A DNA stretch of 64,000 bases from an uncultured cyanobacterium (GTDB lineage: Bacteria > Cyanobacteriota > Cyanobacteriia > Pseudanabaenales > Pseudanabaenaceae). The DNA lies in NCBI GenBank assembly GCA_963703315.1, contig OY969811.1, positions 768,001 to 832,000 of the forward strand, read 5' to 3'. Under the pieces are notes generated by a model that had not been told where the DNA came from, did no database searches, and worked only from the letters and a program-made list of their open reading frames with translations. The number at the start of each line of letters is the position of its first letter. Within the stretch, counting starts at the first letter, position 1. The position numbers were made by a program, and so were the translations under genes. This document shows positions 1-64,000 of this stretch, in pieces.

Positions 1-100
1 AGAAAGAATCTAGAATTAGTCCAGGGAAACAACTAATCCAGATCAAGCCCAGACAGACTAGTTGTACCCCTAACAACAGTATCAATAGAAAACGATTCAT
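1..100 (-). CDS. Partial ORF (5' end), probable exported or membrane protein
   Basis: Manual translation from ATG at 100: MNRFLLILLLGVQLVCLGLIWISCFPGLILDSF..., open to the window edge. Hydrophobic N-terminus; starts 6 bp downstream of the permease stop. Confidence 0.5.
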   Translation of the reverse strand, partial: MNRFLLILLLGVQLVCLGLIWISCFPGLILDSF

Positions 101-106
101 TTCATT

Positions 107-889
107 TTAGTTTGTATGTGTCCAAGTACGATGAATTAAGCGTAAACCAACATCAAATAGATAACCGATCGCCCCGATAATTAAAATGGCTGCCATCAGT
201 TCCGAATAGGCAAGGCGATCGCGAGTATCCAAAATGAAATAACCTAAACCAGCGCTTACGCCTAACATTTCCGCAGGCACAAGTACAATCCAGATCAAGC
301 CGATCGCTAAGCGTAGCCCTGTTAATAAATGTCCGACAATTGCAGGAATAATAATCCTGATCACTGTTTCCCAACGCGAGGCACAGAGGCTTTGGGCTAG
401 AAGCAACCAACGTTTATCAACGGAATGAACTCCCGCCATTGTATTTAATAAAATTGGCCAAACCGCCGCGATCGTTAATAGAAAATAAACGGGTAGATCG
501 CCAATTCCCAACACCATCACCGCGAGGGGCATCCACGACAAAGGTGAAATCATCCGAATGAATTGGAAAATTGCCGAAGTCATCTGTTCGAGAACTTTGG
601 ACAATCCCAAAATTAAACCCAGAGGAACGCCAATAGCGATCGCCGCAAATAACCCTACAAATACTCTTCTAAGACTAGTAATAATATGGGGAAAAATCGT
701 TCCTGTTTGGAATATCTGTACCAATGCCCCAAAACTCCGTTCTGGAGAAAAGTCAATCACAATCGGATCGCGATGCCAAAGGGGCGTTGTGAAGATCCAC
801 CAAATCCCTAAGCCCACAATCATCCCCCAGAAAGGCAATGGTAAAGCGATCGCCATTTTAGCGCGTGGTACTTTCAAAGCTTGAGTCAT
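107..889 (-). CDS. ABC transporter permease (NrtB/SsuC/TauC type)
   Basis: Multiple TM segments, ISPLSWMPLA and LVPAEMLG-GLGYFI motifs; in an operon with the binding protein and ATPase. Confidence 0.9.
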   Translation of the reverse strand: MTQALKVPRAKMAIALPLPFWGMIVGLGIWWIFTTPLWHRDPIVIDFSPERSFGALVQIFQTGTIFPHIITSLRRVFVGLFAAIAIGVPLGLILGLSKVLEQMTSAIFQFIRMISPLSWMPLAVMVLGIGDLPVYFLLTIAAVWPILLNTMAGVHSVDKRWLLLAQSLCASRWETVIRIIIPAIVGHLLTGLRLAIGLIWIVLVPAEMLGVSAGLGYFILDTRDRLAYSELMAAILIIGAIGYLFDVGLRLIHRTWTHTN

Positions 890-1018
890 AGCTAATTGTT
901 AATTCCTATTTTCTAAAATTACAGCGATTCGCTCTAAATGCAAAATTTGAAAGCGCGGCGAAGCAGCGCTTTCATGTAGATAGGCGGCGCTTTGCGCCGC
1001 CTATCTATTAATCTTTTT

Positions 1019-2296
1019 CTAAATCGAGATAATTTCTGTGCGAGTTAAACTTTCTGGCAAGCCAAAAGCCGATGCACCACCGACAAGGGGTAAAGCACGA
1101 CGTACAAACTCATCATTGACTAAATCCTTCGCCACATCATCGGGCTGCAAAGACTGTAAGAAACTGCTATCACCTTCCACTTGAGTTTCTTTGAGAGCGC
1201 GAACTAATTCGGCTGTATAGGAAGGAAAAGGATAGGGTTGGAAGTCAATGCGATTACTTTTCCAATCGGGATGTTGAATTGCTTTTTGCTTGCCATAGAA
1301 TTCGCCATCATAGTTGGAAAGCGCTCTTTCCAATACTGGCAAAGGATGGGGCGTATATTTGCCGACACCATCTTTGGAAAGGATTTGGGCGATTTCGGGA
1401 CGATTGCTTCGCATCCAATGCTGCGCTTTGACCAAAGAGTTGACCACGCCCTGCGACCATTCTTTACGCTGAGTCAAATCATCCTCATGCATCAGTACTA
1501 CACAGCAAGCATGATCCTTCCACACATCCCCCGTAAAGCGAAGAATCTTGCCTGTTTTTAAATTCTCTGCTGCCGCATTAAAGGGTTCCGCAACGATGTA
1601 GCCACTAATCGATTTATTGGCAAGCGCCGAAACCATATCGGAAGGAGGCAAGACCAATAGATTCAACTCATCATTGGCGATCGCCTCTTCCCTCGGTTTT
1701 CGCACAATTTTTAAGCCTGATTTGCGTGCTACCTGCTGTAACACCACATTATGCACAGAATACCAGAAGGGAATTGCAACGGATTTCCCACCCAAATCCT
1801 GCGGCGTATCAATTTCTGGCAATACCGTTAGAGCCGAACCGTTAGTATGATTCCAAGCAACCACCTTTGCAGGAAACTTCCGTCCATAACGGATAGAAAT
1901 TGTAGTAGGCATTAACAAATGGACAACGTTCACCTGCTTAGCCAGAAAAGCTTCCACAATTTGCGCCCATGAGCGAAATAGTCGGGGTTGCTCCACAGTT
2001 AGTCCCTCAGCTTCGTAAAGTTTACGCGCATGGGCAACTAACAAAGGGGAAGCATCGGTAATTGGAAGATAGCCAATTTTGACAGGTTGATCGTTAGAGA
2101 TCGTCGGTTTGGCTGTAGTTTGGGTTGTTGCGCCAATGGTACTTTTGGGAGCCTCTTGCTGACAACCACTGGCGAGAACTGTAGCTGCTAAAGAAGAGGA
2201 GAATAAACCCAGAAAGTTACGCCGCGATATACCACAGCAAGGGCAGTTACTTGTCCATTTATGCATTTTAGGATTCTCTAAAGTTTGGTTATACAA
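1019..2296 (-). CDS. ABC transporter substrate-binding lipoprotein (NrtA/CmpA/SsuA-like), Tat signal
   Basis: SRRNFL twin-arginine motif, LASGC lipobox, VKIGYLPITDASPL and HACCV motifs. Confidence 0.88.
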   Translation of the reverse strand: MYNQTLENPKMHKWTSNCPCCGISRRNFLGLFSSSLAATVLASGCQQEAPKSTIGATTQTTAKPTISNDQPVKIGYLPITDASPLLVAHARKLYEAEGLTVEQPRLFRSWAQIVEAFLAKQVNVVHLLMPTTISIRYGRKFPAKVVAWNHTNGSALTVLPEIDTPQDLGGKSVAIPFWYSVHNVVLQQVARKSGLKIVRKPREEAIANDELNLLVLPPSDMVSALANKSISGYIVAEPFNAAAENLKTGKILRFTGDVWKDHACCVVLMHEDDLTQRKEWSQGVVNSLVKAQHWMRSNRPEIAQILSKDGVGKYTPHPLPVLERALSNYDGEFYGKQKAIQHPDWKSNRIDFQPYPFPSYTAELVRALKETQVEGDSSFLQSLQPDDVAKDLVNDEFVRRALPLVGGASAFGLPESLTRTEIISI

Positions 2297-2325
2297 ATTT
2301 TTCAGGCTAGCTTTGCTGGAGGCGA

Positions 2326-3099
2326 CTAATCCTGATCAATCACAACTGATAATTCTTGCAGAATATCTAATCGTATATCCACTAGTTCGTGAATATGTTG
2401 AAATCGCGGTTTCGGAGCGTCAATTTTCCATTCGCGATGAATCCGTCCGGGATTCTTGTTCATCAGCAATACCCGATCGCCTAGTAAGAGAGCTTCATCA
2501 ATGTCATGAGTCACTAATAGTGCCGTACTGTGATGGGTAGAAATAGCAGCTAGCAAAAGTTTCTGCATTTCTACGCGGGTGATCGCATCAAGGGCGCTGA
2601 ATGGTTCATCTAGGAGCAATAACTGGGGATGACGCGCCAAAGCTCGCGCCAAAGACACCCGTTGCGCCATCCCTCCCGAAAGTTGATTAGGATAGGCCTC
2701 CTCAAAGCCCTGTAACTGCACACTGGCGATCGCCTCATAGATATGGGATTTTAATTCTGCGGGCGATCGCTGCTTTAATGCTTTTAACTTTAGTCCAAAT
2801 TCGATATTCTGCTTTACGTTCAGCCAAGGCAAGAGCGCCGCATCCTGAAAAATAACACTGATTTTGGGATCGGGTGCGCTCAGGCGATCGCCTAACAAAT
2901 ACACCTCACCTTGAGTAGCCGCCTGTAAACCTGCGATCGTCATTAATAACGAAGATTTACCACAGCCACTTGCCCCCAATAAACAGATCACTTCACCCGC
3001 ATAGATTTGCAAATTGATCTCGGCAAAAGCCTTTAACCAACCGCGTTTAGTGCGATATTCCTTATGTAAATTTTGAACACTGAGTATAGGATTATTCAT
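2326..3099 (-). CDS. ABC transporter ATP-binding protein (NrtD/SsuB/TauB type)
   Basis: Walker A GASGCGKS, signature LSGGMAQR, Walker B LLLLDEPF. Confidence 0.92.
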   Translation of the reverse strand: MNNPILSVQNLHKEYRTKRGWLKAFAEINLQIYAGEVICLLGASGCGKSSLLMTIAGLQAATQGEVYLLGDRLSAPDPKISVIFQDAALLPWLNVKQNIEFGLKLKALKQRSPAELKSHIYEAIASVQLQGFEEAYPNQLSGGMAQRVSLARALARHPQLLLLDEPFSALDAITRVEMQKLLLAAISTHHSTALLVTHDIDEALLLGDRVLLMNKNPGRIHREWKIDAPKPRFQHIHELVDIRLDILQELSVVIDQD

Positions 3100-3197
3100 T
3101 TGTTAAGTGATCGCCCCCGACTTCTAGAACACCAAGTATCTAACTAGCATTGCTATATAGTAAAGCGCTAAACGTCACATATCGCTAGCTAAGGATG

Positions 3198-4490
3198 TAG
3201 GGCAACCGCACACGTTTCTTAACAAACTAGCGAACATTTCTTAACGAGGAAAAAAGGGAGAAACGGGAGAATTGAGGATATTTAGAAAGATAAGTCCAAA
3301 ATGCTAGCAACAGTCAGTCCCGTCGGATTAATCGAAACCCACTTTGGGAACTTGCAAGATCCCAGAGCAGCACACAGTATCCTGCATAAGCTACTCGACA
3401 TATTGATAATCACGATTTGTGCAGTGATCTGTGGAGCCGATAACTTCGTAGCAATCGCCGAATATGGCAAAGAGAAAGAAGAATGGTTAAAGACATTTTT
3501 GGAATTAGCAAACGGCATACCGTCAGTAGATACATTCGAGAGATTATTTGCGAGACTGAAGCCAGAAGCATTGCAAAAAAGCTTTATTAGCTGGATGGAA
3601 GCAGTCCATGAATCCACCGACGGAGAATTGATAAACATAGATGGCAAAACCCTGAGAGGAGCAAAGGAAGCAGGAAATTCGCGTAGTCTGATTCATATGG
3701 TGAGTGTGTGGTCAGCATCACAACATTTGGTATTGGGACAGCAAAAAGTGGACGAGAAATCCAATGAAATAACAGCGATTCCATCATTGCTAAAAATGTT
3801 AGCGATACGAGGTTGTGTGGTGAGCATAGATGCAATGGGATGTCAGACCGAAATCGCGAAAACAATCATCGAAGAGGGAGCAGATTATGTGTTAGCACTG
3901 AAAGGCAATCAAGGTAATCTCCATAAAGATGTGCGTGAACTATTTACCTCTGCACGAGAACAGAACTTCAAAAATATTGAACATCAGTTCTATGAAACGG
4001 TTGAGAAAGGACATGGGCGCATTGAAACTCGTCGCTATTGGACAATGGGTAATACCGAATACTTAATCGGTGCAGAGAAATGGATAGGTTTGAAAAGTAT
4101 TGGTATGGTTGAATCAGAGCGCATTATAAATGGAATTATTTCTACTGAGCAGCGATACTATCTGCTTAGTCTTGAGAGTGATGTCCACAGATTTTCCCAA
4201 TCTGTCAGAAATCACTGGAGTATTGAAAATCAACTACATTGGATTCTTGATGTTGGTTTTGGTGAAGATGCTTCGCAATCCTGCCGAGGCTATATTGCCG
4301 AAAACTTGGCTGTTATACGTCATATCAGTTTAAATTTGTTGTCAAGAGATAAAAACAGTAAGGTCGGTGTCAAGACAAAACGTCTTAAAGCTGGCTGGAA
4401 CAACAACTATCTTAAGGATATCCTGAGTACCTTAAACATAGTCGCTGTCTAAATCTCGTTAATTGTTAAGAAACGTGTGCGGTTGCCCTA
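3198..4490 (+). mobile_element. Complete ISAs1-family insertion sequence (1293 bp)
   Basis: Perfect 28-bp terminal IRs (TAGGGCAACCGCACACGTTTCTTAACAA; 3198-3225 and 4463-4490) and a 10-bp direct repeat GCTAAGGATG (3188-3197, 4491-4500). Confidence 0.95.
3301..4452 (+). CDS. ISAs1-family (H-repeat) DDE transposase
   Basis: INIDGKTLRG, KSNEITAIP, SIDAMGCQ, LALKGNQ, HGRIETR and RNHWSIENQLHWILD motifs. Confidence 0.95.
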   Translation: MLATVSPVGLIETHFGNLQDPRAAHSILHKLLDILIITICAVICGADNFVAIAEYGKEKEEWLKTFLELANGIPSVDTFERLFARLKPEALQKSFISWMEAVHESTDGELINIDGKTLRGAKEAGNSRSLIHMVSVWSASQHLVLGQQKVDEKSNEITAIPSLLKMLAIRGCVVSIDAMGCQTEIAKTIIEEGADYVLALKGNQGNLHKDVRELFTSAREQNFKNIEHQFYETVEKGHGRIETRRYWTMGNTEYLIGAEKWIGLKSIGMVESERIINGIISTEQRYYLLSLESDVHRFSQSVRNHWSIENQLHWILDVGFGEDASQSCRGYIAENLAVIRHISLNLLSRDKNSKVGVKTKRLKAGWNNNYLKDILSTLNIVAV

Positions 4491-4604
4491 GCTAAGGATG
4501 ACGTTCGCTTTTGCAAGTCTAAGCAATGGGATACTATTAGAGATTAAGCAATTGTTTAATTGCTATTATCTAAAATTTAAGTATATTTACTCAGGCATAA
4601 GTGC

Positions 4605-7229
4605 GTGCAAGCATTAGACCCACAAGAATTATATCCCTTTCAACTTGACCCGTTTCAACTACAGGCGATCGCCGCCTTGCAAGCAGGTAAGTCGGTCGTT
4701 GTTTGTGCGCCAACAGGTTCAGGCAAAACCCTCATCGGTGAATATGCCATTCATGCCGCCTTAGCAGGCGATCGCCGTGTATTTTACACCACCCCACTCA
4801 AGGCATTATCCAATCAAAAGTTACGCGATTTTCGGCAACAGTTTGGCGATGATAATGTGGGGTTACTGACGGGTGATACCTCGGTCAATCGGGATGCGCC
4901 AATTTTGGTGATGACTACGGAAATCTTTCGGAATATGCTCTATGGTACGCCGATCGGTGAGGTGGGGACATCGCTCACGGGCGTGGAGGTGGTAGTCCTC
5001 GATGAATGTCACTACATGAACGATCGCCAACGGGGTACAGTCTGGGAAGAATCGATCGTCTACTGTCCTGCGGAAGTGCAACTAGTGGCGCTCTCAGCAA
5101 CCGTAGCTAATAGCCAACAACTCACCGACTGGATTCACAAAGTACATGGTGATACAGAGTTAATCTATTCTGATTTTCGTCCCGTTCCACTACAACATTC
5201 TTTCTGTAATAGCAAAGGCTTTTTCCCTCTATTAGATAGTTCTCTTCAGAAAATTAATCCGCGCCTGAAACCACTTACTAATAAACCACCAACTAAAGAA
5301 GAAAGACATAAAATCGTCCCCAATATCGGAGCCGTCATATCTCATCTACGCCAGAGGGATATGCTCCCTGCGATTTATTTCATCTTCAGCCGTCGTGGTT
5401 GCGATAAATCGGTTACGGATTTAGGTAATGTTTCCCTAGTTAATGCCGAAGAGTCCCTGCGTCTCAAACCCCAAATTGATGCCTTCATCGCTGCAAATCC
5501 TGAGATTGGAAAGCCTTTGCATATTGACGCTCTTTATCGAGGAATTGCGGCGCACCATGCAGGAATTTTACCCGCATGGAAGGGCTTTGTCGAAGAGCTA
5601 TTTCAGCAAGGTTTAATCAAAGTTGTCTTTGCGACCGAAACTCTGGCGGCAGGAATTAATATGCCAGCTAGAACCACCGTGATTTCCAGCATTTCCAAGC
5701 GCACCGATCGCGGACATCGGTTGCTCAATGCTTCGGAGTTTCTGCAAATGGCAGGACGGGCGGGGCGACGTGGTATGGATGAAGTTGGCTATGTCGTCAC
5801 GGTGCAAACTCCCTTTGAAGGCGCAAAGGAAGCAGCCCATCTTGCTACTTCTAGTGCCGATCCCTTAGTTAGCCAATTTGCACCGAGCTATGGCATGGTG
5901 ATGAACTTGCTGCAAACTCACTCTCTCGAACAGGCTAGAGACCTAGTGGAACGGAGCTTTGGGCAGTATCTCGCCGATCTTAATCTTGCGCCCCAAATCC
6001 AGAACCTTGAGTCAGTCATCGAACAAATCGCTAAGTTAGAGAAAGATCTCGCCTCTGTCGATTTAAAGCAATTGGAAGTTTATGATAAGTTGCGCGATCG
6101 CCTCCGTGAAGAACGACGACTGCTGAAAATGTTAGCTCAGCAATCGGAAGAGATGCGCTTAAATGACTTAGCCTCCTACGCGCCCTATCTGCTATCAGGT
6201 TCACCGCTTACAATTCGCACCAATAAAGGGCTGATTGTGCATACCGTTCTCGCCGCTAAAGTGCAAGGCTCTGGACAATTTCCTTGGTTTGTTTGCCTCG
6301 GACATAACAACCGTTGGTATGTGGTGGGATACAAAGATATTGTGCTAGTCGGTAGTGATTTATTACTGGATGGTGATATCGAATATCCTGCGAAGTTGTC
6401 ACTCAAGCCTGGGCAATCGATTGATGGTGATGAGATCAGCTTGGCGATCGCCCAAAAAATTACACCCTTACCTGATCCTGAGCTTGCGCCTGAAGTGATT
6501 AAACAACAGGCAAGAGTCTTGGCGATCGAAGCCGAAATGGATCGCCATCCTGTTTCTAAAATGAGCGATCGCGGTGCTGTTTTCAAAAAAGTCAATCGTC
6601 TCGAACAGTTGCAGCGTCAGATCGAGTTTCAGCAAAAAGTAGTCAATGAGCGCCGCCAAAGACATTGGCAAGAGTTTATGAGCCTCGTCAATATCCTCCA
6701 GTTCTATGGATGTCTGGAAGATACACAACCCACAGATAAAGGTAAAGTCGTCGCAGCGCTGCGAGGTGAAAATGAATTGTGGTTAGCCCTATGCCTAATG
6801 TCAGGGGAATTAGACAATCTCGCACCGCATCATCTGGCGACAGTCTGCGCGGCGATCGTGAGTGAAAATAGCCGTCCTGACAACTGGATCAAGTTTGGAT
6901 TGTCACCAACTGTTGAAGATGCCCTTGATGGTTTACGCGAGATTCGCCGTCAAATGATGCCCGTCCAACGCCGTTATTTAGTAGATATTCCTGCTTGGCT
7001 AGACTATGAACTGACAGGACTTGTGGAACAATGGGCGCTAGGTATGGAATGGTTTGAGCTATGTCAAAATACTAATCTTGATGAAGGTGATATTGTGCGT
7101 CTGATGCGGCGCACCATTGATTTGTTGTACCAAATCCCCCATGTCCCTAATTTGCCATCGCCGCTTTATCAAGCTGCTAAGCAAGCTGCTCAACTGATCG
7201 ATCGCTTCCCCGTTAATGAAGTAATTTGA
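4605..7229 (+). CDS. Ski2/HelY-like DEAD/DEAH-box RNA helicase
   Basis: APTGSGKT, TPLKALSNQK, DECH, LSAT, TETLAAGINMPA and QMAGRAGRRG motifs; DSHCT-like C-terminus (DEGDIVR). Confidence 0.92.
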   Translation: MQALDPQELYPFQLDPFQLQAIAALQAGKSVVVCAPTGSGKTLIGEYAIHAALAGDRRVFYTTPLKALSNQKLRDFRQQFGDDNVGLLTGDTSVNRDAPILVMTTEIFRNMLYGTPIGEVGTSLTGVEVVVLDECHYMNDRQRGTVWEESIVYCPAEVQLVALSATVANSQQLTDWIHKVHGDTELIYSDFRPVPLQHSFCNSKGFFPLLDSSLQKINPRLKPLTNKPPTKEERHKIVPNIGAVISHLRQRDMLPAIYFIFSRRGCDKSVTDLGNVSLVNAEESLRLKPQIDAFIAANPEIGKPLHIDALYRGIAAHHAGILPAWKGFVEELFQQGLIKVVFATETLAAGINMPARTTVISSISKRTDRGHRLLNASEFLQMAGRAGRRGMDEVGYVVTVQTPFEGAKEAAHLATSSADPLVSQFAPSYGMVMNLLQTHSLEQARDLVERSFGQYLADLNLAPQIQNLESVIEQIAKLEKDLASVDLKQLEVYDKLRDRLREERRLLKMLAQQSEEMRLNDLASYAPYLLSGSPLTIRTNKGLIVHTVLAAKVQGSGQFPWFVCLGHNNRWYVVGYKDIVLVGSDLLLDGDIEYPAKLSLKPGQSIDGDEISLAIAQKITPLPDPELAPEVIKQQARVLAIEAEMDRHPVSKMSDRGAVFKKVNRLEQLQRQIEFQQKVVNERRQRHWQEFMSLVNILQFYGCLEDTQPTDKGKVVAALRGENELWLALCLMSGELDNLAPHHLATVCAAIVSENSRPDNWIKFGLSPTVEDALDGLREIRRQMMPVQRRYLVDIPAWLDYELTGLVEQWALGMEWFELCQNTNLDEGDIVRLMRRTIDLLYQIPHVPNLPSPLYQAAKQAAQLIDRFPVNEVI

Positions 7230-7235
7230 TAACTC

Positions 7236-8432
7236 ATGTTACGCAGCACCTCTCCCAAAAATCAGCAAACTAGCAATATGAAGAACGTCGTAGAACCCAA
7301 AAGATCAAACAAATTTTTAATTCCTGCGATCGCACTGGCTCTGGCAGCATTAGGCGTAAGTGTTTGGTTGGTGATTAGTCGCAGTAGTAACCCTGCTCAG
7401 CCACCTGCAACCAGCACCACTAGTAAAGAACAAGCAAAATCTACCATTAGTGCGTTAGGTCGTCTCGAACCACAGGGAGAAGTCGTCAAGGTCGCATCAC
7501 CCTCAGCATTAGGGACATCACGCATTATCAAGCTCATGGTCAAAGAAGGCGATATCGTCAAACAAGGTCAACCGATCGCCATTCTCGATAGCTACGATCG
7601 CTCGGTGGCAACCTTACTCCAAGCCCAAAGCCAAGCCCAAGAGAGTGAGCGCAATCTTGCCAAAGTCCGCGCAGGGGCAAAGGGCGGTGATATTGCGGCA
7701 CAAGAGGGCAATGTACTGGCGGCGGCGGCTAACATTAAATCTCTAGAAGCTAATGCTGCAAGAATTCGGACTGAATTAGAGATCGCAGGTCGAGACTATA
7801 ATCGGTTTCTGCAAGTTTTTAAAGAAGGCGCGATCTCCCAAACCGTTCTCGATAGCTATCGCCTCAAGGTTGAGACTTTGCAAGGTCAATTTGTCCAAGC
7901 ACAGCAACAAATTGAACAAGCTCAATTCCAGTTACGTCAATCGCAAGGCTTGCTCAGCAGTGTCAGGGAAGTGCGTCCAACCGATGTCCAATTTGCCGAA
8001 GCACAACTCCAAACCGCGATCGTCAATGTCAAAAGTGCTGAGGTCAATCTTGATCTAGCCCAAGTGCGTGCGCCTATTGATGGACAAGTTCTCAAAGTTA
8101 ATTCTAAGACTGGTGAAGTTGTCAGTCAGACCAATGGCGTGATTGACCTCGGCAATACTAGCCAAATGTATGTAGTTGCCGAAATCTATGAAACTGATAT
8201 CGGTAAAGTCAAGGTTGGTCAAAAAGCCACCATTGAGAGCGAAGCTTTTGAAGGCTTAATTACGGGCAAAGTGGACAGCATTGGTTTAAAGATTGCCAAA
8301 AATGATGTATTGGGAACTGATCCTGCGGCAAAAACCGATGTACGGATTATCGAAGTTAAAATCAAGTTGGATGACAGTCAAAAAGTTTCAGGGCTTACCA
8401 ATTTACAAGTCAGGGTCAAGGTTGAGATTTAA
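7236..8432 (+). CDS. devB: DevB-family (HlyD) ABC exporter membrane fusion protein
   Basis: N-terminal TM, ALGRLEPQGEV, coiled coil, VRAPIDGQVL, VAEIYETDI and LTNLQVRV. Confidence 0.85.
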   Translation: MLRSTSPKNQQTSNMKNVVEPKRSNKFLIPAIALALAALGVSVWLVISRSSNPAQPPATSTTSKEQAKSTISALGRLEPQGEVVKVASPSALGTSRIIKLMVKEGDIVKQGQPIAILDSYDRSVATLLQAQSQAQESERNLAKVRAGAKGGDIAAQEGNVLAAAANIKSLEANAARIRTELEIAGRDYNRFLQVFKEGAISQTVLDSYRLKVETLQGQFVQAQQQIEQAQFQLRQSQGLLSSVREVRPTDVQFAEAQLQTAIVNVKSAEVNLDLAQVRAPIDGQVLKVNSKTGEVVSQTNGVIDLGNTSQMYVVAEIYETDIGKVKVGQKATIESEAFEGLITGKVDSIGLKIAKNDVLGTDPAAKTDVRIIEVKIKLDDSQKVSGLTNLQVRVKVEI

Positions 8433-8435
8433 TAT

Positions 8436-9821
8436 ATGATTCTTGCTGTACCTCTCGCTTGGCTCCAACTTACCTACGAAAAGAGCCGTCTTCTGGTGGC
8501 GATCGCAGGGATTACCTTTGCGGTGGTCTTAATGTTTTTGCAACTGGGTTTTCGGGATGCTCTATTTACGAGTGCGATCCGATTGCAGAGCAATCTCGTT
8601 GGTGACTTGGTGATCATTAGTCCACAATCCACCAACTTAGTGGGGATGCGGAACTTCTCCCAGCGTCGCCTTTATCAAGCCCTTGGCATGAAGGAAGTGG
8701 AATCAGTTAACCCAGTGTATATCGGACTGGGAGCATGGAAAATTAAAGAAGATCCTGCGGGACAAACTCGCAATATTTTGATTATCGGTGCAAATCCTGA
8801 TGCTAAGGTCTTTAAGATGGCAGGGGCTGAGCCGAATATTGATCGTGTCAAAACTGAAGATGTAGTTCTATTTGACCGAGCATCCCGTGCTGAATTTGGT
8901 CCAATTGTCGGTGAATGTGGAACTCTAGCCTTAAAAGCCAAGTTCACCGATGATGCTTTTGCTTGCAATAATCTTGTCAGTCGTGAAGTTGCTAACCGCA
9001 AGCTGACCATTGGTGGTCTGTTTGAGCTTGGGGCATCCTTTGCAGCAGATGGAGCATTGATTACCAGCGACACGAACTTCTTACGGATTTTTGATAGTCG
9101 GCGATCGGGATTGATTAATGTTGGGTTGATTAACTTACGTCCCGATGCTTCTCCTTACGAAGCAATGCGAAACTTTATTCTCAGTCAACCTAGTGACACT
9201 GTAGTTCTACCCCGTGAGAAGCTCCAACCCGATGGCAAACGAGTGAGAGCGCTATTTCAAGAACGTATTGGTGCAGATGGTAAAATTACTCGCGAAGAAG
9301 ATCAAACCAAAGTAATTATCTCTAAGTCAGATTTAACGGTTGAGGATCTTCAACACTCTCAAGATGCGGCGATCGAGGATACGCGCATTTTGACGATGCA
9401 AGGATATATCGATTTTGAAAAAGGCTATTGGCAAAAGAGTACCGCGATCGGCTTTATTTTTAGTTTGGGAACCGTCATGGGCTTTATTGTCGGCATCGTG
9501 ATTGTCTATCAGATTCTTTACACCGATGTATCCGATCACCTTGCTGAATATGCCACCCTCAAGGCGATGGGTTATGGTAACTTGTACCTTGCTCAAATCG
9601 TGATTCAAGAAGCCTTTGTTCTCTCCATTCTCGGATTTATCCCCGGATTAGGCATCTCTTTTGGACTTTACAATCTGACTAAAAGCGCCACCTTATTACC
9701 GCTATATATTTGGGATAAAGCTATACCTGTAATGATCTTGACCATGATTATGTGCGTGATTTCAGGAGCGATTTCGCTACGCAAGGTTCAATCTGCCGAT
9801 CCTGCTGAAATCTTTGGATAA
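8436..9821 (+). CDS. devC: DevC-family ABC exporter permease
   Basis: VPLAWLQL start, YQILYTDVSDHLAEYATLKAMGY, ADPAEIF C-terminus. Confidence 0.88.
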   Translation: MILAVPLAWLQLTYEKSRLLVAIAGITFAVVLMFLQLGFRDALFTSAIRLQSNLVGDLVIISPQSTNLVGMRNFSQRRLYQALGMKEVESVNPVYIGLGAWKIKEDPAGQTRNILIIGANPDAKVFKMAGAEPNIDRVKTEDVVLFDRASRAEFGPIVGECGTLALKAKFTDDAFACNNLVSREVANRKLTIGGLFELGASFAADGALITSDTNFLRIFDSRRSGLINVGLINLRPDASPYEAMRNFILSQPSDTVVLPREKLQPDGKRVRALFQERIGADGKITREEDQTKVIISKSDLTVEDLQHSQDAAIEDTRILTMQGYIDFEKGYWQKSTAIGFIFSLGTVMGFIVGIVIVYQILYTDVSDHLAEYATLKAMGYGNLYLAQIVIQEAFVLSILGFIPGLGISFGLYNLTKSATLLPLYIWDKAIPVMILTMIMCVISGAISLRKVQSADPAEIFG

Positions 9822-9935
9822 ATTTTGGGCGATATGTGCGCTCACCGCACGCGCAGCGTGCGGTGTAGGACTTAGATATATTTGAACAAGAGGCTTAAGC
9901 CCCTTGCCTGTAACCTAAATCAAAGGAAATGCAAT

Positions 9936-12900
9936 ATGATCGCCATACCTAAATATCAAATCCTTGAGAAAATTTATGAAGAAGGAAACTCTCAAGTTTA
10001 TCGAGGTATTCGTATAGAAGATAACTTACGAGTAATTCTTAAGGTATTAAAAATAGAATTTTCAAATATTCAAACTATAGGAAAATACAAATTAGAATAT
10101 GAAATTATACGGGGTCTTAGTTCTGACTTTGTAATTAGCACCTATGGCTTTCAGCAATATGAAAATAGATTTATCATTATATTAGAGGATTTTGGTGGTG
10201 AGTCTTTAGCACAGATCCTAACATTGCAGAAGATTGATATCATTGCCAACCTTAAATTAGCAATTCAAATTAGCGAAGGACTAAGCCAAATCCATGCAGC
10301 AAATATTATCCATAAAGATATTAACCCATCAAATATTGTTTTTAATTCCCATACAAATACATTGAAAATAATTGATTTTGGTATTGCATCGGCGTTATCA
10401 AAAGAAAATTGGAATCTTGATCATCATGATTTTTTAGAGGGAACTTTAGCCTATATTTCTCCTGAACAAACGGGGCGAATGAATCGATCGCTGGATTGTC
10501 GTACCGATATTTACTCAATGGGTGTGACTTTTTATCAAATGTTTACTGGGCGCTTACCCTATACCTCTAACGATCCATTGGAGTTAATTCATTATCATTT
10601 AGCGATGAAGTCGATCGCTCCCTGTTTAGTTAATGCACAGATACCATTGATGCTGTCTCAAATCATTCTCAAGATGTTGGCTAAAACTACTGAGGACAGA
10701 TATCAGAGTGCATGGGGTGTCAAAGCTGATCTAGAGAAATGTTTAAATCAGCTAGAAACAAAAGGAAAGATTGATATTTTTCGATTGGCGGAACAGGATA
10801 TTATTGACAAGTTTTTGATTGCTGAAAAACTTTATGGTAGAGCTAAAGAAGTAGAGGATTTATTAGCTGCTTTTTCGAGGATTACCGATGCTCAAAGCGA
10901 TCGCGTTGAGATGCTTTTAATATCAGGATATTCTGGTATTGGTAAATCTAGATTAGTACAGGAAATCTATAAGCCAATTACCCAAAGCCGCGGATATTTT
11001 ATTTCAGGAAAGTTCGATCAATATCAGCGCAATATCCCCTATTTTGCAATCATTCAAGCATTACAGAGCCTAATTAAGCGCTTACTCACAGAAAATGAGG
11101 ATAAGTTAAATCAATGGCGATCGCAAATTATCAACGCATTAGGTATAAATAGCTATTTGATCACTCAAGTAATTCCTGATTTAGAATTAATCATTGGTAA
11201 ACAAGAGACCAACTTAATTAGATCAAATGTATCTATTAATGAATCAGAAAATCGGTTTAATCGTGTTTTTCAAAACTTTATTCGTATTTTTGCCCAATCA
11301 GAACATCCTCTGGTGATTTTTTTAGATGACTTGCAATGGGCTGATCGCGCTTCTTTAAAACTGCTCCAAATCTTGGCAACTACCACCGCAAAAAATTCGC
11401 TGCTTTTGATTGGAGCCTATCGAGATAATGAGGTGAGTGAAACACATCCGATGATGCAAATAATGGAACAAATTCAACAGGCAAATGGTAATCTGAGCCA
11501 TCTTTTCCTATCAGCACTGAACCTCACCGATATTACACAACTGATTGCTGATACCTTACATTGTTCAACCACAGAAGCTTTATCCCTAGCAGAATTAGTC
11601 CAGCAAAAGACTAATGGTAACCCCTTCTTTATGAATGAGTTTCTCAAATCTCTCTATGATGAAAATTTGATCAAGTTTAACTATCAACTACGCAAATGGG
11701 AATGGTCGATCGCTCAAATTCAGGAACAGGACATTACCGATAATGTTGTGGAACTGATGACAGCTAAGATTCAAAAGCTGAGCGATCGCACACAGGATTT
11801 ATTACAGATTGCATCCTGCATCGGCAATCAATTCGAGCTTGGCACACTTGTCCTTGTATCAGAGTTTTCTCATGGCGATGTTGTAAGGGCCTTAAAAGAA
11901 GCCATCTCAGTGGGATTAATATTGCCTCTTAGCAATACTCACCAAGCAATTCACTTCGGTATCGAGGTAATAAATGAACAGTCTGCGATCGCTTATAAAT
12001 TTGTCCATGATCGCGTTCAACAGGCTGCATACTCGCTAATTTCTGAAGCCAATCAAGTAAAAACTCATCAAAGAATTGGACAGCAATTATTCAAAAATAC
12101 TTCTACTTCAGAATTAGAAACAAAGATTTTTGATATTGTCAATCAGCTTAATTGGGGACTAGATCTGATTTCATCGCCGCAAGAACGCGATCTACTAGCT
12201 CAACTTAACTTAATTGCGAGCAAGAAGGCTAAAGCCTCAACTGCTTATAGTGCCGCCTTCAACTATGCAAAAACTGGTGTGGGATTATTAGGGAACGAAA
12301 GCTGGTCATGTCAGTATGAATTATCTTTAGATCTGTACAATTTAGCCATAGAATCAGCCTTTCTAAATGGTGATTTTGCTCAGATGGAAAATTGGGCAGA
12401 AGTAGTTTTTAATAATGGGAAAACATTACTAGAAAAGATTAGAATCTATGAGATTCTAATCCAATCCTGCGTTGCTCAAAATCAGTTGTTTGAAGCAATT
12501 AGAATCGGCATTGAAACCTTACAATTGCTAGAGATCGAAATCCCCACTCATGCTTCTCCAGCAGATGTTGGCTTGGCTCTGCAATCCTTGCAATCTATTC
12601 TCTCTCAACAGCGCGTTGAAGATTTACTAGAATTTCCATTAATGACCGATGAGATCGCCTTAGCGGCGGTTAATATTCTTTTGAGTATGGCGGCCGCAGC
12701 TTATGTTGCGGCTTCAGAATTATACATTTTTGTTGTACTCCAACTGGTTCAGCTATCGATCGCTAAAGGGAATGCAGAAGGCTCATGCTATGGATATGCC
12801 GCTTATGGCTTAATTCTCTGCTGTTTTATGAATCAAATAGAGCATGGCTATCAGTTTGGACAACTGGCTCTGCAACTTTTAGATCGATTTACCTCTCAGA

Positions 12901-15900
12901 CTTTGAGAGCCAAAACTCTGCATATTGTTTATGTGTTTATTAATCACTGGAAATATCACCTGCGAGAGACTTTAGCACCCCTATTAAGTTCTTATACAGT
13001 CGGCATTGAAACGGGAGATTTTGAGTTTGCCGCCTATAGCTTATGTCTGTATAGCAATTATCGTTACTTTTCGGGTAGAGAACTAACCGAGCTGGAACTG
13101 GAAATGACTGAGTACGCAACGCTCCTCGCCCAAACCAACCAACAAACACCTTTAAAATGGCTGCATATATACCACCAAGCAATTTTGAATTTACTTGGTA
13201 AATCCGCCGATCCTTGTAATTTAACGGGCGAAATCTACAACGCTAAGGTGATGATACCAATACACGAACAAGCAGGCGATCGTAGTTCTTTGTGTCTGTT
13301 GTATTTTCATCAGCTAATTCTTTGTTATCTGTTTGAAAATCATGCCCAAGCCGATCATAATACTTCCCAAGTAAGTTTGTATTTGGAAGCAGGAATCGGC
13401 ACCAAATGCTATGCCCTATTTTATTTTTATGACACGCTTAATCAGTTAGCAATTTACTCAGAACTTACGCCTACTAATCGCGAACAAACGTTAGTAAAGG
13501 TAGCGGAAAATATAGCTAAAATCGAGCTTTGGGCTTCCCATGCGCCCATGAATTATTTGCATAAATGGCATCTCATCGTAGCCGAAAGATATCGAGTGTT
13601 GGGACAGACTTTAGAGGCTATGGAAGCTTATGATTTAGCGATCGCTGGTGCTAAAGCTAATGGGTACATTCAAGAGGAGGCTCTAGCTAATGAACTCGCA
13701 GCAAAATTTTATCTGTCTCAAAATCGGATTACGATCGCGAGAGCATATATGCAAGAGGCAAGACTGGGTTATTTAGAGTGGGGAGCTTTAGCTAAGGTTC
13801 AATATTTAGAAAGCCGTTATCTTGACCTATTGAGAATATTTTCAACCAATATCTCAAATGATATTTCAACCAATATTTCAACCAATAGAAAAGCAACCAA
13901 TAGAAAAGCAACCAAAGGTTCACATACCAGCATTTCACTTGGATCTTCTTCTAATAGTTTAGAAAATTTAGATATAGAGTCTTTTCTCAAGGCTTCCCAA
14001 GCGATCGCTAGTGAAATTCAGCTTGAGCGGCTTCTAGAAACTTTGATGAGTATTCTCATTGAGAATGCAGGAGTACAGACAGGTTACTTACTATTACCCA
14101 CTGATTTGTCCATTGATGCTGATTTATCCCACCAAGATCAATGGACAATTGCGGCAATTAAGACCATTGAATATGATCAGGTGGCTTTGCACTCAATTCC
14201 TGTTGATACAGTTACTACGGATGGTAATCACTATGTACCACTATCCATTGTAAATTATGTGATACGGACTCAACAGAGCGTAGTTCTCAACAATGCGACT
14301 CAAGTTGGTGATTTTCAAAATGATCCTTGGATTGTTCAATATCAGGTCAAATCATTGCTATGTCTACCCCTATTGAGTCGAGGCAACCTTAGTGGGATCG
14401 TTATTTTAGACAATAAACTTGCTACCGATGCGTTTACAAGAGAGCGTTTAAAAGTTCTCAATTTACTCTCATCGCAAGCGGCTATCTCCATCAGTAAAGC
14501 TTGGTTATTAAAGCAAAAGGATGAATTAAATCAATCTTTGCAATCCGAAATTAGCGATCGCCTATTAGCTGAAAAAGAACGCGATCGCCTAGTGGCAATC
14601 ATTCAAGCCTCAACCGATATCATTGGGATATCATCACCGCAGGGACAAGTCCTTTGGAATAATACTCAAGCCAATAGAGTCCAAGGACTCCCACCTGATG
14701 CAGATGTGTCTGGACTAGATATTCCCGCCTATCATCCGCAATGGGCTTTAGAAATCATTCAAAATCAAGGTATTCCTGCGGCAATCGAGCATGGAACTTG
14801 GCTAGGTGAAACGGCTTTACTCACCCATGAAGGTATAGAAGTTCCTGTTTCCCAGATGATTATTGCTCATAAATCAGCAGATGGCAATTTGGAATATATT
14901 TCCACAATTATGCGGGATATTAGTGAAGCTAAAGAGCGGGAGGTCGCTCTTAAGAATTCAGAAACAACATTACAAAATTTAGTAGCAGGCACGGCGGCAG
15001 TTACAGGTGATGACTTTTTCCCTGCATTGGCAAAGCATATTGCAGAAGCCTTACACGTCAAGTATGCGCTAGTTACAGAGTTAATTGATGATCAGCTTCA
15101 TGCCTTAGCATTTTGGGCAAATGGTAGTCTCCAACCACCAATCGCTTATTTTCCTGCGCGGACTCCTTGCGAATTAGCGCTAAGAAATGGTGAGTATATT
15201 TGTGATAGCTTGGTGCAGCAAATATTTCCTGATGATGCTGATCTAGTTGCAATGAAAGCTGATAGCTATATGGGAATTTCGCTTCAAGATATGAATGGCA
15301 ATCCCATCGGTAACCTTTGTATTCTGGATGTCCATCCACTACAAGATATTCAACGGGCTAGCCAAATTTTACAAGTATTTGCGGCAAGAGCCGCCGCCGA
15401 GTTGCAACGCAAAGCCGCTAGTGAAGAGCTATATCAACTTAATCAATCTCTTGAGCTAAGGGTAAAACAACGCACTTCTCAATTAGAAGCAGCTAATCAA
15501 GAATTAGAGTCTTTCTCCTATTCAGTTTCCCATGACTTACGCGCTCCCTTGCGAGCGATCGATGGATTTTCAAGGCTGTTACAAGAAGACTATCGCGATC
15601 GCTTAGATCCAGAAGGTCATCGTTATTTAAAAATAGTCCGCGACAATGCCAAACGGATGGGAGAACTAATTGATGATCTCTTGAATTTATCTCGCTTGAA
15701 TCGTAAGGAAATGTTAAGGCGATCGCTTTCAGTAAATAGACTGATTCAACATATATTAAATGACTTCCACCCAGAGATCCAAAATCGCGATATTGAGATA
15801 ATCATTGCCGATTTACCTAATTGTGAAGCTGATCTTTCTTTGCTCACCCAAGTATGGATTAACTTAATATCCAATGCGATTAAATATACGAGTAAAACTA

Positions 15901-16172
15901 AAAAGGCGCGTATTGAAATCGGCTATCAAGTAATTAATGATCAAGGAACCTATTTTATTCGTGATAATGGGGCGGGATTTGATATGCAGTATGCCGATAA
16001 GTTGTTTGGTGTATTTCAACGAATGCACCTCGATCGCGATTTTGAAGGTACTGGCATTGGACTAGCGATCGTGCAACAGATCATTCAACGTCATGGTGGT
16101 CATGTTTGGGCGGAAGCGGCGATCGATCAAGGCGCGACTTTCTATTTTACAATTCCTGAAGTTTCCTCATAA
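9936..16172 (+). CDS. Hybrid Ser/Thr kinase-AAA ATPase-GAF-PAS-GAF-histidine kinase
   Basis: IHKDINPSN, DFG and YISPEQTGRMNR kinase motifs; GYSGIGKS and FLDDLQWAD ATPase motifs; GAF, PAS and GAF segments; SYSVSHDLRAPL H-box; DNGAGF and GTGIGL. ATG at 9936 preferred over TTG at 9882. Confidence 0.92.
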   Translation: MIAIPKYQILEKIYEEGNSQVYRGIRIEDNLRVILKVLKIEFSNIQTIGKYKLEYEIIRGLSSDFVISTYGFQQYENRFIIILEDFGGESLAQILTLQKIDIIANLKLAIQISEGLSQIHAANIIHKDINPSNIVFNSHTNTLKIIDFGIASALSKENWNLDHHDFLEGTLAYISPEQTGRMNRSLDCRTDIYSMGVTFYQMFTGRLPYTSNDPLELIHYHLAMKSIAPCLVNAQIPLMLSQIILKMLAKTTEDRYQSAWGVKADLEKCLNQLETKGKIDIFRLAEQDIIDKFLIAEKLYGRAKEVEDLLAAFSRITDAQSDRVEMLLISGYSGIGKSRLVQEIYKPITQSRGYFISGKFDQYQRNIPYFAIIQALQSLIKRLLTENEDKLNQWRSQIINALGINSYLITQVIPDLELIIGKQETNLIRSNVSINESENRFNRVFQNFIRIFAQSEHPLVIFLDDLQWADRASLKLLQILATTTAKNSLLLIGAYRDNEVSETHPMMQIMEQIQQANGNLSHLFLSALNLTDITQLIADTLHCSTTEALSLAELVQQKTNGNPFFMNEFLKSLYDENLIKFNYQLRKWEWSIAQIQEQDITDNVVELMTAKIQKLSDRTQDLLQIASCIGNQFELGTLVLVSEFSHGDVVRALKEAISVGLILPLSNTHQAIHFGIEVINEQSAIAYKFVHDRVQQAAYSLISEANQVKTHQRIGQQLFKNTSTSELETKIFDIVNQLNWGLDLISSPQERDLLAQLNLIASKKAKASTAYSAAFNYAKTGVGLLGNESWSCQYELSLDLYNLAIESAFLNGDFAQMENWAEVVFNNGKTLLEKIRIYEILIQSCVAQNQLFEAIRIGIETLQLLEIEIPTHASPADVGLALQSLQSILSQQRVEDLLEFPLMTDEIALAAVNILLSMAAAAYVAASELYIFVVLQLVQLSIAKGNAEGSCYGYAAYGLILCCFMNQIEHGYQFGQLALQLLDRFTSQTLRAKTLHIVYVFINHWKYHLRETLAPLLSSYTVGIETGDFEFAAYSLCLYSNYRYFSGRELTELELEMTEYATLLAQTNQQTPLKWLHIYHQAILNLLGKSADPCNLTGEIYNAKVMIPIHEQAGDRSSLCLLYFHQLILCYLFENHAQADHNTSQVSLYLEAGIGTKCYALFYFYDTLNQLAIYSELTPTNREQTLVKVAENIAKIELWASHAPMNYLHKWHLIVAERYRVLGQTLEAMEAYDLAIAGAKANGYIQEEALANELAAKFYLSQNRITIARAYMQEARLGYLEWGALAKVQYLESRYLDLLRIFSTNISNDISTNISTNRKATNRKATKGSHTSISLGSSSNSLENLDIESFLKASQAIASEIQLERLLETLMSILIENAGVQTGYLLLPTDLSIDADLSHQDQWTIAAIKTIEYDQVALHSIPVDTVTTDGNHYVPLSIVNYVIRTQQSVVLNNATQVGDFQNDPWIVQYQVKSLLCLPLLSRGNLSGIVILDNKLATDAFTRERLKVLNLLSSQAAISISKAWLLKQKDELNQSLQSEISDRLLAEKERDRLVAIIQASTDIIGISSPQGQVLWNNTQANRVQGLPPDADVSGLDIPAYHPQWALEIIQNQGIPAAIEHGTWLGETALLTHEGIEVPVSQMIIAHKSADGNLEYISTIMRDISEAKEREVALKNSETTLQNLVAGTAAVTGDDFFPALAKHIAEALHVKYALVTELIDDQLHALAFWANGSLQPPIAYFPARTPCELALRNGEYICDSLVQQIFPDDADLVAMKADSYMGISLQDMNGNPIGNLCILDVHPLQDIQRASQILQVFAARAAAELQRKAASEELYQLNQSLELRVKQRTSQLEAANQELESFSYSVSHDLRAPLRAIDGFSRLLQEDYRDRLDPEGHRYLKIVRDNAKRMGELIDDLLNLSRLNRKEMLRRSLSVNRLIQHILNDFHPEIQNRDIEIIIADLPNCEADLSLLTQVWINLISNAIKYTSKTKKARIEIGYQVINDQGTYFIRDNGAGFDMQYADKLFGVFQRMHLDRDFEGTGIGLAIVQQIIQRHGGHVWAEAAIDQGATFYFTIPEVSS

Positions 16173-16247
16173 GTAATGTAAAAACACAAAATAGCCAAGC
16201 TATTTTGTGTTTTTGCATTAATCACTGGGTTTAGTTTGTAAATTGAT

Positions 16248-16397
16248 TAGGACTTACGCAAACTAACCAAGAACTCAAGTTCTTGGCTGAAAGCTAAAGT
16301 CAGCTAAAGCAGACTAAAACACTCCTATGATCAACCCGTTTCAACGGGTTTAAGCTTTTAGCCTGTAATTTATTACAGGGCTGTTGCGTAAGTCCTA
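16248..16397. mobile_element. 150-bp MITE, copy 1
   Basis: 13-bp TIR TAGGACTTACGCA/TGCGTAAGTCCTA, flanking 5-bp direct repeat TTGAT, internal hairpins. Near-identical inverted copy at 21422-21571. Confidence 0.88.
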
Positions 16398-16555
16398 TTG
16401 ATATATAGAGATACAGAAGATTGTCTCTCTGCCTTCGTCAGGAAGACAATCTTCTGTATCTCACTGTTACTTAGCAGTTCATAAACTGTCATACTCTGTT
16501 GCAATTTATTGGAAAAGACCGTCATACTAAAATAAGCAATCTGAGAAAAGCCAAA

Positions 16556-19024
16556 ATGGATTTAGTAAATAATGTCAGAGCCAAGTTACTTTTAGATCAG
16601 CGCATGATCGGTTTAGTAGTACTAATCATGGCGGGATTTATTGGTAACTACTGTCGATGGACATTATTTTTTGATATAGATTTTATATTTGGCTCGATCG
16701 CTGTTTGGATTGTAGTTTGTTTGTACGGGGTGAGATGGGGAACCTTAGCGGGTTTTATTGCAGGGTATTGTACTTACATAATTTGGCATCACCCCTATAC
16801 AGTAATAACTTTTACCCTCGAAGCCCTATTTGTGGGCTGGCTATTTCATCGAAAACAGCAAAATAATATTGTGTTGCTAGATGGTTTGTTTTGGTTAGTA
16901 ATTGGGATGCCTTTGATCTGGTTATTTTACGCAAACATTTTGCGTCTTGATCAAACACAAGCTTTAATCATTTTAATGAAGCAGCCAGCAAATGGGATTT
17001 TTAACGCTCTGATCGCTAGCTTAATTCTTACCCATTCACCAGTTCATCGTTGGGTAAAACGTCCCGCCGCAATTAGTACCCTTTCCCTAGAGCAAACCCT
17101 ATTCAACCTATTAGTTGCTTTTGTTTCATTTCCCACGCTTATTTTAATTGTACTGGCAAGTCATCAGGTCGTTGGTGACCTGCAAAATATAGCGAGACTA
17201 CATTTATATGATTCGTCTCGTTATATGACAGTTGAGGTAAAGCGCTGGTATGAGCGACGACTTAGTGCAGTCGATGGGCTTGCTGAGTTGGTGTCTCTTC
17301 AGAGCAATGTCGTCAAACAAAATGCTGCCTTTGTCGGTCGCAGTTTCCCTGATTTTCGACATATTCATGTTTTAGATAGCTCAGGGGCAAAGGTTCTAGA
17401 GTTAGACAATAACACTTCTATGCCAGATAGTGCTTTTGATGAAGCTAAGTATTTTGAGCAACTGAAGAAATCACCTCAACCATTTCTCTCTCCAGTATTA
17501 CCAGTATTATCAGAAAAATCTTCTTTGTCGGTTGTTCTCTTGGGTGTGCCAATCCTGCGGGATGGCAAACTTGAAGGCGCTATTTTCAGTGAAATTGATT
17601 TAAATCGCCTCTCAAAGATTTTGCAAACTAGTTTAGGTGATGAATTATTACAAGTAACTCTAGTGGATCAGCAGCAAACCGTAGCTGCTAGTACGAAATC
17701 TGAATGGATTGGCACAAGAGATTTTGACTGGCGTAAAGATGGCAAAGTTAATCAACTTCAATCTGATACCTATCACTGGTTGCCAACTAAGAGTAGTAAT
17801 CTGATTATGGTGCAGTGGCAAAATTCTTTATATGTGCGGGAATTACCAGTTAGCAAAGCAATTCCTTGGACATTGGTTGTGCAGATTGCGGCAACTGCTC
17901 AAGCTAAACAAATTCAGCAAGTGCATACACGCAATATGGCATTACTCCTTTTGGTGGCAGGATTAGCTCTGATTTCTGCCACCCTAGTTAGTCGCCAACT
18001 CATTAACCCCTTAAATCAGTTAGCAGAAATTACCACAAATTTACCAAATAAACTCCTAGAACAGGAACCTGTGCATTGGTTACGGAGTTCAATTACTGAG
18101 TTAGCTATATTAGTCAAAAATTTTCGTTCGATGGCTTTTATTCTCAAGCAAAAGTTTAGAGAGATCAGTCTTGCTAATGAGTTATTAGAATTGCGTGTCC
18201 AAGAACGTACTCAAGCCTTACAAAAAGCCAATACTGAGTTAGAAATGGAGATTATCGAACGCCATGAAGCTGAAAAAGCTCTCGATCGCCTCAATGCGGA
18301 TCTAGAAAATCGCGTGATAAAACGCACCGCCGAGCTAGAAGCAGCTAACAAAGAACTAGAGTCATTTTCCTATTCTGTTTCCCATGACCTTCGCGCTCCC
18401 TTACGAGCTATGGATGGATTTTCGCGGCTATTGCAAGAAGACTATAGCAATCAGTTAGATTCTGAAGGTCAGCGCTATCTGAAAGTCGTTAGAGATAATG
18501 CTAAGCGCATGGGTGAATTAATTGATGATCTTTTAAATTTATCGAGATTAAACCGTAAAGATATTTCCAAGCGATCGCTTTCAGTAAATAAGTTAATCCA
18601 ACAAATATTAGGTGATAGTGATTTTCACTTAGCGATCACCAAGCGTCGAGTGGATATGGTGATTGCGGACTTACCAGACTGCGAGGCAGATATTTCTTTG
18701 TTAACACAGGTTTGGATTAATCTTCTATCCAATGCCATTAAATATACAAGCAAAGTCGAGAATGCGCGTATTGAAATTGGCTATCAAATAATTAATGATC
18801 AAGGAACCTATTTTATTCGTGATAATGGGGCGGGCTTTGATATGCAGTATGCCGATAAGTTATTTGGTGTCTTTCAACGAATGCACCTCGATCGCGATTT
18901 TGAAGGTACTGGCATTGGGTTAGCGATCGTCAAACGTATTATTCAACGTCATGGGGGCAATGTTTGGGCGGAGGCAGCCGTCAATCAAGGGGCAACTTTT
19001 TACTTCACGATTCCTACGGTTTAA
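16556..19024 (+). CDS. Membrane-bound sensor histidine kinase (multi-TM, Cache-like periplasmic region, HAMP-like linker)
   Basis: N-terminal TM bundle, SYSVSHDLRAPL H-box, NLLSNAIKY, DNGAGF and GTGIGL. ATG at 16556 preferred. Confidence 0.9.
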   Translation: MDLVNNVRAKLLLDQRMIGLVVLIMAGFIGNYCRWTLFFDIDFIFGSIAVWIVVCLYGVRWGTLAGFIAGYCTYIIWHHPYTVITFTLEALFVGWLFHRKQQNNIVLLDGLFWLVIGMPLIWLFYANILRLDQTQALIILMKQPANGIFNALIASLILTHSPVHRWVKRPAAISTLSLEQTLFNLLVAFVSFPTLILIVLASHQVVGDLQNIARLHLYDSSRYMTVEVKRWYERRLSAVDGLAELVSLQSNVVKQNAAFVGRSFPDFRHIHVLDSSGAKVLELDNNTSMPDSAFDEAKYFEQLKKSPQPFLSPVLPVLSEKSSLSVVLLGVPILRDGKLEGAIFSEIDLNRLSKILQTSLGDELLQVTLVDQQQTVAASTKSEWIGTRDFDWRKDGKVNQLQSDTYHWLPTKSSNLIMVQWQNSLYVRELPVSKAIPWTLVVQIAATAQAKQIQQVHTRNMALLLLVAGLALISATLVSRQLINPLNQLAEITTNLPNKLLEQEPVHWLRSSITELAILVKNFRSMAFILKQKFREISLANELLELRVQERTQALQKANTELEMEIIERHEAEKALDRLNADLENRVIKRTAELEAANKELESFSYSVSHDLRAPLRAMDGFSRLLQEDYSNQLDSEGQRYLKVVRDNAKRMGELIDDLLNLSRLNRKDISKRSLSVNKLIQQILGDSDFHLAITKRRVDMVIADLPDCEADISLLTQVWINLLSNAIKYTSKVENARIEIGYQIINDQGTYFIRDNGAGFDMQYADKLFGVFQRMHLDRDFEGTGIGLAIVKRIIQRHGGNVWAEAAVNQGATFYFTIPTV

Positions 19025-19040
19025 GGTATCGCATTTGAAT

Positions 19041-19135
19041 CTAAGTAGCTGGGCATAATCACAAAACTGTGATGCACGCGCAGCGTGCGCCACAGTTTTG
19101 TGGGTTTTATCTTTAATTGCGCCCAATCTGCTTAG
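19041..19135. repeat. ~95-105 bp hairpin element, family B (ends TAAGTAGCT, core GCACGCGCAGCGTGC)
   Basis: Related copies at 38485-38589 and 26438-26506; core only at 9844-9866. Confidence 0.7.
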
Positions 19136-19220
19136 GAAAAGTAAAAATCGTACTGAAAACAACTTAAAATTGCCATATTATCTTAACAATTCAGTGTAAA
19201 GCGCTGTAACATACCACCCC

Positions 19221-19676
19221 ATGACAGATAATCTTTCTCAACAACCTGTCTTTATCTTATTAGTTGAAGATAATCCTGCTGATGCTGAGTTAGCAATGCG
19301 AGCTTTAAGACGTGGCAGAATTAGTAACCAAATCAAGTTATTAGAAGATGGTGCAGAAGCTCTAGACTTTATCTTTTGCCGAGGGGAGTATGCTCATCGG
19401 GAAATCACAGATTATCCCAAAATGATCTTGCTAGATTTGAAGTTGCCTAAAGTGAGTGGACTAGAAGTTTTAAAACAACTTAAGTCCGATCCACGCACAC
19501 AAATGATTCCCATTGTGGTCTTGACTTCTTCGGCTCAAGATAGTGATGTGATCGAAAGTTATAAGTTGGGGGTGAATAGTTATATTGTTAAGCCTGTTGA
19601 TTTTGAACAATTTAATAAAGCGGTTGAACAATTAGGTTTTTACTGGTTGTTAATGAATCGATCGCCAACTCTTTAA
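19221..19676 (+). CDS. Single-domain response regulator, Rcp1-like
   Basis: [26 protein letters not shown] and [10 protein letters not shown]...FYWL motifs. Confidence 0.92.
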
Positions 19677-19685
19677 GATATTGCC

Positions 19686-19762
19686 AAGCAAAACTTAGAA
19701 GCGAGGTGCGGCGCTTCGCGCCGCACCTCGCTTCTTGGGTTTTATGTCCTAAGCAAAACTTA
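19686..19762. repeat. Palindromic element family A (GCGGCGC-N3-GCGCCGC core)
   Basis: Perfect 18-bp arms at 19697-19735; flank GGGTTTTATGTCCTAAGCAAAACTT is shared with other copies. Confidence 0.75.
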
Positions 19763-19783
19763 CCTCACCGCACTTTCAAAAAT

Positions 19784-21361
19784 TTATAGCCAGTTCCCGA
19801 CTAAGGTAAATGAAGACCAAAAATAAGGATGCTTAAGATCAATATTTTTGACTGGAATGACAAATGGGATATTGGGGAAGCCTTTAATGCCTCTGATTTG
19901 ATTTTTTTCAATAGTCACTTCGCCTCGTAAAAATGCTAATTGAGCTTCTTGCAAGGCGATCGCTTTACTAGGTGCAGTGGGCAATCCTCGATAGAAACGA
20001 ATCATTAAAGGAGCCGTACCTGCATCGCTCACTGTCCATAAAGAAGCCAACACACTTTTTGCGCCCGAATCTACCGCTAAACCTGCTAAGCCTAAGTTTT
20101 GCCCAACTGCGGTTTCGCAAGCACTGAGAGTTAGCAAATCAGTTACGAGATTCATTTTGGCAATTTGATTCATGTGTAAGCGATCGCCCCAAAATTGGAT
20201 AAAAGATTCCTGTGGTGAATCCTTCACAAACTTGGCATGGGTTGCAAGGTGGATAATGCCAAATTTTTGGCTACTAATCTGCGATCGCAGATTATCCATC
20301 GTAAAACCACTATTTAGAAAATTCTTGCCAGTGAGGATTTGCGAAGAAATCGTTTCAACTTCTACTTTAGTCGCAGGTAAAGGCGACCAACCTTCGACTG
20401 ACTCTGACAATCCCATTGCCAAGATTTGCGGTACTAAGGCTCGGTTAGGGCGACTAGGTTCTGTTAATTGCCATGCGGGAATCGATGTAACGGCATACTT
20501 CTCAATTAGATAACGTTTGCCATCATGTAAAGCCGCAGGGGGAACCACTCGCAAATTACCACTCATCACAAAGACCAGCGTTTTTACCTGTGCTTTTTCT
20601 AGCTCAGCTTCCATCGGGCGCACCACCCAATCATAAAGTTGCTGAGATTGGGGTAAGAAGTCATTGGAGCTAGCATCTTGCAAATTACTGCGAAAGTCGA
20701 TAATTACCTGATCTACTTCTTCTGTAGTCACATTGTAAGCAACTTTCCGAAATGGAACCCCATCAGTTGGATCATTTTGAGATAATGGTATGCCAAATTT
20801 TTCCTGTAAAGACTTTGTGCCAATTCGAGTCCGCGAAAACAATCGTGCAGGACGATTGGGACTAGGTGGTGGTACGGTAATTAGTTCTAGTCCGTTTTTA
20901 GAAGTCGTTACATAAATTAAGGCAGTCGGACTACCTGTGAGTTCTGAAATCCGTTTGATCTCCGAAGCGTAACAGTCATTACTGTCAGGATAAGGCGATC
21001 GCAGTCGTTTGCTGAGATAGGCTTCTAGCTCGGCAGTATAGCCTTTTTCTAGCGCCGTGCAAGCTTCAGGCAACTTGTTTTGAATTGCATATTGCCTTGC
21101 CAACAAAAAATAAAGTCGCCCGATTTGTCCCCGAATTGCCGCAATATCTGGAGATAAATCGACCTGTTCGCGTTCAGGATTACTAGAACGACTGAGTGCA
21201 TTGATCAGATCCAGAATTAACGATGGATTTAGTCCCGTACCTGAAGGAGAAGTTGGGAATTGGGATGGGGGGACAGTAGTTTGCGATCGCGCAGATTTAG
21301 CAACACTCAGCGAAAGCATTGCCAAGATCAAGGAAAGAAACCATAGAAGAGATTTTCGCAT
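19784..21361 (-). CDS. CHAT-domain (caspase-like) protease with N-terminal signal peptide
   Basis: QQLYDWVVRP, ALHDGKRYLIEKY, IIHLATH (His), LTLSACETAVG (Cys), ASLWTVSD and HPYFWSSFTLVGNWL. Confidence 0.9.
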   Translation of the reverse strand: MRKSLLWFLSLILAMLSLSVAKSARSQTTVPPSQFPTSPSGTGLNPSLILDLINALSRSSNPEREQVDLSPDIAAIRGQIGRLYFLLARQYAIQNKLPEACTALEKGYTAELEAYLSKRLRSPYPDSNDCYASEIKRISELTGSPTALIYVTTSKNGLELITVPPPSPNRPARLFSRTRIGTKSLQEKFGIPLSQNDPTDGVPFRKVAYNVTTEEVDQVIIDFRSNLQDASSNDFLPQSQQLYDWVVRPMEAELEKAQVKTLVFVMSGNLRVVPPAALHDGKRYLIEKYAVTSIPAWQLTEPSRPNRALVPQILAMGLSESVEGWSPLPATKVEVETISSQILTGKNFLNSGFTMDNLRSQISSQKFGIIHLATHAKFVKDSPQESFIQFWGDRLHMNQIAKMNLVTDLLTLSACETAVGQNLGLAGLAVDSGAKSVLASLWTVSDAGTAPLMIRFYRGLPTAPSKAIALQEAQLAFLRGEVTIEKNQIRGIKGFPNIPFVIPVKNIDLKHPYFWSSFTLVGNWL

Positions 21362-21421
21362 CTGAGTTTTCTCCTAAACTATCTCTATTGTAGAGCGATC
21401 GCCTTTTATATCAATGTAAGT

Positions 21422-21571
21422 TAGGACTTACTCAACAGCCCTGTAATAAATTACGGGCTAAAAGCTTAAACCCGTTGAAACGGGTTGATCATAGGAGTGT
21501 TTTAGTCTGCTTTAGCTGACTTTAGCTTTCAGCCAAGAACTTGAGTTCTTGGTTAGTTTGCGTAAGTCCTA
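21422..21571. mobile_element. 150-bp MITE, copy 2 (inverted relative to copy 1)
   Basis: TIR TAGGACTTACTCA/TGCGTAAGTCCTA; its own 5-bp direct repeat TAAGT. Confidence 0.88.
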
Positions 21572-21572
21572 T

Positions 21573-21660
21573 AAGTTTTGCGTAGGACATAACCCCAGAA
21601 GATGAGTGGCGGCGCAAAGCGCCGCCACTCATCTTCTGGGGTTTAGCTAACTCTTGCTTT
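21573..21660. repeat. Palindromic element family A
   Basis: Perfect 25-bp arms at 21591-21643 around loop AAA; conserved flanks AAGTTTTGCGTAGGACATAA and TAGCTAACTCTTGCTTT. Confidence 0.8.
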
Positions 21661-21713
21661 GAGATTACTTGTCCTAATAGACAAGGGGCTTCAGCCCCTT
21701 GTTCCTCAAAAGT

Positions 21714-23150
21714 TTATGCAGTTAAAGCACGTTGTAAACGCGACAATGCTAAACCTTTACGATGAAGTAGCACAAACGAGGGCAAGATTTCGGGACCATG
21801 AAGATCGCCTGTGAGGGCTGCCCGTAGAGACTTCATCACGACTCCTTTCTTGACACCCTGAGACTTAGTGACTGTTTTAATTACTTCTCCCGCACTATCA
21901 GCATCAAGATCCGCAGTTTCTTTGAGTGCCTCAATTAGTGCGGTGATAATACCTGCGATCGCATCACCTTGCAGAGTTGCTTTCGCCTCATCGGTATAGT
22001 CTTCAAACTCAGTGAAGAAGAACTTGCTAATCGTCGCCGCATCGGTCAAGAGGGTTAAACTTGGCGCGATTAATTTCGTCAAATCGAGCAACCATTGGCG
22101 ATCAACAGATTCCAGATCATAGCCAGCTTCCTTAAGAAATGGAGTTAGGCGATCGCACACATCTTCCGTTGGTAAAGAATGCAAATATTGGCTATTAATC
22201 CAATTGAGTTTATCCCAATCAAATTTTGCACCTGCTTTATTGACGCGATCGAAGCTGAAGATTTGGGATGCTTCTTGGAGCGTGAAGAGTTCCTTCCCAT
22301 CGCTAGGCGACCAACCGAGCAGCGCCATGTAGTTATTGAAAGCTTCAGGAATATAGCCCATGTTCCGAAATTCCCAAACGGAAGTTGCGCCATCACGTTT
22401 AGAGATTTTTGCACCTTGCTGATTGAGAATTAGCGGCGTATGTCCAAACTGAGGTGGTGTTGCGCCTAAGGCTTCATAAATGAGAATTTGCTTAGCAGTA
22501 TTCGCAATATGATCTTCCCCACGAATAACTTGAGTAATCTCCATATCGATATCATCGACAACTACGGCAAAGTTATACAGAGGTAAGCCAATATTGCCCT
22601 GCTCATCAACACGAGCGATCACCATATCACCACCAAGATCGCTGCTGCTCCAAGAGACAGTGCCGCGTACAAGGTCATTCCATGCGATCGTGCGTGGTTC
22701 CTCAATGATGAAGCGAACTACGGGGCGACGACCTTCGGCTTCAAAGGCTTGACGTTGCTCATCGGTAAGGTTACGGTGGCGATTGTCGTAACGTGGGGCT
22801 TGTTTGTTAGCTTTTTGAGCCTCACGCATTGCCTCAAGTTCAGATTCAGTGCAGTAGCAAAAGTAGGCTTTTTTCTCGGCTAAAAGTTTATGTACGGTGG
22901 CAATATAGCGATCGCTGCGTTGGGTTTGAAAAAAGGGTCCCTCATCAAAATTAATCCCCAACCAAGCCAATCCTTCTAAAATGTTTTGGGTATATTCATC
23001 CTTAGATCTTTCGCGATCGGTGTCTTCGACTCTGAGGATAAATGTCCCGCCTTGGTTACGGGCATACAGCCAGTTAAATACGGCGGTACGGGCTGTGCCT
23101 ATGTGTAAGTTACCCGTTGGGCTTGGTGCAATACGAACTCGAACAGACAT
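21714..23150 (-). CDS. gltX: Glutamate--tRNA ligase
   Basis: RIAPSPTGNLHIG, IRGEDH and KISKR motifs. Confidence 0.97.
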   Translation of the reverse strand: MSVRVRIAPSPTGNLHIGTARTAVFNWLYARNQGGTFILRVEDTDRERSKDEYTQNILEGLAWLGINFDEGPFFQTQRSDRYIATVHKLLAEKKAYFCYCTESELEAMREAQKANKQAPRYDNRHRNLTDEQRQAFEAEGRRPVVRFIIEEPRTIAWNDLVRGTVSWSSSDLGGDMVIARVDEQGNIGLPLYNFAVVVDDIDMEITQVIRGEDHIANTAKQILIYEALGATPPQFGHTPLILNQQGAKISKRDGATSVWEFRNMGYIPEAFNNYMALLGWSPSDGKELFTLQEASQIFSFDRVNKAGAKFDWDKLNWINSQYLHSLPTEDVCDRLTPFLKEAGYDLESVDRQWLLDLTKLIAPSLTLLTDAATISKFFFTEFEDYTDEAKATLQGDAIAGIITALIEALKETADLDADSAGEVIKTVTKSQGVKKGVVMKSLRAALTGDLHGPEILPSFVLLHRKGLALSRLQRALTA

Positions 23151-23186
23151 GAATTTGTAAACGTTATAAAATCCAATTATCCTTCA

Positions 23187-23281
23187 TATAGCGTTTCACA
23201 GTCTAGTGAAGTAAAGGATTGTTTCCCCGCCGAAGGCGGGGAAACAATCCTCTGTAACTCGCTTGCTTGAAAAGTGCTATA
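23187..23281. repeat. ~95-bp hairpin element, family C (ends TATAGC...GCTATA)
   Basis: Central IR GGATTGTTTCCCCGCC-GAA-GGCGGGGAAACAATCC. Degenerate relative at 16407-16463; end fragment at 36008-36032. Confidence 0.65.
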
Positions 23282-23341
23282 TCACGTTACTGTATAGAAA
23301 AAAGCTAGAAGCCTATTTTTAGACAGGGCGAAAAAAATTTT

Positions 23342-24037
23342 ATGAATAAAGCTTTTACTTCTCAGGCGGATGAATGGACAGAGGCGATCGCACCAGTCCA
23401 AAAGCGATACGATCGCGAATATCGGAATGAAGCCTTTGATTTACCCGCAGAGGTAGAATCGATGCCGCTTTTTCGAGAATGGGTGAGCCATACACTGTCT
23501 AGTAAAATTGCTTCGCCGTTTTGGGAATTGGCGCAGTTTCAAAAAAATCAACGGTGCTTAGATATTGGCTGTGGAGTTAGCTTTTTAATTTACCCTTGGC
23601 GCGATTGGGACGTATATTTTTATGGTCAAGAAATTAGCTTTGTAGCCAAAGACGCGCTTAATTCAAGAGGTTCACAGCTTAATTCCAAATTGTTTAAAGG
23701 CGTGCAGCATGGGGCAGCCCATCAGTTAAATTATGAAAATGCTACCTTTGATCGCGTGATTGCCACAGGTTTTAGTTGCTATTACCCATTGGAATATTGG
23801 AAATTAGTCTTGCGCGAGGCAAAGCGTGTCTTAAAACCCAATGGGATATTCATTTTTGATGCGATCACCCCTGATTTAGAGTTTGCGGAAAATTGGGCAA
23901 TTTTAGAAACCTATTTAGGTGCAGAGGTATTCCTTACGCCACTTAGTGAAATTACAGAGCTAGTGCAGTCGATGGGCGGGAAGATTATGGCGAAAAAAGA
24001 CGGATTGCTATTTTCGATGTATCGCGTTCAGTGGTAA
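23342..24037 (+). CDS. Class I SAM-dependent methyltransferase
   Basis: CLDIGCG motif I, FDRVIA, RVLKPNG. Confidence 0.85.
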   Translation: MNKAFTSQADEWTEAIAPVQKRYDREYRNEAFDLPAEVESMPLFREWVSHTLSSKIASPFWELAQFQKNQRCLDIGCGVSFLIYPWRDWDVYFYGQEISFVAKDALNSRGSQLNSKLFKGVQHGAAHQLNYENATFDRVIATGFSCYYPLEYWKLVLREAKRVLKPNGIFIFDAITPDLEFAENWAILETYLGAEVFLTPLSEITELVQSMGGKIMAKKDGLLFSMYRVQW

Positions 24038-24088
24038 TTTGTTGAGAGTAGCGCGAAGCGCCACTCTCAACAAAAATTCGTGAAAAAT

Positions 24089-24376
24089 ATGTCTGAAAAT
24101 TCTCAAACAACGGGTGCTGATGCGATTGATGTGGCGATCGCGCAGGGGATCGATTTTGATGGTACGCCAATCGATCCCAAAAAACTTGACCTATATAGCA
24201 GTGTCATGGCTCTAGAAGCAGGTCGTCAGCGCAGTGGTGTTACGAATACCATGCGATCGCGCATTGTCCGTATTGGTGCAAAACACATCCCTCAAGATGA
24301 ACTCAATCAAAAACTGTTGGATGCAGGCTTTGCCCCACTCAAAGATAAAGATATCGCCTATTTTTATAACAAATAA
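24089..24376 (+). CDS. DUF4090 / Ssr1528-like small conserved cyanobacterial protein
   Basis: TTGADAIDVAIAQGIDFDG and RQRSGVTNTMRSRIVRIGAKH match the family as I recall it. Confidence 0.8.
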   Translation: MSENSQTTGADAIDVAIAQGIDFDGTPIDPKKLDLYSSVMALEAGRQRSGVTNTMRSRIVRIGAKHIPQDELNQKLLDAGFAPLKDKDIAYFYNK

Positions 24377-24542
24377 AGAACCCAGTTTTTTCATGGCGCG
24401 GCTTTGCCGCGCCATGAAAAAACATCCTTAATAATTTTTACGAAAGGGTTTGCTTTGCAAACCCTTTCTAATATCTACAGCCTTTTAGCGTATTTTGCTT
24501 GGATTTTGGGCATAATTGTTAATGTGTAACCTTGCGATCAAA

Positions 24543-25049
24543 ATGGTTAAGTATTGGCAAAGTATATCCAGCGTATTTACCACAGCCTTATTGCTGGCGG
24601 GTACTAGTGTTTGGATTAATTTAGATGTGGCGATCGCGCAAACTTCATCGCGTAGCAACTACTCTGTCCTCAATCAAATGCAGCGCCTCAAGCGATCGGG
24701 ACAGAAATGGATCGAGATCAATCGTCGTAACCAGACTCTTGTGGCATGGCAAGGAAGTAAGCAAGTATATTCAGTGATTGTTTCTACTGGTAAAGCTGAA
24801 ACCCCCACACCTGCGGGTATTTTCAAAATTCAGACTAAATACCCTACAGCGAGGATGCAAGGCGAAGATTACAACGTTCCCGACGTGCCTCATGTGATGT
24901 ACTACAGTGGCAACTACGCTATTCATGGGGCATATTGGCATCGTAGCTTTGGGATTCCGATCAGTCATGGCTGTACCAATGTTGCGCCAGATCACGCTGC
25001 ATGGTTGTACCGATGGGCTTCTGTGGGTACGACTGTTGTTGTGCGTTAG
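24543..25049 (+). CDS. L,D-transpeptidase (YkuD domain)
   Basis: Signal peptide; VSTGK..TP.G; AIHG...SHGC catalytic motif. Confidence 0.9.
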   Translation: MVKYWQSISSVFTTALLLAGTSVWINLDVAIAQTSSRSNYSVLNQMQRLKRSGQKWIEINRRNQTLVAWQGSKQVYSVIVSTGKAETPTPAGIFKIQTKYPTARMQGEDYNVPDVPHVMYYSGNYAIHGAYWHRSFGIPISHGCTNVAPDHAAWLYRWASVGTTVVVR

Positions 25050-25204
25050 CAAAACGGGGGCTTTGCACCCCGTTTTACTAACTATTGCTAAATAAAACTT
25101 AACGCATTAGAAATAGACAGAGGCGATCGCCTCACAGTAACCTAGAGACGATATCTGTAATCATTTTATTTTTCATTACAGTCTTTAGGAATAAGGATAA
25201 AACT

Positions 25205-25396
25205 ATGGCAGTTGCACGTGGTTCTAAGGTTCGCATTTTGCGTAAAGAGTCCTACTGGTATCGTGAAGTCGGTACTGTGGCTTCTGTTGATAAAAGCGGC
25301 ATCATTTACCCAGTGATCGTTCGTTTCGACAGCGTAAATTACTCCAACATCGCAACCAACAACTTTGCGATCGATGAAGTCGAAGAAGTCGCCTAG
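25205..25396 (+). CDS. psaE: Photosystem I subunit IV
   Basis: [25 protein letters not shown]...YPVIVRF...NY. Confidence 0.97.
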
Positions 25397-25454
25397 ATTC
25401 TTCAAACCCAAAAAAGGAGAAGGGGCGCAAAGCGCCCCTTCTCCTTTTTTGGGT

Positions 25455-25519
25455 ATAAGACTCAAGCCAGTAAGGGTTTTCAAAACTAAAAATGGCGTAG
25501 CCATTTTTAGTTTTGGTAT
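25455..25519. repeat. Hairpin element family D, partial and inverted copy
   Basis: AAAACTAAAAATGGC-GTA-GCCATTTTTAGTTTT hairpin; fuller copies at 38360-38462 and 60328-60426. Confidence 0.75.
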
Positions 25520-25557
25520 TAGCAATTTTTTAGTTAGAGCGTCTAGCGTTAGAGATA

Positions 25558-26439
25558 ATGCCCGAATTACCAGAAGTTGAGACTGTTCGCATTGGTTTAA
25601 ATGAAAATACGTTGGGTTGGCAGATAGAAGGTGGTGAGGTATTGCTGCCCCGTGCGATCGCCTATCCTGAAAATCCTCAAGCTTTTTTAGATGCCTTGAT
25701 AGGGGCAGAGTTTATAGAGTGGCAAAGACGGGGCAAATATTTAATTGCTAAGCTTTCCAAAAATCAAACACAGAGCGATCAACTGGGTGTGCATTTGCGA
25801 ATGACAGGGAGTTTGCTCTGGTGCGATCGCGATGTGGCTGTGGGTAAACATACGCGAGTGAGATTATTTTTAAAGGAAAAAGGGAAAGGGAAAAAGGAAA
25901 AAAACTCAGTTCAGAAGGAATTACGGTTTGATGATCAGCGAACTTTTGGTAAGGTTTGGTGGGTTCCATCGGATCAACCAACAGAATCGATCATTACAGG
26001 ATTACAGAAGTTAGGTTTGGAACCTTTTGATCTAGAGTTTACGCCAGAACATTTAGCTCACAAGCTTAGCCGTAGTGGTCGCCCGATTAAAACTGTATTG
26101 CTTGATCAAGAAATGGTTGCAGGAATTGGGAATATTTATGCCGATGAGTCATTATTTCTCGGCAAAATTCATCCTCAAAAAGCAGCCAACTCTCTTAATT
26201 TAGAACAAATCAAAGCATTACATCAAGGCATCATTCGCTCTCTCAGTGATGGTATTGCCAAGGGTGGAACAACTTTTAGCTCTTTTCAGAATGTAGCAGG
26301 ACTAAAGGGAAATTATATCGATACAGCTTGGGTATTTCGGCGGACAGGACAGCCTTGTAACGTTTGTGGCACTGCGATTTCACGAATTAAACTTGGTGGG
26401 CGATCAACACATTTTTGCGCTCAATGCCAGATTGCCTAA
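25558..26439 (+). CDS. mutM: Formamidopyrimidine-DNA glycosylase
   Basis: MPELPEVE start, RRGKYL, HLRMTG, GIGNIYADE, C-terminal zinc finger. Confidence 0.96.
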   Translation: MPELPEVETVRIGLNENTLGWQIEGGEVLLPRAIAYPENPQAFLDALIGAEFIEWQRRGKYLIAKLSKNQTQSDQLGVHLRMTGSLLWCDRDVAVGKHTRVRLFLKEKGKGKKEKNSVQKELRFDDQRTFGKVWWVPSDQPTESIITGLQKLGLEPFDLEFTPEHLAHKLSRSGRPIKTVLLDQEMVAGIGNIYADESLFLGKIHPQKAANSLNLEQIKALHQGIIRSLSDGIAKGGTTFSSFQNVAGLKGNYIDTAWVFRRTGQPCNVCGTAISRIKLGGRSTHFCAQCQIA

Positions 26440-26522
26440 CCAAAAAGCTGTGGCGCACGCGCAGCGTGCGCCACAGCTTTTTGGTTTTTTAATTATGCCT
26501 AGCTACAGCAAAATGAAAACCG

Positions 26523-27188
26523 CTATAAAAGATTATTTTGCATGGCGATCGCCTGTTTGCGATCGCTTACTTCTAGTTTATGTAAAATCGCATGGATATG
26601 TACACGCACAGTACCTGAAGAAATATAAAGCAGATCAGCAATTTCCTGATTAGTTTTATTCTCAGACATCAACATCAAGATTTCTCTTTCGCGCCGAGTT
26701 AGCGTATGCAGCTTTGCCCCAGATGTATTAGTATCGCTAGTCTCAGTCGATTGGCTTTGAAAAATATTGTGAATTTCGGCAGTGGCAGTGGCATCCCACC
26801 ACGAAGCACCTGCTATCACTGATCGCATGGCAAGAATTAACGTTTCGGCGGCAACTCCCTTCATACAATAGCCCTGTGCGCCCACAGTAACTAAACGTGA
26901 AATTAGATGGCGATCGTTCCGTGAAGTTAGCACTAAAATCGGTAATTTCGGATGGTTTTGCTTGAGTTGGCGGCAAGTTTCCATTCCACCTATACCTGGT
27001 AAGCCAATATCCAGCAGGACAAGATCAAAAGGTCGCTGCTTAGCCAGATCGATCGCTGTTTCCCCGTCACTTGCTTCAGCTAAAACCGCGATTTTAGTTT
27101 CTTGTTGCAAGCGCACTTGTAAACCGAGGCGAAATAGCTCATCGTCTTCAACTAATAGAATTTTGAGATTATCTAGGCTCTTGTACAT
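26523..27188 (-). CDS. NarL/LuxR-family response regulator
   Basis: REC domain (LVEDD, LDIGLP) plus LuxR HTH (LTRRERE...TVRVH). Confidence 0.92.
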   Translation of the reverse strand: MYKSLDNLKILLVEDDELFRLGLQVRLQQETKIAVLAEASDGETAIDLAKQRPFDLVLLDIGLPGIGGMETCRQLKQNHPKLPILVLTSRNDRHLISRLVTVGAQGYCMKGVAAETLILAMRSVIAGASWWDATATAEIHNIFQSQSTETSDTNTSGAKLHTLTRREREILMLMSENKTNQEIADLLYISSGTVRVHIHAILHKLEVSDRKQAIAMQNNLL

Positions 27189-28275
27189 TATCTGGCGATG
27201 AATGCGGTAAGGCTGGCAAACGGAATCTAAAGATTGCGCCTTGAGGATGTCGGTTCTCTGCCCAAATTATACCGCCATGCGCTTCGATAATTTGACGAGT
27301 CAGGTATAGACCAAGACCCGAACCACTAGCTAGGCGATCGCTTTGTCCTTGATAAAATCTCTCAAATAAATAGGGCTGCTCATCAAGTTGAATACCTGCA
27401 CCATTGTCTATCACTTGTACCAATTGATGCGAAGACTGAGTTTCTAGAACAACTTCCACCTTTGCGCCTCTAGGAGAATGATTGATCGCATTAGTCAGTA
27501 GATTTGTAAAAACTCGGCGTAATTGGAAGGCATCTCCATTCACCCACAGAAATTTGCGAAAGTCTGACTCTCCATAATGCAAGTTTAGATAGACACGACG
27601 ACTTGTAGATAGGCTCAACAGCGAGGTTGCCACGTCTTCTGCTAGTATTGCTAAATTAATTGGTTCTAATTGTAATAACAAACCTTCCGTTTCATTGCGA
27701 TAGACATCGAGGAGAGTTTCCACTAAACGTAAACTGTTTTGATGACTACGGATCATAGTAGCTACTACGTTTTTCTGTGTGGGCTGAATAGCTCCAAATT
27801 GTTCGCGGTCAAAGGCTTGGAGTGTCTCGATCGCACCGAGTAACGGAGTTCGTAAATCATGTGCCAAAGTAGAAGCAAAGTCTTCCCGTACATTCATGAT
27901 TTTCTCTTGGGCTTGAAGTTTTGCCTGTTGTTCGATAAGCACTCTCTGAGTCTGACGATAACGATTGCTCAAAAATCCAGTTACGATCAACGCCAAAATC
28001 GTAACTAGACGATTCACAATCATTGCCATTTGAACTTTGCCTTGATTAGGAACCCAAATATTTAATAGAGTCAGCATCACTGCCATAATTGTGAATTGGA
28101 AAGTGCTATGACGACTCAATCGAACATTGGCAATCAAGATAGGACAGATGTAGAGATAACCCATTACATATTCGGGAGGTGTGGAAAACTCTAAAATAAC
28201 TACTAGAACAAACAGACCAATAATTATCCAAAATAAAGGCGATCGCCAAGATAGTTCTAATGTTTGTTTATTCAT
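27169..28275 (-). CDS. Membrane sensor histidine kinase, cognate of the adjacent regulator
   Basis: N-terminal TMs, AHDLRTPL, NLLTNAI, DNGAGI and GSGLGL; overlaps the regulator start. Confidence 0.92.
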   Translation of the reverse strand: MNKQTLELSWRSPLFWIIIGLFVLVVILEFSTPPEYVMGYLYICPILIANVRLSRHSTFQFTIMAVMLTLLNIWVPNQGKVQMAMIVNRLVTILALIVTGFLSNRYRQTQRVLIEQQAKLQAQEKIMNVREDFASTLAHDLRTPLLGAIETLQAFDREQFGAIQPTQKNVVATMIRSHQNSLRLVETLLDVYRNETEGLLLQLEPINLAILAEDVATSLLSLSTSRRVYLNLHYGESDFRKFLWVNGDAFQLRRVFTNLLTNAINHSPRGAKVEVVLETQSSHQLVQVIDNGAGIQLDEQPYLFERFYQGQSDRLASGSGLGLYLTRQIIEAHGGIIWAENRHPQGAIFRFRLPALPHSSPDNVQEPR

Positions 28276-28436
28276 GCGTGTAAATTATTTTTATCGCATT
28301 CAATTGATATGGGTCTAAGCAAAAATGTAATTAAGCGGTTAATCCAAGACAAAATTAGCATTGTTATGCTTCGATATGGCGATCGTTAATCAATCGAGAT
28401 GCAGTAAGTGTATGATTCATCATTTTTTACATTTAT

Positions 28437-28574
28437 TCATCTCAACCATTTTCTGATAAATTTAACGCTACTCCAAATACTTAGCGATCTCTTTTGTAGT
28501 GCCGCCAGTACAGCCGCAGTAAGAGTGTCATGACCAAAACCATGATGGGTAATTGCAGTATATAAAGTAGGCAT
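28437..28574 (-). pseudogene. 5' remnant of a glycosyltransferase-like gene
   Basis: Manual translation MPTLYTAITHHGFGHDTLTAAVLAALQKR... resembles the N-terminal (N/H)HGFGH motif of GT-B glycosyltransferases; it stops after 45 codons. Confidence 0.55.
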
Positions 28575-28867
28575 TTACACGGTAAATCTAATGTTAGTAA
28601 GTAATAAATACAGTATTTTGTAGTGGTTATCGTAAGAAAATTTTACTTCCACTGGCTACAGACTTGCCTCATGACATCAATGACTCCACTTACTGCTTAT
28701 GATTTAACAACTTTTAAATAATCTTTGAACTCTTAATTTTTGACTATTTAAAAAATGTATTCACGAAAACAAACCATATATTTTGCGCAAGAACATAAAA
28801 GAAAAGTGAAAAGCCTAGAACATAAGATATACAGCAAATTCTTCTATAAACTACCTCTAATTGGTTT

Positions 28868-29934
28868 GGCACTGGTCAGTAAATTAGTGATATGAGAAAA
28901 TAGAGGCAGAGTAAAGGAAAAAGCTATGGAATGCCCCCACTGCGATAGTCAAAAGATCATCAAAAATGGCAAACATCACCATCAAGACGGCAAAGCCATC
29001 CAAAACTATTTATGCAAAGAATGCGGCAAAAGATTCAGTGAAAGGACAGGAACGCCAATGTCAAGGCTGAGAACACCAGAAAATGTGGTTTCATTAGCAC
29101 TTAAGATGAGGAGTGAAGGAATGGGGATTAGAGCCAGTGGAAGAGTTCTAGAAAAATCTCATGTCAGCATCATGAGATGGGAGCAAAAATTGGCAACTCA
29201 GTCACAGCAATGGAGTCCAGATGCCCCAACAGGAGGAGATATAACAGTCGAGGGAGATGAGGTTTACACTCGCGTAGGCGAGAACCTCCCCCCCCTCAGA
29301 GTCAAAAGGGTGGACAATCACATTTATTGAGCGTGGGAGTCGCTACTGGATTGAAGCAAAAGCAGGAATGAAAACAACGGACTTATTTAAGCAAGCCATC
29401 AACACTGCATGGTCATGGGCAAAAACTAGTCAATACATTCGATGGTTTACCGATGGTGAAAGACGCTACGCTCAACAACTATGGCAAATGGCAAGTGTTT
29501 ATCTCAAATCATCGGAAGTCACTCGTGAATATGGACATCGCAAGGTATGGCGCTATGGATTGGAAGTTGCCATGAAAATTAAAGGTTCACAGGGAAAGCG
29601 TCGAGTCGAATGGGTCAAACCTGAGCATCCTTATACTGCCATCAGCGATAAGAGTGACGTTCATGCTAATCATAATGAAGCTAACAACAGTGCTTTGAGA
29701 AGAAGGTGTAGTGCTTTTCGCCGCAGACAAAACCTGTATGCTAAAAATACCGAGGGCTTGCAACGAGCAGTCACGGTACAACGCTTAATTCACAATTGGG
29801 TACGACCTCATGAGGGTTTGGGCAAGAACAAGACCCCTGCTATGGCAATCGGACTTTTTAATCGTCCCGTTTCTATGCTGGAATTACTATCATTAAGGGG
29901 CTTTCATTACCTCACTAATTAACTGACCAGTGCC
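28868..29934 (+). mobile_element. Complete IS1-family insertion sequence (1067 bp)
   Basis: 23-bp IRs GGCACTGGTCAGT(A/T)AATTAGTGA (22/23 match); 8-bp direct repeat ATTGGTTT (28860-28867, 29935-29942). Confidence 0.93.
28926..29922 (+). CDS. IS1-family transposase split into two frames at a C8 run
   Basis: Zn ribbon CPHC...CKEC, HTH and EGDE in ORF A (28926-29330). A +1 shift in the C-run at 29288-29295 gives ENLPPSESKGWTITFIERGSRYW, leading into ORF B (FTDG, HNEANN). Confidence 0.85.
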
Positions 29935-30562
29935 ATTGGTTTGCAAATTCATAAACATACCAAAAAGCATTCTTTAGGCAATCTTGTCTGATTTTTAACT
30001 TGCCGATAGTACTGCCTAACACAAGATCATTATTTTCAAGTAAAGCCTGATCATTTTCACTTTCACAAAAATCATCTTGAAATATAAATAGTTGATTAAT
30101 AAATAGTTGATTATCTTTAGATTTTTCTTTGTAATAACTTTCATAAAAAATTACTGCAAATATATTAAGCAACTGTTGTTCCCCTCTGCCAGAATCTTCA
30201 AATTCACTATAATCTTCAAACATCTTAATAATATTAGGACATTTGAAAGAATATATAAGATTAGCGATTGAAGCAAAAAAAGCACCCCAGAAAAACATTT
30301 GCCATGAAAAAGGAAGCTCTAAATCTAATTTAATAAATTCTATATTTACTGTATTTATATATCTAAATAGTTTTGCGATTAATGGTACAAATGCTATCCA
30401 AAAATATGAAGACTTTAATATCCGACTCTCCCCAAAACCTCGTAGCTTTGACCATGAAGGACTAGAGAGATTCTTTATCTTTGATAATTGACGATAGAAA
30501 TTTTTTATCTGTAATAGCATAATTATCTACAAGCTGAATTTCATGACGATTTTCTACTAGAG

Positions 30563-31042
30563 TTATCTTTCCCAATTCATTTCTATATATTTATGATCAT
30601 TGTTGTTTTTTGTTTCTGAGACACGAAAACCGCGCTTCCTGTAAAAATCTATAGCTTTGCTGTTTTCCTCATATACAGCCAAAGTGATTTTGCTCTTTTC
30701 AGATTGAATATGTCGCATTAGAACACTGCCAAGTCCCTGACCCTGCGAATCTTTTTTGATAAAGAATGCACTCATAGCAGTCTCAGATATGAATGACGCG
30801 AACCCACATACTCTTCCATCTCTTTCAATTACAACACACTTAACGGCAACACATTCAACCTTCTGCGGAAAAATTAAGCCTTCCATCGCAGAAATTGACT
30901 TTTCCATTGTTTTCTGTTCCTTCGCAATATTTTGCTTGCCAAGGAAGGCATGAGCCTCTGCCGACGCTACTTTATGAATATAAAAAATGACGCTTTTATC
31001 AGTTCGTTGATATTCTCTAATATTAATGTTTGAATTAACCAT
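30563..31042 (-). CDS. GNAT-family acetyltransferase
   Basis: QGQGLGSVLM acetyl-CoA motif; N.KAIDFYRKRGF. Confidence 0.88.
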   Translation of the reverse strand: MVNSNINIREYQRTDKSVIFYIHKVASAEAHAFLGKQNIAKEQKTMEKSISAMEGLIFPQKVECVAVKCVVIERDGRVCGFASFISETAMSAFFIKKDSQGQGLGSVLMRHIQSEKSKITLAVYEENSKAIDFYRKRGFRVSETKNNNDHKYIEMNWER

Positions 31043-31448
31043 GATTATTGCCTCTTAGTATTTCAACTCACACTAATACTTTCATCACTTACAAATTCAG
31101 CTTGGTTTAAATTTAGCCTTGACTGAAACTCACCTATTAAATTTGTATAACTTTATTACCTGTAACTTCATAAAAACCGAAATTTATCAAGTGATATATG
31201 AACTATATCAGATATTTTTTAGTTTTTATATGGCAAAAAAGCAATGTTTACGAGGTTGTATCAAAGGATAGGTCACTAATTCTTGCAAAAAGCATAAGGC
31301 TTTGAGTCGCAACTATTTTGATTTTTTCGCCTTCATTTACCCTTGCCCATAGGCGAAAGTCTTTAACAATGGACTGCAATCAGCAATCGCCATACAAGAA
31401 TGATGGAGATATTGCTATATTTATAGCGATCGCTTGATTAAAAAATTA

Positions 31449-32357
31449 ATGTTGAAGTTTGTTAACAAACTTGCTTGTTTAGCAATTTATGCAGGGCTAA
31501 GTACAGGGCTAAGCCTCGGTGTAATTAGCGCCATATCTCCCGCGTTGGCTGAAGATAGCAGTCTGGGGATTGTGATGCGGCGTGGACATTTGCGGGTGGG
31601 CATGGATGCGGCGATCGGTGGTCCCTATATGTTTTGGAATGCTAAAACCCAGTTTTATGATGGCTTTGAGTTAGAGATCATCCAAGCGATCGCCGCAAAA
31701 TTAAACATTGAACCACGTCCAATTAATATCCCTTGGGCAAATCAACCCGAAAACCTATCGTCACGACAGGTTGATATTGTTCTGAGTGCAAGGGAAGAAG
31801 GTGGATTAGAAACAGGTGATACTAAAGGTAAATTTATCGAAACTGCCCCTTACTATCGCAGCGCCCAACGCTTATTAATTCGGGCTGACGGCACACAAAT
31901 TAAGTCTTTGCGTGACATGATCGGTAAACGGGTTGGGGTTGTGGCAAATAGCGGAGGCACAGCGATCGCCGAAACCTATAATAAGAACAGGGGTAATGCC
32001 ATTCGCCTATTTTCATCACGGGATCTTGACCGTATGGTGATCCAACTGCGCGATCGCCAGCTTGATGCGATGATCCTTGATGAACCTGTGGCAGTATGGC
32101 AAGTACGCAACAATCCTAACTTTATAATTGTTGGGGAGCCGCTAATTCCGATTCGTCTAGTGGCGATCGTCAACAAAGATGATGTATCACTCAAAAAAGC
32201 CGTAGACAAGGCTTTAACAGAGATGCGTCAAGAGGGTAAACTCGAACAAATACTTAAGAGGTGGAACCTGTGGGAAAGCCAGACAACTTTAAAATCGACA
32301 AAGGTCTTGCCAGTTACGGTATTAGCGATCATTACGCCGTACTCGGTTTACCAATGA
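31449..32357 (+). CDS. Polar amino-acid ABC transporter substrate-binding protein (family 3)
   Basis: Signal peptide, LRVG, YDGFELEI, LKKAVDKALTEMRQEG. Confidence 0.85.
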   Translation: MLKFVNKLACLAIYAGLSTGLSLGVISAISPALAEDSSLGIVMRRGHLRVGMDAAIGGPYMFWNAKTQFYDGFELEIIQAIAAKLNIEPRPINIPWANQPENLSSRQVDIVLSAREEGGLETGDTKGKFIETAPYYRSAQRLLIRADGTQIKSLRDMIGKRVGVVANSGGTAIAETYNKNRGNAIRLFSSRDLDRMVIQLRDRQLDAMILDEPVAVWQVRNNPNFIIVGEPLIPIRLVAIVNKDDVSLKKAVDKALTEMRQEGKLEQILKRWNLWESQTTLKSTKVLPVTVLAIITPYSVYQ

Positions 32358-33154
32358 CCACCGATGCCGCGCAAATTCGCAAAAAATTTCTCAAGCTTGC
32401 CAAAATTCTGCACCCTGATGTTTTTGGAAGAAATGCTGAAGAGAAAGAAATTGCTACCAAATATTTCTCAAAGATGGTCAGCCCTGCCTATCAACTGCTC
32501 AATAGCGATCGCGAGCGGGGGGAATATTTAGCAACCTTGAGAATGTTTGCTCAAAATAAAAAACAAAAACAAGAAACTCCCACCTTTAGTTCCGAAATCG
32601 CTCAAAAACTATATCGGATTCCCCATGAGATTACCTACAAACAATATGTAGAAGAAGTATCTCCGAAGCAGTACGAAACTCTCGATTCGATTTTGGAATA
32701 TACCTCGATTCTTAGTGAATTAAATCTGGTCTATTTGTTCACTCAAAATAGTTTCAGCTTTACTTCAGGTAGTAGTGCGGCATCTGCATCTAACAACCAA
32801 ATAGCTAATGCCGAAGCAACTCCAGTCAAACCACCAGCCCAATCACCTGCGTTGCGGAACTTGAACATGGCAGAACTATTTATCAGCAAGAAACAATGGA
32901 CTGATGCGCTCAAAGAATTGATTAATGCGGAAAAACTCGATCCTAATAATGCTAAGGTCTATGCTTTGAAGGGCTTAGTGCAGATGAATCAAAATGCGGC
33001 GGCGATCGCCAAGACAAGTTTTCAGAAAGCGCTTAAACTTGATCCTAAAGAACCCACAGCCCTCAAATATATCAATCAGGTCAATGCCGCGACAAAACCA
33101 CCAGAGAAACCACCAGAAAAGAAAGGCGGTCTGTTTGGTTGGGGTAAAAAATAA
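32261..33154 (+). CDS. J-domain (DnaJ-like) protein with C-terminal TPR
   Basis: DHYAVLG...LHPD; TPR-like repeats; KKGGLFG tail. Confidence 0.88.
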   Translation: MEPVGKPDNFKIDKGLASYGISDHYAVLGLPMTTDAAQIRKKFLKLAKILHPDVFGRNAEEKEIATKYFSKMVSPAYQLLNSDRERGEYLATLRMFAQNKKQKQETPTFSSEIAQKLYRIPHEITYKQYVEEVSPKQYETLDSILEYTSILSELNLVYLFTQNSFSFTSGSSAASASNNQIANAEATPVKPPAQSPALRNLNMAELFISKKQWTDALKELINAEKLDPNNAKVYALKGLVQMNQNAAAIAKTSFQKALKLDPKEPTALKYINQVNAATKPPEKPPEKKGGLFGWGKK

Positions 33155-33218
33155 CTGATCATATTTCTCGCTAAAGGTAGTAGATCTTGATCATGTCAGT
33201 TACAGCGAGGCAGCAAAC

Positions 33219-34238
33219 TTGGATTTCCGCAAACTAAAATACTACCGACATAATTCTCTAATTCTAGTTATTAGTGGCGATCAGCAGCTTTTGTCTGCGA
33301 TCGCCGAAATTTTAGTAGCTGAAAAATATAATTTCATCACCGAAACCAGTGGTGAAAAAGCATGGGAAATCATTCTCCAAAAGAAGCCTGCGATCATTCT
33401 TGCTGATTGGAAAGTCCCAGATGTCTCAGGTCTAGTGCTTTGCCATCGGGTCAAGGCAAATCTTGAACATCCTGAACTAATAACGACTTACTTTGTCTTG
33501 ATCGTCGAATCTTTAAACTCTCAACAGCGCCAAATTGGGTTAGATACGGGTGTCGATGAATTTCTTGGTAATCCTATAGATATCTCGGAACTAAAGACAA
33601 GATTGCGTACAGGGCTGCGAGTTAGTGCTTTGGTTCAGTCTTTAACATGGACAAATCAAAGGTTGCTAGCTCAAAATGGGGTGCTGGAGGCGCTTACATT
33701 ATCTGATCCCTTGACTAAGGTTTTGAGTGAGCAAGCCTTTGTCGAGATCATGCCCAAAATGATGCAGCAGTTTAGAGGATTTGGGACTTATAAAAGTTAC
33801 CGTTTCCTGAGTGTGTTGATCATTGATGTTGATCGGTTTACATCAGTTATTCAGTCCTACGGTGAGAAAATTGGGGATGAGGCTGTCAAGGCGATCGCAG
33901 GGCGCTTAAGCCATAGCTGTGATGCGAATAGCTTGATTTACCGTTATGGGTTAGATGAGTTTGTCTGTGTCACTCCCCATCAGGATGCTGCAAGTGGTAT
34001 CCAACTTTCTCACAATCTCCTTGCGAGCATTCGCAGTCATCCGATCGCAGTTTCATCAGGACTGCTATTCCCGATGACGATTAGTATTGGGGGGGTAGTC
34101 ACCGCCCTCGAAGATTCACATCAACAGATGCTCAACATTAGTTTTGGCGAACTGGTAGCTCTCTCTGAAAAACATCTCGTTCAAGTTCAAAAATCTGGTG
34201 GCGATCGCGACTACATCGAAGAAATAACAAATTTGTAA
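33219..34238 (+). CDS. REC + GGDEF protein (PleD-like) with degenerate RYGLDEF motif
   Basis: Receiver domain, DPLT, IDVDRF, GDE, RYGLDEF and TISIG. Confidence 0.82.
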   Translation: MDFRKLKYYRHNSLILVISGDQQLLSAIAEILVAEKYNFITETSGEKAWEIILQKKPAIILADWKVPDVSGLVLCHRVKANLEHPELITTYFVLIVESLNSQQRQIGLDTGVDEFLGNPIDISELKTRLRTGLRVSALVQSLTWTNQRLLAQNGVLEALTLSDPLTKVLSEQAFVEIMPKMMQQFRGFGTYKSYRFLSVLIIDVDRFTSVIQSYGEKIGDEAVKAIAGRLSHSCDANSLIYRYGLDEFVCVTPHQDAASGIQLSHNLLASIRSHPIAVSSGLLFPMTISIGGVVTALEDSHQQMLNISFGELVALSEKHLVQVQKSGGDRDYIEEITNL

Positions 34239-34259
34239 GTAATGCCGTAGGTCAAACCG

Positions 34260-34937
34260 ATGTCAAAAGCTAAATCAGCAGTAATCCTTGAACCTGTGCA
34301 GTTTCAAATCGGGCAGATTGAAATTCTCGCAGGTCAAAGGGCGATTTTACATCGCATTGCATGGAATCAGTTTGAAAAAATCCTTGAAGAACTAGGTGAA
34401 CACCGTGCTTCGCGCATTGCTTACTACGACGGAACTTTGGAAATAAGAATGCCTTTACCAGAACATGAACGCGCTAAAGTGATTATTGGCGATCTTTTGA
34501 AAATTTTGCTAGATGAGCTAAATCTTGAGTGGGAATCCTTAGGCTCATCAACTTTTAAAAGCATCAAAATGTCCGTAGGGATCGAGCCAGATGATTGCTT
34601 TTATATCAAAAATTATGCAGCGATGATTGGGAAGAAACGCCTTGATTTAGAGATCGATCCACCCCCTGATATTGCGATCGAGGTAGATCTTACTTCTAAT
34701 ACGCAAATCAGTGCATATCAAGCTTTGGGCGTACCTGAAATCTGGCGTTATCAGCAAGGAAAGTTATTAATTTACATTTTGCGTAATGGTAAATACAGCG
34801 AGTCAGATACGAGTCTTGCTTTTGCAAATTTGCCTGTAATTGAAGGAATATCTCAGTTTTTAGAACGCAGTAATGATATCCCAATTAGTGCAGTCCGCCG
34901 CGAGTTTCGTCAATGGTTAAAACAGTTGTCAAATTAA
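34260..34937 (+). CDS. Uma2-family (DUF820) endonuclease-like protein
   Basis: LEIRMPLPEHE, EPDDCFY, PPDIAIEVD and GVPEIW. Confidence 0.9.
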   Translation: MSKAKSAVILEPVQFQIGQIEILAGQRAILHRIAWNQFEKILEELGEHRASRIAYYDGTLEIRMPLPEHERAKVIIGDLLKILLDELNLEWESLGSSTFKSIKMSVGIEPDDCFYIKNYAAMIGKKRLDLEIDPPPDIAIEVDLTSNTQISAYQALGVPEIWRYQQGKLLIYILRNGKYSESDTSLAFANLPVIEGISQFLERSNDIPISAVRREFRQWLKQLSN

Positions 34938-34964
34938 CTGGGCAAAGCCCAGTTAATTTGTGCC

Positions 34965-35963
34965 TTAATCTTTGTGGCGGGAAGCCTTGATTTGATCGAT
35001 GAAAAATTCTTCGAGGGTTTGGCGGGCTAGCTCGATCGCGATCGCCTTTGCACCAATACTCGCAATATAGGTTAAAAACTCTGGTAAATCCTTAGCTAAC
35101 TGACCATGCCAAGTATCACCTTGAAAAATTAAATGCTCTAACCAAGGTTTTAACTCCGCCTCCGAGCCACCACGACCACTGACCTGATAGGACTGCTCTG
35201 TACCCAATAACTCATTTAAAGTCCCCATCGCCACCAGTTCGCCTTTATTGAGAATGCCAATGCGATCGCAGATCAATTCCACATCCGACAAAATGTGACT
35301 GTTAAAAAATACCGTTTTGCCCTGATTTTTGAGCATCAAAATAATTTCACGTACTTGATAGCGCCCTACAGGATCAAGCCCAGACATCGGCTCATCGAGA
35401 AACACTACTTCAGGATCATTGATCAAAGCTTGAGCAACACCAATTCTCTGCACCATCCCCTTAGAATATTGGCGCAACTGCTTCTTCCTTGCAACCGACT
35501 GGGACAAACCAACGAGGTCTAATAAATCGGCAATTCTTTGGCGGCGTAAAGATGACTCTACCCCAAATAAATTACCAATGAAATCTAGTAGCTCCCATCC
35601 AGTCAAATAATCATAATAATATGCATTTTCTGGCAAATAACCAATAAATTGCTTAGCAGTGCGATCGCCTAGGGGATATCCTAAAATCTCACCCGTCCCC
35701 GATGTGGGCTTCACGATCCCCAATAAAATTTTGAGTAATGTAGTTTTGCCTGCACCATTGGGACCTAGCACCCCAAAGGTCTCACCTTTACGAATAGTTA
35801 AGGACAAATCCTGTAAAGAGCTAATTTTTTGATTTAACCAAAAGCCAGTACGATAGGTTTTGCTCAAGCCAGTCGCCACAATAGCGTTGCTCTGAATCAT
35901 CTCGGTCTGGGTTTCGTTAGTCAATACTTCTACCATAGCTGCGATCGAAGCTGCAAAATTCAC
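34965..35963 (-). CDS. ABC transporter ATP-binding protein
   Basis: GPNGAGKTT, YSKGMVQR and FLDEP; the exact start is uncertain. Confidence 0.9.
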   Translation of the reverse strand: MNFAASIAAMVEVLTNETQTEMIQSNAIVATGLSKTYRTGFWLNQKISSLQDLSLTIRKGETFGVLGPNGAGKTTLLKILLGIVKPTSGTGEILGYPLGDRTAKQFIGYLPENAYYYDYLTGWELLDFIGNLFGVESSLRRQRIADLLDLVGLSQSVARKKQLRQYSKGMVQRIGVAQALINDPEVVFLDEPMSGLDPVGRYQVREIILMLKNQGKTVFFNSHILSDVELICDRIGILNKGELVAMGTLNELLGTEQSYQVSGRGGSEAELKPWLEHLIFQGDTWHGQLAKDLPEFLTYIASIGAKAIAIELARQTLEEFFIDQIKASRHKD

Positions 35964-36308
35964 ACTTTAAGCCACTATTTTAACGTCAGTTCGGGATAAT
36001 TTAAACCTATAGCTGTTCCCAGTCTTGTGAAGCTGATCTTCTCACCTTCAATTTGGAGAATTCTTCAAAAATTGAGTTAGAGTTAGTTAGAGTTTAAAAG
36101 ACTAATTAAGTTCGTTCAATAAATCCAAATTATTTTTTGGAAAAACACAAGTTGTAATTTTTGTAAAAATAATTTGTGTTTTAGACCTATTTAAAAGTGC
36201 AAAATGCTTGTGGGCGGGTGAAAGATAAGGATTGTTATTTTCCTAATAGATATTCGTCAACAGATCACCTATACAATGTAGTGAAACAAGGCTAGATAGC
36301 GCCCAGCT

Positions 36309-37355
36309 ATGAGTAATATTTTTTTGCTGCCACCAAATCTAGACAAAAAGGAGCGTTTCGCCGCTTCTTGGGAATATTTGCTAGAAAATATTCAAGATTT
36401 GGGACAAGATTTTGTTGACTTTTTAATGCAACGTTCAGGAAAAGCCAGTTCAACCTTTATTAAAGCTATCAGCTATCCGTTTTTATCATCAGATATTCAG
36501 CCAGATATTTTGTTGGAATGTCAAGACTTTGATATTCTCTGCGATCACCGCCTAGATAGTGAATTAAGCAGACCCTCTTTAGATGCATTGTTGATTTTGG
36601 CTAAATTTCAGACAAAATCAACTTATATAGTGGTGATTAGTAATAGTTACTGTCTAATTGAGCCTGAGTTTTTAACTAGTGATGATGCGAAAAGATATTA
36701 CCTTCAGCCCCACGACCATAGCAATGCGTCTATGTCATATTTCTGTTGGCAGGATGTATATGCTTTAGTATCTCAAAGGCAAGAGCGTCTTGCCCATGAA
36801 TTTGCCGAATATATGCATTTCATGGATATGCAGCCTTGGCATCATAGTACATGGGGTGATTTGTTTCTTAATCCTCATGCAGCGTCTAGGTTTAGTCAGC
36901 ATTGGTTGTCAACGATCGCTTATTTTCAAGAGATGGCGATCGCCTCAAAGCTAAGTGGCTATAGTGCTTTAGAAGTGACTTCTCCTTTGCCTTGGTTGCA
37001 GTTGCTTTATATTTATGCCACGCGATCGGTACAGCATAATGATTTACAAGCTGTTAGCCCCTATCTGGTAGCAACGATTTGGATTAAGGGGGACGAAAGA
37101 AATCAGATTCGGTCTTTTCAAGGGATTTCCGATCGCTTTTTACTATCAGAAAATAATGATATTAATGTCGAAATCAGAGCAAGCTTGGCAGATGGTTTGT
37201 GGATGATCAAAACTGGTAGTCGCCCTAAACTTGCAGCAACCTATTACACTTCGCTTGATCGGATTGTGTCCGCAGATGGTGAGCAAATGCAGCAAAATTT
37301 GTTGAATTTTACTAAATCTGTTTTTAATCATGCCAAATCTAGAGAAAACCAATGA
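36309..37355 (+). CDS. Hypothetical protein with a PD-(D/E)XK-like N-terminal region
   Basis: 348-aa ORF; QPDILL...ILCDHRL resembles a PD...EHK nuclease core. Confidence 0.65.
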   Translation: MSNIFLLPPNLDKKERFAASWEYLLENIQDLGQDFVDFLMQRSGKASSTFIKAISYPFLSSDIQPDILLECQDFDILCDHRLDSELSRPSLDALLILAKFQTKSTYIVVISNSYCLIEPEFLTSDDAKRYYLQPHDHSNASMSYFCWQDVYALVSQRQERLAHEFAEYMHFMDMQPWHHSTWGDLFLNPHAASRFSQHWLSTIAYFQEMAIASKLSGYSALEVTSPLPWLQLLYIYATRSVQHNDLQAVSPYLVATIWIKGDERNQIRSFQGISDRFLLSENNDINVEIRASLADGLWMIKTGSRPKLAATYYTSLDRIVSADGEQMQQNLLNFTKSVFNHAKSRENQ

Positions 37356-37419
37356 TTGATGCGCGTCTTCGCCGCATATCAATCATTGTCATTAAGGTTG
37401 TGTTGCATTGTGACACCAC

Positions 37420-38316
37420 TTATCGTGAGTTTTTGGTCACTTCAACATAGATATTTTCAAGTCGAACTGGTTGACGGGTGATTGACTCGATTTCTATGCC
37501 ATCAAAACATTCCAAAATTTCCTTTAACTCCATCGCCTTGGGTAACCAAAAGGCAAGATCGCGTCCATAGTGGCGATAGGTAAAGCCAAGCTCAACACCT
37601 CTCGCGATCGCCAAATCTTCATTGGGCGTACAAATGATCGCAATTTCTTGGGCAGGGACATATTGACGTAGTTGTTCGAGACTTCCCTCAGCTAATAGGC
37701 TGCCTTGCTTGATAATGCCAATACGCTGACAGAGCCGTTCAGCTTCTTCGAGCATATGAGTCGTCAGTAAAATCGCTGTATCCTGACTGCACAGCTTGCG
37801 AATTAATTCCCAAATTTCATAACGAGCTTCGATATCTAGTCCTGTAGTTGGCTCATCGAGAACTACTAGTTGCGGCTGATGGACAAGGGCGATCGCCATG
37901 CTCAGACGGCGTTGCATTCCCCCACTCAGAGTTTCGGCAATACTTTTAGCGCGATCGCTTAGCCCCACTAGTTCTAGGCAATATTGGGCTTGCTTCCGAC
38001 AAGCGACTTTACTCAAACCATAAAGTTGACCAAAAAAATGAAGATTTTCTTCACAGGTCAAGCTTTTATAAAAAATATTTTCCTGTGGCGCAACACCGAT
38101 TAGCGATCGCATTGCCCCTGAAGATGTTTGTCCATTCATGGTGATACTGCCGCGATCGGCTTGGATCAGTCCACATAGAATGCTAATTGTAGTGGTCTTG
38201 CCAGCTCCGTTTGGTCCCAATAACCCATAGACTTCCCCCGACTGAATTGCAAAGCTCAAGTCCCGCAAAACTTGCTTCTTTCCATAAGATTTACAGATTT
38301 TGCGAACCTCTAACAC
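37420..38316 (-). CDS. ABC-2-type transporter ATP-binding protein
   Basis: GPNGAGKTT, LSGGMQRR and VLDEPT. Confidence 0.92.
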   Translation of the reverse strand: MLEVRKICKSYGKKQVLRDLSFAIQSGEVYGLLGPNGAGKTTTISILCGLIQADRGSITMNGQTSSGAMRSLIGVAPQENIFYKSLTCEENLHFFGQLYGLSKVACRKQAQYCLELVGLSDRAKSIAETLSGGMQRRLSMAIALVHQPQLVVLDEPTTGLDIEARYEIWELIRKLCSQDTAILLTTHMLEEAERLCQRIGIIKQGSLLAEGSLEQLRQYVPAQEIAIICTPNEDLAIARGVELGFTYRHYGRDLAFWLPKAMELKEILECFDGIEIESITRQPVRLENIYVEVTKNSR

Positions 38317-38359
38317 AGGTGTATTTATCCTTAATTTAATTTTTCAAGTATAGCAAGTG

Positions 38360-38462
38360 ATACCGAAACTAAAAATGGCTATGCCATTTTTAGTTTTGAA
38401 ACCCTTTACTAGATTTTAGTTTTAATTTACAAAAAAGTTAGCACACTTTCGCAAATCGGCAT
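38360..38462. repeat. Hairpin element family D
   Basis: Colinear with 60328-60426. Confidence 0.75.
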
Positions 38463-38484
38463 GACGCAATCTTAATAAAAGCTA

Positions 38485-38589
38485 TTAAGTAGCTGGGCGC
38501 AATTAAATATAAAACCCAAAACCTGTGGCGCACGCGCAGCGTGCGCCACAGGTTTTGGTTCTGGTTTTTAATTATGACTAGCTACTTAA
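38485..38589. repeat. Hairpin element family B (MITE-like)
   Basis: 10-bp terminal IR TTAAGTAGCT/AGCTACTTAA; central IR CCAAAACCTGTGGCGCACGC-GCA-GCGTGCGCCACAGGTTTTGG. Confidence 0.78.
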
Positions 38590-41003
38590 TACTGCAAAAT
38601 GTTGTACTCACTTTGAGGCAATATCAAGGTTGATTCGATTTGGTTTTTAACCAGAGGACTGATGTACTCAGCATTATTGAGACATTCAATTAAAAGTCGA
38701 TTGGCATCATGGTAAGTTCTCAATACTTTTAACTGGTTTTCGCTAAATTGCCATTCTTGCGAGCTTTTACGATTATGAACGATCAAGTTGCGTAATGTCT
38801 TTGACCACTCTAAACCCTTTGCTTGCCACCATTTAGCAAAAGTTTCTCTATCTTTGTAAGGATTAGGAAATGTTTGGCGTAAAAGTTGTAATCCTAGATT
38901 TAGATCAGGCTCAAGAGCGCAGGCTAATTCCACAAAGGGATGATTAGAGAAGTAGAGGGCGAGGTCAAGATTTAGAGCAAGATTGATGGTGTAATCAATA
39001 TCGACTTCTGTTTCCATTGTATTGTCAATGCCCAATGATTTTGTCCGAGCGCGTTCTAAGGATCGCGAATGAGCGATATCTAAGGCACGGGCGCGATCAA
39101 GCGATCGCGTATTCTCCAAATCAATATCTAGATATAAAGCCCGAATTGTGACTGCTTTATAGGGAGTTTGGATTTGAATTGACTGTTGATTTACCCATGT
39201 CAAAAATGACTGTAAGTGCGGATCTTTGTTGACAAGTTCATCGATTTTCCGTTTCATCATCTGCAACATCTGATCGGCTTGCTGAGAGATGCTCACAGTC
39301 ATCACAATCACACCGTACCAACGTTTAAAATAGATCCTCTCTAGTAAATATTTCTGGGCAGCCGCAGGATTACTATTGGCAATACGATAGGCAGCAAGAT
39401 AGTCATGTAAGGTCGTGTGAGATAGGGAGTAAATTCCTTTTGCACATTCAATTAAGAGACTATGTTGCCATTTGAGAACTTGACACAGGCGATCGCGATC
39501 AATTTGGAGATGAGATAAACTGCGACTCGCATTAATGCAGGCTTGCAAGTCATTTTCTAGTTCATTGTTTTGCCAAATATAGCCATGCCGATCCAGCGAT
39601 ACGATCGCCACATAGGAAAGTAAATCCTGTGTTTGCGAAATTGATAATTCCTGATTTGTCTGATGAGATAAGCATTTAGTCTGCTCCCATGTAGTCAAGA
39701 GAAGATTTAAAATTTCTTGATAAAAGTTAGGTTTGAGATATTCACAACTATTAAAGACTGTGCAGAGATGGGTCAAAAATAGAGGATTGCTAGCAATTTC
39801 TGCTAAGGGCTGATTTGTTGCTAGTAGTTGCTGAAACTTTTCATCTTTTTTGTTTTTGGGTGAACTAGTAGTTTGAAACCATTTTTTAGCAAATGTAGTT
39901 ATTTGTGATTCTCGAAAAGGTGCAATTTCTATTGTCGAGAAGGATTCTAAAATATGATTATAAATAGCATTACGAGTAGCAATCACCATGCGATTTTGGG
40001 GATAGCGATCGCTAAAGTTAACTATTTGCTGAGCAATTTCTGGACGTTGATGTTCAGGTACATCATCCAAGCCTTCCCAAAGCAAGAACAAGCGTCCTTC
40101 AGTTAATAACTGTTCTATTAGTTTATTACTGGAAAATCCATAATTAAGTAGTTGAGTTTGTAACCATGTCAATGGATGACACTGATTATTAAAATAAACA
40201 AGCGATCGCAGTGGTAAAAATACAGGTAAATAATTGGGAAGAATCTGACTATTAATACAAGCGATCGCCCAATGTTTGAGTAAGGTGGTTTTTCCTACAC
40301 CTAAACCGCCCACCAGCAAAATGAGTTTATTTTTTTCTAGGGCTTGATCTGCGGTAATCGTTGGCGGATAGAGTTTAGCTAGATAAAAGCGATCGTATTG
40401 CTCAGGAGGCACATTAGCAAAAGTTTCATTGAGATCGAGATATTGACTACTCGGTAAATTTGTAAAAACATGAATATCGGTATATAAATCATGTAAATTC
40501 AGTGGATGATTTATATCAATTACTCTAAGGCGATCGCATTGACGTATTAATGTAGAAGCAATTTTTTGGCGTATTGTTTGCACATAATCATCAGTATCCA
40601 TTTGTGAATTTACAGACAAATCATCTAGATAATCATCCAGATCTTGATTGCTATTTTCTAATCGTGAAGCATCATTTGGATTAACAATTGATGCTTCAGT
40701 ATCACTATTGATTTGACTATGATCATTAGATTTCTTTGCTTGAGTATCTATGAGACTATCAATATCTTCTAACGATGTTTCCGAATAAATATTTAGAGGA
40801 AGATTTAGTTTTTCACAAACTAATTCATAGGTATTCCGATCAACAACTTCACCATTTAAGAAGTTCTCAACTAATTGTACTGCCAGATCAAGTTCATCCG
40901 CTAATTGTAAAGCAGTATATCCTTGCAGTAGAATCTCATTTTTTGCTTGATCAAGAACATCTAACGGTACTCTTAGCATAAATGCAGTAACCATATTTCT
41001 CAT
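38586..41003 (-). CDS. NACHT-family NTPase with N-terminal HTH-like region and C-terminal helical domain
   Basis: Walker A GGLGVGKTT, PVFLPLR, LFLLWEGLDDV, ATR, NPLFLT, HTTLHDYLAA; C-terminal WQFSENQ...Y.DANRLLIECLN. Confidence 0.88.
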   Translation of the reverse strand: MRNMVTAFMLRVPLDVLDQAKNEILLQGYTALQLADELDLAVQLVENFLNGEVVDRNTYELVCEKLNLPLNIYSETSLEDIDSLIDTQAKKSNDHSQINSDTEASIVNPNDASRLENSNQDLDDYLDDLSVNSQMDTDDYVQTIRQKIASTLIRQCDRLRVIDINHPLNLHDLYTDIHVFTNLPSSQYLDLNETFANVPPEQYDRFYLAKLYPPTITADQALEKNKLILLVGGLGVGKTTLLKHWAIACINSQILPNYLPVFLPLRSLVYFNNQCHPLTWLQTQLLNYGFSSNKLIEQLLTEGRLFLLWEGLDDVPEHQRPEIAQQIVNFSDRYPQNRMVIATRNAIYNHILESFSTIEIAPFRESQITTFAKKWFQTTSSPKNKKDEKFQQLLATNQPLAEIASNPLFLTHLCTVFNSCEYLKPNFYQEILNLLLTTWEQTKCLSHQTNQELSISQTQDLLSYVAIVSLDRHGYIWQNNELENDLQACINASRSLSHLQIDRDRLCQVLKWQHSLLIECAKGIYSLSHTTLHDYLAAYRIANSNPAAAQKYLLERIYFKRWYGVIVMTVSISQQADQMLQMMKRKIDELVNKDPHLQSFLTWVNQQSIQIQTPYKAVTIRALYLDIDLENTRSLDRARALDIAHSRSLERARTKSLGIDNTMETEVDIDYTINLALNLDLALYFSNHPFVELACALEPDLNLGLQLLRQTFPNPYKDRETFAKWWQAKGLEWSKTLRNLIVHNRKSSQEWQFSENQLKVLRTYHDANRLLIECLNNAEYISPLVKNQIESTLILPQSEYNILQY

Positions 41004-41205
41004 TCCTTATGTTTACAGCTTGTTGAGACTTAAAGTAGTACAGAGAGATTTTTGAAAGTGCGGCAAAGTCGTGCTTTCAAAAATCTCTCTGGGTTTCAAG
41101 TCAGAGCAAAGCGCTTGTAAACAAGATATATCACAATCCTAAATAGTTAAGACTAAAATAAATCGGATTTGGTATAATCAATGAAAATAAGCTAAATTCA
41201 GAATT

Positions 41206-41862
41206 ATGACTGTGACAACAGCATCACAATCCTTAAGAGTTTTGATTGTTGAAGATGATCCATTGATCCAACTTGGGTTAGAGCAATCCCTTTCTCAGCA
41301 GCCAAATATCACCGTTATCGGGATCGCAGACGATGGTTATATCGGTGTAAAAATGGCACAGGAGCTAAATCCTGACATCATTGTCATGGATATTGGTTTA
41401 CCAAGACTGGATGGAATTTCGGCAACCCAGAAAATCAAAAAAGCTTCGCCTAAAGTTCATATTGTGATGCTTAGCTCCCATACTGATGATACGGAAATTA
41501 TCGCAGCGCTATCGAGTGGAGCCGATGCCTATTGTGTGAAGGGTACAAGTACAGAGACTCTTTTAGCTGCTTTTACTGCCGCTAAGGAAGGAGCTACCTA
41601 TCTCGATCCTCAAGTTGCTCGCAAAGTGATGGATCATCTGAAGCCCCCCACTCAACCTGAAAATACTTCACACCTATCACAACGAGAATTAGAGGTGTTG
41701 AAGTTGATTGTGGAAGGCAAGAGCAACCCTGAAATTGCAAAGACGCTTTACCTCAGCCCTAACACGATTAAAACTCATGTACGCGGCATTATGAATAAGT
41801 TATCTGTTGACGATCGCGTACAGGCTGCTGTAGTTGCTTTGCGATCGGGCTTAGTAAACTAA
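41206..41862 (+). CDS. NarL/LuxR-family response regulator (orphan)
   Basis: VEDD, MDIGLP, LSQRELEVL and TIKTHV. Confidence 0.92.
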   Translation: MTVTTASQSLRVLIVEDDPLIQLGLEQSLSQQPNITVIGIADDGYIGVKMAQELNPDIIVMDIGLPRLDGISATQKIKKASPKVHIVMLSSHTDDTEIIAALSSGADAYCVKGTSTETLLAAFTAAKEGATYLDPQVARKVMDHLKPPTQPENTSHLSQRELEVLKLIVEGKSNPEIAKTLYLSPNTIKTHVRGIMNKLSVDDRVQAAVVALRSGLVN

Positions 41863-41959
41863 CTATTAAAGTGGCGGCGCATCGCACCGCCACTTTAATA
41901 GTTGGTGTTGAGGCGATAAAATAAGCAATAATTAAGCAGTAAGTTAAGCGATAAAAACT

Positions 41960-42412
41960 GTGGCACATACCTTTTTAGTGCAACCTGGAAGATGGACTCT
42001 CGAAGGAAATTGGATAGAGCGAGACTCCATGCCAATTGCGGTTAAGGGGAGAACTTTAGTAGGTTGGTCAAAGGATAATTTTTGGTTTACGATGGTCACG
42101 AAGTTGACCTTTCCTGAAAGCGATCGCGAAGAATTAACGATGACTTATAAAGGCAGAATCGACTCGGATGAGCGGCGCTTTACCTTTGTCGTTGATGATA
42201 GCTTTTTGGGAAAAGTCGAAGGAGAGGGAATAATTGGGCCTGACTCAATTGTGCAAAGATACTGGGTCATGGGTGACAAAAAAATGCGAACGGGTTTTCA
42301 GACGTTGCATCGTCGAGATAGCAATATTTACGCGCTAGTTAGTGGGATCATTGCAGGGCAGAATTTAGAAAGCACGATGGAAGCAGTGCTAACCCGTCAC
42401 GTTGATTCTTAA
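41960..42412 (+). CDS. Conserved hypothetical beta-rich protein
   Basis: 150-aa ORF with GTG start; HTFL..GRW.LEG.W pattern. Confidence 0.7.
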   Translation: MAHTFLVQPGRWTLEGNWIERDSMPIAVKGRTLVGWSKDNFWFTMVTKLTFPESDREELTMTYKGRIDSDERRFTFVVDDSFLGKVEGEGIIGPDSIVQRYWVMGDKKMRTGFQTLHRRDSNIYALVSGIIAGQNLESTMEAVLTRHVDS

Positions 42413-42497
42413 ACAAAAAAGGCGTACTAAGTACGCCTTTTTTATATTCAAGCCCCAAAGAGAATTGCGCCGCAACTCTCTTTGGGGTTTGACATAA

Positions 42498-43763
42498 TTA
42501 GCGAGAGCTTACACTTTTAAGCTCACCCGATAAGATATCGATCGCCTTAGCAAATTGTGGATCAGCAACCGTTCCTACTAAATCACGATTTTTATTGAGT
42601 TTTTCGAGATCGTCTTTCGTTAGCTCTACTACCCGATCAGGTACAATCCCCATGTGATTGATGTCGCGTCCATTGGGGGTGTAGTACTTCGCGATCGTTA
42701 CTGCCATCCCAGATCCATCACTGAGAGAATGTACTGACTGCACTAAGCCTTTACCAAAAGTCTTAGTTCCGACAATAACAGCGCGTTTGTTATCCTGCAA
42801 TGCCCCAGACAAAATTTCACTGGCACTTGCGGAACCGCCATCTACTAAAACCACAAGGGGTTTATTGGTGAGAGATTGACGATTAGCAGTTAAGCGCTCG
42901 TTTTCACCTTTACGGTCAATTGTCGAGACAATGGTGGCATTGTCGAGCCACATCCGTGCAATTTCGGCACTGGAATATAGCAGTCCACCAGGGTTTGAAC
43001 GTAGGTCTAGAACGAAGCCAACGGCTCCTTTACTAACGTGATCTTGGATTGCCTTACGCATATCACTTGCGGCATTAGCATTAAACTGGCGCAGGCTAAT
43101 ATAACCAACCTTGCCAATATTCGTATTCCGCAATTCGGCTTTGACTGGATGAATCTCAATCTTGGCGCGTTCTAGCTCAATATCAAATTGGCGATCGCCC
43201 CGCTTAATCCCCAATTTAACTTTTGTACCAGCAGGACCACGAATGAGGGCGACAGCTTGGTTAATGTCCATGCCCTCAGTAGATTTATTGGCGATCGAAG
43301 TAATAATATCCTTAGTCAAAACGCCAGCACGAGCGGCTGGAGAGTCTTCAATCGGAGCAACAACTGTCAATTGTTTGGTGGCATCATCCATGCCGAGTTG
43401 AATACCGACCCCTGTAAGTTCCCCCGAAGTGTCAATCTGCATACTCTTAAATTGCTCAGGGTCCATAAAGCGGGTATAGGGATCATCAAGCAACTTGAGC
43501 ATTTCTCGAACTGAGCGATAAGCCTCAGCTTTGGATGCATAGTCACGATTTTCGACATACTGTCGTCTGACTTGTCGCCAGTCAACCTTGTTAAAAGAGC
43601 CATCAACATATTCCCTGTTGATCAGCTGCCAAGCTTCGTCAACGATTTCTTTGGGGCTATCCCGAAATGCGGCAATGCTAGGATTTGCTAGCTGAAAACC
43701 AACAACTGCGACAGCCGCCGCTAATGCTGCTGTTGTACCAAGTACAAGTCCGCCTTTTGCCAT
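42498..43763 (-). CDS. Carboxyl-terminal processing protease (S41, CtpA/B/C family)
   Basis: DPYTRF, PDZ domain, DLRSNPGG, SASASEI and TFGKGLVQ. Confidence 0.95.
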   Translation of the reverse strand: MAKGGLVLGTTAALAAAVAVVGFQLANPSIAAFRDSPKEIVDEAWQLINREYVDGSFNKVDWRQVRRQYVENRDYASKAEAYRSVREMLKLLDDPYTRFMDPEQFKSMQIDTSGELTGVGIQLGMDDATKQLTVVAPIEDSPAARAGVLTKDIITSIANKSTEGMDINQAVALIRGPAGTKVKLGIKRGDRQFDIELERAKIEIHPVKAELRNTNIGKVGYISLRQFNANAASDMRKAIQDHVSKGAVGFVLDLRSNPGGLLYSSAEIARMWLDNATIVSTIDRKGENERLTANRQSLTNKPLVVLVDGGSASASEILSGALQDNKRAVIVGTKTFGKGLVQSVHSLSDGSGMAVTIAKYYTPNGRDINHMGIVPDRVVELTKDDLEKLNKNRDLVGTVADPQFAKAIDILSGELKSVSSR

Positions 43764-43871
43764 GTCAATTTCCTGAAAGGTTATGTGTGTGTGAGGAATG
43801 GGAGATTCTAAAGTAAATCAACTCTAGCACAGGAGTTTTTAAGCGTGTGATGAAATTACTCAAAGAGGCAA

Positions 43872-43986
43872 TATAGCAAAGCAAATTTTGCTTAGGAGAT
43901 AAGCCCAGAAGATGAGTGGCGGCACAAAGCGCTGCCACTCATCTTCTAGGTTTTGATTTGTACTAGATAAATATTGCTTTGCTGTA
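43872..43986. mobile_element. Full-length (~115 bp) family A element with terminal IRs
   Basis: TATAGCAAAGCAA/TTGCTTTGCTGTA (12/13 match) enclosing a central hairpin. Confidence 0.72.
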
Positions 43987-44073
43987 ATTGCTAATTTGGG
44001 TATTCTGAGAATTTTGTTCTGTGTTGTACCTAATCAGAAATTAGCAGCTTTTGCATCTTCATAAGAGATGAAT

Positions 44074-44087
44074 GTAGCTTCTAATAC
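44074..44087 (+). promoter_or_regulatory. NtcA-binding site upstream of amt
   Basis: tGTAGCTTCTAATACa matches GTA-N8-TAC; amt genes are established NtcA targets. Confidence 0.75.
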
Positions 44088-44273
44088 AAATTGATGCCCT
44101 ATAAGTTGATGAAATCATTTTTGAATAAATTCTCTATGGTAACTATAACAAATGAGCCACTAAGCGCCATAAATTCTTAGCTTCCCTTGAGGGGATGCTC
44201 TTAGAAGCGGTGCTTGTTGACCTCATGTCGCCTTATTGTGATGACAAGAAAACTTTGTGAAAGGATAGAGTCT

Positions 44274-45860
44274 GTGATCAAAAAATTTCTACTGAGTGCG
44301 TTGCTAGTCTTGTGGTTATTGAGTTTTCCTTTTACAGGTCAGACTTGGGCGCAGACAACCACTTCCCCCTCTCCTACGACTAGCCCTACGGAAACTGCTT
44401 CCCCCACGGCAAGTTCTTCGCCTAGTCCTTCAGTTACGGCATCACCCAGTGCTATGCCAACATCGGCTCCAGCAAGTGGTGATGTCGTCACTTTAACAAA
44501 AGAGCAAAAAGAAGCACTTGACAAACTTCTAGCTCCTGCTCCTGCGGCTTCCCCACTCAACTCAGGGGATACCGCCTTTATGTTAGTAGCGGCTGCCCTT
44601 GTTTTACTGATGACTCCCGGTTTGGCATTTTTTTACGGTGGTTTAGTCAGAACTCGTAATGTGCTGAATACGATGATGATGAGCTTACTGCTCATGGCAG
44701 TCGTTGGTGTTACTTGGGTGCTATGGGGATATAGTCTAGCCTTTGATGTAGTTGCTGACGTAGCTAAGGGTACTTTTGGGCAAGGGCTAGAAAAGTTTAT
44801 TGGTGGAGTTGATTGGGTATTTCTCAATGGGGTCAAATTTGATGCACCCGATCCTGTTGGTTATGCAGGGACGATCCCCCATGCAGTGTTCATGGTTTAT
44901 CAAATGATGTTCGCGATTATTACACCTGCACTGATTTCAGGTGCGATCGTTGAACGGATGAGCTTTAAAGCTTATTTTTGGTTTATTCTGCTTTGGTCTA
45001 CCTTTGTTTATTCACCTCTCGCCCACATGGTCTGGGGACGTGGGTTTCTACAAGAACTTGGAGCTTTAGACTTTGCTGGCGGAACAGTTGTTCATATCAG
45101 TTCTGGTGTTGCGGCTGTAGTAGCGGTTTTGGTAATTGGCTCTCGCAAAGATTTTGCGACTAGACCACATACTCCGCATAATGTTCCATACGTGCTTTTA
45201 GGAATTGGACTACTATGGTTTGGCTGGTTTGGCTTTAACGCTGGTAGTGCGCTCTCTGCTGGTCCACAGGCGGCAGTTGCCTTTGTGGCAACTACTGTCT
45301 CTACTTCGGCTGGTGGTCTCACATGGCTATTAGTTGAATGGGTATTACGTGGCAAGCCAACTGCGGTTGGTATTGCTAGCGGATTTTTGGCTGGATTAGT
45401 TGGGATCACACCTGCGGCAGGTTTTGTCACTCCGATTGGTGCGATTTTAATTGGCTCAATTACATCTGTGTGCTGTTTCATTGCTGTGAGTTTGCGTGCC
45501 AAATTCAAGTTTGATGATTCCCTCGATACTTTCTCTGTGCATGGTGTTGGTGGAACTGTTGGCGCAATGTTAACGGGTGTATTTGCAACAAAAGCTGCTT
45601 TAGGCGGAAAGGATAATCTTGGGCTTTTGGATGGTAATCCTATTCTAATTTGGAAGCAGTTTGAAGGTGTTGCTTTTACTTATATATTTGCCGCGATCGC
45701 TACTTTTGTTATTCTGCAAGTTTTAAAACTGTTTATGGACTTGAGAGTACCTCAGTCTGTGGAAGAGCAGGGAATTGACTTACCTGTCCATGGTGAAGAG
45801 GGCTATGGCAGTGATTTTGGTTCTGGTGTATTTGTTGGTTCAAATGCTTCAGAAGGTTAA
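44274..45860 (+). CDS. amt: Ammonium transporter with a S/T/P-rich N-terminal extension
   Basis: GDTAFML, MTPGLAFFYGG, DFAGGTVVH, WFGWFGFNAGS and DDSLDTFSVHGVGG. GTG at 44274 is the probable start. Confidence 0.95.
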   Translation: MIKKFLLSALLVLWLLSFPFTGQTWAQTTTSPSPTTSPTETASPTASSSPSPSVTASPSAMPTSAPASGDVVTLTKEQKEALDKLLAPAPAASPLNSGDTAFMLVAAALVLLMTPGLAFFYGGLVRTRNVLNTMMMSLLLMAVVGVTWVLWGYSLAFDVVADVAKGTFGQGLEKFIGGVDWVFLNGVKFDAPDPVGYAGTIPHAVFMVYQMMFAIITPALISGAIVERMSFKAYFWFILLWSTFVYSPLAHMVWGRGFLQELGALDFAGGTVVHISSGVAAVVAVLVIGSRKDFATRPHTPHNVPYVLLGIGLLWFGWFGFNAGSALSAGPQAAVAFVATTVSTSAGGLTWLLVEWVLRGKPTAVGIASGFLAGLVGITPAAGFVTPIGAILIGSITSVCCFIAVSLRAKFKFDDSLDTFSVHGVGGTVGAMLTGVFATKAALGGKDNLGLLDGNPILIWKQFEGVAFTYIFAAIATFVILQVLKLFMDLRVPQSVEEQGIDLPVHGEEGYGSDFGSGVFVGSNASEG

Positions 45861-45967
45861 TCCCTTTTTTTAAATAATTCCAGACTCTATAAAATGGACG
45901 GCACAATGTGTCGTCCATTTTAATTTATTCCGTTTTCAATCAAAACAAAAAACTAGGTTGGGGAAAA

Positions 45968-45983
45968 TGTATAAACTTACACA
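45968..45983 (+). promoter_or_regulatory. Putative NtcA site (TGT-N10-ACA) upstream of the second amt
   Basis: TGTATAAACTTACACA. Confidence 0.5.
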
Positions 45984-46070
45984 AAACTGATGTACTTGAA
46001 TCTGTTGTTATGAACGTAATTAATCTTTGCATTTGCACAGGTATATTAATTCGTAGAGGAGAATTTTAAG

Positions 46071-47597
46071 GTGTTGGTCTATAAATCAAATCAAAAGAGG
46101 AGACTCAAGAGTTCAGTGAACTGGACTGCTTGTATCCCCTTAGCAGCAATTATCGGGGTGTTTTGGGTATATGCAGCTACTGCTCAAACTGCTACTCCTG
46201 AACCCCTAACTCCTGAAAAAGTTAAGGAAAGTGTTGATGCTCTCAAAGTTGGATTGGATACTCTTTGGGTAGTAGTTGCAGCATTTCTAGTGTTTTTTAT
46301 GAATGCTGGCTTTGCTCTGGTGGAATCTGGCTTTTGTCGTCGGAAAAATACAGTAAACATTCTTACTAAAAACTTAATCGTATTTGCGATCGCTACCATC
46401 GCTTACTGGGCGATCGGATTTGGATTCATGTATGGCGATAATGGGGGAAATGCATTTATTGGGTCAAAAGGATTTTTCCTGAGTGGCGCAGACAATAGCC
46501 CTGCAACTCTAACTAACTATAAGGGGGATTTCCCTGGTCTTAGTTGGACAGGTGTACCACTAGAAGCCAAGTTCTTGTTCCAGTTGGTGTTTGCAGGAAC
46601 AGCAGCAACGATTGTGTCAGGTGCAGTAGCTGAAAGAATTAAGTTTCTTTCCTTCTTACTATTTAGCTTTGTGCTAGTTGGCGTTTCCTATCCAATTACT
46701 GGACATTGGATCTGGGGTGGCGGCTGGTTGGCAAATTTAGTCAAAGATGCTCAGGGTGCTACCACTGGTTCATTCTTTGACTTTGCTGGCTGTACCGTAG
46801 TTCACTCAGTTGGTGGTTGGGGCGCATTGATTGGTGCGGCAGTACTAGGCTCTCGGATGGGACGTTATGGCGAAGATGGTAAAAATCGGGCTATTCCTGG
46901 TCATAGCATGGGTCTTGCGACATTAGGTTGCTTGATCCTATGGTTAGGTTGGTTTGGCTTCAATCCTGGTTCAACTATGGCGGCTGATGGGCGTTTGATT
47001 TCTCATATCGCTCTGACTACGAATATGGGCGCTTCCGCAGGTGGGATCGCCGCAACAATCGTTGCTTGGCTATATCTTGGTAAGCCTGACCTATCGATGA
47101 TCGTCAATGGTATTTTGGCTGGATTAGTCTCTGTTACTGCCTCTTGCGCTTGGATTACTTTGCCTAGCGCGCTCATCATTGGTGCGGTTGGCGGCACAAT
47201 TGTTGTGTTTGCAGTTGGCTTCTTCGATAAGCTGAAAATTGACGATCCTGTTGGTGCAACTTCAGTTCACCTTGTTTGTGGTATTTGGGGTACTCTGGCA
47301 GTCGGTTTATTTGCTGTTGGACAGAAAACAGACATTGGCGGCGGTTATATCTTGCAAGCTGGTGCTGGTCCTAAGGCTGGTCTATTCTTTGGTGGTGGTT
47401 TCGATCAACTCTTGTATCAGTTGATCGGTATTGCTTCTGTTGGTGGTTTTACCGTTGCTTTTAGCTTTATTGCTTGGTACGCGATTTCTCTAATTACTGG
47501 GGGCATTCGTGTTGAGCCAGAAGAAGAGTTCAAAGGACTTGATATTTCCGAGCATGGCATGGAAGCTTATTCTGGGTTTGGCAAAGAAAGCGAATAG
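46071..47597 (+). CDS. amt: Ammonium transporter (Amt1 type)
   Basis: [35 protein letters not shown] and [11 protein letters not shown]. Confidence 0.95.
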
Positions 47598-47791
47598 TTT
47601 TCATTGCTTAATCATGCAATATAGCTCTCTCTATTTGCATTAGGACAAATTAAACTCCCAAAAGAGAGTTGTGCCACTTCGCGGCGTAACTCTCTTTTGT
47701 CTTTTTGTAAAGTTCATCGTAATTCCGATAGGGTTATCGGCATATAATGGTGGGGCAAAGAAATTAAAAATATAAAAATTCCTGTTGAACC

Positions 47792-49720
47792 ATGACAAAC
47801 AATTTGATTAATGCTGTCAAAGTATCTAAGGTGGAAACTCTCAAACAAAAAAGTAATTTTTTAAGAGGTCCTATTGATACTGAGCTAAATGATAGCAACC
47901 CGTTTTTCAGCCAAGATGGTATTCAAATTCTGAAGTTTCATGGTTCATATCAACAAAAAGATCGGGATTTAGAAAAGGCGAAGGAAAAGGGCGAAGACGC
48001 ACAGTACAGAATGATGTTGCGGACTCGTAGCCCTGGTGGGTTGATTCCTTGGCAGTTGTATGTCGCTTTGGATAAACTCAGCGATCGCTATGGCAATCAC
48101 ACACTCCGCACTACGACTAGACAAGGTTTTCAGCTTCACGGCGTTCTCAAGGAAAACCTCAAAGCGGTGATTGTGGATATCACTAAAAATATGGGATCAA
48201 CAGTAGGAGCCTGTGGAGACATTAATCGCAATGTGATGGCTCCTCCTGCACCATTTAAAAATAAGCCTGAATACGACTATGCGCGGGAATATGCGGTCAA
48301 GCTTGCTGATCTCCTTGCGCCCCAAGCGGGAGCCTATTACGATATTTGGCTCGATGGTGAAGTAGCTGTAACTGCCTCCGAAGCACCAGAGGTAACTGAG
48401 GCAAGAAAGCGTCAAGGTGCGGGGACTGCCAAAACCAATATCAGCGATGTCGAGCCAATTTATGGCATCCAGTATTTGCCACGCAAATTTAAAATTGCGA
48501 TCGCCGTTGCGGGTGATAACTCCGTTGATCTCTATACCAATGATTTGTCGTTGGTGGTAGTCACCAATGCTGCCAATCAGTTAGAAGGCTTTAATGTCTA
48601 TGTTGGTGGTGGCTTGGGTCGCGCCCATAATAACGATGCCACGATTGTACGGATTGCGGACAGCATTGGCTTTGTCCCTGTTGCCCAAGTTTACGATCTG
48701 GTTAAAGCCGTTGTTGCCTTGCAAAGAGACTATGGCGATCGCCACAACCGTCGTCATTCGCGCTTCAAATATATTTTGGCAGAATGGGGCGTTGAGAAGT
48801 TTAAACAAGTTTTGTTGGAGTATTTCCCAACCAAACTAGCAGATGCCCGTGAACTGCCACCTTTCAAATATCAGGATTATCTTGGTTGGCATGAACAGGG
48901 CGATGGCAAATATTTTGTCGGTGTCTCGATTGAGAATGGTCGCGTGCTAGATCGCGAAGGTTTACAACTAAAAACCGCTTTGCGAGAAATCAGCGAAAAG
49001 TTTCATCATGATTTTGTCCTGACTCCCAATCAAAATTTATTGATTACGGAAGTTGCTGCCGATGAGAAAGAAGAGATTCAGAAAATTCTTGATCGTTGTG
49101 GCGTATTAGCTCCCGACAAGATTGATTCTTTAGTGCGCTATTCGATGGCTTGTCCTGCTTTTCCAACCTGTGGATTAGCGATCGCTGAGTCAGAACGGGC
49201 TTTACCCGATATCTTGGCAAGAGTCCGCCAATTGTTAGTGCGTTTAGGCTTGGACAATGAAACCTTTGTCACGAGGATTACAGGTTGTCCCAATGGTTGC
49301 GCCCGTCCCTACATGGCAGAACTCGCCTTTGTGGGTAGTGCTGCCGATGAATACCAAATTTGGCTCGGCGGTAACTTTGACTCGACCCGTTTAGCGCAAC
49401 CCTACGTGCAGCGCTTGCATATCAACAATTTAGAGAAAGGTTTAGAACCTCTATTTTTCTATTTCAAAAATGAGCGCGTAGAGAGTGAAGGATTTGGCGA
49501 TTTTTGCGATCGCAAAGGTATTGAAGATTTGCGTCAGTTTGCCGAGTCCTACGTTTCGGAACTTCCTGACAGTAAAGCTTCTAAAAGCAAGCGGAAAGAT
49601 GTCCGCCATCGCGTCACTCTTTCCGCTAAGTCCTATGACCTTCTCAAAAAAGCAGTTGAGGAGAATGATACATCCATGAAGGATATTGTCGAGGCGGCTT
49701 TGGAGAAGTATTTGGGTTAA
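47792..49720 (+). CDS. sir: Ferredoxin-sulfite reductase
   Basis: LKFHGSYQQ, TTRQGFQLHG, ACGDINRN, LPRKFK, CPAFPTC and TGCPNGCARP. Confidence 0.95.
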   Translation: MTNNLINAVKVSKVETLKQKSNFLRGPIDTELNDSNPFFSQDGIQILKFHGSYQQKDRDLEKAKEKGEDAQYRMMLRTRSPGGLIPWQLYVALDKLSDRYGNHTLRTTTRQGFQLHGVLKENLKAVIVDITKNMGSTVGACGDINRNVMAPPAPFKNKPEYDYAREYAVKLADLLAPQAGAYYDIWLDGEVAVTASEAPEVTEARKRQGAGTAKTNISDVEPIYGIQYLPRKFKIAIAVAGDNSVDLYTNDLSLVVVTNAANQLEGFNVYVGGGLGRAHNNDATIVRIADSIGFVPVAQVYDLVKAVVALQRDYGDRHNRRHSRFKYILAEWGVEKFKQVLLEYFPTKLADARELPPFKYQDYLGWHEQGDGKYFVGVSIENGRVLDREGLQLKTALREISEKFHHDFVLTPNQNLLITEVAADEKEEIQKILDRCGVLAPDKIDSLVRYSMACPAFPTCGLAIAESERALPDILARVRQLLVRLGLDNETFVTRITGCPNGCARPYMAELAFVGSAADEYQIWLGGNFDSTRLAQPYVQRLHINNLEKGLEPLFFYFKNERVESEGFGDFCDRKGIEDLRQFAESYVSELPDSKASKSKRKDVRHRVTLSAKSYDLLKKAVEENDTSMKDIVEAALEKYLG

Positions 49721-49749
49721 CTTTCAAGATAGCAGCATTAAAACGGCAA

Positions 49750-49842
49750 AAGTCTTGCAAACCCCCAGAAGGCGAGTTGCGCCGCGGCGCAACTCGCCTT
49801 CTGGGGGTTTAGTTTGTACTAACTAACTCTTGCTTTGCTATA
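49750..49842. repeat. Family A element with a perfect 52-bp spacerless palindrome
   Basis: 49759-49810 AAACCCCCAGAAGGCGAGTTGCGCCG|CGGCGCAACTCGCCTTCTGGGGGTTT; conserved tail TTTGTACTAACTAACTCTTGCTTTGCTATA. Confidence 0.8.
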
Positions 49843-49973
49843 TCAGGAGTACAAACAGGGAAAGTCAGGTAAGAGGAGCGCGAAGGTATTGATTGTCGGG
49901 AAGAATGGCGATCACCTCTTGTTAGAAAATGCGACAATCGAGCAAATCCGTAAAGTTTTAGAGGACTAGGATC

Positions 49974-50597
49974 ATGCCACAGACATTGGCAATTGAAAAA
50001 GTCTCCCTGTACGAGCTAGAGAGTAAATTCGGATTGCAGTTAAATCGCGATCCTAATTTTTTTCGGGAATGGCAGGATGATTTGCCAAGTTTGACGATCG
50101 CTGAGCAAGAAAGATTACAACGGGTACTAGCTATTTCTGCAAATTTAGAACGGCGATCTGTGTTAGAAAACACGGTAAAGATGGCGATCATTTCGCCATT
50201 ATTGGACTTAGCGGGGTTCTTTTTACCGCCTTTTTATGTGGATACAGAAACCGCCGTAGAAATTGTTGCGGAAGATCGGGAGATGCAGTTACGAGGCAGA
50301 ATCGATGTACTGGTTCTCATTGAAAGGATTTGGGTACTGATTATTGAGTCGAAACGGGCAGGATTTTCGCTCAAGGTGGGGATTCCACAAGCTTTGGCTT
50401 ATATGATCGCATCACCGCAGCAACATCAGCCTCTGTTTGGCTTAGTGACTAATGGAAGTAGTTTTTTATTCTTAAAGTTAGTGCATCAGGATACGCCTAT
50501 ATATGCCAAGTCCAAGGAGTTCATTTTGGATCAAGATGATGGTTTGGCGCTGACGCTGCAAATCCTGAAAAAATTAGCAGCGATCGCCTCTAGCTAG
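49974..50597 (+). CDS. HsdR N-terminal-like PD-(D/E)XK protein (stand-alone)
   Basis: GRIDVLV...IIESKR, IPQALAYM and GLVTNG. Confidence 0.8.
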   Translation: MPQTLAIEKVSLYELESKFGLQLNRDPNFFREWQDDLPSLTIAEQERLQRVLAISANLERRSVLENTVKMAIISPLLDLAGFFLPPFYVDTETAVEIVAEDREMQLRGRIDVLVLIERIWVLIIESKRAGFSLKVGIPQALAYMIASPQQHQPLFGLVTNGSSFLFLKLVHQDTPIYAKSKEFILDQDDGLALTLQILKKLAAIASS

Positions 50598-50635
50598 AAA
50601 ATGCCAGAATTGAGCAAATCTGTAGGGATATCTAC

Positions 50636-50717
50636 TTAACGTGAGTTCGGGTTAAGAAGGGCTGAAGCCTATATCCATCAATTAATATTCTCCAGAGATA
50701 TCCCGAACTCATGTTAA
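50636..50717. mobile_element. 82-bp MITE
   Basis: TIR TTAACGTGAGTTCGGG/CCCGAACTCATGTTAA (15/16 match); a solo end of the same type lies at 35980-35996. Confidence 0.75.
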
Positions 50718-51554
50718 TTATCTTGTCTCTGGCGTTGGTGTTACTCGCTTCGGTGAAGGAATCAGATAGGCAATTACCGCACCACCAAAAAATCCCGACA
50801 CATTGCGTACAATTGGCAGCCATTCATTCGTGCGTGTCAGCACAGGTCCTAGACCAAAGGAAATAAATAACATTCCCCATAGCGGTGTGAAGATTAGCGC
50901 CCATTTCCATGCAAATATTTCGCCTTCCTTCCGAGGATGTCCCGCAAATCCAAAGACTACGCCGCCCACAATGGAAGTAATCAGCGTTAAAATCCATTGC
51001 TCTTGGGGAATCCCCGGAACGACCGCACAACCATCTTGATCTAAGCAAGTGGCGATCGCATCAATCGCTGACAAAATTGATTGATCGTAACCCTGTTCAC
51101 GTACATAGAACTGATTGCCATAACGAGATTGCAATTCAATCCAGAAACCTCTCGATAGCAAGGGATACACCGCATCCCCCACACTAAAATTTAATAAATT
51201 ACGTCCCCGTGAATCAGCGACTAACATCACACTGTGATCGTCAAGTCCCCAAAATTCTTTCACGGCACGACCGGGGGTGCGGTCAACTTGGGTCAGAACC
51301 CGCAATTTCCAACCTGTACTTTCTTCAAATTTGGTTAACTTTTGGTCAAGTGCCAATTCTTCGGAATCAGTCAAAAAGCGACCGAGATCAATTACGTTTG
51401 TATATTGTTCGGGCAGTAGCTCTGGTGCATCAAAGGCATGAGCCGCAGGAATATACGTAAAGGCGATCGCGAAGGGAAGTATCAAGGCGATCGCGATCGC
51501 TCCAAATCTCTGCATAAATCTCTGCATAAACTTTTGCAAAGCGAATTTAATCAT
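50718..51554 (-). CDS. TPM-domain membrane (probably thylakoid) protein
   Basis: Signal peptide, TGWKLRVLTQ, RYGNQFYVR, GCAVVPG, three C-terminal TMs. Confidence 0.82.
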   Translation of the reverse strand: MIKFALQKFMQRFMQRFGAIAIALILPFAIAFTYIPAAHAFDAPELLPEQYTNVIDLGRFLTDSEELALDQKLTKFEESTGWKLRVLTQVDRTPGRAVKEFWGLDDHSVMLVADSRGRNLLNFSVGDAVYPLLSRGFWIELQSRYGNQFYVREQGYDQSILSAIDAIATCLDQDGCAVVPGIPQEQWILTLITSIVGGVVFGFAGHPRKEGEIFAWKWALIFTPLWGMLFISFGLGPVLTRTNEWLPIVRNVSGFFGGAVIAYLIPSPKRVTPTPETR

Positions 51555-51653
51555 AGTTTTTATTAAAGTCTAAGTTAAAAGCTGATCTTAATATTTCTTA
51601 ATATCTTAGCAACAGTATATAGTTAAAGATACTTTCTCTTCGTATTTTTTCCT

Positions 51654-52493
51654 ATGGCAAGCCCAATTCAGTGGTATCCAGGTCATATCGCCAAAGCTGA
51701 AAAGCAGTTGTTAGAACAACTAAAATTGGTGGATGTGGTGATTGAGGTGCGCGATTCACGCATTTTGATGTCTAGCAAGCACCCCAAAATCGAAAAATGG
51801 GTGGAGGGAAAGTCACATATTTTAGTCTGCAATCGCATTGATGCCATTTCCTCCAATGTGCGATCGCAATGGACGCGCTGGTTTACTGAGCAAGATCGCA
51901 TGGCATATTTCACCGATGCTCAAGAGGGTAAAGGCATGGTGGATCTACTCAAGGCGGCTCAAGTCGCGGGGGAAAAGGTCAATGAACGGCGGCGGGGTCG
52001 GGGGATGTTGCCGCGCCCTGTCAGGGCAGTAGTTGTGGGCTTCCCCAATGTTGGTAAGTCAGCATTAATTAACCGCTTGCTCAAGAAAAAAGTGGTTGCT
52101 AGTGCCAATAAACCGGGGGTAACGCGCCAATTACGTTGGATCAGAATTTCTGATCAAATTGAGTTGTTGGACACCCCTGGGGTAATTCCACCTTTGCTGC
52201 ATGATCAAGATGCGGCTTTGAAATTAGCAATTTGCGATGATATCGGGCAAGCCGCTTACGACAATGTGTTAGTCGCTGCGGAAGCGGTGGATTTATTGAT
52301 GAAACTAAATGTGAAATTAAGTAGCCGTTACGTCATTGACCCTGCGACTGTCACTTCAGGGATCGAGTATATTCACGAAGTCGCGGCTTTAAACAAGTTT
52401 CAAGGGGATTTAGATAAAGTGGCAAGGCTAATTTTGTACGATTTCCGTAAAGGGAAATTGGGGGCGATCGCCCTTGAATTACCACCATTCTAA
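51654..52493 (+). CDS. ylqF: Ribosome biogenesis GTPase YlqF/RbgA
   Basis: IQWYPGHIAKA, GFPNVGKS, PGVTR and LDTPG. Confidence 0.95.
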   Translation: MASPIQWYPGHIAKAEKQLLEQLKLVDVVIEVRDSRILMSSKHPKIEKWVEGKSHILVCNRIDAISSNVRSQWTRWFTEQDRMAYFTDAQEGKGMVDLLKAAQVAGEKVNERRRGRGMLPRPVRAVVVGFPNVGKSALINRLLKKKVVASANKPGVTRQLRWIRISDQIELLDTPGVIPPLLHDQDAALKLAICDDIGQAAYDNVLVAAEAVDLLMKLNVKLSSRYVIDPATVTSGIEYIHEVAALNKFQGDLDKVARLILYDFRKGKLGAIALELPPF

Positions 52494-52644
52494 GTTTCGG
52501 TAGGCTTGTTAAAGAGAGTGGCGGCGCAAAGCGCTGCCACTCTCTTTTTAGTTTTGGTATTACAGGAAGAGATCTATTGATGGCGATCGCTTAAGTCATA
52601 ATTAAGTTTCTAAGAAAAATCCCCAGATTGAAGTGCAAGAAATT

Positions 52645-53556
52645 ATGACCAGCAAAATCTATTTAAAAGGTGTCAAAGCTTACGGATATGTGGGATATCT
52701 ACCTGAAGAAAATGTCTTAGGACAATGGTTTGAAGTTGATGCCACGTTATGGGTAGATTTTGAAAAATCCACCTATAGCGACGAAATCGAAGATACTGTT
52801 AACTATATTTCCTGCATCCGTAAGATTGAAAATCTCATTCAGACTCAGAAATTTAAGTTAATTGAACGCCTAGCAGGAGCGATCGCTGACAGCCTCCTTG
52901 AAGATGCTCAAATCACAGAAGTTGAAGTCAAAATTATCAAGCATCCACCTATTCCCAATTTCTTAGGTTCCGTTGCTGTCGAAATTGGGCGATCGCGATC
53001 GCAAACCGCACCAATCAACAATCAACAATCAATAATCTCAGAATCCAAGCCTCAAAATTCTATTCCCAAAACCGCACCAATCAACAATCGCCAATCAACT
53101 ATCTCAGAGGAATCGAAAATTGTCAGCATTCACACCGATGGCGCTTGTTCTAAAAATCCCGGTCCTGGGGGTTGGGGTGTAGTTATCCATTTCTCCGATG
53201 GCAATGTCAAAGAACTTGGCGGTGGTATTAAAGAAACAACTAATAACCAAATGGAACTCCAAGGAGCGATCGCTGCCTTAGAATTTTTGGCAGTTCAAAA
53301 ACAATCAACTCCTGTCGATCTTTATACTGACAGCAAATATGTCATTGATGGCATTACCAAATGGATTAAAGGATGGAAAAAGAACGGTTGGCAAACAAAA
53401 GACAATAAACCTGTCAAAAATCAAGAATTTTGGCAACAGCTTGATCGTCTCAACTCCTCCAATATCCGATGGCATTGGGTGGAAGGGCATTCTGGCGATC
53501 CTGATAACGAGAGATGTGATGCGATCGCCCGCAGCTACACCGTAAAATCCTCGTAA
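52645..53556 (+). CDS. Fusion of dihydroneopterin aldolase (FolB) and ribonuclease HI
   Basis: N-terminal [19 protein letters not shown]...DTVNY...FKLIERLA...IIK is FolB. C-terminal [34 protein letters not shown] and GHSG.PDNERCD is RNase HI. Confidence 0.9.
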
Positions 53557-53721
53557 AGTTGTGCCTCTGCGGGGCGCAACTTACATAAATAATGGGTGCG
53601 AGGCAAAGCTACACACCCATTATTTATTTGGGATTTACAATATTTTGCGATCGCGTTTGACATTAAAATCAATTTAGGCGATTATAGACAAGCTAATCTA
53701 TTAGCTACAAATAAATCACTA

Positions 53722-53794
53722 GGGGCTATAGCGCAGTTGGTAGCGCACCTCAATGGCATTGAGGGGGTCAGGGATTCGAGTTCCCTTAGCTCCA
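53722..53794 (+). tRNA. tRNA-Ala (GGC)
   Basis: GGGGCTATAGCGCAGTTGGTAGCGC; anticodon arm CCTCA-ATGGCAT-TGAGG; T-arm TTCGAG; 3' TAGCTCCA with no encoded CCA. Confidence 0.95.
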
Positions 53795-53800
53795 TACATC

Positions 53801-53910
53801 CTAGCAAGTTTTGCTTAGGATATAAAACCCAAGAAACGAGTGGCGGCGCGAAGCGCCGCCACTCGTTTCTTGGGTTTTGGTTTGTACTAGCTAACTCTTT
53901 TTTTGCTATA
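53801..53910. repeat. Family A element directly downstream of tRNA-Ala
   Basis: Perfect 26-bp arms at 53824-53878, loop GAA; conserved flanks. Confidence 0.8.
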
Positions 53911-54041
53911 GCAATATCTAAAATAATCTCGACATTTTTAATTATGCTCAGCTACTCAGAGACTTTCATCAAACCAAAATATTTATCAAAAACAAAAGAG
54001 CCAAGAACCTTAGTTCTTGGCTTTTTTGTTGCTGTAAAGTC

Positions 54042-55946
54042 CTAAATCTTGCTAGTCAATTTAGTTAGCAATTGATTAGATCGCTGCAAGAAGCCCTTCA
54101 TGCTGTCCGCATCAAAACTCTTTTGCGCCATCAATGCCAAATCATAAACATGAGTACAAATCAAGTTAGCGAGATCGAGGGATTCAGATTTGCCCCCGAT
54201 AAGAACTTGACTACTATCAAGCTCGATCAGTTTTTCCATGAGTGGATGTGTTGTATTGACTAGCAATACGTGATCCTCTGGGAAACTCACCGTACCCTGC
54301 TGCATTACTGCGGTCATTTCCTGCATCCGTCGTGCAAATTCGGGCAAGAGAATAATTGCAGGTGGAGCGGAAGCTGCATCTTCTGTCTTAATTGCCTCGG
54401 TGCGAATTACCAATTTGGGCTTATTCAACGCGGCACGGAAAATGTCTTGCAGGTGATCGCTCTTAGTTTTATTGGTTTTAGGATCAACGATTTCCGTCTT
54501 GGCATCCTTATCAACAAGGCGATCGTCGATTTCAGCATCGACACGGGCAAATTTAATATCTTTGAATTCACGCTCAAGGAAGTTAATGAAGTGACTATCA
54601 ATGAATGAATCAAAAGTTAACACTTCTAATCCTTGGTTTTTATGTAATTCCACATAAGTACCTTGGGCAATAGGATCGGAAGTATAGAACACTTGATTTT
54701 CATGTTCTGCCTTGTTGCGCTCTAGATAGGCTTGCAGAGTGGTGTAGTTACCACTTTCGCTCTTGACTTCTTCACTTTCGCTAGTGGTGGCATATACCAA
54801 GATATCTTTAATTTGCTGATAGAACTTATCACTGTTCATCGCCCCAAACTTCATGAAGATACTGATATCCTGCCAACATTTTAGAAATTCTTCGCGGGAG
54901 TCACTGTAAAGCGAACTCAGGCGATCGCCTACTTTTTTAGCAATAAAGTCTTGAATCTTACGAACTTTGGGATCGCCTTGCAAGAAACTACGCGACACAT
55001 TGAGAGGAATATCGGTACTATCGATCGCCCCACGCAATGGCATCAAGAATTTCGGAATCACATCATCGCAATTGTCGCTGACAAAAACGTGATTGCAGAA
55101 CAGCTTGATTTGTCCACGATTGGGATCAATATCTGCCTTCATTTTTGGGAAATAAAGGATTCCCTTAATCACGAAGGGATAATCGGTATTTAAATGAATC
55201 CAAAACAGAGGATCATCTTGATAAGGATAGAGGTAGCGATAGAACTCTAAATATTCCTCATTCGTGACTGATTTCGGAGACTTATCCCATAGCGCAGTCT
55301 GTTTGTTAATTACTTCGTCATTCAGCTTGATCGGTACGGGCATGAAGTCGCAATAGTTGCGAATCATCCGCTTAATCGATGCTTCTTCTAGATACTCTTC
55401 AGCATCCTCTTGCAAAGTTAGGGTGATGGTTGTACCCACACCAGCGCGATCGCTATCATCGATCGTAAAAGTAGTAGAGCCATCGCAAGACCAATGTACT
55501 GCCTCTGCCCCTTCTTTATAAGAGCGAGTATCAATCTCTACATTACTCGCCACCATAAAGGAGGAATAGAAACCTAAACCAAAGTTACCGATAATTTGTT
55601 GATCGCCAGTGCCACTATTCGCATATTTAGTAGCAAATTCCTGAGCGCTAGAAAAGGCAACTTGGTTAATATATTTTTTGACCTCATCTGCCGTCATGCC
55701 GATCCCTGTATCTGCGATCGCTAAGGTCTTTTTCTCTTTATCGATCGTGACCACAATTTCAGGATCGGCGGAATGAGTAGTTTCACCAGCATAGGACACC
55801 ATCTTGAGTTTGCTAATGGCATCTACTGCATTAGAGATCAATTCCCGCAAGAAGATATCGCGTTCTGAATATAAAGCCTTCTTGATAATGGGAAAGATAT
55901 TCTCGGTATGAATGCTGATCGTTCCCTGCTCTTGCATATCGCGCAA
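54042..55946 (-). CDS. htpG: Hsp90 chaperone HtpG
   Basis: FLRELISNAVDA, DTGIGM, IGNFGLGFYS and DIPLNVSR. Confidence 0.96.
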   Translation of the reverse strand: MRDMQEQGTISIHTENIFPIIKKALYSERDIFLRELISNAVDAISKLKMVSYAGETTHSADPEIVVTIDKEKKTLAIADTGIGMTADEVKKYINQVAFSSAQEFATKYANSGTGDQQIIGNFGLGFYSSFMVASNVEIDTRSYKEGAEAVHWSCDGSTTFTIDDSDRAGVGTTITLTLQEDAEEYLEEASIKRMIRNYCDFMPVPIKLNDEVINKQTALWDKSPKSVTNEEYLEFYRYLYPYQDDPLFWIHLNTDYPFVIKGILYFPKMKADIDPNRGQIKLFCNHVFVSDNCDDVIPKFLMPLRGAIDSTDIPLNVSRSFLQGDPKVRKIQDFIAKKVGDRLSSLYSDSREEFLKCWQDISIFMKFGAMNSDKFYQQIKDILVYATTSESEEVKSESGNYTTLQAYLERNKAEHENQVFYTSDPIAQGTYVELHKNQGLEVLTFDSFIDSHFINFLEREFKDIKFARVDAEIDDRLVDKDAKTEIVDPKTNKTKSDHLQDIFRAALNKPKLVIRTEAIKTEDAASAPPAIILLPEFARRMQEMTAVMQQGTVSFPEDHVLLVNTTHPLMEKLIELDSSQVLIGGKSESLDLANLICTHVYDLALMAQKSFDADSMKGFLQRSNQLLTKLTSKI

Positions 55947-56222
55947 AGCTCCTAAATATTGGTAAATGTTACTAAATGCTAATCAAGGCTGATTATACCG
56001 AATCCTCAGTCAAGCTAATCTCTTGAAGTTGTCGCGTTCTCCGTACCTCTAACGCTTCGCATTTAAATTCAAGCAAGATGAGAGGCGGCGCTTCGCGCCG
56101 CCTCTCATCTTGCTTTTATGAAGGTTTGCAAAGCAAATCTATACATTTGTGTAACTCTAGTTGAAAAACCCTAGTGCCTCCTCTATTGTGATATCAACAA
56201 TCTTGAATAAACCAATAAAGAT

Positions 56223-56468
56223 ATGGCGATCGCCGCAATTATCTACATATCAGTATCTGTACTACTTGTAATTAGTGCAGGTATATTTTTTATGAAAGCT
56301 ATTCAGTCCTTAATGCACAAAAAAACAACACCAAGTTATCAACCGCAAGATCAAGTAATGTTTTTGCGCCCTAACTCTAATGATCCTTTATCGATTTCAA
56401 ACCGACGGGAAGAAATCATTGCTATGCTAGAACGGCAATTTGCTAGCAGTCCATCATCTGACTCCTAG
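56223..56468 (+). CDS. Small single-TM hypothetical protein
   Basis: 81-aa ORF with an N-terminal hydrophobic helix, 34 bp upstream of ftsQ. Confidence 0.55.
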   Translation: MAIAAIIYISVSVLLVISAGIFFMKAIQSLMHKKTTPSYQPQDQVMFLRPNSNDPLSISNRREEIIAMLERQFASSPSSDS

Positions 56469-56502
56469 CAATATTTAGCATTGTAAATAGGTAGGCTCAA
56501 AG

Positions 56503-57315
56503 ATGACGCTTGAATTCCCTATCTCCACTGGAGAGGCAGACTATGTGGCACGCCGCAAACAACTGCGAAAACAACGCCGCCTTCGCATATTTCAACGTAT
56601 TTGGCAGTTAACATTTATTACTGGAATCACAGGTGGAATGCTGTGGGTTGCCATGCTGCCAGAATGGCAATTGCGTAGTGCTAATCAGATTGAAATTGAA
56701 GGTAATAAGTTACTCTCTAAAGAAACGATCAAAAAAGCATTGCCAATTCAATATCCTCAGTCAATTTTTCAAATTCAACCCCAAGCGATCGCCTCTCAAC
56801 TCGAATCCTCTGCCCCAGTTTCTAAAGTTTTAGTCTCGCGGACAATTTTCCCGTCAAAGTTAACCATCCAAGTCCAAGAACGCTTGCCGATCGCAAACTC
56901 CACACGCAATGGTCAGCAAGGATTTCTTGACGCTGAAGGTATATGGATGTCTGTTAAAGCTTATCCATCCAGTATTACTAAGCCAAATCTCGTAGTTTTA
57001 GAACCAAGTAATCGAGCGATCGGGCAATGGTCAACCTTATATCGTCAAGTTAGCCAAAGCCAAGTCAAAATATCGCAAGTAGATGCCCGCGATGAATCAA
57101 ATTTAATTTTGACTACAGAGCTAGGCATTGTATATTTCGGCACATACAAGCCCTCCCTATTTGGCACACAGTTAGAAACACTTGACAGGCTAAGGACATT
57201 GCCTGAAAAATTAAAGTCAAAAAGCTTTAAATACATTGATATAAGTCAACCAACTGACCCAATTTTAGAAATGAATATGCCACCAAAAGATAAATCTACG
57301 GAAACAAAATCCTAA
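56503..57315 (+). CDS. ftsQ: Cell division protein FtsQ/DivIB
   Basis: Basic N-terminus, single TM, POTRA-like IEIEGN...IQVQER.P; upstream of ftsZ. Confidence 0.88.
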   Translation: MTLEFPISTGEADYVARRKQLRKQRRLRIFQRIWQLTFITGITGGMLWVAMLPEWQLRSANQIEIEGNKLLSKETIKKALPIQYPQSIFQIQPQAIASQLESSAPVSKVLVSRTIFPSKLTIQVQERLPIANSTRNGQQGFLDAEGIWMSVKAYPSSITKPNLVVLEPSNRAIGQWSTLYRQVSQSQVKISQVDARDESNLILTTELGIVYFGTYKPSLFGTQLETLDRLRTLPEKLKSKSFKYIDISQPTDPILEMNMPPKDKSTETKS

Positions 57316-57477
57316 ACAAAATCCTAAACTGTCCCTAAATTGTCGCTTTAAGGCTATCATTATTTTTTTCTGGTAGGTTTAAACTATTACTCGGACTTAA
57401 TACTCGAATGAGGTTTAAGCTGATCAAAATCTAGAGAACATCAGTACAACGATTCTATTTATGACATTCCTCAATAA

Positions 57478-58758
57478 ATGACATCTCAAAATGACTGGTC
57501 AGATTTGGACTCAAATGGTTCGGAAAACGGAGAAGTAGACGTGGAAATAGATGAACTTTCTGAGTTTTCAAATAACTCTAGACTACACCTAGGTCACTCT
57601 CAAAATCGGATGAAGCAGCAGTTAGGCGTTGATACAAAAGCGGATAATATCATGTTGGGCAGCGTTGCAAAAATTAAGGTAATTGGTGTTGGCGGTGGCG
57701 GCGGCAATGCTGTAAATCGCATGATTGCAAGTGATGTAGTCGGTGTAGAGTTTTGGTCATTTAATACTGATGCTCAAGCATTACTCCAATCTTCAGCATC
57801 TAAACGATTTCAAATGGGTCAGAAGCTAACCAGAGGTTTAGGTGCAGGTGGTAACCCTGCGATCGGGCAGAAAGCCGCCGAAGAGTCGCGTGATGACATT
57901 GCCGCCGCAGTTGAAGGAGCCGATTTAGTATTTATTACCGCAGGTATGGGGGGCGGTACTGGTACTGGAGCCGCACCAATTATTGCAGAGGTCGCCAAAG
58001 AAGCAGGTGCGCTGACAGTTGGCATCGTTACTCGTCCTTTTACCTTTGAAGGCAGACGCAGGGGGCAGCAAGCCGAAGAGGGAATAGCAGGTTTGCAGAG
58101 TCGTGTTGATACTCTGATTGTGATCCCCAACGATAAGTTACTCTCCGTCATTTCTGAGCAAACTCCAGTCCAAGAAGCATTTCGAGTTGCTGACGATATC
58201 CTCCGACAAGGTGTACAGGGTATTTCTGACATCATTATGATCCCAGGGCTAGTCAACGTTGACTTTGCCGATATTCGTGCAGTGATGGCGGATGCAGGTT
58301 CAGCGATGATGGGTATTGGTATTGGCTCAGGTAAGTCAAGGGCGAGAGAAGCTGCCATGACCGCCATTTCTTCGCCTTTACTAGAAACATCCGTTGAAGG
58401 GGCAAGTGGTGTCGTCTTTAACATTACAGGTGGCGAAGATATGACCCTCCATGAGGTGAATGCTGCTGCTGAAACCATCTATGAAGTCGTCGATCAAAAT
58501 GCCAATATTATTTTCGGTGCAGTTATTGATCCCAAACTCGATGGTGAAATTAGAATTACCGTAATTGCTACTGGCTTCGCGCCCAAGACGCATCCAGCGA
58601 TCCCGCCTCAAATTTCTAAAAAGATCCAACCCTTACCCCCAAATCCGCCAACGCGAACCCAGAGTTCACCTCTGCCTACATCACAGTCTGAAATCAAACT
58701 AAGTAAACCAGGATTAGATATTCCCGATTTCTTGCAACGTCGTCGTCCACCAAAATAA
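57478..58758 (+). CDS. ftsZ: Cell division protein FtsZ
   Basis: [28 protein letters not shown] and LDIPDFL. Confidence 0.98.
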
Positions 58759-58934
58759 GCCTTAAACATAAGACTTATTTTTGGTGGTAGATGAGTAGTA
58801 TTTGTGCGCTCATCTACTCCATTTCAAAAAACTTATCTAATTCATATCTAATTTAATCGTAAACAGATGCTACGAATAGCTAATTAAGCGTGACAATAGA
58901 ATTATATGGCTATGTTACCTCCCAATAAATTGCA

Positions 58935-59933
58935 GTGACACACTTAACGACTACTAGGCACGGACTTCACAGACTACCCTCTCTTAATAGCGGTGAAGAT
59001 CGACTGAGGCTTTTTGCTGGCTCGGCAAATTTGCCGCTCGCCCAAGAGATTTCCCGTTATTTAGGTATAGAGTTAGGGCCTATGGTGCGAAAAAATTTCG
59101 CTGATGGGGAAGTCTATGTACAGGTACAGGAATCAATTCGGGGTTGTGATGTTTATTTAATTCAACCAACTTGTCGTCCTGTTAACGACCATTTGACTGA
59201 GTTATTGATTATGGTTGATGCTTGCCGTCGTGCATCAGCCCGACAAATTACCGCAGTTATGCCCTATTACGGCTATGCAAGGGCTGACCGCAAAACCGCA
59301 GGACGTGAATCAATTACCGCAAAATTAGTTGCTAACTTGATTGTGCAGTCTGGAGCCGATCGCGTAATTGCGATGGACTTACACTCTGCCCAGATCCAAG
59401 GATATTTTGATATTCCTTGCGATCATGTCTATGGCGCTCCTGTTTTATTTGACTATCTCAATGAAAAGAAATTGCCCGATTTAGTGGTGGTTTCACCAGA
59501 TGTAGGGGGGGTAGCTCGCGCTCGTGCTTTTGCCAAAAAACTCAATGACGCTCCCCTAGCAATCATTGATAAGCGTCGTCAAACCCATAATGTAGCGGAA
59601 GTGATGAATGTGATCGGTGATGTGTCAGGTAAAACGGCTGTACTTGTTGATGACATGATCGATACCGCAGGAACCATTTATGAAGCAGCGAAGCTACTGC
59701 GAAAAGAGGGGGCGCGGCAAGTTTATGCTTGTGCCACTCATGCTATTTTTTCGCCTCCTGCGATCGATCGCTTATCAAGTGGTGTGTTTGAAGAGGTAAT
59801 CGTGACCAATTCGACACCTGTAAGTCAAGAAAACTATTTCCCTCAATTACGGGTACTATCGGTTGCCGACCTGTTAGGTGAGACAATCTGGCGTGTCCAC
59901 GAAGATACGTCTGTCAGCAGTATGTTTAGGTAG
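58935..59933 (+). CDS. prs: Ribose-phosphate pyrophosphokinase
   Basis: FADGE, YGYARADRK, DLHSAQIQGYF and VDDMIDTAGT. Confidence 0.97.
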   Translation: MTHLTTTRHGLHRLPSLNSGEDRLRLFAGSANLPLAQEISRYLGIELGPMVRKNFADGEVYVQVQESIRGCDVYLIQPTCRPVNDHLTELLIMVDACRRASARQITAVMPYYGYARADRKTAGRESITAKLVANLIVQSGADRVIAMDLHSAQIQGYFDIPCDHVYGAPVLFDYLNEKKLPDLVVVSPDVGGVARARAFAKKLNDAPLAIIDKRRQTHNVAEVMNVIGDVSGKTAVLVDDMIDTAGTIYEAAKLLRKEGARQVYACATHAIFSPPAIDRLSSGVFEEVIVTNSTPVSQENYFPQLRVLSVADLLGETIWRVHEDTSVSSMFR

Positions 59934-60327
59934 CGATCGCCTGTTGGATGGCTAGCAAATAGATCTGTTTTGTATTTCGTGATTATATTTAATTCAAGAA
60001 AATGTGCATCACGATACAAACTGCTATTATTTAGTAAGTTTAAGTAAGAATAATCATTCTTACTTTTAAATACATTTTCTGACTATGGAAATTGGCAAAT
60101 TAAGTAAACCTCTTTCACTGTCAATCAGTGATGGGTTGAAATCAACTTATGCAGTTTGTACTTGCTATAACTTCAGTTTAATAGCTAGATAAAACTAACA
60201 TAGGTAATTTAAATTGATTGTGCGCTAGCATACTTCCTTACAATCTGGTCAAACTAAATATCCAAAATTTGGTATTTATTTGAGTTGGTAAGATTTTATA
60301 AATGAGAGAGTCTTGCTAACTCAAATA

Positions 60328-60426
60328 ATACCAAAACTAAAAATGGCGTAGCCATTTTTAGTTTTAAAACCCTTACTGGGTTTGGTTTTAATTCACACAA
60401 GTGGTTACACTATCGTGAGTTGGTAT
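60328..60426. mobile_element. Family D MITE-like element (99 bp) upstream of ntcA
   Basis: ATACCAA/TTGGTAT ends, internal 15-bp hairpin; homologous to 38360-38462 and 25455-25519. Confidence 0.72.
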
Positions 60427-60483
60427 AAGCCAAGAAATCTATATGGCAACTTAATTGTTTTTGGTTAAAGAGGGTTTATAAGC

Positions 60484-61146
60484 TTGGCAGACCGTGCTCT
60501 TGTTGATGTCTTTCGCGAAATGAATGGTGGAATGTTCCCCCCCATGACGGAAACGTTTGAACGCGGTAAGACGATTTTTTTTCCTGGTGATCCTGCGGAA
60601 CGTTTTTACTTTTTGGTAAAAGGAGCAGTAAAACTTTCTAGAGTTTATGAAGCAGGTGAAGAAATCACAGTTGCACTATTGCGTGAAAATAGTGTATTTG
60701 GGGTTTTGTCATTGATTACAGGTAATCGCTCTGATCGGTTTTATCATGCAGTTGCCTTCACACCTGTGGAATTGTTATCAGTACCGATCGATCAAGTAGA
60801 GAAAGCGCTAAAGGAAGATCCTGAGTTACCAATGGTGCTGTTGCGTGGATTGTCATCACGGATTTTACAAACGGAGATGATGATTGAAACTCTTGCTCAT
60901 CGGGACATGGGATCACGGCTAGTTAGCTTTTTGTTGATTCTCTGTCGTGATTTTGGTACGCCTTCGACGGAGGGTGTAACGATTGATTTGAAGCTTTCTC
61001 ATCAGGCGATCGCTGAGGCGATCGGCTCAACGCGAGTGACTGTCACTCGACTTCTTGGTGATTTACGCAAGCAAAAAATGATCGCCATTTCTAAAAAACG
61101 CATTACTGTTCATAATCCCATTGAGCTAGGACAACAATTTACTTAG
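60484..61146 (+). CDS. ntcA: Global nitrogen regulator NtcA
   Basis: [30 protein letters not shown] and [22 protein letters not shown]. Confidence 0.97.
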
Positions 61147-61246
61147 AGAAACTAGATGTGCTGCAAAGCAGCACATCTAGTTTCTAAATCTAATTGTTGA
61201 TGCGTTAAGCTGTTTATAGAAAACCATATAAAGAAAATTATCTAAA

Positions 61247-61585
61247 ATGTACGAAACTTTAAAAATAGTGTGGTCTATTGTTGCTATTTGCTTAGTGGTC
61301 TTAATTTTATTACATAGTCCCAAAAGTGACGGTTTAGGCGGTTTTAGTGGTCAGGCACAACTTTTTTCGAGTACAAAGAGTGCAGAAACGGCTCTGAATC
61401 GAGTTACTTGGTTTTTGACAGCAGCTTTTTTGGGCTTAACTGTGGTACTTAGCGGTGGTTGGTTTACAGCACCAGCAGTCACGGCTCCAGTGCCACAAGT
61501 TACGCCATCTACGAAGAACGTTCCTGATGCTAAGCCCATTCCTCTAAATTTACCTGCGACAACTCCTGAAAAGCCTCAGCAATAA
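61247..61585 (+). CDS. secG: Preprotein translocase subunit SecG
   Basis: LLHSPKSDGLGG...AQLFSSTKSAETALNRVTW. Confidence 0.92.
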   Translation: MYETLKIVWSIVAICLVVLILLHSPKSDGLGGFSGQAQLFSSTKSAETALNRVTWFLTAAFLGLTVVLSGGWFTAPAVTAPVPQVTPSTKNVPDAKPIPLNLPATTPEKPQQ

Positions 61586-61666
61586 TTTGATGCGGATTGA
61601 TGCGAAAAAGAAGTAGATTTTTTGTGGCGCGGCAAAGCCGCACCACAAAAAATCTACTTCTTTAGT

Positions 61667-62296
61667 TTAATGAGAGTCCCTTAACGGAGTCTCTAAGTTT
61701 AACTCTATGCCAAGTGAAGAGTTAAATAGCGCCTGATCAACCTGAGCAAATAACTCGTTTGTATCATCGGAATTAACGATCGCTACATCAGCTAGTTCAA
61801 TTTTTTTCGCTTGGGACATTTGACTATCAATTCTTTGAATTGCTTCGGTTTCTGAGAGATGATTACGCTTGATTAGCCTTTGTAATTGCTGATGGCGATC
61901 GCAAGTAATTACCCAAGTCTCCGTCACTAAATCTTGCATTTTTGCTTCAAATAATAATGGGATCACCATGATGACCGTTGCTGGTGCAAGATGCTCAGCT
62001 TCAGTAATTAAGGTTTTTTTAACGTAGGGGTGAATTAAAGCTTCGAGCCATTGCCTCTCAACTTCACTAGCAAATATAATTGCTCCCAACTTGCGGCGAT
62101 CGAGATTGCCCTGATCATCAAGGATTAGTTTGCCGTAGCGATCTGTAACTTTAAGGAGGCGATCGCTTGTTAAAGCCTGTCGCGCATAAAGATCAGCATC
62201 GAGAACTGGCAATCTATAGGTATCGCGTAAATAATCAGAGACCGTAGTTTTACCTGTAGCAATGCCCCCTGTAATGCCGATGATGCGTTGGTTCAT
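61667..62296 (-). CDS. coaE: Dephospho-CoA kinase
   Basis: IGITGGIATGKT, DAD, LDRRKLG, IHP and IPLLFE. Confidence 0.95.
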   Translation of the reverse strand: MNQRIIGITGGIATGKTTVSDYLRDTYRLPVLDADLYARQALTSDRLLKVTDRYGKLILDDQGNLDRRKLGAIIFASEVERQWLEALIHPYVKKTLITEAEHLAPATVIMVIPLLFEAKMQDLVTETWVITCDRHQQLQRLIKRNHLSETEAIQRIDSQMSQAKKIELADVAIVNSDDTNELFAQVDQALFNSSLGIELNLETPLRDSH

Positions 62297-62388
62297 GTGT
62301 TTAACACCAAATCTAATTTAGACAGTTTAGAGTGGCGGCGCGAAGCACCACCACTCTAAACTGTCTTTTTAGCTTATTTGGTTTACAC

Positions 62389-62643
62389 ATGGACTTCACC
62401 AATATTCTTGGATTTACGGCTGCGACGTTGACGACTTTTGCTTTCTTGCCGCAGGTGATTCAAGTATGGCGATCGCGATCGACTAAGGATATATCTTTGC
62501 CGATGCTAGTGACATTTATCGCGGGGATCACTCTCTGGCTAATTTACGGCTTACTGGTTAATGCTGCACCAATCTACCTTGCAAATGCAATTACGCTGAT
62601 TTTGAATTTGTTGATTTTACGATTCAAACTTAAATACGGATAA
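62389..62643 (+). CDS. SemiSWEET / PQ-loop transporter
   Basis: LTTFAFLPQV...STKDIS...LWLIYG; ATG at 62389, since the upstream extension is repeat-derived. Confidence 0.88.
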   Translation: MDFTNILGFTAATLTTFAFLPQVIQVWRSRSTKDISLPMLVTFIAGITLWLIYGLLVNAAPIYLANAITLILNLLILRFKLKYG

Positions 62644-62693
62644 TATTGAGAGTGGCGCAAAGCAACCTTCTCAATATTTTTAACAATCTCAAC

Positions 62694-63419
62694 ATGACCT
62701 CTCTTAGTACTTTCTTTTCAACTTATTTCACCCATTTAGTAATGCTGGGGTTGATTTTGACCTTTGCGATCGCCCATAGTGGTCTGGCGGAATTAAGAAT
62801 GTGGGGTGAAGAGAAAATTGGCGCAAGGTTATATCGCGTAATTTTTGCACTAGTCAGTATTCCCCTTGCTGTAGTTCTACTTATTTATTTTTTCAACCAT
62901 CGTTATGACGGGGTGCAGTTGTGGGATGTGAAAGGAGTTGCAGGTGTAAATGAGTTTGTCTTGATTCTTTCCGCCATCTCATTTCTATTTCTTTATCCTG
63001 CAACCTTTAACTTAACGGAAGTTGCCGCGATTAAAAAGCCCGAAGTCCATTTATTTGAAACGGGGATCATCCGTATTTGCCGTCATCCGCAAATGATTGG
63101 TCAATGTTTATGGGGAATTGCCCATGCCCTTTGGCTAGGAACATCTTTTACGGTGACTACAGCGATCGCCTTAGTTGTTTATCACTTATTCGCAGTATGG
63201 CATGGCGATCAACGTTTGTTTAAGCGCTATGGGGATGCGTTCTTAGCAGTTAAGGAGCGTACTTCAATATTGCCATTTGTGGCGATCGCCCAAGGTCGTC
63301 AGCAATTAGTTCTTAAAGAATTTATCCGTCCTGCTTATATTGGTGTTGCTATCACCGTTGTGTTATTTCGCTGGTTGCACCCCATTGTTATTACAGCTTC
63401 CGCAAATGTGAATTGGTAA
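62694..63419 (+). CDS. NnrU-family membrane protein (15-cis-zeta-carotene isomerase Z-ISO-like)
   Basis: FAIAHSGLA, HRYDG, FLYPATFNL, GIIRICRHPQM and HGD.RL. Confidence 0.85.
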   Translation: MTSLSTFFSTYFTHLVMLGLILTFAIAHSGLAELRMWGEEKIGARLYRVIFALVSIPLAVVLLIYFFNHRYDGVQLWDVKGVAGVNEFVLILSAISFLFLYPATFNLTEVAAIKKPEVHLFETGIIRICRHPQMIGQCLWGIAHALWLGTSFTVTTAIALVVYHLFAVWHGDQRLFKRYGDAFLAVKERTSILPFVAIAQGRQQLVLKEFIRPAYIGVAITVVLFRWLHPIVITASANVNW

Positions 63420-63427
63420 AACCAATC

Positions 63428-63505
63428 AAAACCCAAGAAGCGAGTGGCGGCGCGAAGCGCCGCTACTCGCTTCTTGGGTTTTAAGCAAAACTTGCATTGC
63501 TATAT
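63428..63505. repeat. Family A element (reverse orientation)
   Basis: 26-bp arms with one mismatch at 63428-63482, then TAAGCAAAACTTGCATTGCTATA. Confidence 0.78.
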
Positions 63506-63531
63506 AATTTCAAAAAACATCAGGGAATATT

Positions 63532-64000
63532 ATGTTTCGACTTAAGTACCCCACAGAGCAAAGCGATCCGCCCCTTTCGCCCAGAGAAACTTTGCCTACG
63601 ATGTATGACTTGCCTAGCGAAGATCCTGAGGAATCTGGTTTGCCCGATCAATTTCATGACTTTCAGCCTGAGCTATTGGGTTTGACCTTTCGCCCTGCCA
63701 ACTATCCTGAAGATATCGTGTTTACGGCTAGCGATCTCAATCTCTACTATGATGTGCATCATCAAAATTGGTATAAGCGCCCCGACTGGTTTGCCGTGTT
63801 GGGTGTGCCAAGACTCTATGACGGTCATGATTTGCGCTTGAGCTATGTGATTTGGCAAGAGGGAGTCAGTCCTAGCATTGTGGTGGAACTGTTGTCACCT
63901 AGTACTGAAAAAGAAGATTTAGGGGAACTGGAAATAAGCGATCGCAATGGGACGAATTCCCAAACCGAAAAGCCGCCCTCTAAGTGGCAAGTCTATGAGC
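63532..64000 (+). CDS. Uma2-family endonuclease-like protein (partial, runs off the window)
   Basis: Manual translation MFRLKYPTEQSDPPLSPRETLPTMYDLPSEDPEESGLPDQFH...RPDWFAVLGV...SYVIWQEGVSPSIVVELLSPST. Confidence 0.85.
   Translation, partial: MFRLKYPTEQSDPPLSPRETLPTMYDLPSEDPEESGLPDQFHDFQPELLGLTFRPANYPEDIVFTASDLNLYYDVHHQNWYKRPDWFAVLGVPRLYDGHDLRLSYVIWQEGVSPSIVVELLSPSTEKEDLGELEISDRNGTNSQTEKPPSKWQVYE

Follow-up and report, generated by a model that had tools for sequence, protein, structure and literature searches.

Does the joining of two unrelated housekeeping enzymes in one polypeptide mean that the enzymes work together? This question is raised by an open reading frame in a 64,000-nucleotide stretch of cyanobacterial DNA (hereafter the window), which a first-pass annotation described as a fusion of dihydroneopterin aldolase (DHNA, or FolB) and ribonuclease HI (RNase HI) with both active sites intact. 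The fusion is real, old, family-wide, and made of known parts. The evidence from its relatives favors two enzymes that share a start codon and otherwise work independently.

Two complete domains in one frame

The gene runs through 303 codons in a single frame without a stop (Table 1). Each half is recognized by Pfam (FolB, PF02152, E = 5.9e-32; RNase_H, PF00075, E = 1.2e-44) and exceeds a curated cut-off (NCBIfam TIGR00525 for folB, 93.9 bits versus 72.15; PRK00203 for RNase HI, 188.3 versus 160). The four FolB active-site residues align with E22, Y54, E74, and K100 of the Staphylococcus aureus aldolase 1dhn, and the Tyr, Glu, and Lys residues of DHNA are described as substrate-binding and catalytic (PMC9937910). 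The five RNase HI residues align with the motifs of the E. coli enzyme. None of the nine varies in any of the 28 aligned fusions, which were hand-picked for spread (27 from 120 listed relatives and one from another search) and share the start Met of P0001. The annotated pair of intact active sites is thereby borne out, and both domains are predicted to be active.

Table 1. Features of the fusion gene and its flanks (positions in the window).
Feature	Position	Strand	Details
Terminator-like hairpin between ylqF and fusion gene	52511..52547 (to ∼52555)	.	consensus match only
folB-rnhA fusion ORF (P0001)	52645..53556	+	303 aa; Pfam, NCBIfam; start Met same in relatives
FolB (dihydroneopterin aldolase) domain	52657..52986	+	residues 5-114; E22, Y54, E74, K99
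Disordered Ser/Thr/Pro/Gln-rich linker	52999..53115	+	∼residues 119-157
Recent internal linker duplication	53003..53108	+	two 40-nt copies, 53003-53042 and 53069-53108, 90% alike
RNase HI domain	53119..53535	+	residues 159-297; D165, E204, D229, H282, D292
14-bp inverted repeat right behind stop codon	53585..53627	.	

An AlphaFold2 model of P0001 contains two well-predicted domains (pTM 0.51). The RNase H model superposes on E. coli RNase HI with an rmsd of ∼2 Å, and the 50 fold matches listed are all RNase H. The two Pfam matches are separated by 44 residues, and pLDDT falls below 50 at residues 121–152, in agreement with the low-complexity linker of ∼45 residues that had been annotated. An assembly artifact was considered and rejected, since both domains lie in one open frame in most genomes of the order (see below) and in two more records that carry P0001 at 99%–100% identity on other contigs (P0002 and P0003).

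Relative to 1dhn, the FolB portion has a one-residue deletion directly after the catalytic Lys (window positions 52939–52950). This deletion is present in all 23 FolB proteins of the family in our tree, fused or not, and in none of the others; judging from the sequences compared, it is a family marker. Among the matches listed, close relatives with names are Pseudanabaena and Tumidithrix proteins, and the database labels of relatives read "ribonuclease HI" only or "dihydroneopterin aldolase" only. Because each protein is labeled by one domain, folB is easily overlooked in Pseudanabaena, and rnhA gives the impression of being truncated in the genomes with shifted frames described below. The domain architecture itself is already visible in public annotation.

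The linker of the window gene holds no in-frame ATG, GTG, or TTG, and its longest A run is four, which leaves neither a slip site nor an internal start. It has been lengthened by a duplication whose copies lie 66 nt apart and hence in frame. Across 50 in-frame loci (from 48 of 60 family genomes and from a second group, f53, introduced below), 26 spacer lengths were counted, ranging ∼sevenfold from 20 to 136 codons, with S, T, P, A, K, E, and Q making up ∼72% of residues. An in-frame ATG occurs in only 7 of the 50 linkers, at scattered positions that indicate no conserved internal start; any of ATG, GTG, or TTG occurs in 37, mostly the codon at the FolB end. No conserved linker sequence was seen in the 28 aligned fusions or the 50 loci. 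A conserved slip site was also sought in the in-frame fusions and not seen.

The complete genome that contains the window (G000) was searched for stand-alone copies of either gene, and none above the cut-offs was found, such that the fusion carries its only folB and its only over-cut-off rnhA. A weak second rnhA match (L003) was rejected, as it falls below the cut-off and lies antisense to another ORF, which we take to be phosphoglucomutase-like. The fusion gene is preceded by ylqF and followed by a tRNA-Ala gene, and its flanking genes vary from genus to genus. The hairpin at ∼52511–52555 is related to a second long hairpin at 53824–53878 (40-nt core, 83% alike), and the two flank the fusion gene and tRNA-Ala; they possibly represent a small repeat family or two-way terminators. 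Elsewhere in the window (44214–47597) are two tandem ORFs that are presumably ammonium-transporter-like.

Distribution and history of the fusion

FolB and RNase H searches were compared in all 71 genomes of the order, which form one family (Pseudanabaenaceae by match names) of 12 genera. The in-frame fusion is present in 60 of the 71 genomes and in six genera (g1, 48/48; g2, 2/2; g4, 2/2; g6, 3/3; g7, 3/3; g10, 2/2). In three genomes (G064; G069 and G070) the two genes occupy overlapping frames, in one (G003) they are adjacent and rnhA has its own ATG, in six they are unlinked, and one incomplete genome has no folB match. Thus, 10 of the 70 genomes with both genes lack an in-frame join.

Outside this order the genes are usually separate. 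In a sample of 301 genomes from the phylum, 151 have FolB, and the FolB frames in other genomes of the same class are 107–232 codons long among the matches listed (all but three). Long FolB frames in G113, G149, and G158 were considered as candidate fusions and rejected, with no RNase H inside; that of G158 (L051:2-1234, + strand) spans 411 codons and joins FolB to Radical SAM and TRAM (MiaB-like). Of 61 same-class genomes checked for RNase H, 60 have it, and it adjoins folB in only one (G273); the genes are apart in the other 59 of 60. In the family of G273 (f26, eight genomes), folB and rnhA are adjacent in four genomes, each with its own ATG; the remainder comprise one pair ∼600 nt apart, two unlinked pairs, and one genome without a folB match. 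The ∼600-nt gap (G372, L144) presumably includes a transposase remnant.

A sample of 401 genomes from the class revealed a second in-frame fusion (f53) in 2 of 361 genomes outside the family. These two, G389 and G406, are the only genomes of their order. In an RpoC2 tree they are sister to the family (support 85), and theirs is probably the sister order. Their FolB proteins do not have the one-residue deletion of the family, which argues against a recent copy from it. The mapped architecture (60 of 71 genomes and both genomes of the probable sister order) contradicts the possibility, raised with the first-pass annotation, that close relatives all carry separate genes. A strict threshold missed the fused gene of G009, so other divergent fusions may have been missed. 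No fusion outside cyanobacteria was found among the best 150 representatives, a search that also missed the f53 fusion and so can miss some. Among 148 new representative matches, 69 are tandem RNase H proteins of two or three domains (e.g., P0214–P0219).

To order these events, a tree of RpoB and RpoC2 was used that holds 25 genomes (20 of the 71 and five outgroups; G005, G007, and G068 were left out, G002 is placed on RpoC2 only, and the RpoB row of G003 is partly out of frame). Fused genera occur in all four deep clades. By parsimony, an ancestral fusion requires six changes and an ancestral gene pair ∼nine. The deep nodes are weak (68.9/73, 89.1/77, and 88.1/79), so the gene pair may instead have been ancestral and have fused on several occasions. 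The rnhA genes of g5 and g11 fall in the other cyanobacterial RNase HI clade (support 100) and hence were replaced, and g3, g8, g9, and g12 retain RNase HI of the fused type. Together, the join appears to have been lost or loosened four or five times.

We favor, with a probability of roughly 0.6, an old fusion between two neighboring housekeeping genes that leaves each product to work on its own. The intervening stop codon of a folB-rnhA gene pair would have been lost, and RNase HI would have lost its own start and a C-terminal domain. FolB would still assemble into a ring and make the folate precursor; a ring is expected because the active sites lie between subunits. Each FolB subunit would then have an RNase HI flexibly tethered to it. 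The join would persist mainly because RNase HI depends on the folB start, in that a frame-breaking indel removes the genome's sole RNase HI. Three escapes from this dependence are suggested: a new start codon (g3 and g8), replacement by the other type of cyanobacterial rnhA (g5 and g11), and a one-base slip of RNA polymerase or the ribosome on nine consecutive A (g9 and g12), which would yield free FolB, extended by a short tail, and a share of full fusion. Read in this way, retention of the frame would reflect the need of RNase HI for the folB start and would say nothing of cooperation between the domains. The favored reading is consistent with the fusion of RNase HI to other partners in cyanobacteria (HisI in G014, DnaX in G235). 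Against it, a neutral join would have had to last a long time to be found in two orders, and RNase HI of both fused orders is without the C-terminal domain, which could mean that the job of this domain passed to the ring; the weak deep nodes of the tree also count against it.

This C-terminal domain is common in cyanobacterial RNase HI and absent from the proteins of both fused orders and of g3 and g8. It is a conserved module of roughly 100 residues (∼residues 235–340 in L134:4411-5433, − strand) that has no Pfam match and falls in unnamed Atlas clusters only. If its absence is meaningful, then the FolB ring might be a selected scaffold that makes RNase HI multivalent, with four to eight heads, and replaces the domain; the shift at nine A would then tune the number of heads per ring. 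In favor of such a role, the domain is kept by the adjacent but separate genes of f26 and has no match in G000. However, stand-alone RNase HI of the same type, with neither ring nor extra domain, suffices in g3 and g8, short forms occur elsewhere too, and the spacer varies widely in length. On balance we regard a selected scaffold as doubtful.

The first-pass annotation proposed that the fusion couples pterin or folate status to the removal of R-loops or primers; in a fuller form, pterin binding by FolB would regulate RNase HI and thereby link folate and thymidylate supply to this removal. In favor of this idea, both sites are intact and single-copy, and folB and rnhA are neighbors in three cyanobacterial groups. 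Nevertheless, the linker is disordered and unconserved, no sign of a fixed domain arrangement was seen, and the join has repeatedly been given up within the family, so control of R-loop removal by folate is unsupported. Moreover, folK is present in G000 but unlinked to the fusion gene, the two genes lie apart in 59 of 60 other cyanobacterial genomes checked that have both, and RNase HI has also joined HisI and DnaX. We consider this regulatory role unlikely, and more so than the scaffold.

Overlapping frames at nine adenosines

In G064, G069, and G070, the two frames overlap at exactly nine A, and RNase HI is encoded in the −1 frame. The folB frame crosses the run and ends 2 or 10 codons past the lysine codons. 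At none of the three loci does an ATG, GTG, or TTG follow the last stop before the first catalytic Asp is reached; only ATC codons occur there, including one in frame 3–6 codons upstream of this Asp in all three. None of these genomes has a second over-cut-off RNase HI, and in the shifted genera the enzyme is apparently made only when reading slips. A nine-A overlap of this kind in two non-sister genera is the new observation made here; the gene in the window has no such site.

The run is present in three of three shifted linkers, which represent two lineages (G064; G069 with G070) rather than three independent cases, and in 1 of 48 in-frame linkers. Runs of at least nine A or T are rare in these genomes (two in 307 kb of G069, two in 411 kb of G064, and one in 321 kb of G070, in a scan of about a tenth of each genome). 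The genera g9 and g12 are split by a 100/98 branch and have their runs at different places in the linker, making two origins likely.

G069 and G070 share only 76%–81% DNA identity, yet the run and its flanks are kept beside a 12-nt in-frame indel. The −1-frame RNase HI is under strong purifying selection between these genomes (dN 0.122, dS 1.456), FolB gives dN 0.11 and dS 0.79, and of the four changes in the overlap region, three are synonymous when read in the −1 frame. That both coding parts are under selection would fit the usefulness of both products. In a separate study, a marine sediment run yielded a contig (X3, record 4, 5549–5741; one contig, depth 5.4) that spans the G064 junction with nine other letters and no gaps and keeps the run and the offset. 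Contig X1 is identical to the G064 junction and may be its source, and contigs X4 and X5 do not reach it. At the protein level, P0121 (Thalassoporum per its source), P0122 (87%), and P0123/P0211 (74%) all carry a 50-residue tail that terminates at the lysine run; P0210, of the same cluster, ends earlier in the tail.

We judge real slippage at these genes to be very likely, divided about evenly between selected and tolerated forms. Homopolymer sequencing errors, or translation from the internal ATC without a shift, would account for the overlap in another way. G070 alone is weak evidence for slippage, because frame breaks occur in 11 of its 160 other gene models (none at a nine-A run), and for P0122 and P0123 the evidence is protein-level only. 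By contrast, no other gene model is broken in G069 (0/171) or G064 (0/148), X3 crosses the run without gaps, and in the in-frame fusions the Ile codon ATC is a normal part of the RNase HI sequence. Taken together these explanations are improbable; a non-ATG internal start is the less remote of the two, and sequencing error would be surprising.

If slippage is real, then the offset could still be a tolerated one-base deletion in the A run, rescued by unselected slippage as in the corrective recoding of Buchnera, with no use made of the product ratio. No stimulatory hairpin was found 3' of the three sites (z-scores +0.9 to +1.6; 168–192 of 200 shuffles fold equally well or better), and the g12 RNase HI forms a long branch in its tree. 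Long A runs may also arise by chance in lysine-rich linkers: G041 and G065 have eight A, and G002 (L054; a single genome, 78% complete) has nine, all in fusions that remain in frame. At the G002 run, stops follow soon in both other frames, and slippage there would yield free FolB. Working against a tolerated deletion, the run and offset are conserved between the diverged G069 and G070, and reversion, which should be easy in such a run, is not seen in G069, G070, or X3; beside these points we list the earlier end of P0210. On this evidence a tolerated deletion falls just short of an even chance, and a programmed or selected shift can be proposed tentatively.

Two further observations favor the scaffold: the same −1 shift was reached at different linker places by two genera that are not sisters, and relatives at 74%–87% identity retain the lysine run ahead of the stop. 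On this reading, the number of nuclease heads per FolB ring would be an evolved setting, full in the in-frame genera and partial, with mixed rings, in the two nine-A genera. We think this unlikely. If true, the relative amounts of two unrelated enzymes would be set by recoding within a chromosomal housekeeping gene, and the supply of RNase HI would depend on polymerase slippage. Loss of dnaA was considered as a motive for lowering RNase HI and rejected, given that dnaA and rnhB are present in 5/5. A metagenome scan with the g12 FolB recovered one locus, with separate genes, and a protein search gave no g12 relative beyond P0361.

To our knowledge, few cases of conserved recoding in bacterial chromosomal housekeeping genes are known. 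Fused, slipped, split, and replaced states of these two genes occur in a single family, which offers a natural series for studying the persistence of fusions and the origin of recoding sites, and the nine-A candidate is cheap to test by reporter. Among the matches listed, whose titles and abstract openings were searched, no paper on a folB-rnhA fusion or on the nine-A shift was found. The excerpted text of a study of cyanobacterial RNase HI treats the enzyme by similarity only and does not mention Pseudanabaena (PMC10989914).

Comparison with known systems

The FolB portion belongs to the same sequence family as the S. aureus aldolase and keeps its Tyr/Glu/Lys catalytic set. DHNA is reported to form tetramers and octamers with active sites between subunits (PMC9937910). 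By analogy, the ring with up to eight RNase H domains pictured in the first-pass annotation would carry four or eight tethered copies. A C-terminal partner would be compatible with such a ring, as in the Streptococcus pneumoniae DHNA-HPPK protein (2cg8), in which DHNA also carries a second enzyme at its C terminus. The partner in DHNA-HPPK is the next folate enzyme, whereas here it is a nuclease.

The RNase HI portion resembles E. coli RnhA in its catalytic residues and differs from it by the N-terminal FolB; unlike many cyanobacterial enzymes, it has no additional C-terminal domain. RNase HI is likewise joined to unrelated modules in proteins with a hybrid-binding domain and in the Streptomyces RNase H-acid phosphatase SCO2299 (PMC1950709; PRK07238). 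FolB does not figure among the partners described there, and "dihydroneopterin" has no occurrence in the main text of PMC1950709.

Other joins of RNase HI were seen in single cyanobacterial genomes. In G235 (L077:340-2403, + strand), a whole RNase HI domain (residues 389–526) is inserted in DnaX between domain III and the C-terminal part, which would tether RNase HI to the clamp loader. RNase H lies in frames of 691–710 codons in three of three genomes of this family, with the DnaX domains checked in G235. In G014 (L049:419-1261, − strand; one genome, 75% complete), RNase HI is fused to HisI (PRA-CH), and in G015 (L046) the two genes are adjacent and separate.

The shifted loci have the overlapping frames, missing start, and conserved slippery run (in few sequences) of recoded genes; a 3' structure, which a site of the E. 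coli dnaX type requires and slippage does not, was not found. Without a hairpin that exceeds shuffled sequences, transcriptional slippage, which is known at runs of nine A or T (PMC5009743), is favored over stimulated ribosomal shifting. The same kinds of sites occur in dnaX (A_AAA_AAG in E. coli; slippage at nine T in Thermus) and in the corrective slippage of Buchnera (PMC5009743), and the nine A of G064 end in A_AAA_AAG, with a plain run of nine A in G069 and G070. In contrast to dnaX, the long product of folB-rnhA needs the shift, no 3' hairpin was found, and the site is confined to 3 of 71 genomes.

A close parallel is chlD of magnesium chelatase, for which some genomes have two overlapping frames with a −1 shift at a run of A and others an in-frame fusion, as with folB-rnhA (PMC3711429). 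In E. coli, shifting at a nine-A chelatase cassette reached 40% (PMC3711429). The products of chlD are two subunits of one enzyme, whereas those of folB-rnhA belong to unrelated pathways and the shift is predicted from sequence. With this difference, the shifted genes probably yield free FolB together with a slippage-made fusion, much as chlD or dnaX gives two products.
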